From Alphaproteobacteria bacterium (GTDB taxonomy: Bacteria; Pseudomonadota; Alphaproteobacteria; SHVV01), in assembly GCA_965261735.1 (NCBI GenBank), contig OZ253470.1:3776001-3840000 (forward strand): 64,000 nt of DNA, given 5' to 3'. Made by a program: the position numbers and the translations under genes. Below are positions 1 through 64,000 of this stretch, piece after piece (the stretch's first letter is position 1; each line of letters opens with the position of its first letter). Under the pieces are notes generated by a model. It saw only the letters and a list, made by a program, of their open reading frames with translations, was not told the DNA's origin and ran no database searches.

Positions 1-459
1 CGCAACGAGGTGCTGGAGCTCAGGTGGGACGACATCGACCGGACGGCGGGGGAGTTGCGGCTGCGCGACGGCAAGACCGGCGCGCGCATGGTGCCGCTGA
101 CGCTGGCGGTGCAAGGCGTGCTGGCGGAAATTCCCCGGGTTCCGGACAACCCGTGGGTGATCGCCGGGCAGAAGCCGGGCGCGCGCATGACCAACGTCAA
201 CGATCCGTGGCTGGTCGTGCGTGCCCGGGCCGGGCTGGAAGATGTACGTATCCATGACCTGCGGCATTCCTGGGCGAGCCGTGCGCTGGCGCTCGGCGAG
301 AGCCTGAGCATGATCGGGAAGCTGCTGGGCCACAACAGGATCGAGACCACCGCGCGCTACGCGCATCTTGCGCGCGACACCGAGAAGGCCTCGGCGGCCA
401 AGATCGGCGGCAGCATCGGCGCCGACATCCTGCCGTTAGAGGATGCGGAGGCGGCGTAA
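1..459 (+). CDS. Tyrosine recombinase/integrase, C-terminal part (5' end outside window)
   Basis: Catalytic motifs K (RDGKTG), HDLRH, LGH and TARY. Stop TAA overlaps the next ATG (TAATG at 457-461). Confidence 0.9.
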   Translation, partial: RNEVLELRWDDIDRTAGELRLRDGKTGARMVPLTLAVQGVLAEIPRVPDNPWVIAGQKPGARMTNVNDPWLVVRARAGLEDVRIHDLRHSWASRALALGESLSMIGKLLGHNRIETTARYAHLARDTEKASAAKIGGSIGADILPLEDAEAA

Positions 460-1688
460 TGGCGAAACTGAACCGGCGTTCGATCTCCCGGCGCACGGTC
501 GAGACGCTCAAGGTCGAGAAGGACACGGTGTTCTGGGATCGGGACTTGCCGGGGTTCGGCATCAGGGTCTACGCCTCGGGCACGAAGATGTACGTCGTGC
601 AAAGCAGGACGAAGGGAAAGTCGGTGCGGGTCACGGTGGGCCGGCACGGGGTGATCTCCGCCGACGAGGCGCGGCGCCGGGCGGCGCGGATCGTCAACCG
701 GATCAAGGCGGGCGAGGACCCGGTTCCGGAGCCTCTGCCGGCCCGGCTCGCGGGCGGGCCGACGGTAGCCGACTTGGCGGCGCGCTACATGGAGAAGCAT
801 GTCGCGGTGCGCTGCAAGGCGTCCACGGCGGAGGGCATCCGGGGGCTGCTCGGCAAGTACATCGTGCCGGAGTTCGGCAAACTCCCGCTCCTCGCGGTGG
901 AGCGCGAGCGGGTGGCGGCGTTCCACATCCGGTTGAGCGGGGTTCCCTACGCGGCGAACCGGGCGGTGGCGCTGATGTCGCGCATGTACGCGATGGCCGC
1001 GGACTGGGAGATGGTCCCCGACGGCACCAACCCTTGCCGGTCGGTGCGCAAGTACCCGGTGCGCGGGCGCGAGCGGTTCCTGACCGACACCGAGTTCCGG
1101 CGTCTCGGCGAGGTTCTCGGCGAGGCCGCCACCGAGGGCGGGGTGTCGGTCCATGCCGTGGCGGCGATCCGGCTGCTGATGTTGACCGGCTGCCGCAAGA
1201 CCGAGATCCTGTCCCTGCAATGGACTGACATCGACCTCGAGGCCAGCGAATTGAGGCTCCGCGAAAGCAAGACGGGCCCGCGCGCGGTGCCGCTGTCGCC
1301 GCCGGCGGCGAGGGTGCTGGCGGAACTGCCCCGGGTTCCGGGCAACCCCTGGGTAATCCCCGGGCAGAAGCCGGACACGCACATGACCAACCTGGACGAC
1401 CCGTGGCGGATCGTGCGGGAGCGCGCGGGGATCGAGAACGTCCGCATTCACGACTGCCGGCATTCCTTCGCATCGAGGGCGCTGGCGCTGGGCGAGAGCC
1501 TGCCCGTGATCGCCAAGCTGCTCGGGCACAGCCAGATCCGGACTACCGCCCGGTATGCGCATCTGGCGCGGGATTCGGTCAAGGCCTCGGCGGCGCGGGT
1601 CGCCGCCAGCATCGCGGAGGATTTCCTGACGGGCGGTTCGGCAACGGCAAAGCTGCCAGGGCGACGGGGTACGGACAGTCCAGGGTAA
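459..1688 (+). CDS. Tyrosine recombinase/integrase with N-terminal arm-DNA-binding domain
   Basis: N-terminal WDRDLPGFGIRV arm-binding motif; TGCR, SKTG, HDCRH, LGH and TARY catalytic residues. Confidence 0.93.
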   Translation: MAKLNRRSISRRTVETLKVEKDTVFWDRDLPGFGIRVYASGTKMYVVQSRTKGKSVRVTVGRHGVISADEARRRAARIVNRIKAGEDPVPEPLPARLAGGPTVADLAARYMEKHVAVRCKASTAEGIRGLLGKYIVPEFGKLPLLAVERERVAAFHIRLSGVPYAANRAVALMSRMYAMAADWEMVPDGTNPCRSVRKYPVRGRERFLTDTEFRRLGEVLGEAATEGGVSVHAVAAIRLLMLTGCRKTEILSLQWTDIDLEASELRLRESKTGPRAVPLSPPAARVLAELPRVPGNPWVIPGQKPDTHMTNLDDPWRIVRERAGIENVRIHDCRHSFASRALALGESLPVIAKLLGHSQIRTTARYAHLARDSVKASAARVAASIAEDFLTGGSATAKLPGRRGTDSPG

Positions 1689-1849
1689 CCAGCTATCGCG
1701 GAACTCCCGGACCGGCAAAGCGACGGCAAGCCTGTTCATTGTCGCCGAGAGAATGCCGGGTAACATTGTCAGACGCCGGAAAGCCGGGAATCATCGACTT
1801 TAGCGAATTTGTCCGATGGCCGAAAGGCCGGTTACCGGGAAAGCAAGTC

Positions 1850-1951
1850 ATGAGCTAATACCGATACTATGAGGTCCAGGCGATAGACCGCCCGCTTGGC
1901 GAGGCGGACATGGAGGCGCTGCGGACATTGTCGACGCGGGCGCGAATCACG
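1850..1951 (+). pseudogene. Truncated N-terminus of a conserved hypothetical protein (MSEYQYYEF...RARIT type)
   Basis: Reads MS*YRYYEVQAIDRPLGEADMEALRTLSTRARIT with TAA at codon 3; similarity to the family as I recall it stops near 1951. Confidence 0.55.
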
Positions 1952-2174
1952 GTGTTGATCGGCGCTCAAGTTGGACGCCGATCGGCACGGTAAGGCATTG
2001 AGATAACTTGATCCAGCGGGGTCAGAATTGGGCGCCGAACAACACCTGAGGGCAACTACGGCAACGGCGGGGCCATGCGCGTCTCGCCGGCTGCGTATCT
2101 TGCCCTGTGGAATGGCATATACTTCCACTAAAATAGTTTCCTAGAAACTCGCCCAGTTAGGGAAAAGCTCTGCC

Positions 2175-3127
2175 ATGCCCCTGATCGACGAATTAATCGC
2201 TGCTGTTGCTACCATAGAATCGGAGATGCCACACTGGGCGCCAGGGCCGGTCTTAGAACCGGATTGGTGGCAGTTGTGCGATGGCGCGACCGCAGCTGAT
2301 GCCTTTGCACATCTTGAGTCCGAAAGCGAATCCTTAAACCGTTTGAACCAAATCCTTCAGAACCACCTCGATCCGCTCGACCTTCCATGCGACGATCAGG
2401 ATAGATTCAATTTAGCCACTTATTGTCGGCTCAGCAGCTCGTCGCTCTGTGGAGGCCTTGCATTGCATTCTTGGCAATGTTGAAGGCATGGGATATTTGG
2501 CAGCAAGTGGCATCCTCGGCGAGCAGATTGCAGGAACTGTAGACCAACTGGTAGATATAGACAGAGCCAACGAGTTTCTGAAATTTATTATCTCAAATGT
2601 TGAGGACGATGCCGACGAAAGCAAGGATGTGGCGTTGTGCAGAGAAAAGACGATCAGCGCGATAGAACGGGGCCATGATGTCGACAATGACGGGCACGTT
2701 CCGATTGAGACAGTTAGAGGGAACCAGCGCTCTAAGTCGGTGCGCAGAATTTACGAGGGATGCCGCCGACATCATTGTCTCGTCGGTTAAGGCATTAGAT
2801 GATCCGATCGAAGCTGCGCAGCTTTTGAATATGACTGACCGCACGGTGCTTACCAACGAAATTCTTCAACGGTCTGTCGCCTTGGTAATTTTGGGGCACG
2901 AACACATGACTACCAGCAGAGCTTACGAGAGATTGGCACACGCCGCGTCGCAAGCCCATGAAGTTCTGGAAGATGCCCGCGTCGAATTAATTGATAACCA
3001 AGATGAAAATATGGAACCAGCCATAGAGGCGTGCGCCGAACTACTCGACGCTGCACGACAGGCCGCGGCATTTTGCACTGCACAAGCGGCTTTGGAGGAC
3101 TGTATAAAAGCCTTCATCAATCGATAG
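2175..3127 (+). pseudogene. Lower-GC helical hypothetical protein split over three frames
   Basis: Overlapping ORFs 2175-2483, 2449-2790 and 2675-3127 in successive frames, acidic/helical composition, visibly lower GC than flanks. Confidence 0.45.
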
Positions 3128-3440
3128 CATCGGTCGCCTGCGTGAGACCGATGATTATCGAACCCGATAACCTCAGCTTGCCGCGTAGCCGGGAGATCGT
3201 GGACCTTATAGCCGAACTGGGTTTCGCCCCCCACCCGAAAGCATTGCCTCGCTGTCTCAGTACCATCTTTGCCTGCACGCCGAACGACGTTTTGTAACTG
3301 CCGAGGGTAACTATTCGCCCGATTTTATTTCTGGTTTGTGATTTGGCTGTTGACCGGCATCGATCGGGTCGGCGGCGTTTCCGGTATACCGCGCTGGCGG
3401 GCCGGAACGGAGCGCAGCAAAGTGGGGGACCTGAGCAACC

Positions 3441-3545
3441 TTACGGGTCCACTTCCTCACGGTCCTCGCGATAGTCGCCGACGACCCACATGAGGCTCTG
3501 GATGTCGATCCGGTCGCGTGGGTCGAGGTCCGACAGCCGCAGGAC
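3441..3545 (-). pseudogene. C-terminal fragment of a hypothetical protein (LDPRDRIDIQSLMWV motif)
   Basis: Protein-like C-terminal motif with no credible N-terminus before the SBP upstream region. Confidence 0.35.
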
Positions 3546-3715
3546 GCAAGCCAGTTGCAATGCGAGCGGTTCCGAGTCACGATCAACTCGCTGATAAGGT
3601 GTCCAAATGGGTAATCTCGGCCAAAGCCGTGCAAGCACCAGCGATGGTTGGCGACGCGCCGGCGCCCTGCTATGTTGCGGGACGCCAACAATCGAATGAA
3701 CCAGGGAGGAACCCA

Positions 3716-4873
3716 ATGAGGGTGTTGTCGACAGTTGCGGCCGCGGTAGCGCTGGCCGTCGTAGCGACGGGGACCGCGTCGGCGCAGTCGAAGGACCCGC
3801 TCAGGCTGCCGTTCGCCTATATCTTCAGCGGCCCGTACATCGAGTACGGCGAGCGCGCGTGGAACCTCGGGCTCGTGCCGGCGGTCGAGGAGATCAACAA
3901 GGCCGGTGGCGTCAAGGGCCGCCCGCTGGAGTTCTACAAGATCGACGTGCGGTTTCCGGATACCGCCCAGTGGATCAGCGAGTTCCGCCGCCTGTGCAAC
4001 GACCCCAACGTGCCGTTGATTTACGGCGTCGGCGCCACCAAGAGCACGCTCGCCATTTACGAGGACACCAACAAGTGCGGTATTCCGGTGTTCAACCCGA
4101 GTTCCGCCGGAAGCTGGCCGCACAAGGACTTCGGCGAGTGGACCTTTCGCTACCAACCGATCGCGAGCAAGGTCTACCCCTCGATGATCGCCAAGGTGCA
4201 CAAGGTGCTCGGCATTAGCCGGTTCGCCATCTCGCACACCCAGGACGACGAGTACGCCGTCAACAATAACCTCGTCCTGAGAAAGGTACTCGCCGAACAG
4301 GGGCTCGAGATCGTCTCCGAGACCTCGTTCAGGGGCAAGGAAACCAACTTCGCCTCGCAGGTGGCGGCAATCCGGGCGGCCAAGCCTGAAGCCGTCGTGC
4401 TCACCCATCAGGCCGGCGACGCCGGGACGTTCCTGTTGCAGCTCCGCGATCGCGGCGTCGATGCCCAGGCGGTCTCGGACACGGTCACCAGCAACGTCGA
4501 CTTCTGGAAGCTGTCCAAGGGCCACGCCAAGGGGGCCATCGGCTACGCGCTCTATGCCGCCGACGACCCGCGACCGATAGTCCAGAACTGGGTCAAGCTG
4601 TGGCGCGAAAAGTCGGGCAAGATGGATGCGGCGCCCGACAACATCGTCACCGCCTATTACGACGCGACGCACATCGTCGCGCACGTCCTCAACACGGCGA
4701 CCGACCTGAGCCGCAAGTCGATCCGCGACGCCTTCTTACGGGTCAAGGACTACGAGGCCATCAGCGGCACGGTCACGTGGAGCGCGGTCGGTGATGTCGA
4801 CCGGCCCAGTGCCGTTCTGATTCAGATCGGCGAGGGCGGTGTCACGCACAACTGGCCCCGAACGGGCAGTTAA
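3716..4873 (+). CDS. ABC transporter substrate-binding protein, LivK/branched-chain type
   Basis: RBS GGAGG before ATG 3716, signal peptide, EEINKAGGVKGRPLE motif. Confidence 0.88.
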   Translation: MRVLSTVAAAVALAVVATGTASAQSKDPLRLPFAYIFSGPYIEYGERAWNLGLVPAVEEINKAGGVKGRPLEFYKIDVRFPDTAQWISEFRRLCNDPNVPLIYGVGATKSTLAIYEDTNKCGIPVFNPSSAGSWPHKDFGEWTFRYQPIASKVYPSMIAKVHKVLGISRFAISHTQDDEYAVNNNLVLRKVLAEQGLEIVSETSFRGKETNFASQVAAIRAAKPEAVVLTHQAGDAGTFLLQLRDRGVDAQAVSDTVTSNVDFWKLSKGHAKGAIGYALYAADDPRPIVQNWVKLWREKSGKMDAAPDNIVTAYYDATHIVAHVLNTATDLSRKSIRDAFLRVKDYEAISGTVTWSAVGDVDRPSAVLIQIGEGGVTHNWPRTGS

Positions 4874-4901
4874 CCGGCGGTCCGAAACGTGCCTTCGCGA
4901 A

Positions 4902-4938
4902 GCGCGCGCCGGGGTGGCTAGTTCACTCCGGCGCGCGC
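4902..4938 (+). other. GC-rich intergenic stem-loop
   Basis: gcgcgcgccgg...ccggcgcgcgc inverted repeat after the SBP gene; no U tract, so possibly mRNA-stabilising. Confidence 0.45.
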
Positions 4939-5003
4939 GTCGCGAAGCGCGCGATCCGCCTATCCATTGACCCGCGCATCCGCGCACCACGCAATGAGGG
5001 GCC

Positions 5004-6095
5004 ATGACCAGTGCGTTTGACAGGGTGATCTCAGCCGATTCGCACGTCAACGAACCGTTAGACCTCTGGGCTCGGGCGTTGGGCGACAGATTCGGCGATC
5101 AAACGCCCCGCGGCCTCGATTCTTACCGCGGCCGGGACGGCCATTTCTTCTTTTCCGGTCGCGAGGTCTTACGGCTTGGCGACCCCGAAGCCGAGGCCGG
5201 CCCGGGATCGCGCGAAGCGGGCTTCATGCCCGATCGCCGCGTGCGCTTCCAGGAGGAGGCCGATGTCGAGTCGGAGCTCCTCTACCCCACGCTGGGCCTG
5301 ATCCTGTTCCGCTCCCACCCCGGTGAGGTGTTGCGCGCGGCCGCCGGAGTCTTCAACGATTGGCTCGGCGAGTTCGCGTCCTACGATCCGAAGCGGCTCG
5401 TCGGTATCGGCATGGTACCGATGGATGACGTCGACTGGGCGATAGGCGAGCTCGAGCGGATCAGCAAGATGGGGTTCCGCGGGGCCATCATCAACACCCT
5501 TGCACCCGAGGGCTGCCCGCCTTACCGCGACTCGGTCTACGACCCGTTCTGGGCGCGCGCCGAGGAGCTTGATATCCCGCTTACGCTGCACTCGCTGGCC
5601 GGCCGCACGCCCTCGCCCTTCGGCTTCCACACCGCCGAGGAGCACGAGGAATCACCTCGCACCATGCTGTTCGCGTTCTTCGAGATCGCCGACGTGCTCG
5701 CCAACGAGTTCATCTTCGGCAAGATCCTCGACCGGTTCCCGCGCCTCAAGATCGTGTGCAGCGAGTTCGAGCTGTCATGGATTCCGCACTTCATGTGGCG
5801 CCTCGACCAGATGCAGACGGCTTTCGCCGAGCGCATGCCGCTGCCGCAGCTCGACCTCAAGGCCAGCGACTACCTGCGCACCCGCATCTGGCAGGGAATT
5901 ATTGACGATCCACTCGCGCGCGAGACCATTCCGCACGTCGGCGTGAGCCGGATCCTCTGGGGTTCGGACTACCCCCACGTACGCTCCATCGGCCTCAATG
6001 CGCATAGCGCGGTGGCGCAAATCTTCGAGGGCATGCCGGAGGCCGACCAGGCCCGCATTGTCGCCACCAACGCGGCCGAACTCTACAGCCTCTAG
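5004..6095 (+). CDS. Amidohydrolase family 2 protein
   Basis: ISADSHVNEP, YDPFWA, PLTLH and WGSDYPH motifs. Confidence 0.9.
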   Translation: MTSAFDRVISADSHVNEPLDLWARALGDRFGDQTPRGLDSYRGRDGHFFFSGREVLRLGDPEAEAGPGSREAGFMPDRRVRFQEEADVESELLYPTLGLILFRSHPGEVLRAAAGVFNDWLGEFASYDPKRLVGIGMVPMDDVDWAIGELERISKMGFRGAIINTLAPEGCPPYRDSVYDPFWARAEELDIPLTLHSLAGRTPSPFGFHTAEEHEESPRTMLFAFFEIADVLANEFIFGKILDRFPRLKIVCSEFELSWIPHFMWRLDQMQTAFAERMPLPQLDLKASDYLRTRIWQGIIDDPLARETIPHVGVSRILWGSDYPHVRSIGLNAHSAVAQIFEGMPEADQARIVATNAAELYSL

Positions 6096-6121
6096 CCAAC
6101 TCCTCAACAAGGGGACCCGCC

Positions 6122-6268
6122 ATGCGCGTGGCCTTTACCGACGTCGACGGCATCCGCACCCGCTACTTCTACGAAGGCTCGGGGCCGACGCTCGTTCTCA
6201 TCCATGGGCTGGGCATCTCGGCCGACAGCTGGACCCGCAACATCGACGCGTTGGCCGAGCACTTCACG
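6122..6268 (+). pseudogene. Alpha/beta hydrolase, N-terminal fragment only
   Basis: GSGPTLVLIHGLG...WTRNIDALAEHF, then an abrupt junction with antisense istA. Confidence 0.8.
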
Positions 6269-7273
6269 GCAGCGATCGCCCGGTTCAGCGACGCCAGATC
6301 ATGGAAGACATGGTTGCGCAGCGGCGCCAGGACCCTGCGCTCAACGTGTAGCACTCCTTGCTCGACGAGTCCCTTGTCGCGCGGGCGCCGGACCCGCGCC
6401 GGCAGGCCCTGGACGCCGTAATGTTCGAGCAGATCGGCGTAGGTCTCGTTCAGGACCGGCTCGTAGCGCGACGGCTGCGTCACCGCCGGCTTGAGGTTGT
6501 CGGGCACCACCAGCTGCGGCGCCCAGCCCATGTCCTCGAAGCAGCGCACGTGCGAAGCGCACCAGTCCTCGATCTTCTGGGTCAGCGTCGCCTCGGCGTA
6601 GAGCCGCCCCGAGACCCCCATCGAGGCCACGAACACCTGCGCCTCGTGCTCGACCCCGTCGACCAGGAGCACAATCGTCATGCCGGCGTAATCGACGAAC
6701 AGCCGCTCTCCGGGACGGCGATTTTGGCGCATCGTCACGTCCCGGCGCGGTCGCCATTCCCGGAAACGGCGACACCAGGTCGGATAGCTCATCCCGTCGG
6801 GATGCGTCTCGCGCCATTCCTCCCACAGCAGCATCAGCGTCATGCCGCGGCCGGACAGGTCTTTCTCGACCTTCGCCCAGTCCACCTCCGGCCAATCCGA
6901 AGCCCGGGACCTCCGATAGAGCGCCGCCTCCAGGACCTCCTCGTCCAGGTCGCGGGCCTCCGGCCAGCTCAGCCCCGAGGCGGCGAACCGCTCCAGGGTC
7001 TGCGCCACCGAGCGCCGCGCTGGGCCGCAGTGGGTGGCGATCGCGCGGGCGCTGCGGCCCTCGTCGAAATGAAACGCAAGAATCCTCTTCACCTTTCTCA
7101 TCGGTAACCTTCCCTGTGCCATCCCGTACCCCTCGGACCAATCGCGAAAGTCCGAGGCGTACGATGACACCCTGAGTCGCACCAAAACCCGCCGCCCCCG
7201 AGGGGTGGCTACCTTGGTGAGATTGGGTGGCTACCATGGTGAGAATCGGTGGCTACCTTCGTGAGATTCCGCA
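6266..7273 (-). mobile_element. istA: IS21-family element, truncated (istA 5' part from ATG 7122; 3' part and istB lost)
   Basis: IstA motifs LFVDYAG, VPDNLK and RDKGLVE; left end TGCGGAATCTCAC starts at 7273. Confidence 0.9.
7204..7268. repeat. Three direct repeats with 22-bp period in the IS21 left end (transposase-binding sites)
   Basis: ggtggctacc(t/a)t(g/c)gtgaga starts at 7204, 7226 and 7248. Confidence 0.85.
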
Positions 7274-8206
7274 GGCTTGTAGGTGCTGGTGGCTAACGCC
7301 GTGGTGGATACCGATCAGCCACGTCTTCAGGTTGGCGAAAACCAGATGGATGATCGGCAGGTATTGCTCGGCAACCTCTGGATCACCACACTCGGCAACA
7401 GCGAAGTGCTCATAGCCGCGCTTACCGAGGCCAGCATAGCCGCTCCAATCGTCAGTAACGATCAGCGATCGCGGCGCGACGGTGCTCTCGACGAACCCAC
7501 AGAGCGACTCGGCGCTACGGTCGAGCACGACGGCGAGCCGAACGCGTCCGGCATAGCGTCCGTCTTTCCGGTTGTCGAGCTTGGTGCCCGGCTTTCGATG
7601 ACGCACCTCGATGGCACAGGAGACGGGAACCTTGTGGTGAACACCACGGCCTTCCCCACGCGTTCGCCCGCCAACCCAGGTTTCGTCCACCTCAACATGG
7701 TTCTTGGGCTGTCCACCGATCCTGTCTTGGTTGGGCCGCACCATGCCCGAGCGGAGCTTGTGGAGAATTTGAAAGGCCGTCTCGTAGCGCGAAAGACCAA
7801 GTTGCCGCTGAAACTGCACGGCGGACATGCCGGGCGTCTGACTGGCGACCAGATAAGCGGCCCAGAACCAGACGTTCAGCGGAGTGTGGCTACGCTCCAT
7901 CACTGTTCCCACCGTCAGCCCGGTGTTCTGGCGGCACTTGCGGCAGCGCAGGACGCCAGGGCGGTTTTCAAAGTGGAACGGCTCTCCCGCCGTGCCGCAG
8001 TGCGGGCAGGCAAAGCCGTCTCCCCAGCGGGCTTTCTCCAGGTAGGCGGCGCAGGCCGCATCATCGGGGAAAAGTCGCTGGAACTCGGGTAGCGAATGCG
8101 GGAATGGGAGATCGGCGCGGTCGAGAACATCCATGGCGCGCTCCCCTATATCCGGGTTGCGCCCATTCTAGCCCTAGTGGGTGTGGGTGTAAACCGGATA
8201 GGCAAG
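7274..8206 (-). mobile_element. IS1595-family element (type A) copy, 3' end cut by IS21
   Basis: CPHC...CRKC zinc ribbon and VEVDET motif; left IR CTTGCCTATCCGGTT at 8206. Confidence 0.92.
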
Positions 8207-8268
8207 CTTTCAACACCTTGTCAACACAAGGACGGTGGCGGTGTTCGGCGAAGGACGATCTTAAGGCA

Positions 8269-8610
8269 CTATCGCCGGTGTATCCCGGCGCGGGCTGGGT
8301 TCCACATGCGAAACACGGAATCCTGACCGAACCGCGCCTGAAACGCAGCAGAAATCTCGTCGACCAACTTCATGCTGCGATCGGTGTCGGCCGTGACGGC
8401 GCCCATCACCACCCTGACCGGCTCCCGCTGCAAGTTACCGGTTGGCTCGAGCCACTGCCTCCGGCCTTCCAGCACGGTCAGCCTCGCCCGGAATCGCGGC
8501 GTGATGGTATCCGCAAGGAAGCGTTCCCATTCTTCCTCCGTGACAACCTTGCCCGTGTGGCGTCGGCCAAACCGAAGAAGAGTCGGAATAAACCGCGGAC
8601 CGCGTGAGGC
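8269..8610 (-). pseudogene. DUF3574-like protein, frameshifted
   Basis: LFFGL in one frame; VVTEEEWERFLADTITPRF...LTVLEG...QW...RFGQDSVFR in another; shift near 8555. Confidence 0.65.
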
Positions 8611-8739
8611 GGCATTTCGACAGGCTGCTGGCGAGGGGATGACGACATCGCCCGCTCGCCGGCGGCAACGCCCGATGGCCCAACCGGGGTTGCGGTGTTC
8701 ATCCGGAAATGATTTGCTGGTCGGGTGTCAGAGGAGGGG

Positions 8740-10042
8740 GATGATCGTGCGTCGGCCTATCGGCCCAGCCTTCGCGATTCCGTTGGCTTCCGTCCTGCCT
8801 CAGCCGGCTTGGGCGGCGGAGGCGGCTTTCAGCGCCGGCGACACCGCATGGATCATCGTCGCCAGCGCGCTGGTCCTGTTGATGACCCTGCCGGGCCTGG
8901 CGATGTTCTATGCCGGGCTGGTGCGCTCCCAGGCCGTGCTGTCGGTGATCATGCAATGTTTCGCGATCACCTGCGTTGCGAGCCTGCTCTGGCTGATCCT
9001 CGGCTACAGCCTGGCCTTTGCCGACAGCGTCGGCGGCATCATCGGTGGTCTCGGCAAGGCTTTCTTCGCCGGCGTGACGCCGGACGCCTTGAACGGCTCG
9101 ATTCCCGAGATCGTTTTTGCCGTTTTCCAGATGACCTTTGCCATCATCACCCCGGCCCTGATGGTCGGCGCGTATGTCGAGCGCGTCAAGTTCCAGGCTG
9201 TGCTCATTCTGAGCGGGGTGTGGCTCATCGTGGTCTACGCGCCGGTCTGCCATTGGATCTGGGGCGGCGGTTGGCTCAGCGCGCTCGGAATCATGGACTT
9301 CGCCGGTGGCCTGGTGGTGCACACGACCGCCGGCGTATCGGCGCTTGTCATCGCTGTCATGGTGGGCGGCCGCCGCGGCTTTCCCAATCAGATCCATCCG
9401 CCGCACAATCCCGGCATGACGGCGGCGGGGGCAGCGCTGCTCTGGGTCGGCTGGTTCGGCTTCAACGGCGGCAGTCAACTGGCTGCCGATGGCAGCGCCG
9501 GCATGGCCATCGCCGCGACCCACATCGCCGCGGCGGCCGCGGCCGCAACCTGGTCGGCTACCGAGTGGATCAAGTTCGGCAAGACCTCTGTCGTCGGCGC
9601 CGCGACCGGCGTCATCGCCGGTCTCGCCACGGTCACGCCCGCTTCGGGCTTCATCGGCCCGGTCGGCGCCTTGATGCTGGGCGTGGCCGCGGGCGCGGTC
9701 TGCTTCTTCGCGACAGAACTGGTCAAGCAGCGATGGAAGATCGACGACTCCCTTGACGTCTTTGCCGTGCATGGCGTCGGCGGCATGTTGGGTTCACTGC
9801 TGGTCGCCGGCCTCGCCGTCGGGGCGCTGGGCGGGAACGGCTTGGCCGAGAATATGACGATCGCCAAGCAGTTCGGCGTTCAGGTGGTCGGTCTGCTCGC
9901 CACCGCGGCGTGGTCGGCCCTGGCCACCTTCGCGATCGTGAAGATCACGGCGGCGCTTACCGGCGGTCTCAGGGTCGACGAGGAAGGCGAATTGGTGGGC
10001 CTCGATCTTGCTGCCCATGGCGAAAGGGGTTATGACTTCTGA
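8740..10042 (+). CDS. amtB: Ammonium transporter AmtB
   Basis: FQMTFAIIT, HWIWGGG, DFAGGLVVH, WFGFNGGS and DDSLDVFAVHG (twin His); RBS GAGGAGG before ATG 8740. Confidence 0.96.
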
Positions 10043-10066
10043 TCGGGCATGGAGGACGCTAAGCCG

Positions 10067-10405
10067 ATGAAGCTGATCAGGGCGGTGGTCAAACCGCACA
10101 AGCTCGACCCGGTACACGAGGCGCTGGTCGAGGTCGGGGTTACCGACCTGACTGCGAGCGAGGTCAAGGGGTTCGACCGGCAGATGGGTCATGCCGAGAT
10201 GCACCGGGGCACGGAATACCGGATCGCTTTCATGCCGATGGTGAAGATCGAGGCGGTGGTGACCGACGAGTTGGTCGAACCGGTGATGGAGGCGATCCGC
10301 CGAGCCGCCGGCACCAACCAGGACGACGACGGCAAGATCTCCGTCTGCGAGGTGGTTGGCACGCGGCGGATCCATGGCGGCGAGACCGGCGAGGCGGCGC
10401 TGTAG
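10067..10405 (+). CDS. P-II family nitrogen regulator, divergent GlnK-like (alternative start 10049)
   Basis: 112 aa; MKLI...KP.KL, T-loop RGTEY, DGKI, GETGEAAL; several effector-site residues altered. Confidence 0.9.
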   Translation: MKLIRAVVKPHKLDPVHEALVEVGVTDLTASEVKGFDRQMGHAEMHRGTEYRIAFMPMVKIEAVVTDELVEPVMEAIRRAAGTNQDDDGKISVCEVVGTRRIHGGETGEAAL

Positions 10406-10461
10406 CCGCCGCGGCACTCGCGGAGCCGAAGCGGGCGGAGAGCAAGTCAAAGGACACGGCG

Positions 10462-10800
10462 ATGGAAGTGAGAACCGAACGACAAGACGGAACCCTGGTC
10501 GCCGAGGTCGAGGGCCGTATCGATGGCGTCACCGCCCGCGAGTTCGAGGATACGATGAAGTCCGCCATCAGCGAGGAGGACGCCGCGGTGATCATGGATC
10601 TTGAAGGCGTCTCTTACGTCAGCAGCGCGGGGCTCAGAGCGATTCTGTTGATCGCCAAGGACCTCGGGAAACGCGACGCGAAGTTCGCCTTGTGCTCGCT
10701 CGCCGAACCGATTGGGGAGGTCTTCGATATGGCGGGATTCGACAAGATCATCAAGATTCACCGCACCAGGGCGGAGGCGCTGACCGAGACGGGCGGCTGA
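10462..10800 (+). CDS. STAS-domain anti-sigma factor antagonist (RsbV/SpoIIAA-like)
   Basis: GRID, DLEGVSYVSSAGLR (phosphoacceptor Ser) and VFDMAGF. Confidence 0.92.
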   Translation: MEVRTERQDGTLVAEVEGRIDGVTAREFEDTMKSAISEEDAAVIMDLEGVSYVSSAGLRAILLIAKDLGKRDAKFALCSLAEPIGEVFDMAGFDKIIKIHRTRAEALTETGG

Positions 10801-10802
10801 AC

Positions 10803-11908
10803 CTTGCCTATCCGGTTTACACCCACACCCACTAGGGCTAGAATGGGCGCAACCCGGATATAGGGGAGCGCGCCATGGATGTTCTCGACCGCGCCGATCT
10901 CCCATTCCCGCATTCGCTACCCGAGTTCCAGCGACTTTCCCCCGATGATGCGGCCTGCGCCGCCTACCTGGAGAAAGCCCGCTGGGGAGACGGCTTTGCC
11001 TGCCCGCACTGCGGCACGGCGGGAGAGCCGTTCCACTTTGAAAACCGCCCTGGCGTCCTGCGCTGCCGCAAGTGCCGCCAGAACACCGGGCTGACGGTGG
11101 GAACAGTGATGGAGCGTAGCCACACTCCGCTGAACGTCTGGTTCTGGGCCGCTTATCTGGTCGCCAGTCAGACGCCCGGCATGTCCGCCGTGCAGTTTCA
11201 GCGGCAACTTGGTCTTTCGCGCTACGAGACGGCCTTTCAAATTCTCCACAAGCTCCGCTCGGGCATGGTGCGGCCCAACCAAGACAGGATCGGTGGACAG
11301 CCCAAGAACCATGTTGAGGTGGACGAAACCTGGGTTGGCGGGCGAACGCGTGGGGAAGGCCGTGGTGTTCACCACAAGGTTCCCGTCTCCTGTGCCATCG
11401 AGGTGCGTCATCGAAAGCCGGGCACCAAGCTCGACAACCGGAAAGACGGACGCTATGCCGGACGCGTTCGGCTCGCCGTCGTGCTCGACCGTAGCGCCGA
11501 GTCGCTCTGTGGGTTCGTCGAGAGCACCGTCGCGCCGCGATCGCTGATCGTTACTGACGATTGGAGCGGCTATGCTGGCCTCGGTAAGCGCGGCTATGAG
11601 CACTTCGCTGTTGCCGAGTGTGGTGATCCAGAGGTTGCCGAGCAATACCTGCCGATCATCCATCTGGTTTTCGCCAACCTGAAGACGTGGCTGATCGGTA
11701 TCTCACCACGGCGTTAGCCACCAGCACCTACAAGCCTACCTCAACGAGTTCACCTTCCGCTTCAACAGGCGGTTCTACCCGTTCAACGCCTTCCGCTCAT
11801 TGCTCGGCATCGCGGGCGACACCTCTGCTCCAACCTATGCCGAGCTTTACTCGGGAGAGTGGCGGCACCCTACATGTAGCGGTCATGGGCGTTAACCGGA
11901 TAGGCAAG
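10803..11908 (+). mobile_element. IS1595 type A, both ends present, with 8-bp TSD; transposase 10875-11894 frameshifted near 11702
   Basis: IRs CTTGCCTATCCGGTT/AACCGGATAGGCAAG; TSD GGCTGAAC at 10795-10802 and 11909-11916. Confidence 0.95.
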
Positions 11909-11922
11909 GGCTGAACCTATCC

Positions 11923-14100
11923 TTAGCAGGACGGGGGCTGGGCCGCGTTCGCCGGCAGTTCGATGATCATTTCGGTAAACGCGTCGGGCTCGGAATCGAC
12001 CCGGATATCTCCCCCATGTTGGCGGACGATGTCGTTCGACAGGGAAAGGCCCAGCCCGGTACCCTGGTCCGTCGGCTTGGTGGTGAAAAAAGGATTGAAT
12101 ATCTTGTCGACGACGTCGGGTGGAATGCCGCCGCCGTTGTCGCGAATGCGGATTTCGAGACGGTCCGTCAGGCGCCGGGTCGCCAGCCGCAACCTCGGCT
12201 CATAGTCCGCCGCCGCTTCGCCGGCGGGCTGGTCGCCGACGGTGGCGCGGCACTTCTCGTCAGTCGCGTAGCAGGCATTTCTTACCATGTTCAGGAACAC
12301 CCGTCCGAGGTCCTGGGGAATGACTTCGCATTCGCCGAGCTCGGGGTCGAAGTCTTCTTCGACGTCCAGGCGGAAGGCCGGATCGCTCACGCGCGCGTTG
12401 TGATAGGCGAGCCGGGCGTGCTCGGAGAGCAGGGCGTTGATATCGGTCGACCGCCACTCGCCCGAGGCGCTGCCCATCATCAGCATGGACTGCACGATCT
12501 GGTTGGCCCGCTCGCCATGCTCGTGGATGCGTTTCAGGTTGCCGGTAAGATCGCCGCCGATCTCCTCGATCAGCTCCCGGCTTTCCTCGTCCGGCTCCAT
12601 GTCGCCCTCGCCGGTGGCCCTCGGGATCTCGGCCAACATCTCCTGCAACAACTCCTCCGAGACTTCCGAGAAATTCTTGATGAAATTGAGCGGGTTCTTG
12701 ATCTCGTGGGCGACTCCGGCGGTGAGTTCGCCGAGCGCCGCAAGCTTCTCGCGCATGACGATCTGATCTTGCGTTCGCTCCAGCTCGGCCAGCGCCTGCA
12801 TGAGCTGGTCGTTCTTGCCGCGCAGCTCCTCGGCCAGCTTCTCCACCAGGTTCAGCCGCTGAACCTCGAGCGCGTGGCGGCGAAAGACCTCCAACGCCGC
12901 CGCCATATCCGCCACTTCGTCGCGCCCCGCGATCTCCACCGCGCCTTCGAGATCGCCCTCGGCCATGCCGCGCATCCGCTCGGAAAGCCGGCCCAGGCGG
13001 CGCGACAACACGCGTCCGACGAACAACCAGGCGATCAACACCGCGCCGACGATGCTGGCGGCGCTGATCAGCAGCAGCAGATTGCGCCCGGCGAGGATGG
13101 CCTCGTCCGCGGCGCGGGTGGCTGCTTCGGCGCTGGTGCGGGCGGCGCTGACCAGGCTCTTGACCGCCGCCACGAGCTCGATGCCGAGGCCGCGATTGCG
13201 CTGCAGGAGGTCTCGTTGCCGCCGGTCGAGGGCGATCTCCCGGGCCCGCAGGCCGAACCCTCCATTGGGCCCGGCGCCGAGCTCGATCAGCCGGGCGAAG
13301 GGCGGGCCGAGCCGCTGGCGCGCCGGCGCCGTCCCGAGCGCCGCTAGGCGTCGCTCGATGCCGCGCGCCGCGGCCTCGAAGCGCTCCCGCAACGGCTCCA
13401 GCAGGGCTGCATCCGAGACGTTGAAAGCGGTCGCCAGAAGCTGCGCCCCAATCGTGGCGGCGGCCCGAAGCTCGGCCAGATGACGATAGCGGTTGATCTC
13501 CGCCGGCGTAAAATGCCGCGTGCGCGGTGCCGGTCCCTCGCCGAGATTGCGGTAGCCGGTCATCGTGTAGAACAGCTGATCGTCGATCAACGGGACCAGA
13601 AGGCCGGTCAGCTCGCCGCGAAGCGACGCCAACTCCTGGCGCTGCGCCTGCCGCAGCGCGGCCAACTCGAAGCGCTCCGACATCGAGGCCTCGATCGCCT
13701 CGATACTGGCGATCAGCGCCTCGCCGCGCTGGCGGATCGGCCGCGAGCGCGCCGCGTCCTGCTCCAACTCCACCAGCCCCGTCAGTTGCGCCTCGAAGGC
13801 CATGCGGTCCCCGGCGATCTTGCCGGCGATGCGCGCCAGGTCGCCGGGCGTGGCCGCAGTGGTCAGGCGCGGGGCCGCGGCCACCAGGGCGCCGCTCTGC
13901 CGCGCCACCGTGAAGGCGGCCACGATCTCGGGAACGCTGCCCTCGTTGACCCGACGTTGGATGTCGCCGACCCGCTCGAAGGAGATCCAACCGACCAGGC
14001 TGGCGACGATGGTGAAGGCGACGGCCGCGCCAATACCGAGATTGAGCTGCGTGGAGATGCGAAAGCAGCTTCGCAGCAGGCGTTTGGACAATTCGATCAT
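11923..14100 (-). CDS. Membrane sensor histidine kinase (TorS-like periplasmic domain, HAMP, HisKA, HATPase)
   Basis: Two TM segments, HAMP (GRDEVADMA), H-box AHEIKNPLNF, DNGGG, FFTTK and GTGLGL. Confidence 0.92.
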   Translation of the reverse strand: MIELSKRLLRSCFRISTQLNLGIGAAVAFTIVASLVGWISFERVGDIQRRVNEGSVPEIVAAFTVARQSGALVAAAPRLTTAATPGDLARIAGKIAGDRMAFEAQLTGLVELEQDAARSRPIRQRGEALIASIEAIEASMSERFELAALRQAQRQELASLRGELTGLLVPLIDDQLFYTMTGYRNLGEGPAPRTRHFTPAEINRYRHLAELRAAATIGAQLLATAFNVSDAALLEPLRERFEAAARGIERRLAALGTAPARQRLGPPFARLIELGAGPNGGFGLRAREIALDRRQRDLLQRNRGLGIELVAAVKSLVSAARTSAEAATRAADEAILAGRNLLLLISAASIVGAVLIAWLFVGRVLSRRLGRLSERMRGMAEGDLEGAVEIAGRDEVADMAAALEVFRRHALEVQRLNLVEKLAEELRGKNDQLMQALAELERTQDQIVMREKLAALGELTAGVAHEIKNPLNFIKNFSEVSEELLQEMLAEIPRATGEGDMEPDEESRELIEEIGGDLTGNLKRIHEHGERANQIVQSMLMMGSASGEWRSTDINALLSEHARLAYHNARVSDPAFRLDVEEDFDPELGECEVIPQDLGRVFLNMVRNACYATDEKCRATVGDQPAGEAAADYEPRLRLATRRLTDRLEIRIRDNGGGIPPDVVDKIFNPFFTTKPTDQGTGLGLSLSNDIVRQHGGDIRVDSEPDAFTEMIIELPANAAQPPSC

Positions 14101-15269
14101 CGCCGCGGCGCGTCTCGGAGCGTCTCGACCGGATGATAGCGTCCGTCATCACCGATGACCGTCAGGAAAACCGCTTCGGACCCCTGATTGTCGGCGGCGC
14201 CGTAGCGCAGTTCGAAACCGTCGAGATCGACCGCCTCCAGACGCCTCAGACCGTCGAGAAAACAGGTCCGATCAGGCCGCTGGCCGCACAGTTCGAGCGC
14301 GACGATGGCAAGGCGTCCGGCGAGATATCCTTCGAAGGAGACGAAACCGGGCCGCGCTTCGGGCGCGTGCGCCGCCAGCGCCCGGCGATAGGCCGCGGCG
14401 ACGGGGGGCCGGTCCTCCGTCGGTAAAGGTACGACCTGGGTGACAAAGACGCCGGCCCCGGCCGGGCCGAGCGCGCGCGCCAGGGCGTTACTGCCGACGA
14501 AGGAGATGGTGATGAATACCGGCTCGAACCCGATGTGCCGCGCCCAACTGATTAGAGTCGCGACCGGCTGGTAGGCGCCGACCAGGATCACCGCGTCGGG
14601 GTCGCCAGCGCGCAGGTCCAGAAGGGCGGTTTTGACCGCAGTGGTGTTGCGCGGGTAGACGCCGGTCGCCACCGGCTTCAAATCGCGCCGGCCGAGCGCC
14701 TGCCGCACGCCGCGATAACCCGCGCGGCCGAAGGAATCGTCCTGATACAACACCGCGATGCGGTCGATGCCGAGATCGCGCATCAGGCGATCGACCATTG
14801 CTTCGGTCTCCTGGAAATAGGAGGCGCGCAGATTAATCACGTTGCGCCACCTTGCCTCGCGCAGGAACGCGGCGCCGGTGAAGGGCGCGACATAGGGCAC
14901 GCCGGCGGAAGCGGCGATCGGCGTCGCCGAGCGCGAGGTCGGTGTGCCGACGGCGCCGATCAGGGCGAACACGCCGTCCTCGAAGATCAGTCGGCGGGTG
15001 TTGGCGATCGCGGCTTCCGGCTCATAGGCATCGTCCAGCGACAACAGCTCGAGGCGGCGGCCGAAGACGCCGCCGCGCGCGTTCGCCTCGTCAAAGGCCG
15101 CCTCGATCCCGAGCCGCATGTTGCGGCCGAGATCCTGGGCCGGGCCGCTGAAGGCCGCGGACTGGCCGAACAGGACACGCCCGCTGGAGACTCCGGGCGC
15201 GTCGGCCAAGGCCGGTGTCGCCAAGCCCAAGGCCACCACCAGAAAGGCGACCCCGCGCCGGCCCGTCAC
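14097..15269 (-). CDS. Periplasmic substrate-binding protein (type 1 PBP, LivK-like), probable sensor partner
   Basis: Signal peptide, GQSAAFSGPA, LDDAYEP and GAVGTPT; ATGA overlap with the kinase. Confidence 0.9.
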   Translation of the reverse strand: MTGRRGVAFLVVALGLATPALADAPGVSSGRVLFGQSAAFSGPAQDLGRNMRLGIEAAFDEANARGGVFGRRLELLSLDDAYEPEAAIANTRRLIFEDGVFALIGAVGTPTSRSATPIAASAGVPYVAPFTGAAFLREARWRNVINLRASYFQETEAMVDRLMRDLGIDRIAVLYQDDSFGRAGYRGVRQALGRRDLKPVATGVYPRNTTAVKTALLDLRAGDPDAVILVGAYQPVATLISWARHIGFEPVFITISFVGSNALARALGPAGAGVFVTQVVPLPTEDRPPVAAAYRRALAAHAPEARPGFVSFEGYLAGRLAIVALELCGQRPDRTCFLDGLRRLEAVDLDGFELRYGAADNQGSEAVFLTVIGDDGRYHPVETLRDAPRR

Positions 15270-15682
15270 CCATCCCTCCGCTTGACCAGAGTCAGGCGGT
15301 TTCGGCCCCCTTCGCGGCGATAGCTCGCCTCCTCGACCATGGTGCGCACGAGATGGACGCCGAGCCCGCCGACGGGGCGGTCCTCGATCCCAGAGCTGGT
15401 ATCGGGCGGGGGGCTCTCGGTCAACGGATCGAAAGGGCGGCCCCCGTCGCTGAATTCGATGGTCACCCGGTCCGGATCGGAAACCAGCTCGATTTCGGCC
15501 GCCCCGCCCGCGCCGCCGCCGTGCTTCACGACATTGATCGCCAGTTCCTCGATAGCCAGCTTGATCTGAAACTCAAGCCGGGCAGACCAGCTCTCCCGCC
15601 GCGCGAACGCCTCGATCGCCGCGTTGATGCGGGGAAACTCGTCGAGTGTCGTCTCCATGCGCAGCGACAGTTCCGCGCTCAC
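15266..15682 (-). CDS. RsbW/SpoIIAB-like anti-sigma Ser kinase (HATPase_c_2)
   Basis: EELAINVVKHG, SDGGRPFDP and GGLGVHLV. Confidence 0.92.
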   Translation of the reverse strand: MSAELSLRMETTLDEFPRINAAIEAFARRESWSARLEFQIKLAIEELAINVVKHGGGAGGAAEIELVSDPDRVTIEFSDGGRPFDPLTESPPPDTSSGIEDRPVGGLGVHLVRTMVEEASYRREGGRNRLTLVKRRDG

Positions 15683-16848
15683 CCCTCCCCCTTACCGCGC
15701 CACAACGTCAGACAGGTGATGTCGTCGAACTGGGGCGCGCCGTCGGCGAACGAGTGTACCGCATCGAACACCGCTGCGGTGACGCCGCGGGCGTCGCCGG
15801 GCGGGCCGGCGGCGAAAAGCTCGCGCAGCCGGTCGAGGCCGAACTGCCCGCCGTCGCCGTTCTCCGCCTCGGTCACGCCGTCGGTGTAGAAGACCACCGC
15901 CTCGTCCGGCGACAGGATCACCGACCCCTTGCCGTATTCGACATCGGGGGCGATCCCGAGGGCGACCCCCTCGGTCGTCGGCAGTAGCGTCGTGGTCCCG
16001 TCGTCGTGCAGAACGAGCGGCGGATTGTGCCCGCCATTGACATAAACGAGTTCGCCGCTGGCCGGATCGAAGACCGCCAGGAAGACGGTGACGAACATCG
16101 CTGCGTCGTTGTTCTCGCAGAGCAGATGATTGACCTCGCGCATCATATCGCCCGGATCGGAATGACCGATCGCGGCACCCCTGAGCAAGGTGCGGCTGGA
16201 CATCATGAACAACGCCGCCGGGACGCCCTTGTCCGAGACATCGGCCACCGCGAGTCCGACGCGATCGCCGGGCAGCGGCAGCACGTCGAAAAAGTCCCCG
16301 CCGACCGCGCGCGCCGGCTCCATCCTGGCGAAGACCCGGTAGCCAGCGGTCTCGGGAAAGCTCGTCGGCAGGATCGATTGCTGCATCCGGCTGGCCAGAT
16401 CGAGCTCGTTTTCCAGCGCGACCAGCTTGTCCCGGGATTCGAGGGCCGAGCGCCACAGCCCGATATGCTCCAGGGTGCGGCCGATGGTGAGCCGCAGATC
16501 CTCGAAATCGATCGGCTTGGTGACGAAATCGAAGGCGCCTCGGTTCATCGCCGTGCGGATGTTCTTCATGTCGCCATAGGCGGAGACCACCACCGAGCGC
16601 ACATTGGGATCGACCGCCGGGATCTGCTCGAGCAGCGTTAGGCCGTCCATCTCGGGCATGTTGATGTCCGAGAGGACCATGTCGATGTCCTGATGCTCCC
16701 TCAATCGCGCGAGCGCTTCGATCCCGTTGCGCGCGAACACGAACTCATACTGTCCGCCGCGAATCTCGCGGCGCATGCGTTGGCGCACGAGCTGTTCCAC
16801 ATCCGGCTCGTCGTCGACCACCAGTATCTTGTTGGGCTCTCGCTTGAT
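15679..16848 (-). CDS. Response regulator receiver fused to PP2C/SpoIIE phosphatase (RsbU-like); start uncertain
   Basis: REC motifs ILVVDDE, SDINMP and FVTKP; PP2C motifs GGDFFD, ADVSDKG, YTDGVTEA and DDIT. RBS GGAGGG is followed by ATC at 16848. Confidence 0.9.
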   Translation of the reverse strand: MKREPNKILVVDDEPDVEQLVRQRMRREIRGGQYEFVFARNGIEALARLREHQDIDMVLSDINMPEMDGLTLLEQIPAVDPNVRSVVVSAYGDMKNIRTAMNRGAFDFVTKPIDFEDLRLTIGRTLEHIGLWRSALESRDKLVALENELDLASRMQQSILPTSFPETAGYRVFARMEPARAVGGDFFDVLPLPGDRVGLAVADVSDKGVPAALFMMSSRTLLRGAAIGHSDPGDMMREVNHLLCENNDAAMFVTVFLAVFDPASGELVYVNGGHNPPLVLHDDGTTTLLPTTEGVALGIAPDVEYGKGSVILSPDEAVVFYTDGVTEAENGDGGQFGLDRLRELFAAGPPGDARGVTAAVFDAVHSFADGAPQFDDITCLTLWRGKGEG

Positions 16849-16960
16849 CGCACCCTCCCACTTTGCCCTACAATGGAAAGATCGCTCCGTCTTTGTCGTC
16901 CCTTGGTCGTTGCTGCCCGGCCAGCGACCCCTTGGCACCCGGCTCCGGGATACCGAGGGG

Positions 16961-17262
16961 CTAATTCCGCGTTCGCGGCTGAATACCGTACTCACGCAGC
17001 GTGCTCTCCAGGGTCGGTCGGCCAAGGCCGATCCGGCCGTCGTTCAACAAGTAGGAGAACACGTAACCTAAGCCGAGGATCAGCACGCCAATCAGAAAAC
17101 AGTAGGTGACGGCGCGATCGGGATACTGGTCCTTCAGATAACCGACATAGAGCGGGCCGAAGATGCCCGTCGCCGCCCAGGCTGTCAACACCGCCCCGTA
17201 GATCACCGACATCCGCTTGGCACCGAAGACGTCGAGAACGAAGGAGGGCATAGTCGCGAAGC
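16961..17262 (-). pseudogene. OFA-type MFS transporter, C-terminal fragment
   Basis: GFATMPSFVLDVFGAKRMSVIYGAVLTAWAATGIFGP resembles the last helices of OFA-family transporters; the rest is absent. Confidence 0.75.
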
Positions 17263-17283
17263 CTGGCCCGCGGCGCGGCGGGA

Positions 17284-17845
17284 TCAGACACGACCGCCCG
17301 GTCGCGCGCCCTCGGCCACTGATGTCTCGGCGGCACCGGTGACATAGAGAAAGAGGCGGGCGCGTTCTCCGATGTCGTCATTGCGGGCGAGCAGCCGGTC
17401 GTCCGTCGCTACGCTGTCGTCGCGCGCGAGGCCCACTGCATAGGCAAGAAGCCTTTCGATCGGCTTGGCGGCGAGATTGACGAACCAGATGGCGGCGAAG
17501 ACGCCGACGACGAATATTATCGAGATCAGATAGACCTGTTGGCCGATCGCCCGCTGAATCTTCAGGACGATCAGCCCCATGTCCATGCCGATGTGAACGC
17601 TGCCGGCGACGCCGGTGAGAATCGGGCTGCTGACCTCGACGAAATCGCCCATTCCGGGCAGGCTGCGCTCGATGGTCGCGGTGCTGAACGGATCGCTGTT
17701 CCGGATCTCTTCGGGGATGCCCTTGCTGTTGCTCTCGTATTCCTTCGACAGATGGATATCGACCGTGTAGATACACAGAATCGAGGTCGATACGCCGATC
17801 AGGCCAAACAGGAAGAAAATGCCGAACAACGTCCTCTGAAACCGC
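17284..17845 (-). pseudogene. Membrane HAMP-domain protein, probably N-terminally fused and internally deleted
   Basis: TM (LFGIFFLFGLIG), periplasmic stretch, TM, then HAMP-like KPIERL...NDDIGE. Confidence 0.55.
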
Positions 17846-18026
17846 GATAGAGCTCGATGCCGAGCCCTCGCGACGGGCCGGAGAACGCAGCCGACATGCC
17901 GAGGACGATCTCCGACTCGCTTAGTCCAGTCGTTTCCGTAGCCACACCAAGAGAGATTGACAAGGGCGCCATCAGGCATCCTCCAAGACCGGAGCGGAGC
18001 ATTGTTCGCCTTGTCATCCGCTGCAT
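17846..18026 (-). pseudogene. N-terminus of a second SBP with Tat-like signal
   Basis: MQRMTRRTML...EIVLGMSAAFSGPSRGLGIELYRG, paralogous to 14097-15269, then joined by deletion to the HAMP gene. Confidence 0.7.
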
Positions 18027-18056
18027 CGCATGCGGCCCGCGCGCTCCTGGCTAAGC

Positions 18057-19209
18057 TAGTGGATTGATCGGAACGAAAGAGTCCGATTTGAGATTCCGTA
18101 TTGTGCGGTGTCATGCGAGTCTGTGCTATGCGCACCGGCATCCATTTTACTGTCACGTCTGGCGACCGTCAGCGATTGCAAGCTATCGTCGCGGACCCGA
18201 AGAGCTCGCAGAAACATGTCTGGCGGGCGCGGATCATCCTGAAGAGCGACGAGGGGCTCGGGAACTCGTCGATCATGGCCGAGACCGGCAAGTCCAAGAC
18301 CTGTGTCTGGCGCTGGCAGGAGCGGTTCATGCACGAGGGTGTCAACGGCTTGCTTCGCGACAGGTCCCGTCCGCCTGGCAAAGCGCCGATCCCGCCGGAG
18401 CGCGTCGCCGAGATCGTCCGCCTGACCCAGCAAGCGCCGCCGCACGAGGCGACCCACTGGACGCTGCGCGCGATGGCGAAGGTTGCTGGCGTCGCGGCGT
18501 CGACGGTCCAATCGATCTGGAAGGCCCATGGCCTCAGCCCGCACCGCTGGCGGCACTTCAAGCTCTCCAATGATCCCGCCTTCGCCGAGAAGCTCACAGA
18601 TATCGTCGGCTTGTATGTCGATCCGCCGGCCCATGCCGTGGTGCTGTCGGTTGATGAGAAATCACAGATCCAGGCGCTCGACCGCACCCAACCCGGCTTG
18701 CCGATGAAGAAGGGCCGCGCCGGTACGATGACCTATGATTACAAACGGCATGGCACGACGACGCTGTTCGCCGCGCTCAACGTGCTGGACGGTACGGTCA
18801 TCGCACAGAACATGCAGCGCCACCGCCATCAGGAGTTCATCCGCTTCCTCAACCGCATCGAGCGCGAGGTGCCGACGGACAAGGCCGTCCACGTCATCCT
18901 CGACAACTACGCCGCGCACAAGAAGGACAAGGTCCGCGCCTGGCTCGCCCGCCATCCACGCTGGACCTTCCACTTCACGCCAACCTCGTGCTCGTGGCTC
19001 AATGCCGTCGAGGGCTTCTTCGCCAAACTAACGCGGCGCAGGCTCAAATACGGCGTCTTCCAATCCGTCGTCGACCTTCAGGACGCCATCAACCGATTTG
19101 TCCGCGAATACAATGACGCAAACCCAAAACCCTTCATCTGGAAAGCCGACCCCGATCATATCATCGCCGCACGAAACAGAGGGTTCCAAACGTTGGAATC
19201 AATCCACTA
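18057..19209 (+). mobile_element. IS630-family element, transposase ORF 18101-19210 apparently intact
   Basis: SVDEKS, ILDNY and WLNAVEGFF DDE motifs; ends CTAGTGGATTGAT / ATCAATCCACTAG. Confidence 0.93.
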
Positions 19210-19210
19210 G

Positions 19211-19245
19211 CCCTAGTGGGTGTGGGTGTAACCCGGATAGGCAAG
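19211..19245 (-). mobile_element. IS1595 type A left-end stub
   Basis: ccctagtgggtgtgggtgtaacccggataggcaag, near-identical to 8172-8206. Confidence 0.88.
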
Positions 19246-19324
19246 GATCAACCCACCCGCCACTTCCACAACAGGAGAAACGAGTCAGTAAATAGAAACC
19301 GTCGGTGTCTCAAAGTCGTTGACA
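19246..19324 (+). mobile_element. IS3-family right-end remnant
   Basis: Reverse complement of ~21195-21234 followed by IR TGTCTCAAAGTCGTTGACA, which resembles the left IR at 22724-22742. Confidence 0.8.
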
Positions 19325-19381
19325 GGTTCCGGATTCTTACGCGCTGGTGCGCCCGCATATCGCGAGGGTGCAGATCGGCGA

Positions 19382-20065
19382 TTAGCGGCAGAACGGCCAG
19401 ACTTGATACCAGGAGTCGCACCGAAAGCTGGATTCACAGCGCACAAGCTGCGCTCTATAACGATCCGAGGTCGCAGCGACCCGCCGGGCGGCACGCTGCA
19501 CCTTCGGCTTGTCCCTCCAGGTGCCCCGCCGATATCCGCCCTGCCCTTCGTGGTAGGCGAGGTAGAGGCGCTGCGCGTCGGTGAGGGGTATGCCGAGCTG
19601 ACGTCTGGTTCGGTGGTTGTACCAGCCGATGAAGTCCAGGGCATCTTCCATGTCGCCGCGGCTGCGGAACAGACGTCCCCGCTCCGCTTGGTATTCGTTC
19701 CAGACCGGATCCTGTGCCTGCGCATAACCCTTGGCAGAAGACGGACGGCCGAGCGGTATGAACCAGAGCCATTGGCGCGGCGGCCGGGCGTCGCCCCGAT
19801 AACTCGATTCGTGGCGCACGAACGACATCTGCACGTGGATCGGTGTTCCCCAGCGGCTTGCGGACTTCCGGGCATAGTCATACCAGTCGGGGTACTGCCG
19901 GAACACCTCGCAGATATCCGCCTGTCGTGTCGGCGGCGATGCGGTGCCACAGCCGGCGAGCGGTATCAATGCGGCCAACAACACGGCCGCGACCAATTTG
20001 GGAGAATCGCAGACCGCTGTCCGCAAGTCGGACAGCCGGAAAGACAAGCGCACTGGCTGCTGCAT
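19382..20065 (-). CDS. Lipoprotein with transglycosylase SLT-like domain (true start may be downstream)
   Basis: Lipobox LAGC, FVRHESSY, SSAKGYAQA and YLAYHEG. Confidence 0.85.
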   Translation of the reverse strand: MQQPVRLSFRLSDLRTAVCDSPKLVAAVLLAALIPLAGCGTASPPTRQADICEVFRQYPDWYDYARKSASRWGTPIHVQMSFVRHESSYRGDARPPRQWLWFIPLGRPSSAKGYAQAQDPVWNEYQAERGRLFRSRGDMEDALDFIGWYNHRTRRQLGIPLTDAQRLYLAYHEGQGGYRRGTWRDKPKVQRAARRVAATSDRYRAQLVRCESSFRCDSWYQVWPFCR

Positions 20066-20268
20066 TCGGTCCTCTTACTGATTTCCCCCGCCTCAGATTC
20101 CTCCTCGGGGCCCGGGCGATCGATCGTGTCCCGCGGAGTGGTGTAAGAGCGTTGCGCTCTACGCGGCTCCCGGCGGGTAGGGCCGGGACGTTCAGGCTGC
20201 CACGGTGGGCAGCGTGATGGGGACACCATCGCTCAGCGGAGCGATGGATTCCAGCGTCATGTATCTCC

Positions 20269-21194
20269 CTTGCCTATCCAGTTAACGCCCATGACCGCTA
20301 CATGTAGGGTGCCGCCACTCTCCCGAGTAAAGCTCGGCATAGGTTGGAGCAGAGGTGTCGCCCGCGATGCCGAGCAATGAGCGGAAGGCGTTGAACGGGT
20401 AGAACCGCCTGTTGAAGCGGAAGGTGAACTCGTTGAGGTAGGCTTGTAGGTGCTGGTGGCTAACGCCGTGGTGGATACCGATCAGCCACGTCTTCAGGTT
20501 GGCGAAAACCAGATGGATGATCGGCAGGTATTGCTCGGCAACCTCTGGATCACCACACTCGGCAACAGCGAAGTGCTCATAGCCGCGCTTCCCGAGGCCA
20601 GCATAGCCGCTCCAATCGTCAGTAACGATCAGCGATCGCGGCGCGACGGTGCTCTCGACGAACCCACAGAGCGACTCGGCGCTACGGTCGAGCACGACGG
20701 CGAGCCGAACGCGTCCGGTTGGGCCGCACCATGCCCGAGCGGAGCTTGTGGAGAATTTGAAAGGCCGTCTCGTAGCGCGAAAGACCAAGTTGCCGCTGAA
20801 ACTGCACGGCGGACATGCCGGGCGTCTGACTGGCGACCAGATAAGCGGCCCAGAACCAGACGTTCAGCGGAGTGTGGCTACGCTCCATCACTGTTCCCAC
20901 CGTCAGCCCGGTGTTCTGGCGGCACTTGCGGCAGCGCAGGACGCCAGGGCGGTTTTCAAAGTGGAACGGCTCTCCCGCCGTGCCGCAGTGCGGGCAGGCA
21001 AAGCCGTCTCCCCAGCGGGCTTTCTCCAGGTAGGCGGCGCAGGCCGCATCATCGGGGAAAAGTCGCTGGAACTCGGGTAGCGAATGCGGGAATGGGAGAC
21101 CGGCGCGGTCGAGAACATCCATGGCGCGCTCCCCTATATCCGGGTTGCGCCCATCCTAGCCCTAGTGGGTGTGGGTGTAAACCGGATAGGCAAG
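20269..21194 (-). mobile_element. IS1595 type A copy with internal deletion and no matching TSD
   Basis: Both IRs present; deletion joins ...cggcccaacc to ggacgcgttc near 20718; flanks gtatctcc and actcgttt differ. Confidence 0.9.
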
Positions 21195-22742
21195 ACTCGT
21201 TTCTCCTGTTGTGGAAGTGGCGGGTGGTTTGATCCAGACGGCTTCGGGAAGCGGGGCGGGTTTCGGGGTGCCGTGGACGAAGCGTTCGGGGTGAAGGGCC
21301 CAGGCGGCTTGCAGGGTACGTCCGCGCTGAGCCAGCACATCCGGTGCCCAGTGATGATGGACATCATCGGGGGTGAGCATCGCGATCCCGGCATGGCGGT
21401 GTTCGGTGTTGTACCAGGGGAAGAACGACCGGCAGAAGGCGATGGCGGCGGTAATGTCTTCGAAGCGCCCAGGGAAGCCGGGGTGATACTTCAGGGTCTT
21501 GAACTGCGCTTCGGAGAACGGGTTGTCATCGCTGACCTGGGGGCGGCTCAGAGAGCGGGTGACCCCGAGGTCGGCGAGGAGTTGGGCGGTACACTTGCTG
21601 GTCATCGGCGCGCCGCGGTCCGAATGCAGGGTGAGCACCTGGGGCTCGATGCCTTGCTTGAGACAGGTTTCCTCGATCAGCGTCGCGGCGAGCGCGGCGT
21701 TCTCCCGATCGGCAACCATCCAGCCCACGACGCAGCGGCTGAAGATGTCGAGCAAGACATAGAGGTAGAAGGACGTCCAGCGTTTGGGCCCCCGGAGCCG
21801 GGTGATATCCCAGGACCAGGTCTGGTTGGGGCCCGTGGCCACCAGCTCGGGCTTGGTGTAGCAGGGATGACTGCGCTGATTGCGCCGCTCTCGCACCGGC
21901 TAGTTCGCGGCCAGGATCCGGTATATCGTGCGCTCGGCGCACAGATACTGGCCTTCATCGAGCAGCGTCGCGACGACCTCGGCCGGTGACCGGTCGACGA
22001 AGCGCGGGCTGGCGAGCACGTCGAGGACGTGCGCGCGTTCGGACGCACACAGGGCCCGGGCGGGCGTAGGACGGGGCTGCTGATGCCCGGGAGCGGGCCT
22101 CTGACGACGGTAGAAGGAAGCCCGTGGCACCCCCAGCGCTCGGCACGCCGGCGCCACGCCGACCTGCGATGCGAGCGGCTGGACGGCCATCAGCAGTCCT
22201 TCCCGTGTTCGAGGCTGAATCCCAGCAGCCCGGCAACTTTTCCCTGGACGTCCAGGATCGTATGGGCGGTGTGCAGCTCCTTCTCCAGCCGAGCCACTTT
22301 CGCCTCGAGCTCGTGCACCTTCGCGCTGAGGGGGTTGCGCTCGGCGGGCTTCCGACCGCGTTTGCTCGGGGTCAGGCCTTGAAGCGACCCTTCACGCCGC
22401 GCCCTGCGCCATTCCGTCAGATGGGAGCTGTACAGCCCCTCGCGGCGAAGCAGCCGGCCCACCTCGCCGGGCTGCGTGCAGCTCTCTGCCTCCTCCAGAA
22501 TCCGCAGTCGATACTGCGCGGTGAACTTGCGCCTCTTCGGCTTGGCCACGACCTCCGGGTCCGGCGTTGGCCGCGCGTGGCTGGCACCGGCCCCGGGGGC
22601 CTCGTCGCGACGCTCCTCGACCCCCAGGGCCGGAGCGTCCATCTCTTGCAATGTCATCGATTCTCTCTCTGCGGTCATTGGTATTCACCTCCACCGCCCT
22701 ACAGTAATTCCAAGGGGGGCCGGTGTCTCAGTGAGGTTGGCA
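21195..22742 (-). mobile_element. IS3-family element (orfA 22190-22678; orfB from 22190 with in-frame TAG at 21900-21902), right end removed by IS1595
   Basis: orfA KRRKFTAQY and LRREGLYSS; orfB WSWDIT, HSDRG and DNPFSEAQF; left IR TGCCAACCTCACTGAGACA. Confidence 0.9.
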
Positions 22743-22889
22743 GAGAGGGCGGTACTTGGCTCTGGGGATATGGTGGCGACGCGATGCGTGGAACTTGAAA
22801 GGCATGACAAACTCTCAAAGACGGAAGCGGAGCCAGATATACTAACCCTCAGGTCCATGCACCAAAGCCAACAGAGAGGGGTCGGCGGC

Positions 22890-24251
22890 ATGCCGGGTAA
22901 GCGCAAAGCCATATGGGGGTGGATGTTCTTTGACTGGGCGAACCAGCCTTTCCACACCCTTATCCTCACCTTTACCTTCGCTCCTTATTTTGTCTCAAAG
23001 GTTGCCGCCGATCCTGCTCAAGGCCAAGCCGCGTGGGGCTACGCGATCTCCATCGGCTCAATCGTCATCGCGCTGATGGCCCCTGTGCTTGGCGCCGTGG
23101 CTGATGCGCGCGGGCCGCGCCGTCCCTGGATTCTCATCTTCTCCGCCCTCTATGTCGTTGGCGCCGCCGGGCTCTGGGGCGCGACGCCGGGGTTGGCCGA
23201 TCTGACGCCGGTCCTGGCCTTCCTCGTCGTCGCCCTGATCGGGGCGGAGTTCACCAGCGTCTTCACCAACTCACTATTGCCGGAGCTTGGAACGAAGGGA
23301 GGAATCGGCCGCATCTCCGGCTCGGGTTGGGCGATGGGATATTGGGGAGGGCTCGTAAGCCTGGTTATCGTGCTCGGCCTGATGGCGCCGATCCCGGGGT
23401 CGGAAAAAACCCTTATAGGTCTCGAACCTATCTTAGGCCTCGACCCGGCGTATGGCGAGAGCGCCCGCGCCACCGGCCCGATGTCGGCGATCTGGTACGT
23501 CGTCTTCATGATCCCCTTCTTCCTTTGGACCCCCGACGCGAAGCGCCGGCTGCACGCCTCAAACGCCGTCGTTAAAGGATTGAGGGATCTGAAAAACACG
23601 CTCGTCACCCTGCCGTTGAAGACCAGCCTGTTCGCCTATCTCATGTCCTCGATGTTCTATCGCGACGCGCTGAGCGGGCTCTATATCTTTGGCGGTATTT
23701 ATGCCGCGGGCGTGCTGGGGTGGGGAACGTTTCAACTTGGTGTTTTCGGGATAGTCGCTGCACTCGCCGGTGCGGTCGGGGCCTGGATCGGCGGCCGGGC
23801 GGATCAGCGGCTCGGGCCGAAACCGGTGATCGTATTCACAACCCTGGCTCTGATGACCGTCTCGGCAGTCATCATCACAACCAGTACGAATGAGGTTCTG
23901 TTCATCGGCGTCGGCACCCCGGAGGCGCCATCGGCTTTACCCACTATCGTTTTCTATATCTGCGGGGCCGTTATCGGCGCAGCGGGCGGATCGCTTCAGG
24001 CGGCATCGCGAACCATGCTCGTGCGGCAGGCCGATGAAACGCGGATGACCGAAGCGTTCGGCATCTACGCACTGGCCGGCAAAGCGACATCCTTCCTCGC
24101 GCCACTCCTTATCGCGCTGACGACCGACCTCACCGGCAGCCAACGCATCGGCGTCACCCCGGTCCTGCTGCTCTTCCTTGTCGGACTCGTCCTGATGGCT
24201 TGGGTGCGCGCGGACGGCGAGGACGGCAAGCCATCGGATCGGGTGCGATGA
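22890..24251 (+). CDS. MFS transporter, UMF1/Atg22 family
   Basis: WMFFDWANQPF, GRISGSGWAMGYWGG and EAFGIYALAGK; many TM segments. Confidence 0.9.
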   Translation: MPGKRKAIWGWMFFDWANQPFHTLILTFTFAPYFVSKVAADPAQGQAAWGYAISIGSIVIALMAPVLGAVADARGPRRPWILIFSALYVVGAAGLWGATPGLADLTPVLAFLVVALIGAEFTSVFTNSLLPELGTKGGIGRISGSGWAMGYWGGLVSLVIVLGLMAPIPGSEKTLIGLEPILGLDPAYGESARATGPMSAIWYVVFMIPFFLWTPDAKRRLHASNAVVKGLRDLKNTLVTLPLKTSLFAYLMSSMFYRDALSGLYIFGGIYAAGVLGWGTFQLGVFGIVAALAGAVGAWIGGRADQRLGPKPVIVFTTLALMTVSAVIITTSTNEVLFIGVGTPEAPSALPTIVFYICGAVIGAAGGSLQAASRTMLVRQADETRMTEAFGIYALAGKATSFLAPLLIALTTDLTGSQRIGVTPVLLLFLVGLVLMAWVRADGEDGKPSDRVR

Positions 24252-24317
24252 TTAAGAGTCGGTTTCGAAAGTCATGCGGCTCGGGCCAATCTGCGGACGA
24301 GGAGCATGACGGAGGCG

Positions 24318-24417
24318 ATCGCGGGCGACACCTCTGCTCCAACCTATGCCGAGCTTTACTCGGGAGAGTGGTGGCACCCTACATGTAGCGGTCATGGGCG
24401 TTAACCGGATAGGCAAG
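24318..24417 (+). mobile_element. IS1595 type A right-end fragment
   Basis: Matches the last ~100 bp of other copies, including the IR. Confidence 0.9.
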
Positions 24418-24485
24418 GTTTGAACCTCCATCCGAAGGGGTAATAAGTCACCAGCACCAATACCCCAGCCAGCGTAAACGTTGTC

Positions 24486-24840
24486 GTGCGCAAGGCCAAG
24501 ACGCTTCGCTTGTATTCGCTTGACGCAGTCACACCTTCGCGGTCACGGGCGGCTGGACGGGGACGGCTCGCCGACGAAAGCGATCGTGAACTCGTGCTGG
24601 ATTGGTTTCGGGACTTCGCTGAGACAGTCGGCTTGCCCGCGCATCAGCGCGAAGCAATCCGCGACGAGGCGGCGGCGTTTCTGGAAGCCGGGACCGTCTA
24701 TGTCTGGGAGGACCGTGGCGACTGCCGCGCCATGGTGTCCCACACACCCGCGGGATTGGCGCCCGGGCGGATTCGTGCGGTGTACGCACCGCCGGGTTCT
24801 CGTGGGCACGGCTACGCGAGCGCGTGCGTGTGTTACGTCT
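24486..24840 (+). pseudogene. GNAT acetyltransferase fragment
   Basis: RIRAVYAPPGSRGHGYASA acetyl-CoA motif A; cut by IS1595 sequence. Confidence 0.75.
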
Positions 24841-24843
24841 GCC

Positions 24844-25811
24844 GCCGATGATGCGGCCTGCGCCGCCTACCTGGAGAAAGCCCGCTGGGGAGACGGCTTT
24901 GCCTGCCCGCACTGCGGCACGGCGGGAGAGCCGTTCCACTTTGAAAACCGCCCTGGCGTCCTGCGCTGCCGCAAGTGCCGCCAGAACACCGGGCTGACGG
25001 TGGGAACAGTGATGGAGCGTAGCCACACTCCGCTGGAACGTCTGGTTCTGGGCCGCTTATCTGGTCGCCAGTCAGACGCCCGGCATGTCCGCCGTGCAGT
25101 TTCAGCGGCAACTTGGTCTTTCGCGCTACGAGACGGCCTTTCAAATTCTCCACAAGCTCCGCTCGGGCATGGTGCGGCCCAACCAAGACAGGATCGGTGG
25201 ACAGCCCAAGAACCATGTTGAGGTGGACGAAACCTGGGTTGGCGGGCGAACGCGTGGGGAAGGCCGTGGTGTTCACCACAAGGTTCCCGTCTCCTGTGCC
25301 ATCGAGGTGCGTCATCGAAAGCCGGGCACCAAGCTCGACAACCGGAAAGACGGACGCTATGCCGGACGCGTTCGGCTCGCCGTCGTGCTCGACCGTAGCG
25401 CCGAGTCGCTCTGTGGGTTCGTCGAGAGCACCGTCGCGCCGCGATCGCTGATCGTTACTGACGATTGGAGCGGCTATGCTGGCCTCGGTAAGCGCGGCTA
25501 TGAGCACTTCGCTGTTGCCGAGTGTGATGATCCAGAGGTTGCCGAGCAATACCTGCCGATCATCCATCTGGTTTTCGCCAACCTGAAGACGTGGCTGATC
25601 GGTATCCACCACGGCGTTAGCCACCAGCACCTACAAGCCTACCTCAACGAGTTCACCTTCCGCTTCAACAGGCGGTTCTACCCGTTCAACGCCTTCCGCT
25701 CATTGCTCGGCATCGCGGGCGACACCTCTGCTCCAACCTATGCCGAGCTTTACTCGGGAGAGTGGTGGCACCCTACATGTAGCAGTCATGGGCGTTAACC
25801 GGATAGGAAAG
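24844..25811 (+). mobile_element. IS1595 type A copy lacking left end, +1 frameshift near 25035
   Basis: Begins inside the gene at DDAACAAYL; right IR AACCGGATAGGAAAG. Confidence 0.9.
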
Positions 25812-25881
25812 CATCGTTCATCGTCCAAAGGGTTGGAGCAGGCGCCCGTTCCAGTAAACGATGCATGAAGACTGTCGAGGC

Positions 25882-25938
25882 TGTTGTTAAGTGTGGAAAA
25901 TTGCCCCCCTATTGGGGGTGATCGGCGTCCAAAATTGG
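25882..25938 (+). mobile_element. Probable IS21-family end stub
   Basis: TGTTGTTAAGTGTGGAAAATTGCCCCC...ATCGGCGTCCAAAATTG resembles IS21 repeated terminal motifs. Confidence 0.5.
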
Positions 25939-25984
25939 ATCTGTCGCGATCTCGATGCTGTTAGTGGCCTATGCACGCGAGATG

Positions 25985-26119
25985 CCGGCGAACGGAGGCC
26001 AGATCGACGATCTGAAGGCCTCCCAGCGCCAGATGCAGGGATGCGCCGATCTGGATGTGCTCAGCGTCCGCCTTGTCGCTACTGTCCGAAGCCGCCGTCA
26101 TCGAGATTGAGTCAGACCC
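25985..26119 (+). mobile_element. ISL3-family 3' remnant
   Basis: GQIDDLKASQRQMQGCADLDVLSVRL resembles the ISL3 C-terminus EGQINRLK..KRQMYGRA..DLL..RL; end ...GATTGAGTCAGACCC. Confidence 0.55.
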
Positions 26120-26332
26120 AATATTCCACGCCGATCAACACCCGAGCCGCTGCGCTGGCCGAGTGGAGGCAACTTGCAGCATAGTGGTCCTCAACTGAAG
26201 GTTCTGCAGGTCCGAGCCCAGTTTGTCTGATGGTATGGACGCCCCCTACGGCTTCACGATGAGCCATACTGGAGTGTGTTGAACAACCCAGACAGAGGGA
26301 GCGTCCACGATGGATATTACGACAATTGGGTT

Positions 26333-27873
26333 CGCGATTATCAACTTGACACGTCACGCCTCAATCTCCATATGCAGGGGACAGGAGGAAATAATGACGA
26401 CTTTCTACGATTTTCAGCAGCAGTTTCCCGATGACGAGGCGTGCCTTCACCACATAATGGTGAAGCGTTACGGCGGCACCGAGATTGACTGCCCGAAGTG
26501 CGGGGCGCATGGGAAGTTCTACCGCCTGGCACGTGATCGCGCGTATCTCTGCCAGCACTGCAAACACCACATTTATCCGTGCGCAGGCACATTCATGCAC
26601 CGCACGCATCTGCCGCTTCACAAGTGGTTCTACGCCATAGTCCTGTTCACCACATCGCGCCACGGCGTCCCCGCGAAGGAACTGGAGCGCCAACTTGACG
26701 TGTCCTATCCCACGGCTTGGCGCATGGGCCATTTGATCCGCAAGCACATGGCTAATACTGACGGAGAGTGGCCGCTGGACGGCGATATTGAAGCCGACGA
26801 GACCTATGTTGGTGGCCGTACGACCGGTGGCAAGCGCGGTCGCGGCGCTCTGAACAAGACCGTGGTGTTCGGGATGCTGGAGCGCGACGGCGACGTGATG
26901 GCGAACGTTGTCCCGAACGTTCGAAAGCGGACTTTGCAGGCGTTTATCTCCGAGAACGTCGAGCCGGGTAGCACCGTTCATACTGACGAACTCAAGTCTT
27001 ACAGCGGATTGGCGACGATTGGGTATACGCACCAGACCGTCAACCACAGCGCGGGCCAGTACGCGCGCAGCTCTAGCCATGTGAACTCGATTGAGGGCTT
27101 TTGGGCGCGGTTGAAGCTGTCGATTCGCGGGACGCACGTTCATGTGTCCGGGAAGCACCTTCAGAAGTATGTGAAGGAGTTTGAGTATCGCTATAACCGC
27201 CGGAAGCGGCCTGGAACGATGTTTGGCGATCTGGTGGCCCGCTTCTAAGCATCCGGTCCAAGAGCGCATCGAAGCGTTGCCATGCGATCTCGGGCGGATA
27301 GGCATTGTCTTTATTCACCGCCCGCCTCCGATTGCATCTTTCCCCATAGGCGCCGAGCGCCGCGTATGTTCCGAACTCTCGCTTCAGCACCAAGGCGGAC
27401 GAGAAATCTGTGCCAGCCCGCAGTGATCCCCTTCCCTGTCACAGGTGGATGGGGAATACGTAATCCGTCTAAAGCTCTCGCTAGTTTGCGAACGTTTTCC
27501 TCATCACGCCCTTCTATTTCTACCTGCCCAATTCGGCCGGGGTTCACATACCATTCAAGACTGACCCGCACGCTGGTGAATTCATCGGTCATACCTCCCA
27601 AGCGATTGGATGGGCGGAAAAGCTGGTGCAGATGCCAGCTCATATAAATGAACGCCACACTGAACATGGCAGTGAAGGCGGCATATTCCGGTGTGCTCAA
27701 CTCCTTCAAGCCTCCGCCCCAAATCCATGAGACGACGCTCCATACGAGACCTCCGAAGAACAACAACCAGCCCAGAAGCCGCACCACGTACAGGGCCTTG
27801 CCCAGGAGAATCTTGCTCTGGTCCATGCCCGAAGCGTACTCGCCCGCCGTGACGTGTCAAGTTGATAATCGCG
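26333..27873 (+). mobile_element. IS1595-family element (type B) with passenger gene; transposase 26394-27248
   Basis: 26-bp IR CGCGATTATCAACTTGACACGTCACG; 8-bp TSD ATTGGGTT at 26325-26332 and 27874-27881; CPKC, EADETY, HTDE and NSIEGFW motifs. Confidence 0.95.
27311..27826 (-). CDS. IS passenger: two-TM membrane protein of unknown function
   Basis: 171 aa ORF inside the IS1595 IRs, convergent with the transposase, with two hydrophobic N-terminal segments. Confidence 0.65.
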   Translation of the reverse strand: MDQSKILLGKALYVVRLLGWLLFFGGLVWSVVSWIWGGGLKELSTPEYAAFTAMFSVAFIYMSWHLHQLFRPSNRLGGMTDEFTSVRVSLEWYVNPGRIGQVEIEGRDEENVRKLARALDGLRIPHPPVTGKGITAGWHRFLVRLGAEARVRNIRGARRLWGKMQSEAGGE

Positions 27874-28878
27874 ATTGGGTTTGATCTGGCAAAGACGGTG
27901 TTCCAGGTTCACGGTGCTGATGGTGAGGGACGACCGGTACTACGGCGGAAGCTGCGCCGCGGGAAGGTGCTGGCGTTCTTCGCCGGATTGCCATCCTGTC
28001 TTGTCGGTATGGAAGCCTGTGCCTCTGCGCACTATTGGGCTCGGGAACTGCAAGCACACGGGCACAAAGTTCAGCTGATTCCGCCTCAATACGTTCGTCC
28101 CTTCGTCAAAACGAATAAGAACGACGCAGCGGATGCGGAAGCGATCTGTGAGGCAGTGACGCGTCCGACGATGCGCTTTGCACCGGCGAAAAGCGCCGAG
28201 CAGCAGTCGGTTCTGATGCTGCACCGGGCCCGAGAGCTGTTGGTCCGTCAACGCACGATGGTGATCAATGCGCTGCGCGGCCACTGTGCGGAGTTCGGAC
28301 TGATCGTCGCTCAGGGGGCGTCGAAGGTGGAGGAACTGGTTGCCATCATCGAAGATCCCGGCGATGTGCGACTGCCGCCTCTGGCACGCGAGGCGCTTGG
28401 CTCTCTGGTTGAGCAGCTCCGCTCTGCTCAGGCCCGGATCAAGCAGCTGGAGGCGACACTTATGGCATGGCACCGCTCCAACGAGGCGAGCCGCCGGCTT
28501 GCGACGATCCCCGGCGTCGGTGTCATCACCGCGACGGCGCTGGTCGCGACGATCGGAGATGGCGCGCAGTTTCGCTCGGGCCGGCAGCTCTCGGCCTGGC
28601 TCGGTCTCGTGCCCCGACAACACTCGAGTGGCGGCAAGGACAGGCTGGGGCGGATCTCGAAGCGCGGGGATGGCTATATCAGGCGCTTGCTCGTGCATGG
28701 TGCGCGAAGCGTGCTGCGCTGGCGCCGCGCCAAGCCGGGCACGGGGCCTGGCTGGACCGACCGGCTCCTGGCGCGGCGGCCGACAAACGTGGTGCTGGTC
28801 GCCATGGCCAATAAGGCAGCCCGTGTCGCCTGGGCACTGCTCAGGTACGAGCGTATCTACCGACCGACACCGGCATAG

Positions 28879-29115
28879 CCAGCTGGCAAACCGGGATCAA
28901 ATTGCGAGGGTGACGACGATTTGATGGCGAAACAGGGTTCCACCCGAGATCGGCCAAACCCGAGGCATTGTCCGAGCATCAAGCTCGTTAGTCTGACTGG
29001 GCGTCGATCTTTCGGATTCCATCAGGGCCAGCGGTCAGCGTACCGCAGCGAAAAGGCCGGATACATGACTGCAAGCTCTACCGCCGATTCAAATCAGTTT
29101 TCCCCTTGCAACACC
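28879..29115 (+). ncRNA. Bridge RNA/seekRNA-encoding region of the IS1111 element (exact ends unknown)
   Basis: Guide segments GGCATTGTC (28964-72) and TTAGTCTGA (28988-96) match the target; CCATCA (29019-24) and ATACATGA (29061-68) match the donor junction; each pair brackets a hairpin. Confidence 0.85.
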
Positions 29116-29146
29116 GGGGGCGTCCATACATGACAATGCCCCGCCT

Positions 29147-29650
29147 CTACTCCACTTGCCCCGACGCCGTGATTTTGGCGGCGTTGTTGGGGGATTGCTC
29201 GATCTTGCGGACGACGTCCATGCCCTCGACGACATGGCCGAAGACGACATGCTTGCCGTCCAGCCAGGGCGTCGGCACAGTGGTAATGAAGAATTGCGAG
29301 CCATTGGTGCCCGGCCCGGAATTGGCCATTGAGAGCAGGCCCGGCCGGTCGTGGATGAGCGTGAATTTCTCGTCCTCGAACCGCGCCCCGTAGATCGACT
29401 TGCCGCCACGCCCGTCGCCGTTCGTGAAATCTCCGCCCTGGATCATGAAATCGGGAATCACGCGATGGAAGCGGGAGCCCGCATAGCCGAAGCCCGGCTC
29501 GCCGGTCGCGAGCTGGCGGAAGTTCTCGGCCGTCTTCGGCACGATGTCGTGGCGCAACTCCAGCACGATGCGTGCGGCCGGCTGGTCGTCGATCGCGATA
29601 TCGAAATAGATCTGCGGGTTTTTTTCCTGGGTGTCAGCCACGGCGAGTCC
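29147..29650 (-). CDS. Cyclophilin-type peptidyl-prolyl isomerase (native 5' end probably replaced)
   Basis: [41 protein letters not shown] and [10 protein letters not shown]. Confidence 0.9.
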
Positions 29651-29729
29651 CCCGGGGGTGCCGAGGCCGAAAACGAACGCCGCGGCAATGTATGTCACCC
29701 ATTGACGCACCGCGCTCCGCGCGCGCTCC

Positions 29730-29787
29730 ATCTTCTCCTTGGCCGGAAGTGTTGGCGATCTTCTCCTTGGCCGAAAGTGTTGGCGAT
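29730..29787. repeat. 28-bp tandem duplication
   Basis: atcttctccttggccg(g/a)aagtgttggcg x2; frameshifts the ORF that starts at 29825. Confidence 0.8.
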
Positions 29788-30059
29788 GTGGTTGTGTCTG
29801 GAGTTCCGTCGTCTTTGGCGTCCATGTCGTTTCATTATCCTTTTGCAAGAGTCGATGTCTGACGATCTCTACTATCCGCTTGACTATCATTTGTGTGATC
29901 TGAAGGTCAAAGGCGCCGCTTCGGATCCTTGGTATTGGAAACGCCGAGAACGATTCAGCCGGGATTTCCAATGTAGCACCGTTCAGCTTCGGCGGGCTCG
30001 ACGCCGACGGCCCGCCCGGCATCGCTGCGGAGGGCCACCGGCGGGCGCTCACCGGGCTG

Positions 30060-30747
30060 CTGCCGGCGGTGCGCGCCATCGCCGCCGGCCTCGCCGCCCA
30101 CTTTGTGCCGGGCACGCCGGTCTACGGCCGGCCGCTCCCGGATATCGATGCGCTGCTGATGCGCCAGGACCTCGCCGGGTCCTACGCGCGCGTGCTCGAC
30201 GACGCACTCGCCCGCGCCGCCACGGAAGAGCGCCAGGCGCTCGCCCGCGTGGTTGCCGAGGACGCCAGGGAAGCGAGCTGGATGGCGGTCGCCGGTTCTT
30301 CAACACCATTGCCCATCGCGCCGGCCTGTTCCAGGCCGCCGCCCACAACGTCCCCGCCGTGGCCCTGCCGACCCCCAGTCTTGCCGAATGGGCGCCGGCG
30401 GCGGATGCTGCCGTCAAGGGCGTGGCCGCCCAGCTCGCGCGCTCGCCCCATTACCATCCGATGCTGCTCTCCGCCGCGACCTCCGGCGCCGGCGCCCTGC
30501 CGTCGGCGGACGGAGATGGCGGCGGCATGGTCTCGGGCCTGCTGGAGTTCATCGACCTCGATAGCGTCATCGTCGCCGACAGCTACCGGCTCCGGCCTTT
30601 TCGAGTCCATCCCCTTCATCGGCAAGGGGCTCGATGTCTTCGAGTCCGCCTGGCAGGTCTCCGACGCCCTGGTCTCGACCCTGCTCGGCATCCTGATATT
30701 CGCCGGCGCCGTGCTGGCCTACGTACTGCCGGCGCTGCCCTTCATCC
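30060..30747 (+). pseudogene. DotA/TraY-like type IVB secretion membrane protein fragment
   Basis: SWM...FFNTIA and LIFAGAVLAYVLPALPFI recall DotA/TraY motifs; multiple frameshifts; cut by IS1595. Confidence 0.6.
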
Positions 30748-31845
30748 ATCCGGTTAACGCCCATGACCGCTACATGTAGGGTGCCGCCACTCTCCCGAGT
30801 AAAGCTCGGCATAGGTTGGAGCAGAGGTGTCGCCCGCGATGCCGAGCAATGAGCGGAAGGCGTTGAACGGGTAGAACCGCCTGTTGAAGCGGAAGGTGAA
30901 CTCGTTGAGGTAGGCTTGTAGGTGCTGGTGGCTAACGCCGTGGTGGATACCGATCAGCCACGTCTTCAGGTTGGCGAAAACCAGATGGATGATCGGCAGG
31001 TATTGCTCGGCAACCTCTGGATCACCACACTCGGCAACAGCGAAGTGCTCATAGCCGCGCTTCCCGAGGCCAGCATAGCCGCTCCAATCGTCAGTAACGA
31101 TCAGCGATCGCGGCGCGACGGTGCTCTCGACGAACCCACAGAGCGACTCGGCGCTACGGTCGAGCACGACGGCGAGCCGAACGCGTCCGGCATAGCGTCC
31201 GTCTTTCCGGTTGTCGAGCTTGGTGCCCGGCTTTCGATGACGCACCTCGATGGCACAGGAGACGGGAACCTTGTGGTGAACACCACGGCCTTCCCCACGC
31301 GTTCGCCCGCCAACCCAGGTTTCGTCCACCTCAACATGGTTCTTGGGCTGTCCACCGATCCTGTCTTGGTTGGGCCGCACCATGCCCGAGCGGAGCTTGT
31401 GGAGAATTTGAAAGGCCGTCTCGTAGCGCGAAAGACCAAGTTGCCGCTGAAACTGCACGGCGGACATGCCGGGCGTCTGACTGGCGACCAGATAAGCGGC
31501 CCAGAACCAGACGTTCAGCGGAGTGTGGCTACGCTCCATCACTGTTCCCACCGTCAGCCCGGTGTTCTGGCGGCACTTGCGGCAGCGCAGGACGCCAGGG
31601 CGGTTTTCAAAGTGGAACGGCTCTCCCGCCGTGCCGCAGTGCGGGCAGGCAAAGCCGTCTCCCCAGCGGGCTTTCTCCAGGTAGGCGGCGCAGGCCGCAT
31701 CATCGGGGAAAAGTCGCTGGAACTCGGGTAGCGAATGCGGGAATGGGAGATCGGCGCGGTCGAGAACATCCATGGCGCGCTCCCCTATATCCGGGTTGCG
31801 CCCATTCTAGCCCTAGTGGGTGTGGGTGTAAACCGGATATGCAAG
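30748..31845 (-). mobile_element. IS1595 type A copy with full-length 339-aa transposase (30754-31773); right IR clipped
   Basis: Uninterrupted ORF; the terminal ~7 nt of the right IR are missing and the left IR has one substitution. Confidence 0.93.
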
Positions 31846-31941
31846 AACCGGGGCACCCTGTTGTTCTTGGCGGTGGCGGCGCCTATTATCTTTTCTGGTA
31901 GTTCCGCCATGAGGGACAGGTAATTTGGGAAGGACACCTCG

Positions 31942-34038
31942 GTGACGATCACGCGCTCCACTTATGATGCACCGACGCAGGCGGCCGCCCTGCCGCCCGC
32001 GCTCGCCAACATGAACAGCAATGTGCTGGATGAGGCGATCCTAAAGAAGCTGGTCGACCCGGATGTTTACTACGCCTTTGCGCGGTGCCGGGCGACCGGG
32101 CTGCCGATGGACCGAGAACCCGCGGACGCGCTGGCGCTATCGATACGGGAGTGGGCCCAGTCGAAAGGTTGCATCGGCTATTCGCACTGGTTCTCGCCGA
32201 TACGCGGGCCGATTCATGGCGAGAAGCTCGAAACCTTTGTCGCGGTGGATTTTGCCACCGGTCGGCTGATGATGGATCTGTCCGGCTCCGAATTGTTCCA
32301 GACCGAGACCGACGGGTCGTCATTCCCCAACGGCGGCTTGCGCGAAACCCACGAAGCGGCGGCCTATATCGGCTGGGATACCGGATCGCCGCCCTTCGTC
32401 TATCGGCAAACACTGTACATACCGTCTGCCTTCGTTTCCTGGATCGGCGAGGCGCTTGACCAAAAAACCCCGCTGTTGCGCGCCGATCTCGCGGTCAACG
32501 AGCAGAGCCTGCGGCTTTTGACGCATCTTGGCGACGCCGACACCAGGCAGGTTCTGTGCAACGTCGGTTGGGAGCAAGAATTCTTTCTGATCGATCGGGA
32601 AAAATACTTAGCGCGACCCGATCTGGTGGCGACAGGCCGCACCCTGGTGGGGGCGCCGCCGCTTCGCGGTCAGGAGCTGTCGACCAACTACTTCGCCAGA
32701 CTGCCGCCGCGGGTGAACCGCTACGTGGCGGAGGCGCGCGACAGGATGTGGGAGCTCGGGATCTCGATTCGCTGTACCCACAACGAGGTGGCGCCGGCGC
32801 AGCACGAGATCTCACCCATATTCAGCTTGGCGAACCTCGCGGCCGACACCAACGTACTGGCGATGGACGTGCTCCGCGACCTCGCTTTCGACCACGGTTT
32901 CGCCATCCTGTTCCACGAGAAACCGTTTGCCGGCATCAACGGCAACGGCAAACACAACAACTGGGGCCTGAACACCGACACCGGGCTCAACCTGTTCGTG
33001 CCGGGAGAAACCGAGAACGACAACCGGCGTTTCATCGCCTTTGTCGCCGCATTGTTGCGCGGCGTGAACCGACATGGCGATTTGCTGCGTTGCGGGGTGT
33101 CCACTGCCGGTAACGATCATCGGCTGGGTGCGCAGGAAGCGCCGCCGGCGATCATCACGCTCCATCTCGGTGCCGGCCTCGAGGCGCATATCAAGACGGT
33201 CGCCGAAGGCGGCAAATTCACCGCCTACGGCGCCCAGCACAAACAGATCGAGATATCGGCGCCGGTGGCCGACATCAAAGCGAGCCTGGAAGATCGCAAC
33301 CGCACCGCGCCGTTCCCGTGGTGCGGCAACCGGTTCGAGTTCCGGGCGGTGGGCGGGAACCAGCATATCGCTTTTCCGCTGACGATGGTCAACGCGGCGC
33401 TGGCCGACAGCCTGAAGCATATGTGCGACCAGATCGATGCCGGCGAGTCGGTCGATGAGGTCATCCGCAAGACCATCCGGGAGAACCGGGGCGCGCTGTT
33501 CAGCGGAAACGGCTACTCCGAGGAGTTGTACGAGCACGCCGAAAAGTCAGAACTGATCCATCTGAAGAGCAGTCCCGAGGCATATCAGACGCTGACGTCG
33601 GCCAAGAACATCAAGCTCTTCGGTGAGCTCGGCATCTTCAACGAACGGGAGATCACGGCGCGTCAGAGCGTCCTCCAGGACGCGTATGCGGCGGAACTGC
33701 GAATCGAGGCACAAACTCTACTGAAAATCCTGCGGACGCTCGTTATTCCTGTCGCCATCGAGGATGCCCGCACGAGCATCGATTCCGGTTATGCTTCCAA
33801 GTTGTTCGATGAAAAGGATAATCTCGTTCGTGAGTTGCTTGCCGAGACCGACCAACTCTCCGACGCGTTCGACGACTTTCCAGACGATAGCCCCGCGCAA
33901 TCGGCGTCTTACGCCCACGAGACCATCAAACCGCTGATGCTGTCCGCGAGGGCCGCGGCGGATCGGCTGGAGGCGCTGGTGGACGGCCGCCGGTGGCCGC
34001 TGCCGACCTATTCAGACATGCTGCACGGGCATCAGTGA
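31942..34038 (+). CDS. glnN: Glutamine synthetase type III
   Basis: 698 aa; ETDGSSFPNGGLR, GWEQEFFL, HNEVAPAQHE, HEKPFAGINGNGKHNNW, RLGAQEAPPAI and NRFEFRAVG. Confidence 0.93.
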   Translation: MTITRSTYDAPTQAAALPPALANMNSNVLDEAILKKLVDPDVYYAFARCRATGLPMDREPADALALSIREWAQSKGCIGYSHWFSPIRGPIHGEKLETFVAVDFATGRLMMDLSGSELFQTETDGSSFPNGGLRETHEAAAYIGWDTGSPPFVYRQTLYIPSAFVSWIGEALDQKTPLLRADLAVNEQSLRLLTHLGDADTRQVLCNVGWEQEFFLIDREKYLARPDLVATGRTLVGAPPLRGQELSTNYFARLPPRVNRYVAEARDRMWELGISIRCTHNEVAPAQHEISPIFSLANLAADTNVLAMDVLRDLAFDHGFAILFHEKPFAGINGNGKHNNWGLNTDTGLNLFVPGETENDNRRFIAFVAALLRGVNRHGDLLRCGVSTAGNDHRLGAQEAPPAIITLHLGAGLEAHIKTVAEGGKFTAYGAQHKQIEISAPVADIKASLEDRNRTAPFPWCGNRFEFRAVGGNQHIAFPLTMVNAALADSLKHMCDQIDAGESVDEVIRKTIRENRGALFSGNGYSEELYEHAEKSELIHLKSSPEAYQTLTSAKNIKLFGELGIFNEREITARQSVLQDAYAAELRIEAQTLLKILRTLVIPVAIEDARTSIDSGYASKLFDEKDNLVRELLAETDQLSDAFDDFPDDSPAQSASYAHETIKPLMLSARAAADRLEALVDGRRWPLPTYSDMLHGHQ

Positions 34039-34129
34039 CGGGCGCGCGCCGGTCCGCCACCGGGCTCGCGACCGACGCCCCGGTGTCGGCAGCGGCAACG
34101 CGCAGGCGGATCGCCCGGCTTCAAACGAC

Positions 34130-34420
34130 TCACCGCAGGCCAAGGGCCATGGCGATGCTGATGCCCAGGCTGATCGCGGCCTTGAAGGCGTCCTTGACGA
34201 CGATCATCGCGGTCTCCCGATTCGTGCGTAGCCAGGTATCCATCCAGATGGCGAATTCGCGCCCGGCCAACAGGCCGAGAAACACCCAGGTGGTGCTCAT
34301 CGGCACGTCGCTCCATTCCTTGAAGAACAGCAGGATCGAGCCGTAGATGAAATCGATCACCGTCGCCAAGCGGACATCCCGGGTGTTGATCTTGGTGGTG
34401 ACGATGTGCTGGATCTCGCC
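34130..34420 (-). pseudogene. C-terminal fragment of a conserved membrane protein (PMSTTWVFLGLLAGRE)
   Basis: Hydrophobic C-terminus only; upstream part replaced at an IS21-like end. Confidence 0.6.
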
Positions 34421-34439
34421 GCCTCGTCGATAAAAAATC

Positions 34440-34476
34440 TGTCACCGGCGGCGTAAAAAGGGACCGCTTGGCGGCT
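34440..34476 (+). mobile_element. Probable IS21-family end stub
   Basis: TGTCACCGGCGGCGTAAAAAGGGACC resembles IS21-type termini. Confidence 0.5.
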
Positions 34477-34695
34477 GCGAGCTTGTCCCCGTAGTCCACG
34501 GGCGGGCCCCGCGCGCGACGCGGCGTGCCCTCGACAGGCTGACGCGGCGGCGCGCGCGGGTGGGGCCTGTGGGCCCACGGGGGGGGAATCTGCCATCGGC
34601 AGCTCGATCGCGTAGGCGGAGGGTGGGCTGGCCATTGGTCAACGAGGTTCATCTCGATGCCAAGCTCATCGAAGAAGCGCTGGTGTTTGTTCGCC

Positions 34696-35971
34696 TCAGT
34701 CGATCTCCGAGGGCCCTTGCCGATCGAGCTTCGTGACGAAGCCACGGCCCCTGGCCACGGCATTGTCGCCGAACCTGTCCCGCACTGCATCCACCGCCTT
34801 GTCGATCTTGCTACCGAATGGGCCGGCACCGCCGAACAGGTCGCCCTGGAGAACCTGGCCGGCCTGGACGAGATCATGGGCGCCGATGCCGATCAGTCGG
34901 AAGGCCCGCCCGTCGGCCTCGCGGGTGAGGAGAAGCTCGGCGGTCCGGAACATCTCCTCAGCCGATTGCGTAGCGTTCTTCAGGTGGCGGACGCGGGTGA
35001 TGGTGCGGAAGTCCGAGGTCTTGAGCTTGAGCGTGACGCCTTCGCCGGCAATGCCGGCTGTCTTCATGCGCCGCGCCACCATTTCGGCGAGCTGCCACAG
35101 GATTTGGCGCAGCTTCTCCAGGTCGGATATGTCTTCGTCGAGGGTGGTCTCCGAGGACATGCTCTTGGTCTCGCGGTCGGGGTTGACCGGGCGGTTATCC
35201 TCGCCCCGGGCGCACAGTGACAGCCTTTTGCCGATCTTGCCGTAACGGGTGACAAGCTCTGCCTCCTCGACGCGGGCGAGTTTCGCCGATCAGCGTGATG
35301 CCGTCCCCAGCGAGGCGCTGCCGCATAGCTGGACCCACTCCCCATAACATCCCGACCGGCTTGTCTGAAAGAAAGGACTTGGCCTCGGCCCGGCCGATCA
35401 CGGCGAAGCCGCGCGGCTTGTCCAAGTCCGAGGCGATCTTGGCCAAGAACTTGTTATAGCTGAGCCCGATGGACACGGTAATTGCAAGTTCATCTTCCAC
35501 CCGGCGTGCCAGCGCAGCCAGGGTCGCGGCCGGGCTGGCGCCATGGAGGGACTCCGTGTTCGCGAGGTCCATGAATGCCTCGTCGATGGAGAGCGGCTCC
35601 ACCAGGGGTGTCAGGCCCAGCATCATCGCGCCGACCTCGCGGCCCACGGCTGTGTACTTCTTCATGTCGGGTTTGATGACGGTGGCGTCGGGACAGGCCT
35701 TCAGGGCCTTGAACATTGGCATGGCAGAGCGGACACCGTAGGTGCGGGCGATGTAGCAGCAGGCGGCGACCACGCCACGGTGGCGACCGCCGACGATCAG
35801 CTCCGGCCGGTCTCGTTTCTCGATGGCAGCGTAGAAGGCGTCGCAGTCGAGATGGGCGATAGCGAGATCATGGAGTTCCTGGTGTCGTGCAACCCGCACC
35901 GAGCCGCAGGCCGGGCAAGCCTCGGCGTCAAGGTGCGGCCGGCGGCCGCAGTCGCGGCACAAGGTTTTCAC
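34696..35971 (-). pseudogene. dinB: DNA polymerase IV with N-terminal Zn ribbon, frameshifted
   Basis: [15 protein letters not shown] and KFLAKIASD; little-finger domain (VTLKLKT, RLIGI) in another frame; shift near 35280. Confidence 0.9.
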
Positions 35972-36102
35972 GGAACAATCATAAGACCCGTTTCGGCAGG
36001 CGTGAAGATATCCGCACGCTCCCGGACGCTGTAAAGCCAGCGCTGCGCCGGTGGGCGTGCGCGACGGACATGATCGTGGCCGGGATGGATATGATCCCAG
36101 GC

Positions 36103-36810
36103 TCAGCCCGATTGGTCATCGTACATCTTCGCCCGCGGCGTGGCTCCGATTCGCTGCGCCGTCGCCTTCCACAGCGGCCCATGGCCTGCGTCGGGCCCCG
36201 CGATCGCGTGTGCAATTTCGTGCAAAACGGTGTCCCGGATCTCCTCCTCGTTGCTCTCCAGGGCATGGCCGCGGCCGATCCGAATCTGGCGGTCACTGAA
36301 ATCACAGTCGCCGAGGCGGCTCCGGGATTCGACAAAAGCGAGTGTCCAGCCGGTGAGCCCATGCTCATCCATCAACCGTCTGGCCATCCCCGCGATGCAG
36401 TTCAACCGCTCCGGGCCGTTCCTCGCAGCTTGCCCCTCGGCGACACCGAGCAGGCCATAGGGGACGTTCCAGCATGCCTCCCCACAGCGCACTCTCGCTC
36501 TCTTCGGGTTGAGTTTGACAATCTCGCCGCGCATCGGGCCGTCGAGACCGAGGAACGCCACTCGATCGCCTAGGCGGTAATATGCTCTCGCCTCGTCGTG
36601 TGGAGTGACCATCGTGGTCCGCCTCCCGCCTCCCGTGTCCTTCAATGCCGACTCTGGGACTCTCCAGGTTCGCTCTTCATTGTCGATCACCTTCGCGAAG
36701 CGTCGCCGTCCCTGCCGCTGGAGGAGATGCCCGTGGATCGTCACACCGTTATGGGTGAACCGGACGGCCGACCCGATTGAGAGAAGGCGCGGTTCCCGTT
36801 CTTTGGCCAT
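36103..36810 (-). CDS. SprT-like zinc metalloprotease with two N-terminal SH3/KOW-like repeats
   Basis: [15 protein letters not shown]...GHGPLWK; two W(R/N)VP-ending beta modules. Confidence 0.82.
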
Positions 36811-37179
36811 TCATACCTCTCCTGAATTCGGGTGGCGTAAGAACTTGGGGTCGGGCACTGTCAACTTAATGGCGGCGGGTGAAAGGCTTTCCCCGATTGC
36901 GTTCGTTAAGCGACCGTTGTTGTTGCCCGCCATTCCGCCATGGCTGAGGTGCGAAATCGGCGAAGCGTCCGGCGGGAAATCAGGTGGCGCTGGACGTTGA
37001 AGAGATTGTAGACGGCAGCGTGGATGGCGAGGAATCTCTGGGCAGACTTTGGCGATTTGAAGCGCTGCATCTTTCGCTCTCGTCGTCGTACCGGCTGATG
37101 GGAGTTTTCGGCTCGATTGTTCTTCCGTAAGCCCTGCTCATGCTCTGCGCAAAGGCCGATCTTGCGGATCGCTGAGCCG

Positions 37180-37355
37180 GCGTACGATCCGACGGCGGCC
37201 GGCCGAGTCCGTCAGATGCGCATACGCCTCGACAAAACCGGCAACTTCCGCCTCCACCGCTTGCCCAAGTAAACGCCGCGCACCAAGACGCAAAACCTCC
37301 GTCAGCGGATCGTCCTCAAATGATCCTGGTTGGCGAAGCTGGACGACTGTGACGT
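37180..37355 (-). mobile_element. IS256-family transposase N-terminal fragment
   Basis: DDPLTEVLRLGARRLLGQAVEAEV...GRRRIVR. Confidence 0.8.
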
Positions 37356-37498
37356 TGCGCCCAAAACCCAGACCAGGTGGTTCTTTATTTATGCGGCCTG
37401 AGCGATGTTCATGTGCCTCTGGGCCTGTGCCGGCGTCCGATAGAGCGCATCGAGGAAAGGGTGCTTGATAAGTATGCGGCATTGCCGCATAGTGAGCA

Positions 37499-37834
37499 TT
37501 GATGCAGCTCTTCGTTACTCGCACTTATGAACGGGCCATTCGCAAGTTGATCTCGGAGGAAGCCCGGAAGGAAATGGAGGCGGCGATCGCCGCCGACCCT
37601 GACGAAGCGCCGGTCATTCGGGGAACGGGAGGCATTCGCAAGTTTCGCTGGGCGGGTACCGGCCGGGGCAGGCGGGGCGGCATACAGACAATCTATTTCT
37701 ACCATTCCGGCCCGGAAGCTATCTATTTGCTGACGGCTTACGCTAAGGCGGATCGCGATGATCTGACCTCGGCGGACAAGAAAGTGCTGTCACGGCTGGT
37801 GACCGCAATCAAGAAAAGGGGGACGGACAAATAA
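37499..37834 (+). CDS. RelE/HigB-family toxin
   Basis: IRGTGGIRKFRW...GRRGG..TIY, LLTAYAK; located upstream of the antitoxin. Confidence 0.88.
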   Translation: MMQLFVTRTYERAIRKLISEEARKEMEAAIAADPDEAPVIRGTGGIRKFRWAGTGRGRRGGIQTIYFYHSGPEAIYLLTAYAKADRDDLTSADKKVLSRLVTAIKKRGTDK

Positions 37835-37836
37835 AT

Positions 37837-38136
37837 ATGGAACGAACTCAGGTCGGTCGCGAGGTCGAGGCGGCACTGAGCGAGGTTCTTGCCCATGTGC
37901 GCGGCGAGGTTGATCTGCCGTGCCGGTTCGTCGACGACCCTGCCGCCGAGCGGATCCTCGCGCTTCGCAAACGCTTGGGGCTGAGCCGTCGGAAGTTCGC
38001 GGATCGTTTTGGTCTCGATGCGCGCGCCTTGCAGGATTGGGAACAAGGCCGCCGCGTTCCGGATCGTGCCGCCCGTGTCTTACTGACTGTCATCGACAGT
38101 GATCCGGAAGCTGTCGTGCGGGCGCTCGGCAAGTAA
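37837..38136 (+). CDS. HigA-like XRE HTH antitoxin
   Basis: LRKRLGLSRRKFA...LQDWEQGRRVPD. Confidence 0.88.
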   Translation: MERTQVGREVEAALSEVLAHVRGEVDLPCRFVDDPAAERILALRKRLGLSRRKFADRFGLDARALQDWEQGRRVPDRAARVLLTVIDSDPEAVVRALGK

Positions 38137-38156
38137 AGGAGCAAACACCGAGTGCC

Positions 38157-39248
38157 TCATCCCCGGGTGAGGGCATGCTGCATTTCGTCACCGCCCAAGA
38201 GATTCCCTCCGATGCTTCCGGTGATGCGGGCTGCTGCGGTTTGGATGGAGTCACGGGCGAGGTGGGCATAGCGGGCCGTCGTTTGCACTTGGGTGTGCCC
38301 GAGCAGTTTCCCAATCATAGTCAGGCTCTCGCCGAGAGCCAGCGCGCGCGAGGCAAAGGAGTGGCGCAAATCGTGGATCCGCACGCCCTCAAGGCCCGCC
38401 TGCTTGCGGATGCGCCGCCAGGGGCGTTGCAGATCGGTGAGGTGAGAGCCGGGGAGGCGACCCGAGATGACCCAGGGATTGTCCTCGTCACGGGAAATGG
38501 CTGACAACACCGCACGGGCCTCAGGACCCAGTGGCACCACCCGTCCGCCGGTCTTGGCATCGGGAAGCTCGATACAGTCGTCATTGACGTAGTCCCAGCG
38601 CAGGTCCCGTATCTCCGACATTCGGCAGCCGGTCAGCAGAAGCAGGCGGAAGGCGGCTACTGCCGAGGGCATCTCTTCCTCGGCCTCGCGCAGGACCTGG
38701 CCCAGCCGCTCGGTCTCTTCCGGCGACAGGAACCGTTCCCGCTTGTGCTCCTTGTAGCGCTTGACATGCCGGCAGGGATTGGAGCCGTCGGGGCGCCAGC
38801 CCCAGACTTCGGCGAGGTTGAACATCTTGGATAGCACCCCGAGCGTCCGGTTGGCCTGATAGGGCTTGTCCCGCAGGCCGTGATGCAGGGCGGCGATGTC
38901 CTTGCGCTGTACCTCTGGAACCCGCAGCTCCCCGACCACAGGATCGACAAACAGCCTCACCGAACGGCGGTACTCTTCCCGGGTGCTCGGCTTGCAGTGG
39001 ACCGGGACATATTCCTCCAGGAACCTGCGCCCGAGATCAGCCATGCTCGGCTGTGCCTCGCGTCGGGCGTCCGCGTCGCGTGGATCGATGCCTTTCTTTG
39101 CACAAGCCAATATCTCCAGCGCGCGGGCACGCGCTTGATTCGGGTTAAGTGGACCATGCGGGCCAATGGTGAACCAGCATAGCTTCCCGGCGATGCGGGT
39201 TTGGACGACGTAGCTCTTGCGTCCCGAGCGCCGAACACGCAGGCCATT
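38157..39248 (-). pseudogene. Tyrosine recombinase, extreme N-terminus deleted
   Basis: Paralog of 459-1688 starting at GLRVRRSGRKSY; catalytic residues intact; joined to the EEP gene. Confidence 0.85.
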
Positions 39249-39945
39249 GCCGGCTGTGATGGAAGGTAGGGACATTTTTGCTCTCCTGTGGCAATTCGTC
39301 CGGCCAGGGATCGGCCTGCCTGCCGTTCGGGTATTCCGGCCCGATACAGGGCAATCCCATGGACTCCATCCGGACGAACACGGTCTTGTAACGGGCGGCC
39401 CAATAGCCGCTGCCGTATTCGCCGTAGCCACGCAGGATGTTCATGTCGCCGGCCACCAGAACGCGATGCCCGTCCTCCTTCGCGATGACCGTGGACAGGT
39501 CGGAAACGACGTGGTGAGCGGACCCGTCCGAGAAGAGGAAGTTACTTCCTGCCTGGGTGTGTGTGCGCACCCACTGCGCATACATCGAGACGGCTATCAG
39601 TGGCTCGCCTGAGGAAGGTGTAACGAACGCGGCGGTGAGGGTGCCGGGCCAACTGGCCACTAGTTCCCTGGACTTTGCCGTATCGATAGATCGCGCTTCG
39701 ATCCAGTTGATTCTGATGCGGTTCGAGAGTTTGACGATTGCCGTTCTGTACGAGGGCCTGCCTTCCACGATCATGGTCTCCCATGGCGCCGAATCGACCT
39801 CGATCGCGGGATCGGCCTGGATTCGCTCCGCGACATCAGGAGGGGGCTTGCCGGCTTCCTGAAGCAGCGCCAGGTCGATACCCATGTCGAGCAGGCATCG
39901 CCATGGCTCGTGCCTGTGAGCCATGTTCCAGGAGATGATTTTCAT
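39249..39945 (-). pseudogene. Endonuclease/exonuclease/phosphatase family protein, C-terminus deleted
   Basis: ISWN, LLQEA and VAGDMN present; terminal D..SDH motifs missing. Confidence 0.8.
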
Positions 39946-39962
39946 TGTGCTTCATGCCTCGG

Positions 39963-40530
39963 GGGTAAGTGGCGGCTCCGGTCCGCGCTGATGGAGATGC
40001 CGCAGGTTGCGGCCTCACTGAATGCGCGCCTGCAATTCCAGATTCCCCGGTTCGCCAGTACCAGGCGCCAGGTCCTGATCGATCGCTTGACGTACGACCC
40101 GGACGTCCTGGAAACGGTCGATCGGCAGGCTTCGGCGTCGGGGACTCCCAGAGATGTCCTGATCGCCGAAGCCGCCCGTTACGCGCGGGAAATCGTGCCG
40201 TCGTTCAATGCGTATGCGTATTTCCGGATCGGCCACTACGTGGCCCGCGGGATCATTCGGTTGCTGTACCGCGTTCGGTTGGGTTCGGCCAACGAACAAG
40301 CCCTGTCCGCGATCGACCCCAAGTCCAGCATCGTGTTCGTGATCAACCACCGCAGCAACATGGACTATTTGATTCTGGCCTACACGGTCGTGAATCGTTC
40401 TGCGTTGAGTTACGCTGTTGGCGAATGGGCGCGGATCTGGCCGCTCCAGACGCTGATCCGAACTCTCGGCGCATATTTCGTGCGTCGCGGCTCCGGAAAT
40501 GCCCTGTACCGCAAGGTTCTCGCCCGGCCA
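39963..40530 (+). pseudogene. PlsB/PlsC-like glycerolipid acyltransferase fragment
   Basis: NHRSNMDY motif I and GAYFVRR; truncated before the FPEG motif. Confidence 0.8.
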
Positions 40531-41830
40531 TGGCATAGGCTTGCCTACGGAACTGAAAACGAGTATCCAAAACAGAATTCTCGATAAATCCACGAAAATT
40601 TGCAATCAAGGTAAGATCGGAGAATAAAGGAATTGGTGGTTGATCTTGGTAGATCACGTCTGCCATGTGCCGATGACGTTTCTTTCTTGCCTATCCGGTT
40701 AACGCCCATGACCGCTACATGTAGGGTGCCACCACTCTCCCGAGTAAAGCTCGGCATAGGTTGGAGCAGAGGTGTCGCCCGCGATGCCGAGCAATGAGCG
40801 GAAGGCGTTGAACGGGTAGAACCGCCTGTTGAAGCGGAAGGTGAACTCGTTGAGGTAGGCTTGTAGGTGCTGGTGGCTAACGCCGTGGTGGATACCGATC
40901 AGCCACGTCTTCAGGTTGGCGAAAACCAGATGGATGATCGGCAGGTATTGCTCGGCAACCTCTGGATCACCACACTCGGCAACAGCGAAGTGCTCATAGC
41001 CGCGCTTACCGAGGCCAGCATAGCCGCTCCAATCGTCAGTAACGATCAGCGATCCCGGCGCGACGGTGCTCTCGACGAACCCACAGAGCGACTCGGCGCT
41101 ACGGTCGAGCACGACGTCGATGGCACAGGAGACGGGAACCTTGTGGTGAACACCACGGCCTTCCCCACGCGTTCGCCCGCCAACCCAGGTTTCGTCCACC
41201 TCAACATGGTTCTTGGGCTGTCCACCGATCCTGTCTTGGTTGGGCCGCACCATGCCCGAGCGGAGCTTGTGGAGAATTTGAAAGGCCGTCTCGTAGCGCG
41301 AAAGACCAAGTTGCCGCTGAAACTGCACGGCGGACATGCCGGGCGTCTGACTGGCGACCAGATAAGCGGCCCAGAACCAGACGTTCAGCGGAGTGTGGCT
41401 ACGCTCCATCACTGTTCCCACCGTCAGCCCGGTGTTCTGGCGGCACTTGCGGCAGCGCAGGACGCCAGGGCGGTTTTCAAAGTGGAACGGCTCTCCCGCC
41501 GTGCCGCAGTGCGGGCAGGCAAAGCCGTCTCCCCAGCGGGCTTTCTCCAGGTAGGCGGCGCAGGCCGCATCATCGGGGAAAAGTCGCTGGAACTCGGGTA
41601 GCGAATGCGGGAATGGGAGATCGGCGCGGTCGAGAACATCCATGGCGCGCTCCCCTATATCCGGGTTGCGCCCATTCTAGCCCTAGTGGGTGTGGGTGTA
41701 AACCGGATAGGAAAGGTTTCTTTCAGAGCATCAATTGTTGTTTGTGCAAGATCAGAGTGTCTATTTCTAGTCTAGGATTGTAATTGTCAGTTCTCGGAAT
41801 CCAAGCTGGCACTATGAATTGCTATCTCGG
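40531..41830 (+). pseudogene. AT-rich eroded ORF interrupted by IS1595
   Basis: Joining the flanks across the TSD reads ...RNWWLILVDHVCHVPMTFLSEHQLLFVQDQSVYF*SRIVIVS... with internal stops. Confidence 0.4.
40686..41715 (-). mobile_element. IS1595 type A with TSD and in-frame 75-bp deletion (314-aa transposase)
   Basis: TSD GTTTCTTT at 40678-40685 and 41716-41723; CAID|VVLDR junction. Confidence 0.94.
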
Positions 41831-41979
41831 TAACGCGAGTTTATGTGTTCACGGCTAATGCGAATTCGGGTCAGTGGAAAAGGAGAACGATGGGCCTTTG
41901 TAGATCCTGTTGGTGCCAGTCATGCATCTGGCGTAGAGCGGTACCGCTGTAGGCACAGTTCCGGCGGGTGTGGGTCTGG

Positions 41980-42310
41980 TATGGCCTCCATCGTCGACGT
42001 CTCCGCCAACCGCACGATCATCGAAATCGGCGGCACGCGGGCGCGCGCCGTACTCGCCAAGGGCTGCAGCCTCGATCTGCATCCGCGCGCGTTTGCGGCC
42101 GGCCAATGCGCGCAGACGCTGCTCGCGCAGGCGCAGATCATCCTCCAGCAGACGGCCGAGGCGCCCACCTACCGCCTCTACGTGCGCTGCTCCTTCGCCC
42201 GCTACCTGGCTGCCTGGCTCCTCGACGCATGCGCGGAATACGCGAACCTCGCCGAGTCCGCGCCGGACGCGTATAGGCGCGCGCCCAACCCCCCTCGCGA
42301 CCCTTTCTGA
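41980..42310 (+). pseudogene. soxG: Sarcosine oxidase gamma subunit, C-terminal part
   Basis: VDVSANRT...LAKGCSLDLHP...CAQT...VRCSFARYL; upstream sequence unrelated. Confidence 0.8.
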
Positions 42311-43170
42311 TGCCTGCATCGCCATTGCTCGTCGACTTCCTCGCCTACTGCTCGGTAGAGACGACGCCCGGCGCTGTTGAGGCGTTCGCGGCGTCGCGCG
42401 ATCACCTGCCACCGGGAACGAGCGTGTACATCGTCGCACCGCCGGGCCGCGACCTCGCCGACGGAATCGCGGCCGCCATTCGGTTGCGCCGCGAGGGCTT
42501 CAATCCGGTGCCCCATATTCCGGCCCGCGGCATCGCAAGCCGTCGGCAGCTCGACGGCTGTCTCGCCCGCATGTGCGGCGAGGCCGCCGTCACGCAGGTG
42601 CTCGTCATAGGTGGCAGCGCCTTGGAGCCCGCCGGCCCCTATCGCTCGGCGATGCAGCTCTTGGAAACCGGCCTGCCCGGCAAACACGGCATCCGTACCA
42701 TCGGCATCGCCGGACATCCCGAGGGACATCCGACGGTCAGTGAGGCGGAAATGATGGACGCCCTGACCCAAAAGAAGAAGCTCGCCGAGCGGAGCGACGC
42801 GGCGTTCTACATCGTCACACAATTCTGCTTCGACCCGGCGGCGATCATCGGCTGGGACAGGCGCGTGGGCGGCAGCGCCAATCGACTTCCGGTCCACGTC
42901 GGCGTCCCGGGCCTGACCTCGCCGCAAGACCTGATCAGGTTCGCCGCGCTATGCGAGATTGGCCCCTCGGTGCGACTCCTGCGGCGAGAGACCGGCCGGC
43001 TCTTGCGCCTCGCCACCACATGGACGCCCGAGCCCCTGCTCGAAGAACTTGCGCGCTACCGGGCGAGCGATGCTAATTGCGCGATCGAGCGCGTCCACTT
43101 CTTCACCTTCGGCGGCGTCCGGCGAACGCTGCGCTGGCTCGCAGCGCTTCGCGAGCGCGATATCGATTGA
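42310..43170 (+). CDS. metF: Methylenetetrahydrofolate reductase-like protein
   Basis: SVETTP, PVPHIPAR, AGHPEGHP, VTQFCFD and HFFTFGG. Confidence 0.82.
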   Translation: MPASPLLVDFLAYCSVETTPGAVEAFAASRDHLPPGTSVYIVAPPGRDLADGIAAAIRLRREGFNPVPHIPARGIASRRQLDGCLARMCGEAAVTQVLVIGGSALEPAGPYRSAMQLLETGLPGKHGIRTIGIAGHPEGHPTVSEAEMMDALTQKKKLAERSDAAFYIVTQFCFDPAAIIGWDRRVGGSANRLPVHVGVPGLTSPQDLIRFAALCEIGPSVRLLRRETGRLLRLATTWTPEPLLEELARYRASDANCAIERVHFFTFGGVRRTLRWLAALRERDID

Positions 43171-43202
43171 GCGCCGGACGTCTCGACACACCGATGGAAG
43201 GA

Positions 43203-43277
43203 TGGTGCCGGATGGGGGATTCGAACTCCCGACCTGCTGATTACAAATCAGCTGCTCTACCGCTGAGCTAATCCGGC
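43203..43277 (-). tRNA. tRNA-Thr(TGT)
   Basis: GCCGGATTAGCTCAG...TTGTAA...GTTCGAATC...GGCACCA. Confidence 0.95.
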
Positions 43278-43351
43278 GTTGTTGTTCGTGTCCTAGAGGA
43301 TAAGGGGGTGGTGCCACGAGCGCAAAGCGGGTCGTGGGAGCGGGCGCCCGC

Positions 43352-44146
43352 TCAAGCGTCGCGCCGGAGTTCGTAGAGTGCGATCGCCGCGGCGGCCGAC
43401 GCGTTGAGGCTGGTCATGTCGGGCTCCGTCGGCAGCCGCGCCAGATCGTCGCAGCGCGCCGCCGTCAGCCGCCGCAGTCCACGTCCCTCGGCGCCGAGCA
43501 CCACGGCGATGGCGCCGGCGGGCGCCGCCTCGGCCAGCGGGGTGGCGGCCCCCGCGGCGAGTCCGAGGCGCCAATAGCCGAGGTCGGCGAGCGCCTCGAG
43601 GGCGCGGGCGAGGTTGGTCACGCGCACCAGCGGTACCCGCTCCAGCGCGCCCGAGGCGGCCTTGGCCAGCGCGCCGGTGGCGTCGGGGGCGTGGCGTGAC
43701 GTCGCAATCACCGCGCGCGCCCCGAACGCCGCCGCGCTACGCAGGATGGCGCCGACATTGCGCGGGTCGGTGAGGTGGTCGAGGACCACGACGACGGCGC
43801 GCCCGGGCCCCGACGGAACGGCGGCGAGGGCGAGGTCCGGCTCGGGTAGTGGCGCGACCTCGAGCGCGATACCCTGATGCGCCGCGCCCGGCGGCAGCAC
43901 GCGCGCGACCTCGGCACGACTCACGACATCGACCGTCGGACCCGGTGCATCGCTCCTCGCCAGCGCCTGCCCGAGCTCCGCCGCCGCCTCGCGCGTGGCC
44001 AGCGCGCGGTGGCAGCGGCGCGCTGGGTTTACCAGAGCCGCGCGTACGGCGTGGTGGCCGTAGAGCCACACGGTGCCGGTCTCGCGCCTCGGGGGCGGTC
44101 GGGGCCGCCCACCGGAGGGCGTATGAGAGCGCTTGCGTTTCGCCAT
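43352..44146 (-). CDS. rlmB: 23S rRNA Gm2251 methyltransferase RlmB (TrmH family)
   Basis: HQGIAL, DPRNVGAILRSA, GAEGRGLR and SLNAS. Confidence 0.9.
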   Translation of the reverse strand: MAKRKRSHTPSGGRPRPPPRRETGTVWLYGHHAVRAALVNPARRCHRALATREAAAELGQALARSDAPGPTVDVVSRAEVARVLPPGAAHQGIALEVAPLPEPDLALAAVPSGPGRAVVVVLDHLTDPRNVGAILRSAAAFGARAVIATSRHAPDATGALAKAASGALERVPLVRVTNLARALEALADLGYWRLGLAAGAATPLAEAAPAGAIAVVLGAEGRGLRRLTAARCDDLARLPTEPDMTSLNASAAAAIALYELRRDA

Positions 44147-44306
44147 TAAGCGGCATATTATCTGCGCTACGAGCAGGTTAACACATCCAATCAGGACAGC
44201 AACTGGCGGCCAACCGGCTGGCGGCGTGGGCCTTTGTGCGCTTCTTGCATGACACGGGAAGGGCGGGGATTCGCACCGCGCCGGTGCAGGTCTTCAATCT
44301 TTCTGC

Positions 44307-44392
44307 GGAGGGGTGGCCGAGTGGTTAAAGGCAGCAGACTGTAAATCTGCCGACGGATGTCTACGTAGGTTCGAATCCTACCCCCTCCACCA
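44307..44392 (+). tRNA. tRNA-Tyr(GTA)
   Basis: Long variable arm, CTGTAAA anticodon loop, CCA end. Confidence 0.96.
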
Positions 44393-44451
44393 TCCGCCCC
44401 GGGGTGGTCCGGGGGCGGGAGCCAGGAACACCGGCGATGGGAGACGTACCT

Positions 44452-44525
<74 letters not shown>

Positions 44526-44577
44526 CTCGGCTGGGCGTGCCCGTCGGGCTGATGCGGAAGAGGGACGAGGGTATTCG

Positions 44578-45768
<1,191 letters not shown>

Positions 45769-45807
45769 AACCGGCAGCCAGTCCGAGAGACGTGCTTGAC
45801 CCGTCGA

Positions 45808-45883
45808 AGGAGTGTAGCTCAATTGGCAGAGCACCGGTCTCCAAAACCGGGGGTTGTGGGTTCGAGTCCCGCCACTCCTGCCA
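45808..45883 (+). tRNA. tRNA-Trp(CCA)
   Basis: CTCCAAA anticodon loop; canonical position before secE. Confidence 0.96.
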
Positions 45884-45958
45884 CGCCGCGGCCTCGCGGG
45901 GCGGTGCGCGCGTGGGCACCCGAGTGCATCGCCTGATCCCGCGCGAGTAGGACGAGAC

Positions 45959-46156
45959 ATGGCAAAAACGAGCCCGCTCGAATTCATCCGCCAGGTGCGC
46001 CAGGAAACCGCCAAGGTCACGTGGCCGACGCGGAAGGAAACGGCGACGGCGACGCTACTGGTGCTGATCATGTCGTTCCTGGCGGCGATCTTCTTCTTTT
46101 TCCTCGACCAGCTGCTCTCGTTCGGGGTGCGCACCGTGCTCGGGCTCGGGGCTTGA
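45959..46156 (+). CDS. secE: Preprotein translocase SecE
   Basis: [10 protein letters not shown] plus one TM segment. Confidence 0.95.
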
Positions 46157-46162
46157 CCGCCG

Positions 46163-46693
46163 ATGGCGCTTCGCTGGTACATCATCCACGCCTATTCGGG
46201 CTTCGAGAAAAAGGTCGCGCAGTCGCTGCGCGAGCAGGCCGAAACCAAAGGCCTGACCGAGCGTATCGAGGAGGTGCTGGTCCCGGTCGAGGAGGTCGTC
46301 GAGGTTCGCCGCGGACGCAAGGTCAATGCCGAGCGCAAGTTCTTTCCGGGCTACGTGTTGGCCAAGCTCGACCTGACCGAGGATGTCTACCATCTGGTCA
46401 AGAACACGCCCAAAGTCACGGGCTTCCTCGGCGGCGGCGGCAAGCCCTCGCCGATCACACAGGCCGAGGCCGACCGTATTCTGCGCCAAGTGCGCGAGGG
46501 CGTCGACCGGCCCAAGCCTTCGATCACTTTCGATATCGGCGAGCAGGTGCGGGTCTGTGATGGGCCTTTCACATCGTTCAACGGCTTCGTCGAGGACGTC
46601 GACGAGGAGCGCGCCCGGCTCAAGGTCGCGGTGTCGATCTTCGGTCGCCCGACGCCGGTGGAGCTCGAGTTCGCCCAGGTCGAAAAGACCTAG
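46163..46693 (+). CDS. nusG: Transcription factor NusG
   Basis: FFPGYV, TPKVTGF and KOW domain. Confidence 0.98.
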
Positions 46694-46725
46694 CGCCAGC
46701 GCAGACGAAAACATGACGAGCGGAC

Positions 46726-47154
46726 ATGGCCAAGAAGATTGACGGATACATCAAGCTCCAGGTGCCGGCGGGGCAGGCCACGCCGTCGCCGCCGATCGGT
46801 CCGGCGCTCGGCCAGCGCGGCGTGAACATCATGGAGTTCTGCAAGGCGTTCAACGCGCACACCCAACAGCTCGAGGCGGGCGTGCCTATTCCAACGGTGA
46901 TCACCGTCTATGCGGACCGCTCCTTCAGCTTCGAGACCAAGACGCCGCCCGCCTCGTTCCTGATCAAGCGCGCGGCGCTGGCCAGTAAGGGTGCGGCGGA
47001 GCCGGGGCGGGAGATGGTCGGTCAGGTGACGATGGGCCAGCTGCGCGAGATCGCCGAGCAGAAGATGGCCGATCTCAACGCCTACGACATCGAGGCGGCG
47101 TGCCGCATGCTCGCCGGGTCGGCGCAGTCGATGGGCATCGAGGTGAAGGAGTAG
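46726..47154 (+). CDS. rplK: 50S ribosomal protein L11
   Basis: [21 protein letters not shown]. Confidence 0.98.
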
Positions 47155-47158
47155 GAAG

Positions 47159-47857
47159 ATGGCGGGTGCGGGCAAAAGGCTTGGATCGGCGCGGCAGTCG
47201 GTCGATCGGACGCAGCTCTACGCCGCCGAGGAGGCCGTCGGCTTGGTCAAGGCTGGCGCGAAGGCCAAGTACGACGAAACGGTCGAGGTGGCCCTCAACC
47301 TCGGGGTCGACCCACGCCACGCCGATCAGATGGTCCGCGGCGTGGTCCAGCTCCCCAACGGCACCGGCAAGGCGGTACGCGTCGCCGTGTTCGCCAAGGG
47401 CGACAAGGCCGAGGAAGCCAAGACCTCAGGCGCCGATGTGGTTGGCGCCGAGGACCTGGCCGAGCGTATCCAGGGCGGCGCGATCGATTTCGACCGCTGC
47501 ATCGCGACGCCCGACATGATGGCGGTGGTGGGCAAGCTCGGCAAGATTCTTGGGCCGCGCGGCCTGATGCCCAACCCCAAGGTCGGCACGGTGACGGCCA
47601 ACGTCGCCGAGGCCGTGTTGGCGGCCAAGGGTGGTCAGGTCGAGTTCCGCGCCGAGAAGGCGGGAATCGTGCATGCCGGGATCGGCAAGGCGAGTTTCTC
47701 CGAGGAGGCGATACTCGAGAACCTGCGCGCCTTCGTGGACGCTGTGATGCGCGCCAAGCCGGCCGGCGCCAAGGGCACGTACGTAAAGAAGATGGCACTG
47801 ACCTCGAGCGTCGGGCCCGGAATCAAAATCGATATCGCCAGCGTCGGCGCCGCCTAG
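47159..47857 (+). CDS. rplA: 50S ribosomal protein L1
   Basis: DQMVRG and [11 protein letters not shown]. Confidence 0.98.
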
Positions 47858-47894
47858 GGCGCGGTGCCTTTATCGGAATTGTGGAGCTGATCAC

Positions 47895-48419
47895 GTGGAA
47901 CGGGTGCGCAAAGAAGCCTTCGTCGCGGAGCTGAACCAGACGCTGCGCGATACCCCGACGGTCCTGCTGGCCCACTACAAGGGCCTCAGCGTCGCCGAGA
48001 TGGGCGAGCTCAGGAGGGACATGCGCAATGCCGGCGCGCGATTCCGCGTGACCAAAAACCGGCTCGCGCGCCGCGCCGTCGCCGACACGAAGTATGCGCC
48101 GCTCGCGGACATGTTCAATGGACCCACGGCCATCGCCTATGCCGACGATCCGGTCGCCCTGGCCAAGGCGGCCGTGGACTACGCGCGCAAGAACGGCAAG
48201 CTGGTCGTGCTCGGCGGCGCCATCGGCGAGGACCTGCTCGATGCCGACGCCGTCAGGACGCTGGCCGCGCTGCCGTCCCTAGAGGTCCTGAGGGCCACGA
48301 TCGTGGGCCTGCTCCAGGCGCCGGCCACGAGCCTCGCGGTGCTGCTGCAGGCGCCGGCCGCCCAGATCGCGCGCGTCATTGCCGCCCGGGCCGAGACCGA
48401 GGCCGAGACGAAGGATTGA
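47895..48419 (+). CDS. rplJ: 50S ribosomal protein L10
   Basis: YKGLSV, VTKNRLA and GPTAIA. Confidence 0.96.
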
Positions 48420-48471
48420 CCGGCGCACCTGCGCCCGCGTCGCACACGTTGTAATCGAGGAGAACGAGACG

Positions 48472-48852
48472 ATGGCTGACTTGCAGAAGATCGCGGACGA
48501 CCTATCTTCACTTACGGTGATCGAGGCCGCCGATCTGGCCAAGCTTCTCGAGGAGAAGTGGGGCGTTTCGGCGGCGGCTCCCGTGGCCGTTGCGGCGCCC
48601 GGTGCCGCGACCGCGGCGGATGCGGAAGCGGCTGAGGAACAGACCGAGTTCACCGTCGTTCTCGCCGCCTTTGGCGAAAAAAAGATCAACGTGATCAAGG
48701 AAGTGCGGGCCATTACCAGTCTCGGCCTCAAGGAGGCCAAGGACCTCGTCGAAGCTGCGCCGAAGGAAGTCAAGGAAGGCATTCCCAAGGACGAGGCCGA
48801 CAAGATCAAGGAACAGCTCGAGTCGGCGGGCGCCACGGTTGAGATCAGATAG
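48472..48852 (+). CDS. rplL: 50S ribosomal protein L7/L12
   Basis: KINVIKEVR and [11 protein letters not shown]. Confidence 0.98.
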
Positions 48853-49037
48853 GGCCGCATCAACGCGCTCGTGCCACCGTTTCTTGCAGGGCCCTCCCAG
48901 CCGGCGCCGATCGAATCGGCGCGGGCCGGCGGTCGCCCGCGCGTGATGGTGGAATCGCCCACTCTCGAGAGCGCTAACGGCGCAAGGGCCGGACCCCTGG
49001 CGGGGCCCGGCCCACGGCGCCGAGCCGAGGACAAGGA

Positions 49038-53132
<4,095 letters not shown>

Positions 53133-53143
53133 CGCTTGAGTAA

Positions 53144-57391
<4,248 letters not shown>

Positions 57392-57711
57392 TCGAGCGGC
57401 CGCGCGGCGGCTCTCTGTCGCGCGGTCGCAGCGGGGACACCGGACTGCATGGGGGCGCGCCTCGCGCGAAGTCCGCGTGCGGCCGGAAAGCGTTGGGAAA
57501 TCACCGTTTTGGCTTGACGGGCTCAGACCGCGTCACTACGATGCGGCCTCCTGGACGCAGCGTAGCCAGGCCTTAATACGGGCGCCGCGTCAGGCTCTTT
57601 TTGAGCTAGGTTCGACAGGTCAGGAGCGGGTGACGGCGCTGGGCGGCGAACTACATAGTTCGTCGCCGTTGCGTGCTTGGCACCAGTGTCCGAGGGCGAC
57701 GGGTAAACGGA

Positions 57712-58083
57712 ATGCCGACAGTTAACCAATTGATTCGCAAGCCGCGCATCAAGCAGGTGGCGCGCAACAAGGTGCCGGCCCTGGTCGGATGCCCGCAGAA
57801 ACGAGGGGTCTGCACGCGCGTCTACACGACGACGCCGAAAAAGCCCAACTCGGCCTTGCGCAAGGTCGCCCGCGTGCGGCTGACCAACGGCTACGAGGTG
57901 ACGAGCTACATCCCCGGGGAGGGGCACAACCTTCAGGAACACTCTGTGGTCATGATTCGCGGCGGACGGGTCAAGGACCTACCCGGCGTGCGATACCACG
58001 TGATCCGCGGCGTTCTCGATACCCAAGGCGTCAGCGACCGCCGCCAGCGGCGATCGAAGTACGGCGCCAAGCGGCCCAAATAG
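57712..58083 (+). CDS. rpsL: 30S ribosomal protein S12
   Basis: [10 protein letters not shown] and RVKDLPG. Confidence 0.99.
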
Positions 58084-58090
58084 GCCCGCC

Positions 58091-58561
58091 ATGTCCCGCC
58101 GCCGTGCCGCCGAGAAGCGGGTCGTGTTCGCCGACCCCAAATACTCCGATCAGGTCCTCACCAAGTTCATGAACTCGCTCATGTTTGCGGGCAAGAAATC
58201 GACGGCCGAGGGCATCGTCTACGGCGCGCTCGAGCGCATCGAGAAGCGCACTGGCCAGGACGCGATCAAGGTGTTTCACGAGGCCCTCGGGAACGTCAAG
58301 CCGGGCGTCGAAGTGCGCTCGCGCCGCGTCGGCGGCGCCACCTATCAGGTGCCGGTCGAGGTGCGCAGCGACCGCGGTCAGGCGCTCGCCATCCGCTGGT
58401 TGATCTCGGCGGCGCGTGGGCGCTCGGAGAAGACGATGACGGAGCGGTTGTCGGGCGAGCTGCTCGAGGCCGCCGAGCAACGCGGCTCGGCCGTCAAAAG
58501 GCGCGAAGACACCCATCGCATGGCGGACGCCAACAAGGCGTTCTCCCACTACCGTTGGTAG
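58091..58561 (+). CDS. rpsG: 30S ribosomal protein S7
   Basis: [11 protein letters not shown]. Confidence 0.99.
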
Positions 58562-58581
58562 ATTGTTCAGGTTCCGCCGCC

Positions 58582-60657
58582 ATGCCCCGGATCACGCCCC
58601 TTCAGCGCTATCGCAATATCGGCATCATGGCCCACATCGATGCCGGCAAGACCACGACCACCGAGCGCATCCTTTACTACACCGGCCGCTCCCACAAGAT
58701 GGGCGAGGTGCACGACGGCGCCGCGACGATGGATTGGATGGCGCAGGAGCAGGAGCGCGGCATCACCATCACCGCGGCGGCGACGACCTGCTTCTGGCGC
58801 GATCACCGTATCAACATCATCGACACGCCGGGCCACGTTGACTTCACGATCGAGGTCGAGCGGGCGCTGCGCGTACTCGACGGCGCGGTCGCGCTGTTCG
58901 ACAGCGTGGCCGGGGTTGAGCCCCAGTCCGAGACGGTGTGGCGACAGGCCGATCGTTATGGTGTCCCGCGCATCTGTTTCGTCAACAAGATGGACCGGCT
59001 CGGCGCCGATCTCTTTCGCTGCGTCGATATGATTGCCGATCGCCTCGGCGCGGCGCCGCTGTTGGTGCAACTGCCCGTGGGCGCCGAGGGCAATTATCGC
59101 GGTGTCGTCGACCTTGTGACCATGAAGGCCGCCGTGTGGAACGACGAAACCCTGGGCGCCGAGTTCGTGGTCCAGGACATTCCCGCGGACATGGTGGGCC
59201 AGGCGGCCGAGTGCAGGACCCAGCTCATCGAGCGCGTCGTCGATCAGGTCGACTCGGTTCTCGAAGCTTATCTCGAGGGCCACGAGCCGGACGCGGACGC
59301 GCTCCGCCGTTGCATTCGCGCCGGAACGCTGGCCGGTGCGTTCGTCCCCGTCCTCAACGGCTCCGCGTTCAAGAACAAGGGCGTTCAGTTGCTGCTGGAC
59401 GCGGTGGTCGACTACCTTCCGGCGCCGACCGATGTCGCTTCCGTGCACGGCGTCGTGGCCGGCACCGAAATCCCGGCCGTGCGCAGGTCCGACGACGACG
59501 AGCCGTTCGCGGCGCTCGCCTTCAAGATCATGACCGACCCCTACGTCGGCTCGCTCACCTTCGCCCGCATCTATTCGGGCGTCCTCGAGAGTGGTAGCGC
59601 CGTCCGCAATGCGGTCAAGGGCAAGCGCGAACGCATCGGCCGCATGCTGCAGATGCACGCCAACTCGCGCGAGGACGTGAAAGAGGCGCGCGCCGGCGAC
59701 ATCATTGCGCTCGCCGGCCTCAAGCACACCAAGACCGGCGACACGCTGTGCGATCCGGCGCACCCCGTCGTGCTGGAGAGCCTCGAGTTTCCCGATCCCG
59801 TCATAGAGATCGCGGTTGAGCCCAAGACCAAGAACGATCAGGAGCGCATGGCCGAGGCCCTGACTCGCATCGCCGAGGAGGATCCGTCCTTCCGCGTCAC
59901 GCTCGATCAGGAGACCGGGCAGACCGTGATCAAGGGGATGGGCGAGCTCCATCTCGAGGTCATCGTCGACCGGCTACGCCGCGAGTTCCGCGTCGAGGCC
60001 AATGTCGGCGCCCCCCAGGTCGCCTATCGCGAGACGATCACTCGGACGGCCGAGATTACCTACACCCACCGCAAGCAGACGGGCGGCGCCGGCCAGTTCG
60101 CCGAGGTCACGCTCGTTTTCGAGCCGCTGCCGAGCGGCTCCGGCGTCGAGTTCGAGAGCAAGGTCGTGGGCGGGTCGGTCCCCAGGGAGTTCGTGGGCGC
60201 GGTGCAGAAGGGTATCCGCGCGGTCGCCGACGGCGGCATCCTGGCCGGCTTCCCGGTGATCGATTTCAAGGTCTCGCTGGTTGATGGGGCGAGCCACGAC
60301 GTCGATTCGAGCAGCCTGGCGTTCGAAATCGCCGCGATACAGGCTTTTCGCGAGGTCACGCCTCGGGTCGGGCCCAAGCTCCTGGAGCCGATGATGCGGG
60401 TCGAGGTCGTGACTCCGAGCGACTATCTTGGCGATATCATGGGCGATCTGTCGAGCCGGCGCGGTCACATGACGGGCAGTGAGCCGCGCGACCACCTCAC
60501 CGGGGTCAGCGCCATGGTGCCGCTGGCCAACATGTTTGGCTACGTCAACGGATTGCGCTCGATGAGCCAGGGCCGCGCCCAGTTCACGATGACGTTCGAT
60601 CACTATGAGCAGATACCGGAATCGGTGTCTGAGGAAGTCAGGGCGAAGCTCGCCTAA
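58582..60657 (+). CDS. fusA: Elongation factor G
   Basis: [17 protein letters not shown] and GMGELHL. Confidence 0.99.
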
Positions 60658-60702
60658 GGGCGTGCCCGTCGGGCTGATGCGGAAGAGGGACGAGGGTATT
60701 CG

Positions 60703-61893
<1,191 letters not shown>

Positions 61894-61937
61894 AACCGGC
61901 AGCCAGTCCGAGAGACGTATAGGTATCGAGAGCAGAG

Positions 61938-62246
61938 ATGGATAGTCAGAACATTCGCATCCGACTGAAGGCTTTCGATCACCGCGTGCTCGATCAGTCG
62001 ACGAGCGAGATCGTCAGTACCGCGAAGCGCACGGGCGCCGAGGTCCGCGGGCCCATTCCGCTACCCACCAAGATCGAGAAATTCACGGTCCTGCGCTCGC
62101 CCCATATCGACAAGAAATCGCGCGAGCAGTTCGAAATCCGCACCCATCGACGCCTCCTCGACATCGTCGATCCCACGCCCCAGACCGTGGACGCGCTGAT
62201 GAAGCTCGACCTCGCGGCGGGCGTCGACGTCGAGATCAAGCTGTAG
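61938..62246 (+). CDS. rpsJ: 30S ribosomal protein S10
   Basis: [10 protein letters not shown] and GPIPLPT. Confidence 0.99.
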
Positions 62247-62255
62247 GGGCGTGTG

Positions 62256-63020
62256 ATGCGGACCGGTTTGCTCGCCCGTAAGCTTGGCATGACCCGCGTT
62301 TTCGCCGCGGACAGCCGGCACGTGCCGGTCACCGTGCTCAGCGTGGAGGGGTGCCGCGTGGTGGCCCGCCTCAGTCAGGAAAAGAACGGCTACGACGCCC
62401 TGCAGCTCGGCGCTGGGAAGGCGCGGGTCAAGAATGTCGGCAAAGCCATGCGCGGCCACTTCGCGAAGGCGCAAGTCGAGCCGACGATGAAGCTCGCCGA
62501 GTTTACCATCGCGCCCGAGGCCGCCGTCGAGGTCGGCGCCGAGCTGTCGGCCAGCCACTTCGTGCCCGGTCAGCGCGTCGACGTGGTCGGCACGTCGATC
62601 GGCAAGGGCTTTGCCGGCAGCATGAAGCGCCATAATTTCAAGGGGCTCGAAGCCACGCACGGCGTGTCGGTGTCGCACCGCTCGCACGGCTCGACCGGCA
62701 ACCGCCAGGATCCGGGCCGCGTGTTCAAGGGCAAGAAGATGGCCGGGCACCTCGGCGACGAACGGGTGAGCATCCAGAACCTGGAGGTGGTGGCGGTCGA
62801 CGAGGCGCGCGACCTCATCATGGTGAAGGGGGCGGTGCCGGGCGCCAAGGGGGGCTGGGTACGGGTTTCGGACGCGGTCAAGGCGCGGCGGCCCGAGGAG
62901 GCGCCCTTTCCGGCGGCGATCAAGTCGGCCGGAGGCGCCGCGGCGGTCGAGGCGGAGCAGGCGGTGCCTGATGAGGGCAACGCCGATACGGCGGGCGAAA
63001 GCCCGGCTGAGGCGTCATGA
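62256..63020 (+). CDS. rplC: 50S ribosomal protein L3
   Basis: KLGMTR, GKGFAG and GKKMAGH. Confidence 0.98.
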
Positions 63021-63637
63021 AGGCCAAGGTGACAACGCTCGACAACAAGAGCGGTGGCACGATCGAGCTCGCCGATTCGGTGTTCGGCGTGGGCGCTCGG
63101 CCCGACATTCTGCACCGCGTCGTCACGTGGCAGCTGGCCAAGCGTCGCGCCGGCACCCACAAGATCAAGACGGTGCGCGAGATCGCGGGCTCCGGCGCCA
63201 AGATCTACCGCCAGAAGGGCACCGGCCGGGCTCGCCACAGCACGCGCCGCGAGAACATTTTTCGTGGCGGCGCCAAGGCCTTCGGGCCGGTGCTACGCAG
63301 CCACGCGTACGGCCTACAGAAGAAGGTGCGCAAGCTCGGGCTGAGGATGGCCCTGTCGAGCAAGCAGGCCGCGGGCGAGCTGTCGATTCTCGATAACGCC
63401 GGTCTCGAGGCCGGTAAGTCGAAGCTCCTGGCAGGCAAGCTCGCCGCCCTGGGGTGGGCCTCGGCGCTCATTATCGATGGCCCCGAGATCGACACCAACC
63501 TCAAGCGCGCCGCATCCAATCTGCCGGGAATCGACGTCCTCCCGGAGCAAGGCGCCAATGTCTACGACATTCTCCGCTGCGGCCGGTTGGTGCTCACGCG
63601 TGCGGCCGTGGAGCGGCTCGAGGCGCGCCTGGCATGA
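63017..63637 (+). CDS. rplD: 50S ribosomal protein L4
   Basis: [10 protein letters not shown]. Confidence 0.98.
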
Positions 63638-63927
63638 ACCCCGAGCGCAAATACGATATCATCCGGGGCCCGGTGATCACCGAGAAGTCGACCCGCGGCT
63701 CGGAGTGGAACCAGGTCACCTTTCGCGTCGCCATAGACGCCACCAAGGCCGACATCAAGGAGGCGGTGGAAGCGCTCTTCGACGTCAAGGTGGTCGGTGT
63801 CAATACCCTCCGGGTGAAGGGCAAGACCAAGCGCTTCAGGGGCCGCTCCGGGCGCCGACCAGATGCCAAAAAGGCGATCGTCCGCCTCGAGGAAGGCCGC
63901 TCGATCGACATCACGGCGGGGATCTAG
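63634..63927 (+). CDS. rplW: 50S ribosomal protein L23
   Basis: PVITEKS, KGKTKRF and KKAIVRL. Confidence 0.97.
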
Positions 63928-63930
63928 GGC

Positions 63931-64000
63931 ATGGCGCTCAAGAACTACAGACCCACCACCTCATCGCGCCGCGGTCTCGTCCTCGTCGACCGCTCGGCCC
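63931..64000 (+). CDS. rplB: 50S ribosomal protein L2, partial (runs off window)
   Basis: MALKNYRPTTSSRRGLVLVDRS; S10 operon order. Confidence 0.93.
   Translation, partial: MALKNYRPTTSSRRGLVLVDRSA

Follow-up and report, generated by a model that had tools for sequence, protein, structure and literature searches.

A predicted guide RNA in the 3′ non-coding end of an uncatalogued IS1111-type insertion sequence

Judged by its sequence, 26231-29133 of the 64,000-nt stretch of DNA that was analysed (hereafter the window) represents a single copy of an IS1111-type element (IS110 family) that is not catalogued, and with a probability of about 0.85 a non-coding RNA from the 255-nt end 3′ of the transposase gene directs its DEDD recombinase. 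That end holds a structure which is conserved behind the transposase genes of relatives, with stems that covary and with segments that vary together with the flanks, the ends and the core of the elements to which they belong. The target of an RNA-guided recombinase appears here to be readable straight from raw sequence, and the reading holds in a family-wide test. Each of the sequence strings on which the original prediction was built is present where it had been placed, and the features are collected in Table 1.

Table 1. Parts of the element, its flanks and its predicted RNA, in positions of the window
Feature	Position	Strand	Remark
Left target half including shared core, TTTGTCTGA	26222..26230	+	core TG 26228-29; 8/9 against 3′ target guide
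Left non-coding end, 79 nt	26231..26309	+	102-nt left end present nine times in full
Left subterminal inverted repeat	26233-26246	+	14 nt, 100% complementary to 29116-29129
Transposase 5′ fragment, start codon to codon 7 plus 2 nt	26310..26332	+	runs into 27882 onward in intact copies
8-bp target duplication of IS1595-family insertion, ATTGGGTT	26325-32 and 27874-81	+	on either side of the 1541-bp insertion
IS1595-family insertion sequence, 1541 bp	26333..27873	+	perfect terminal inverted repeats; PF12762 8e-46, PF12760
Transposase 3′ part, codon 8 to stop	27882..28878	+	DEDD/RuvC-like and C-terminal Tnp domain with GLVPRQHSSG
3′ non-coding end, 255 nt, predicted seekRNA/bridge RNA gene	28879..29133	+	covariance-model match 28937-29072
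Upstream TGATGG, same as donor left junction	28922..28927	+	predicted pairing with CCATCA 29019-24 within RNA
Stem-loop 1, predicted target-binding module	28947..29010	+	outer stem 28947-54/29003-10, inner 28959-61/28999-29001, apical hairpin 28973-87
5′ target guide (predicted), GGCATTGTC	28964..28972	+	exact reverse complement of 29132-40
3′ target guide (predicted), TTAGTCTGA	28988..28996	+	8/9 against left flank TTTGTCTGA
5′ donor segment (predicted), ATTCCATCA	29016..29024	+	8/9 complementary to core and left end
Stem-loop 2	29026..29058	+	GGCC 29026-29/29055-58 around GCGGT/ACCGC 29031-35/29042-46
3′ donor guide (predicted), ATACATGA	29061..29068	+	identical to element's last 8 nt (29126-33)
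Right subterminal inverted repeat and right terminus	29116..29133	+	repeat 29116-29, core TG 29131-32
Right target half, CAATGCC	29134..29140	+	exact at 5/9 right junctions, one position off at 4/9

The element and its interrupted transposase gene

The limits of the element were set by other copies in the same genome, the intact ones (e.g., C1:1963849-1965202) being 1354 bp long. Its 102-nt left end has, besides the nine full-length matches there, one of 62 nt with the identical start base, and the flank preceding all ten ends in TGA; every one of nine right junctions, read from element to flank, ends in CATACATGA. Insertion is site- and orientation-specific, with one orientation throughout these ten left and nine right junctions and no long target duplication at them. 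The perfect subterminal repeat begins 2 nt inside the left terminus and stops 4 nt inside the right one; for the IS1111 group such repeats are given as 7–17 bp (Durrant et al. 2024, PMC11208160; this and the other papers cited are drawn on here and below as far as their available parts go). The longer of the two non-coding regions is the one downstream of the transposase gene (255 nt versus 79 nt), and it is identical across eight copies. An exact-sequence look-up gave no informative name for the element, and the nearest plasmid records have only 65–68% DNA identity to it. Its protein falls in a cluster, at 90% identity, of 1159 members that are nearly all metagenomic, and the one genome contains 39 RNA genes of this kind, which come from five or more paralogous elements whose guides differ.

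The copy in the window cannot make transposase because codon 8 is interrupted by an IS1595-family element. Both of its ends and its RNA gene are still present and match those of the intact copies exactly, so that it could at most be movable in trans. When 26310-26332 is joined to 27882-28878, the rebuilding that had been proposed, the product is the same as that of the intact copies (MDITTIGFDLAK..., 339 aa), and contigs of two runs from metatranscriptome libraries (X1, X13) skip 1549 nt at the IS1595 insertion site. The transposase matches PF01548 (6.6e-14), PF02371 (3.3e-28) and, on an intact copy, NCBIfam NF033542, ‘IS110 family RNA-guided transposase’, at 348.8 bits (cut-off 140); it is homologous to the IS621 and ISCro4 transposases (E ~ 4e-11), and its GLVPRQHSSG is invariant in six aligned paralogues. 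Transposases of the IS1111 group are described as having 330–350 aa and a GL-P----S(T)G motif (PMC11187229). The assignment to the IS1111 type, made originally from the letters alone, agrees with the Pfam and NF033542 matches, the subterminal repeat, the GL-P----SG motif and the lengths of the ends alike.

A conserved RNA structure behind the gene

From homologues of the 3′ non-coding end a covariance model, R1, was built on 38 sequences, and the structure that had been foreseen is supported by it. Among 599 scored candidate stretches 573 encode a relative; 80 relative loci were kept, and more exist. Each of these 80 loci has a full-length R1 match 3′ of its transposase gene, as do the loci of the element's own genome, 92 matches in total, and the single R1 match in the window (28937-29072) scores 106.2 bits (E 5.6e-30). 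As aligned, 90.5% of the cells that should be base-paired are so, versus 30–42% when the partners are slid, and compensatory changes occur in 21 of the 24 base pairs, as many as in none of 500 shuffles. MAFFT and RNAalifold, applied to 50 sequences that had not been fitted to the model, recover these helices.

The first stem-loop has its apical hairpin CGAGC/GCTCG (28973-87) closed by AGATCG (28947-52) and CGATCT (29005-10); every pair of its outer and inner stems has compensatory changes, and pairs of the apical hairpin have 5, 21 and 6 double changes among the 50 sequences. The second (helices 5 and 6 of the model) has 99.7% and 99.0% of cells paired, and double changes in seven of its nine pairs. 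A further hairpin, 28935-45, looks conserved by eye, yet only 29.5% of it is paired as aligned. Folded as a single sequence the region does only moderately better than its shuffles (z = -2.62, with 3 of 200 folding as well), and the long-range pairing in that fold is unsupported, since RNAalifold with 50-nt flanks gave no consensus helix closing the whole RNA. An unconstrained hairpin search in the target loop could not tell real sequences from shuffled ones (mean stem 5.61 versus 4.99 bp). With Rfam 15 (cmscan of 26000-29400, E up to 10) no family matched the non-coding end, the sole match in that interval being an unrelated and weak one to ceN40 (E 3.5, 26584-26637, - strand).

From where would the RNA be made? 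Probably it would be cut from the transposase transcript, or else derive from a promoter that forms at the circle junction. No sigma-70-like promoter was found on the + strand of 27882-29133. The candidate at the circle junction is weak (TTGCAA-17-CATGAT, 8/12), and by the same rule no such promoter was found in the paralogous families B and C1. Twenty sequencing runs are listed, and Logan contigs of X1, X5, X11 and X13, from four studies, were compared with 26100-29300. Metatranscriptome contigs cover both the transposase gene and the non-coding end, a coverage that is no evidence either way because from contigs one can tell neither whether a small RNA exists nor where it ends or which strand it is from, and DNA is not excluded; a contig across the circle junction was found in none of the four metatranscriptome runs.

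Target guides, core and the donor module

The way in which such an RNA, once produced and bound by the recombinase, would pair to DNA can be pictured as follows. Stem-loop 1 would form an internal loop presenting two target guides that overlap on the core, where strands exchange. A second module, flanking stem-loop 2, would match the joined ends of the element (29016-24 its left end and 29061-68 its right end), and one RNA would in this way hold circularised donor and target together, as in the bridge RNA. The 3′ target guide carries the top-strand sequence of the left target half and therefore would pair with the bottom strand; the order of the two target guides is that published for IS1111-type seekRNAs (PMC11187229).

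Could matches this short have arisen by chance? For the window alone, 20,000 mononucleotide shuffles of 28879-29115 were searched for the four expected 9-mers, for which the real sequence has best matches of 9, 8, 8 and 8 of 9. Singly these were reached in 10, 199, 404 and 384 shuffles respectively; none of the 20,000 reached both target matches, and none reached all four. In the same genome the consensus of the left flanks is the 3′ target guide itself and the right flanks are CAATGCC or a one-letter variant of it, and at C1:434726 there is an uninterrupted look-alike of the target site. The 7-nt right half has at most one mismatch in nine of nine junctions. At the ten left junctions mismatches to the 9-nt 3′ guide number 0 (two junctions), 1 (four), 3 (two), 4 (one) and 5 (one). 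That one guide mismatch is tolerated, as originally proposed, is true of the insertion in the window, but it understates what natural left junctions carry, which is up to five of nine; since some natural insertions have three to five mismatches, either pairing of the left half is loose or other routes exist.

Another comparison, one that the original prediction had singled out, is whether guides change where flanks change. In 68 related elements with mapped junctions, and likewise in a set of 30, the segments homologous to 28964-72 and 28988-96 do vary together with their own flanks. Left flanks agree with the guide of their own element at 4.53 of 7 positions and with those of other elements at 1.85 of 7, and the longest run in the right flanks is 5.49 for own and 2.98 for other elements; in both cases 0 of 20,000 shuffles reach the own value. 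Two close relatives (L019, L021) have one or two letters altered in the 3′ guide, and the same alteration is present in the flanks of their insertions. Within the one genome, paralogous families B, C1, C2 and C3 have homologous RNAs whose guides match their own, different flanks.

The core had been taken to be TGA, and that triplet is present at 26228-30 and 29131-33, but comparison of the family favours a core of two nucleotides, TG, with a constant spacing from the subterminal repeats; on this comparison the A is common to the left end and to the right half of this particular target by coincidence. Relatives have TG, CG, AG or AA as core, and in 65 of 68 elements, the CG, AG and AA variants included, the dinucleotide is identical in both loops.

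The donor half is less secure than the target half because CCATCA, the segment proposed to match the left end, sits also in a covarying RNA–RNA helix. Its match (29019-24) extends to ATTCCATCA (29016-24) and co-varies with the left end of the element, yet it is at the same time one strand of the helix 28922-27/29019-24. There is accordingly a rival reading, of fairly low probability, in which only the target module guides, as in a strict seekRNA: the donor matches would not be read on DNA, CCAUCA would be the structural strand of a helix that closes the target domain, the protein would recognise the ends via their subterminal repeats, and excision would use the target guide on the flanks. On the unfitted MAFFT alignment that helix is paired in 90.6% of cells, with three of six pairs changed on both sides, just as a structural role would have it, and in families B and C1 the 5′ donor segment can extend to the core on DNA only if one base bulges out. 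Results on ISEc11 point the same way (PMC11187229). There an 82-nt seekRNA, shorter than the two modules together, moved a mini-IS at 42%, on account of which it is not established for the IS1111 type that RNA reads the donor; re-aiming also required changed donor flanks, and the authors suggested that the two families recognise their ends in different ways.

Against a target-only RNA stands the 3′ donor guide. When the position of the right end is taken only from the subterminal repeat, the guide tracks the element's own right end, core included, at 7/7 in 47 of 57 elements and at 6/7 in nine more, and 0 of 20,000 shuffles do so; the agreement of the core between the loops argues likewise. 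Among 40 elements, alignment column 172, which lies beyond the helix, pairs in 75% with the left end of the same element, in 54% with the ends of others, and in only 21% with the upstream RNA strand. Column 173 is A in six elements whose left end is ATGT, a state compatible with the DNA but not with the RNA helix. Of the donor reading as originally put forward, the 3′ guide is thus strongly supported (56 of 57 elements at 6/7 or better), and the role of CCATCA, shared with the RNA helix, is less certain. One can go a step further, to the rather doubtful notion that UGAUGG (28922-28927) could be a built-in donor mimic, which would shut off the donor side of the RNA until it is displaced by the joined ends of the excised circle. 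If true, it would be a gate on binding order or on the direction of recombination. No description of such a gate was found for IS1111-type elements in the available texts, and the supplements and figures of the two 2024 papers may already contain the lineage, its target logo or the helix. A helix hiding the 5′ donor segment is the only feature here that might add to mechanism.

That the matches are incidental, or that the region serves something else, for instance a small protein (ORF 28921-29133, 70 aa) or the binding of a protein, with the recombinase alone picking the site, is hardly credible: an open frame does span the region in the window, and in 51 of 88 related regions some frame stays open for at least 70 codons, but there is no common phase (23 phase combinations at three anchor columns, inter-anchor lengths in all nine classes modulo 3), and the compensatory changes, the co-variation of guides with flanks and the failure of any shuffle to reach the window's own matches all speak against it.

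Relation to known elements

Insertion of this kind of element into ends of others has a history. In 2003 Partridge and Hall reportedly described the IS1111-type IS4321 and IS5075 as inserting, site- and orientation-specifically, into the terminal repeats of other mobile elements, with Tn21-type hosts. As there, the left flanks of the present element fall into repeat families, and conservation ends 7 bp past the insertion point on the right; unlike there, the host elements are not Tn21-type. To whom do these repeats belong? No partner inverted repeat was found within 3.5 kb of any of the ten left flanks. For an IS256-type transposase that lies 220 nt into one of the flanks there is no second end to match. 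A 4.3-kb element at C1:281095-285390 has terminal repeats of about 70 nt; its three long ORFs have no Pfam or NCBIfam match, and no plasmid record matched a 601-nt piece that includes its right terminus. In the window, 25997-26140 resembles (69%) the 3′ end of an ISL3 transposase gene, the homology stopping about 90 nt before the insertion point, and three small ORFs of that area have no Pfam match; no owner of the window's target repeat came out of these comparisons.

Since the mechanism has been known from 2024 on, the present work is confirmation and cataloguing, not discovery. What it adds is an uncharacterised and abundant lineage with a TG core and a clear two-module RNA, and natural insertions that record the mismatch tolerance of each target half. 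The bridge or seekRNA arrangement of IS1111 elements is described in PMC11187229 and PMC11208160. ISPpu9 and ISPpu10 (Pares-Guillen et al. 2025, PMC12288879) are likewise of the IS110/IS1111 family, with many genomic copies in repeated sequences, extra copies of the small-RNA gene away from the transposase gene and a dependence on a conserved dinucleotide on both sides; ISPpu9 differs in having its bridge RNA upstream of the gene, and additional regulatory small RNAs, Asr9 and Ssr9.

IS621 (Durrant et al. 2024, PMC11208160; structures include 8wt6) has a bridge RNA that is bispecific, each loop having one guide per strand, as is predicted here. The C-terminal domain of its recombinase is homologous, the similarity in the catalytic domain being too weak to score. 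The left end, 5′ of the gene, is where its RNA is located, with reversed guide order, whereas here it is downstream; its core is CT rather than TG, and its subterminal repeats are of 2–3 bp rather than 14 bp.

The nearest counterparts are ISEc11, ISPa11, ISKpn4 and ISPst6 (Siddiquee et al. 2024, PMC11187229). With these the present element has in common a transposase of about 339 aa with PF01548, PF02371 and GL-P----S/T-G, subterminal inverted repeats and a long non-coding region 3′ of the gene, and two short target matches, the top-strand one 5′ of the bottom-strand one, that overlap at the insertion point; ISEc11 likewise inserts after TG (review table, PMC13604230). The element described here, known from its sequence alone, differs from that group in sequence and has another target (left TTAGTC-TG, right ACAATGCC), and whereas donor matches are undiscussed in the available part of PMC11187229, here a second module that matches the element's own ends is evident.

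An interrupted insertion sequence and its surroundings

The stretch under study is the non-coding tail of an IS110-family, IS1111-type insertion sequence, and each of the strings named in the original prediction is present at its coordinate, so that the observation is confirmed. In the window the transposase gene is broken, as after its seventh codon there follows a further element, of the IS1595 family. The source genome is a single 5.03-Mb contig (here C1, the window being C1:3776001-3840000), and within it the transposase halves are continuous in intact 1354-bp copies. Their product of 339 aa matches NCBIfam NF033542, ‘IS110 family RNA-guided transposase’ (348.8 bits), and the C-terminal domain of the transposase is homologous to the solved transposases of IS621 and ISCro4 (E about 4e-11). 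The subterminal repeat, the lengths of the ends (79 nt left, 255 nt right), the protein length and the motif GLVPRQHSSG place the element in the IS1111 group, as that group is defined in excerpts of PMC11187229 and PMC11208160.

Features of the insertion sequence and its surroundings, in window coordinates
Feature	Position	Strand	Remarks
Left target half	26222-26230
IS1111-type insertion sequence	26231-29133	+	family A
Subterminal inverted repeat	26233-46 / 29116-29		14 nt, perfect
Transposase codons up to 7	26310-26332
Duplication flanking the IS1595-family element	26325-32 and 27874-81		8 bp, ATTGGGTT
IS1595-family element	26333-27873		1541 bp, complete; splits codon 8 of the IS1111-type transposase; perfect 26-nt terminal inverted repeats
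IS1595-family transposase gene	26394-27248		PF12762 and PF12760 (Pfam)
171-aa ORF	27311-27826	-	within the IS1595-family element
Open frame of the IS1111-type transposase	27862-28878		PF01548 (6.6e-14) and PF02371 (3.3e-28), both IS110-family transposase domains (Pfam)
Non-coding tail	28879-29133	+
TGATGG	28922-27		conserved
Covariance-model match	28937-29072	+	the one match in the window
5′ target guide	28964-72
3′ target guide	28988-96
5′ donor segment	29016-24		CCATCA at 29019-24
3′ donor guide	29061-68
Right target half	29134-29140		CAATGCC
Gene right of the insertion	29147-30115	-	ends 14 nt from the element

Behind the IS1595-family transposase gene, on the opposite strand, is an ORF of 171 aa for which Pfam gave no family match; it could be a passenger or, the DNA being rich in G+C, a frame open by chance. 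Left of the IS1111-type element, 24300-26143 is a mosaic of insertion-sequence remains, including IS1595-like transposase fragments, in which one C-terminal stretch occurs twice (~24300-24400 and ~25700-25800), and, at 25997-26140, a remnant resembling the final 96 nt of an ISL3 transposase gene together with the 46 nt that follow it (69% to a Roseomonas plasmid). A motif in its translation suggests that the gene on the right encodes a cyclophilin-type peptidyl-prolyl isomerase.

Guides and the flanks they match

Could the matches between tail and junctions be due to chance? With only the window considered, 28879-29115 matches the four expected 9-mers at no more than 9, 8, 8 and 8 of 9 positions, values reached singly by 10, 199, 404 and 384 of 20,000 mononucleotide shuffles; none of the 20,000 reaches both target matches jointly, and none all four, so chance is exceeded. 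BLAST against the own genome gives nine full-length matches and one 62-nt match for the left end and, for the tail, an identical 255 nt in eight copies (one of 254 nt), with further tails at 99.6% and 92.6% and two incomplete ones. At all ten left junctions the flank ends TGA and the element starts TGGTATGG; nine of ten right-end rows are element-to-flank junctions, the tenth entering a partial second copy. The right flank opens with CAATGCC at five of these nine junctions, and its first 7 nt differ from this at one position at the other four. Compared with the 9 nt before the element, the 3′ guide TTAGTCTGA has no mismatch at two junctions, one at four (the window's included), three at two, four at one and five at one. 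From these ten left junctions it follows that the 3′ guide equals the consensus target and not merely the window copy's own flank. The right target half is held far more tightly than the left. At C1:2942633-2944364 (loci L005 and L012) a copy complete but for its final base abuts a partial one, which begins at position 872 of the 1252-nt query (element position 974); this arrangement, tandem or nested, does not resemble guided insertion.

Paralogous IS1111-type families occur in the genome too, namely B (13 copies, 51% protein identity), C1 (4 copies), C2 and C3, whose tails are alignable with that of the element and whose homologous places match their own flanks: in family B, guides CCGAACG and TAACCG against flanks AAC-CG and TTCGG, and in family C1, CGTGGTACA and GCAAAAATG against GCAAAA-ATG and TACCACG. 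Of 599 candidate stretches from elsewhere, 573 code for a relative, and the best 80 loci were used; the nearest among these 80 are in two metagenome-assembled genomes of Alphaproteobacteria (96-97% protein identity) and one of Sneathiella (77%). With junctions in these loci placed from the subterminal repeats, and each guide compared with its own and with all other flanks, the left match in 30 elements is 4.63 of 7 for own flanks and 1.78 for others', and the longest right run 6.03 against 3.15. A model-based alignment, of which every row but the intact duplicate L013 was processed (91 of 92), has both junctions in 68 elements and gives 4.53 against 1.85 on the left and 5.49 against 2.98 on the right; of the 23 rows dropped, 9 lacked a right junction and 7 a left arm, 4 were partial matches and 3 had flanks of insufficient length. 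In each comparison, none of 20,000 shuffles of flank assignment reaches the observed sum. Guides follow their own flanks, and the opposite outcome, named beforehand as telling against guidance, of flanks changing without guides was not seen as a pattern among the related elements compared, the individual poor left matches (2 of 7) being L024, L031, L052 and L067. Close relatives supply cases of a single-letter change: in a variant lineage (L018, L019, L020) TTAATCTG replaces TTAGTCTG, and the flank of L019 reads exactly TTAATCTG; L021, with guide TTAATGTG, is inserted in a flank of exactly that sequence.

To what kind of site do such guides lead? Left flanks fall into repeat families and right flanks are unique past CAATGCC. 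A conserved 55-95 nt is common to five of ten left flanks, including the window's, and one left flank lies in the terminus of a 4.3-kb element (C1:281095-285390) with terminal inverted repeats of ~70 nt. The genome has 22 sites with at most four mismatches from the consensus target, of which 15, counted by eye on shared left flanks, are at the tips of three repeat families, one of them adjoining an IS6-type transposase (PF13610; C1:393845). Given these flank families and tip sites, insertion seems to be directed to the outer tips of other repeats, themselves probably mobile, at 7 bp from where they end; IS4321 and IS5075 reportedly offer a parallel. The window target lies at the outer tip of the conserved 55-95-nt sequence (here 26144-26230 plus 29134-29140), present in at least six places (C1:434726, 4286647, 4339610, 418212 and 4454913 among them); a search for the owner of this repeat found none.

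The predicted RNA and its donor side

Folded as a single sequence, the window tail gives -95.2 kcal/mol (z = -2.62), only moderately better than shuffles, and Rfam has no family matching it. Comparison of relatives gives far stronger evidence. An alignment of 38 tails yields a consensus structure of 19 pairs, with compensatory changes in 12, and with the apical hairpin it became a covariance model of 136 positions and 24 pairs, which has a full-length plus-strand match behind the gene at 80 of 80 loci and at own-genome loci, 92 matches altogether. In the model-fitted alignment standard pairs fill 90.5% of cells, against 29.8-42.5% with partners slid 1-3 columns; 21 of 24 pairs show changes on both sides, and none of five measures is reached by any of 500 shuffles. 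MAFFT with RNAalifold on 50 sequences with 50-nt flanks, unfitted to the model, finds the same helices, the apical hairpin pairs having 5, 21 and 6 double changes. As covariation is present in both alignments, the hairpin, closing stem and GGCC/GCGGT stem of the original prediction are real conserved RNA helices, and the covariance-model check it proposed comes out in their favour. An open frame at 28921-29133 was rejected as a conserved frame, relatives showing 23 phase combinations and spacings in all nine classes modulo 3. In the own genome the model matches 39 places, which belong to five or more paralogous IS1111-type elements (A, B, C1, C2, C3) that differ in their guides. At four of the places (C1:4368741, 3098830, 670544, 2960519) the 1.5 kb upstream has no homology to a transposase, and at least one of the four (C1:3098830) is a copy split by another insertion.

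Does the RNA also read the donor, i.e., the element's own joined ends? When only the subterminal repeat was used to place the right end, there was exactly one candidate in 57 of 87 rows, and the other 30 were dropped. The 3′ donor guide matches its own right end at 7 of 7 in 47 of the 57, at 6 of 7 in nine and at 1 of 7 in one; against other elements' ends the mean is 4.97, and the observed value is reached by 0 of 20,000 shuffles. On these sequence comparisons its predicted role as reader of the right end is well supported. The 5′ donor segment follows its own left end (5.38 against 4.61 for others', 0 of 20,000 shuffles), but its CCATCA is also complementary to the conserved TGATGG 97 nt upstream, identical to the donor left junction, in a helix that is 90.6% paired in the unfitted alignment with double changes in three of six pairs. 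Among 40 elements, pairing of column 173 to the element's own left end occurs in 70%, to others' ends in 42% and to the upstream RNA in 80%; for column 172, just beyond the helix, the values are 75%, 54% and only 21%. This segment is thus capable of both DNA and RNA pairing, and its predicted role is more ambiguous than that of the 3′ donor guide; the helix may serve structurally, as a stem, or may mimic the donor and so gate the RNA. The donor loop as originally claimed is accordingly supported for the 3′ guide (56 of 57 at 6 of 7 or better) and less certain for CCATCA. Might the RNA instead read only the target, its donor matches not being read against DNA? The CCATCA helix suits that reading, as do excerpts of PMC11187229, in which an 82-nt ISEc11 RNA sufficed and re-aiming required that donor flanks be changed too, but the 7-of-7 matches to own right ends speak against it and we consider it unlikely.

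On the plus strand of 27882-29133 no sigma-70-like promoter was found, which agrees with the view, in the published excerpts consulted, of an RNA processed out of a longer transcript. The joined ends would give TTGCAA-17-CATGAT over the junction, a weak promoter match of 8 of 12, and the same rule finds no junction promoter in families B and C1. Public RNA libraries, as assembled contigs only, hold intact relatives in marine-sediment and sponge samples and are uninformative on small RNA. In a contig of one metatranscriptome run, X5, a terminus of the ...GTTAACGTGACAATGCC kind stands immediately before window 28999, just past the 3′ target guide; the RNA gene itself seems, in this sample, to adjoin an element whose tip is of the targeted kind.

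Significance and the exchanged core

Interpretation as a probable RNA-guided IS1111-type element is supported. RNA guidance was already known for such proteins, the NCBI family model naming them RNA-guided, and the element is an unnamed addition to the seekRNA/bridge RNA elements, whose mechanism was described in 2024. It has some value as a set of natural data and for supplying a TG-core orthologue, the structural point of interest being the helix that covers the 5′ donor segment. What of the core, originally given as TGA? Alignment of relatives on the subterminal repeats makes the exchanged position a dinucleotide, which on the left precedes TGGA by 6 nt and on the right follows TCCA by 4 nt. 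Most elements have TG here, family B has CG and some others have AG or AA, and in 65 of 68 elements the 3′ target guide and 3′ donor guide agree in it. TG is thus retained and the A falls outside the core; the left end (ATGG..., a start common to nearly all relatives) and the right target half both begin with this base, and TGA was seen because the two share it here. According to a table in the review PMC13604230, ISEc11 likewise inserts after TG.
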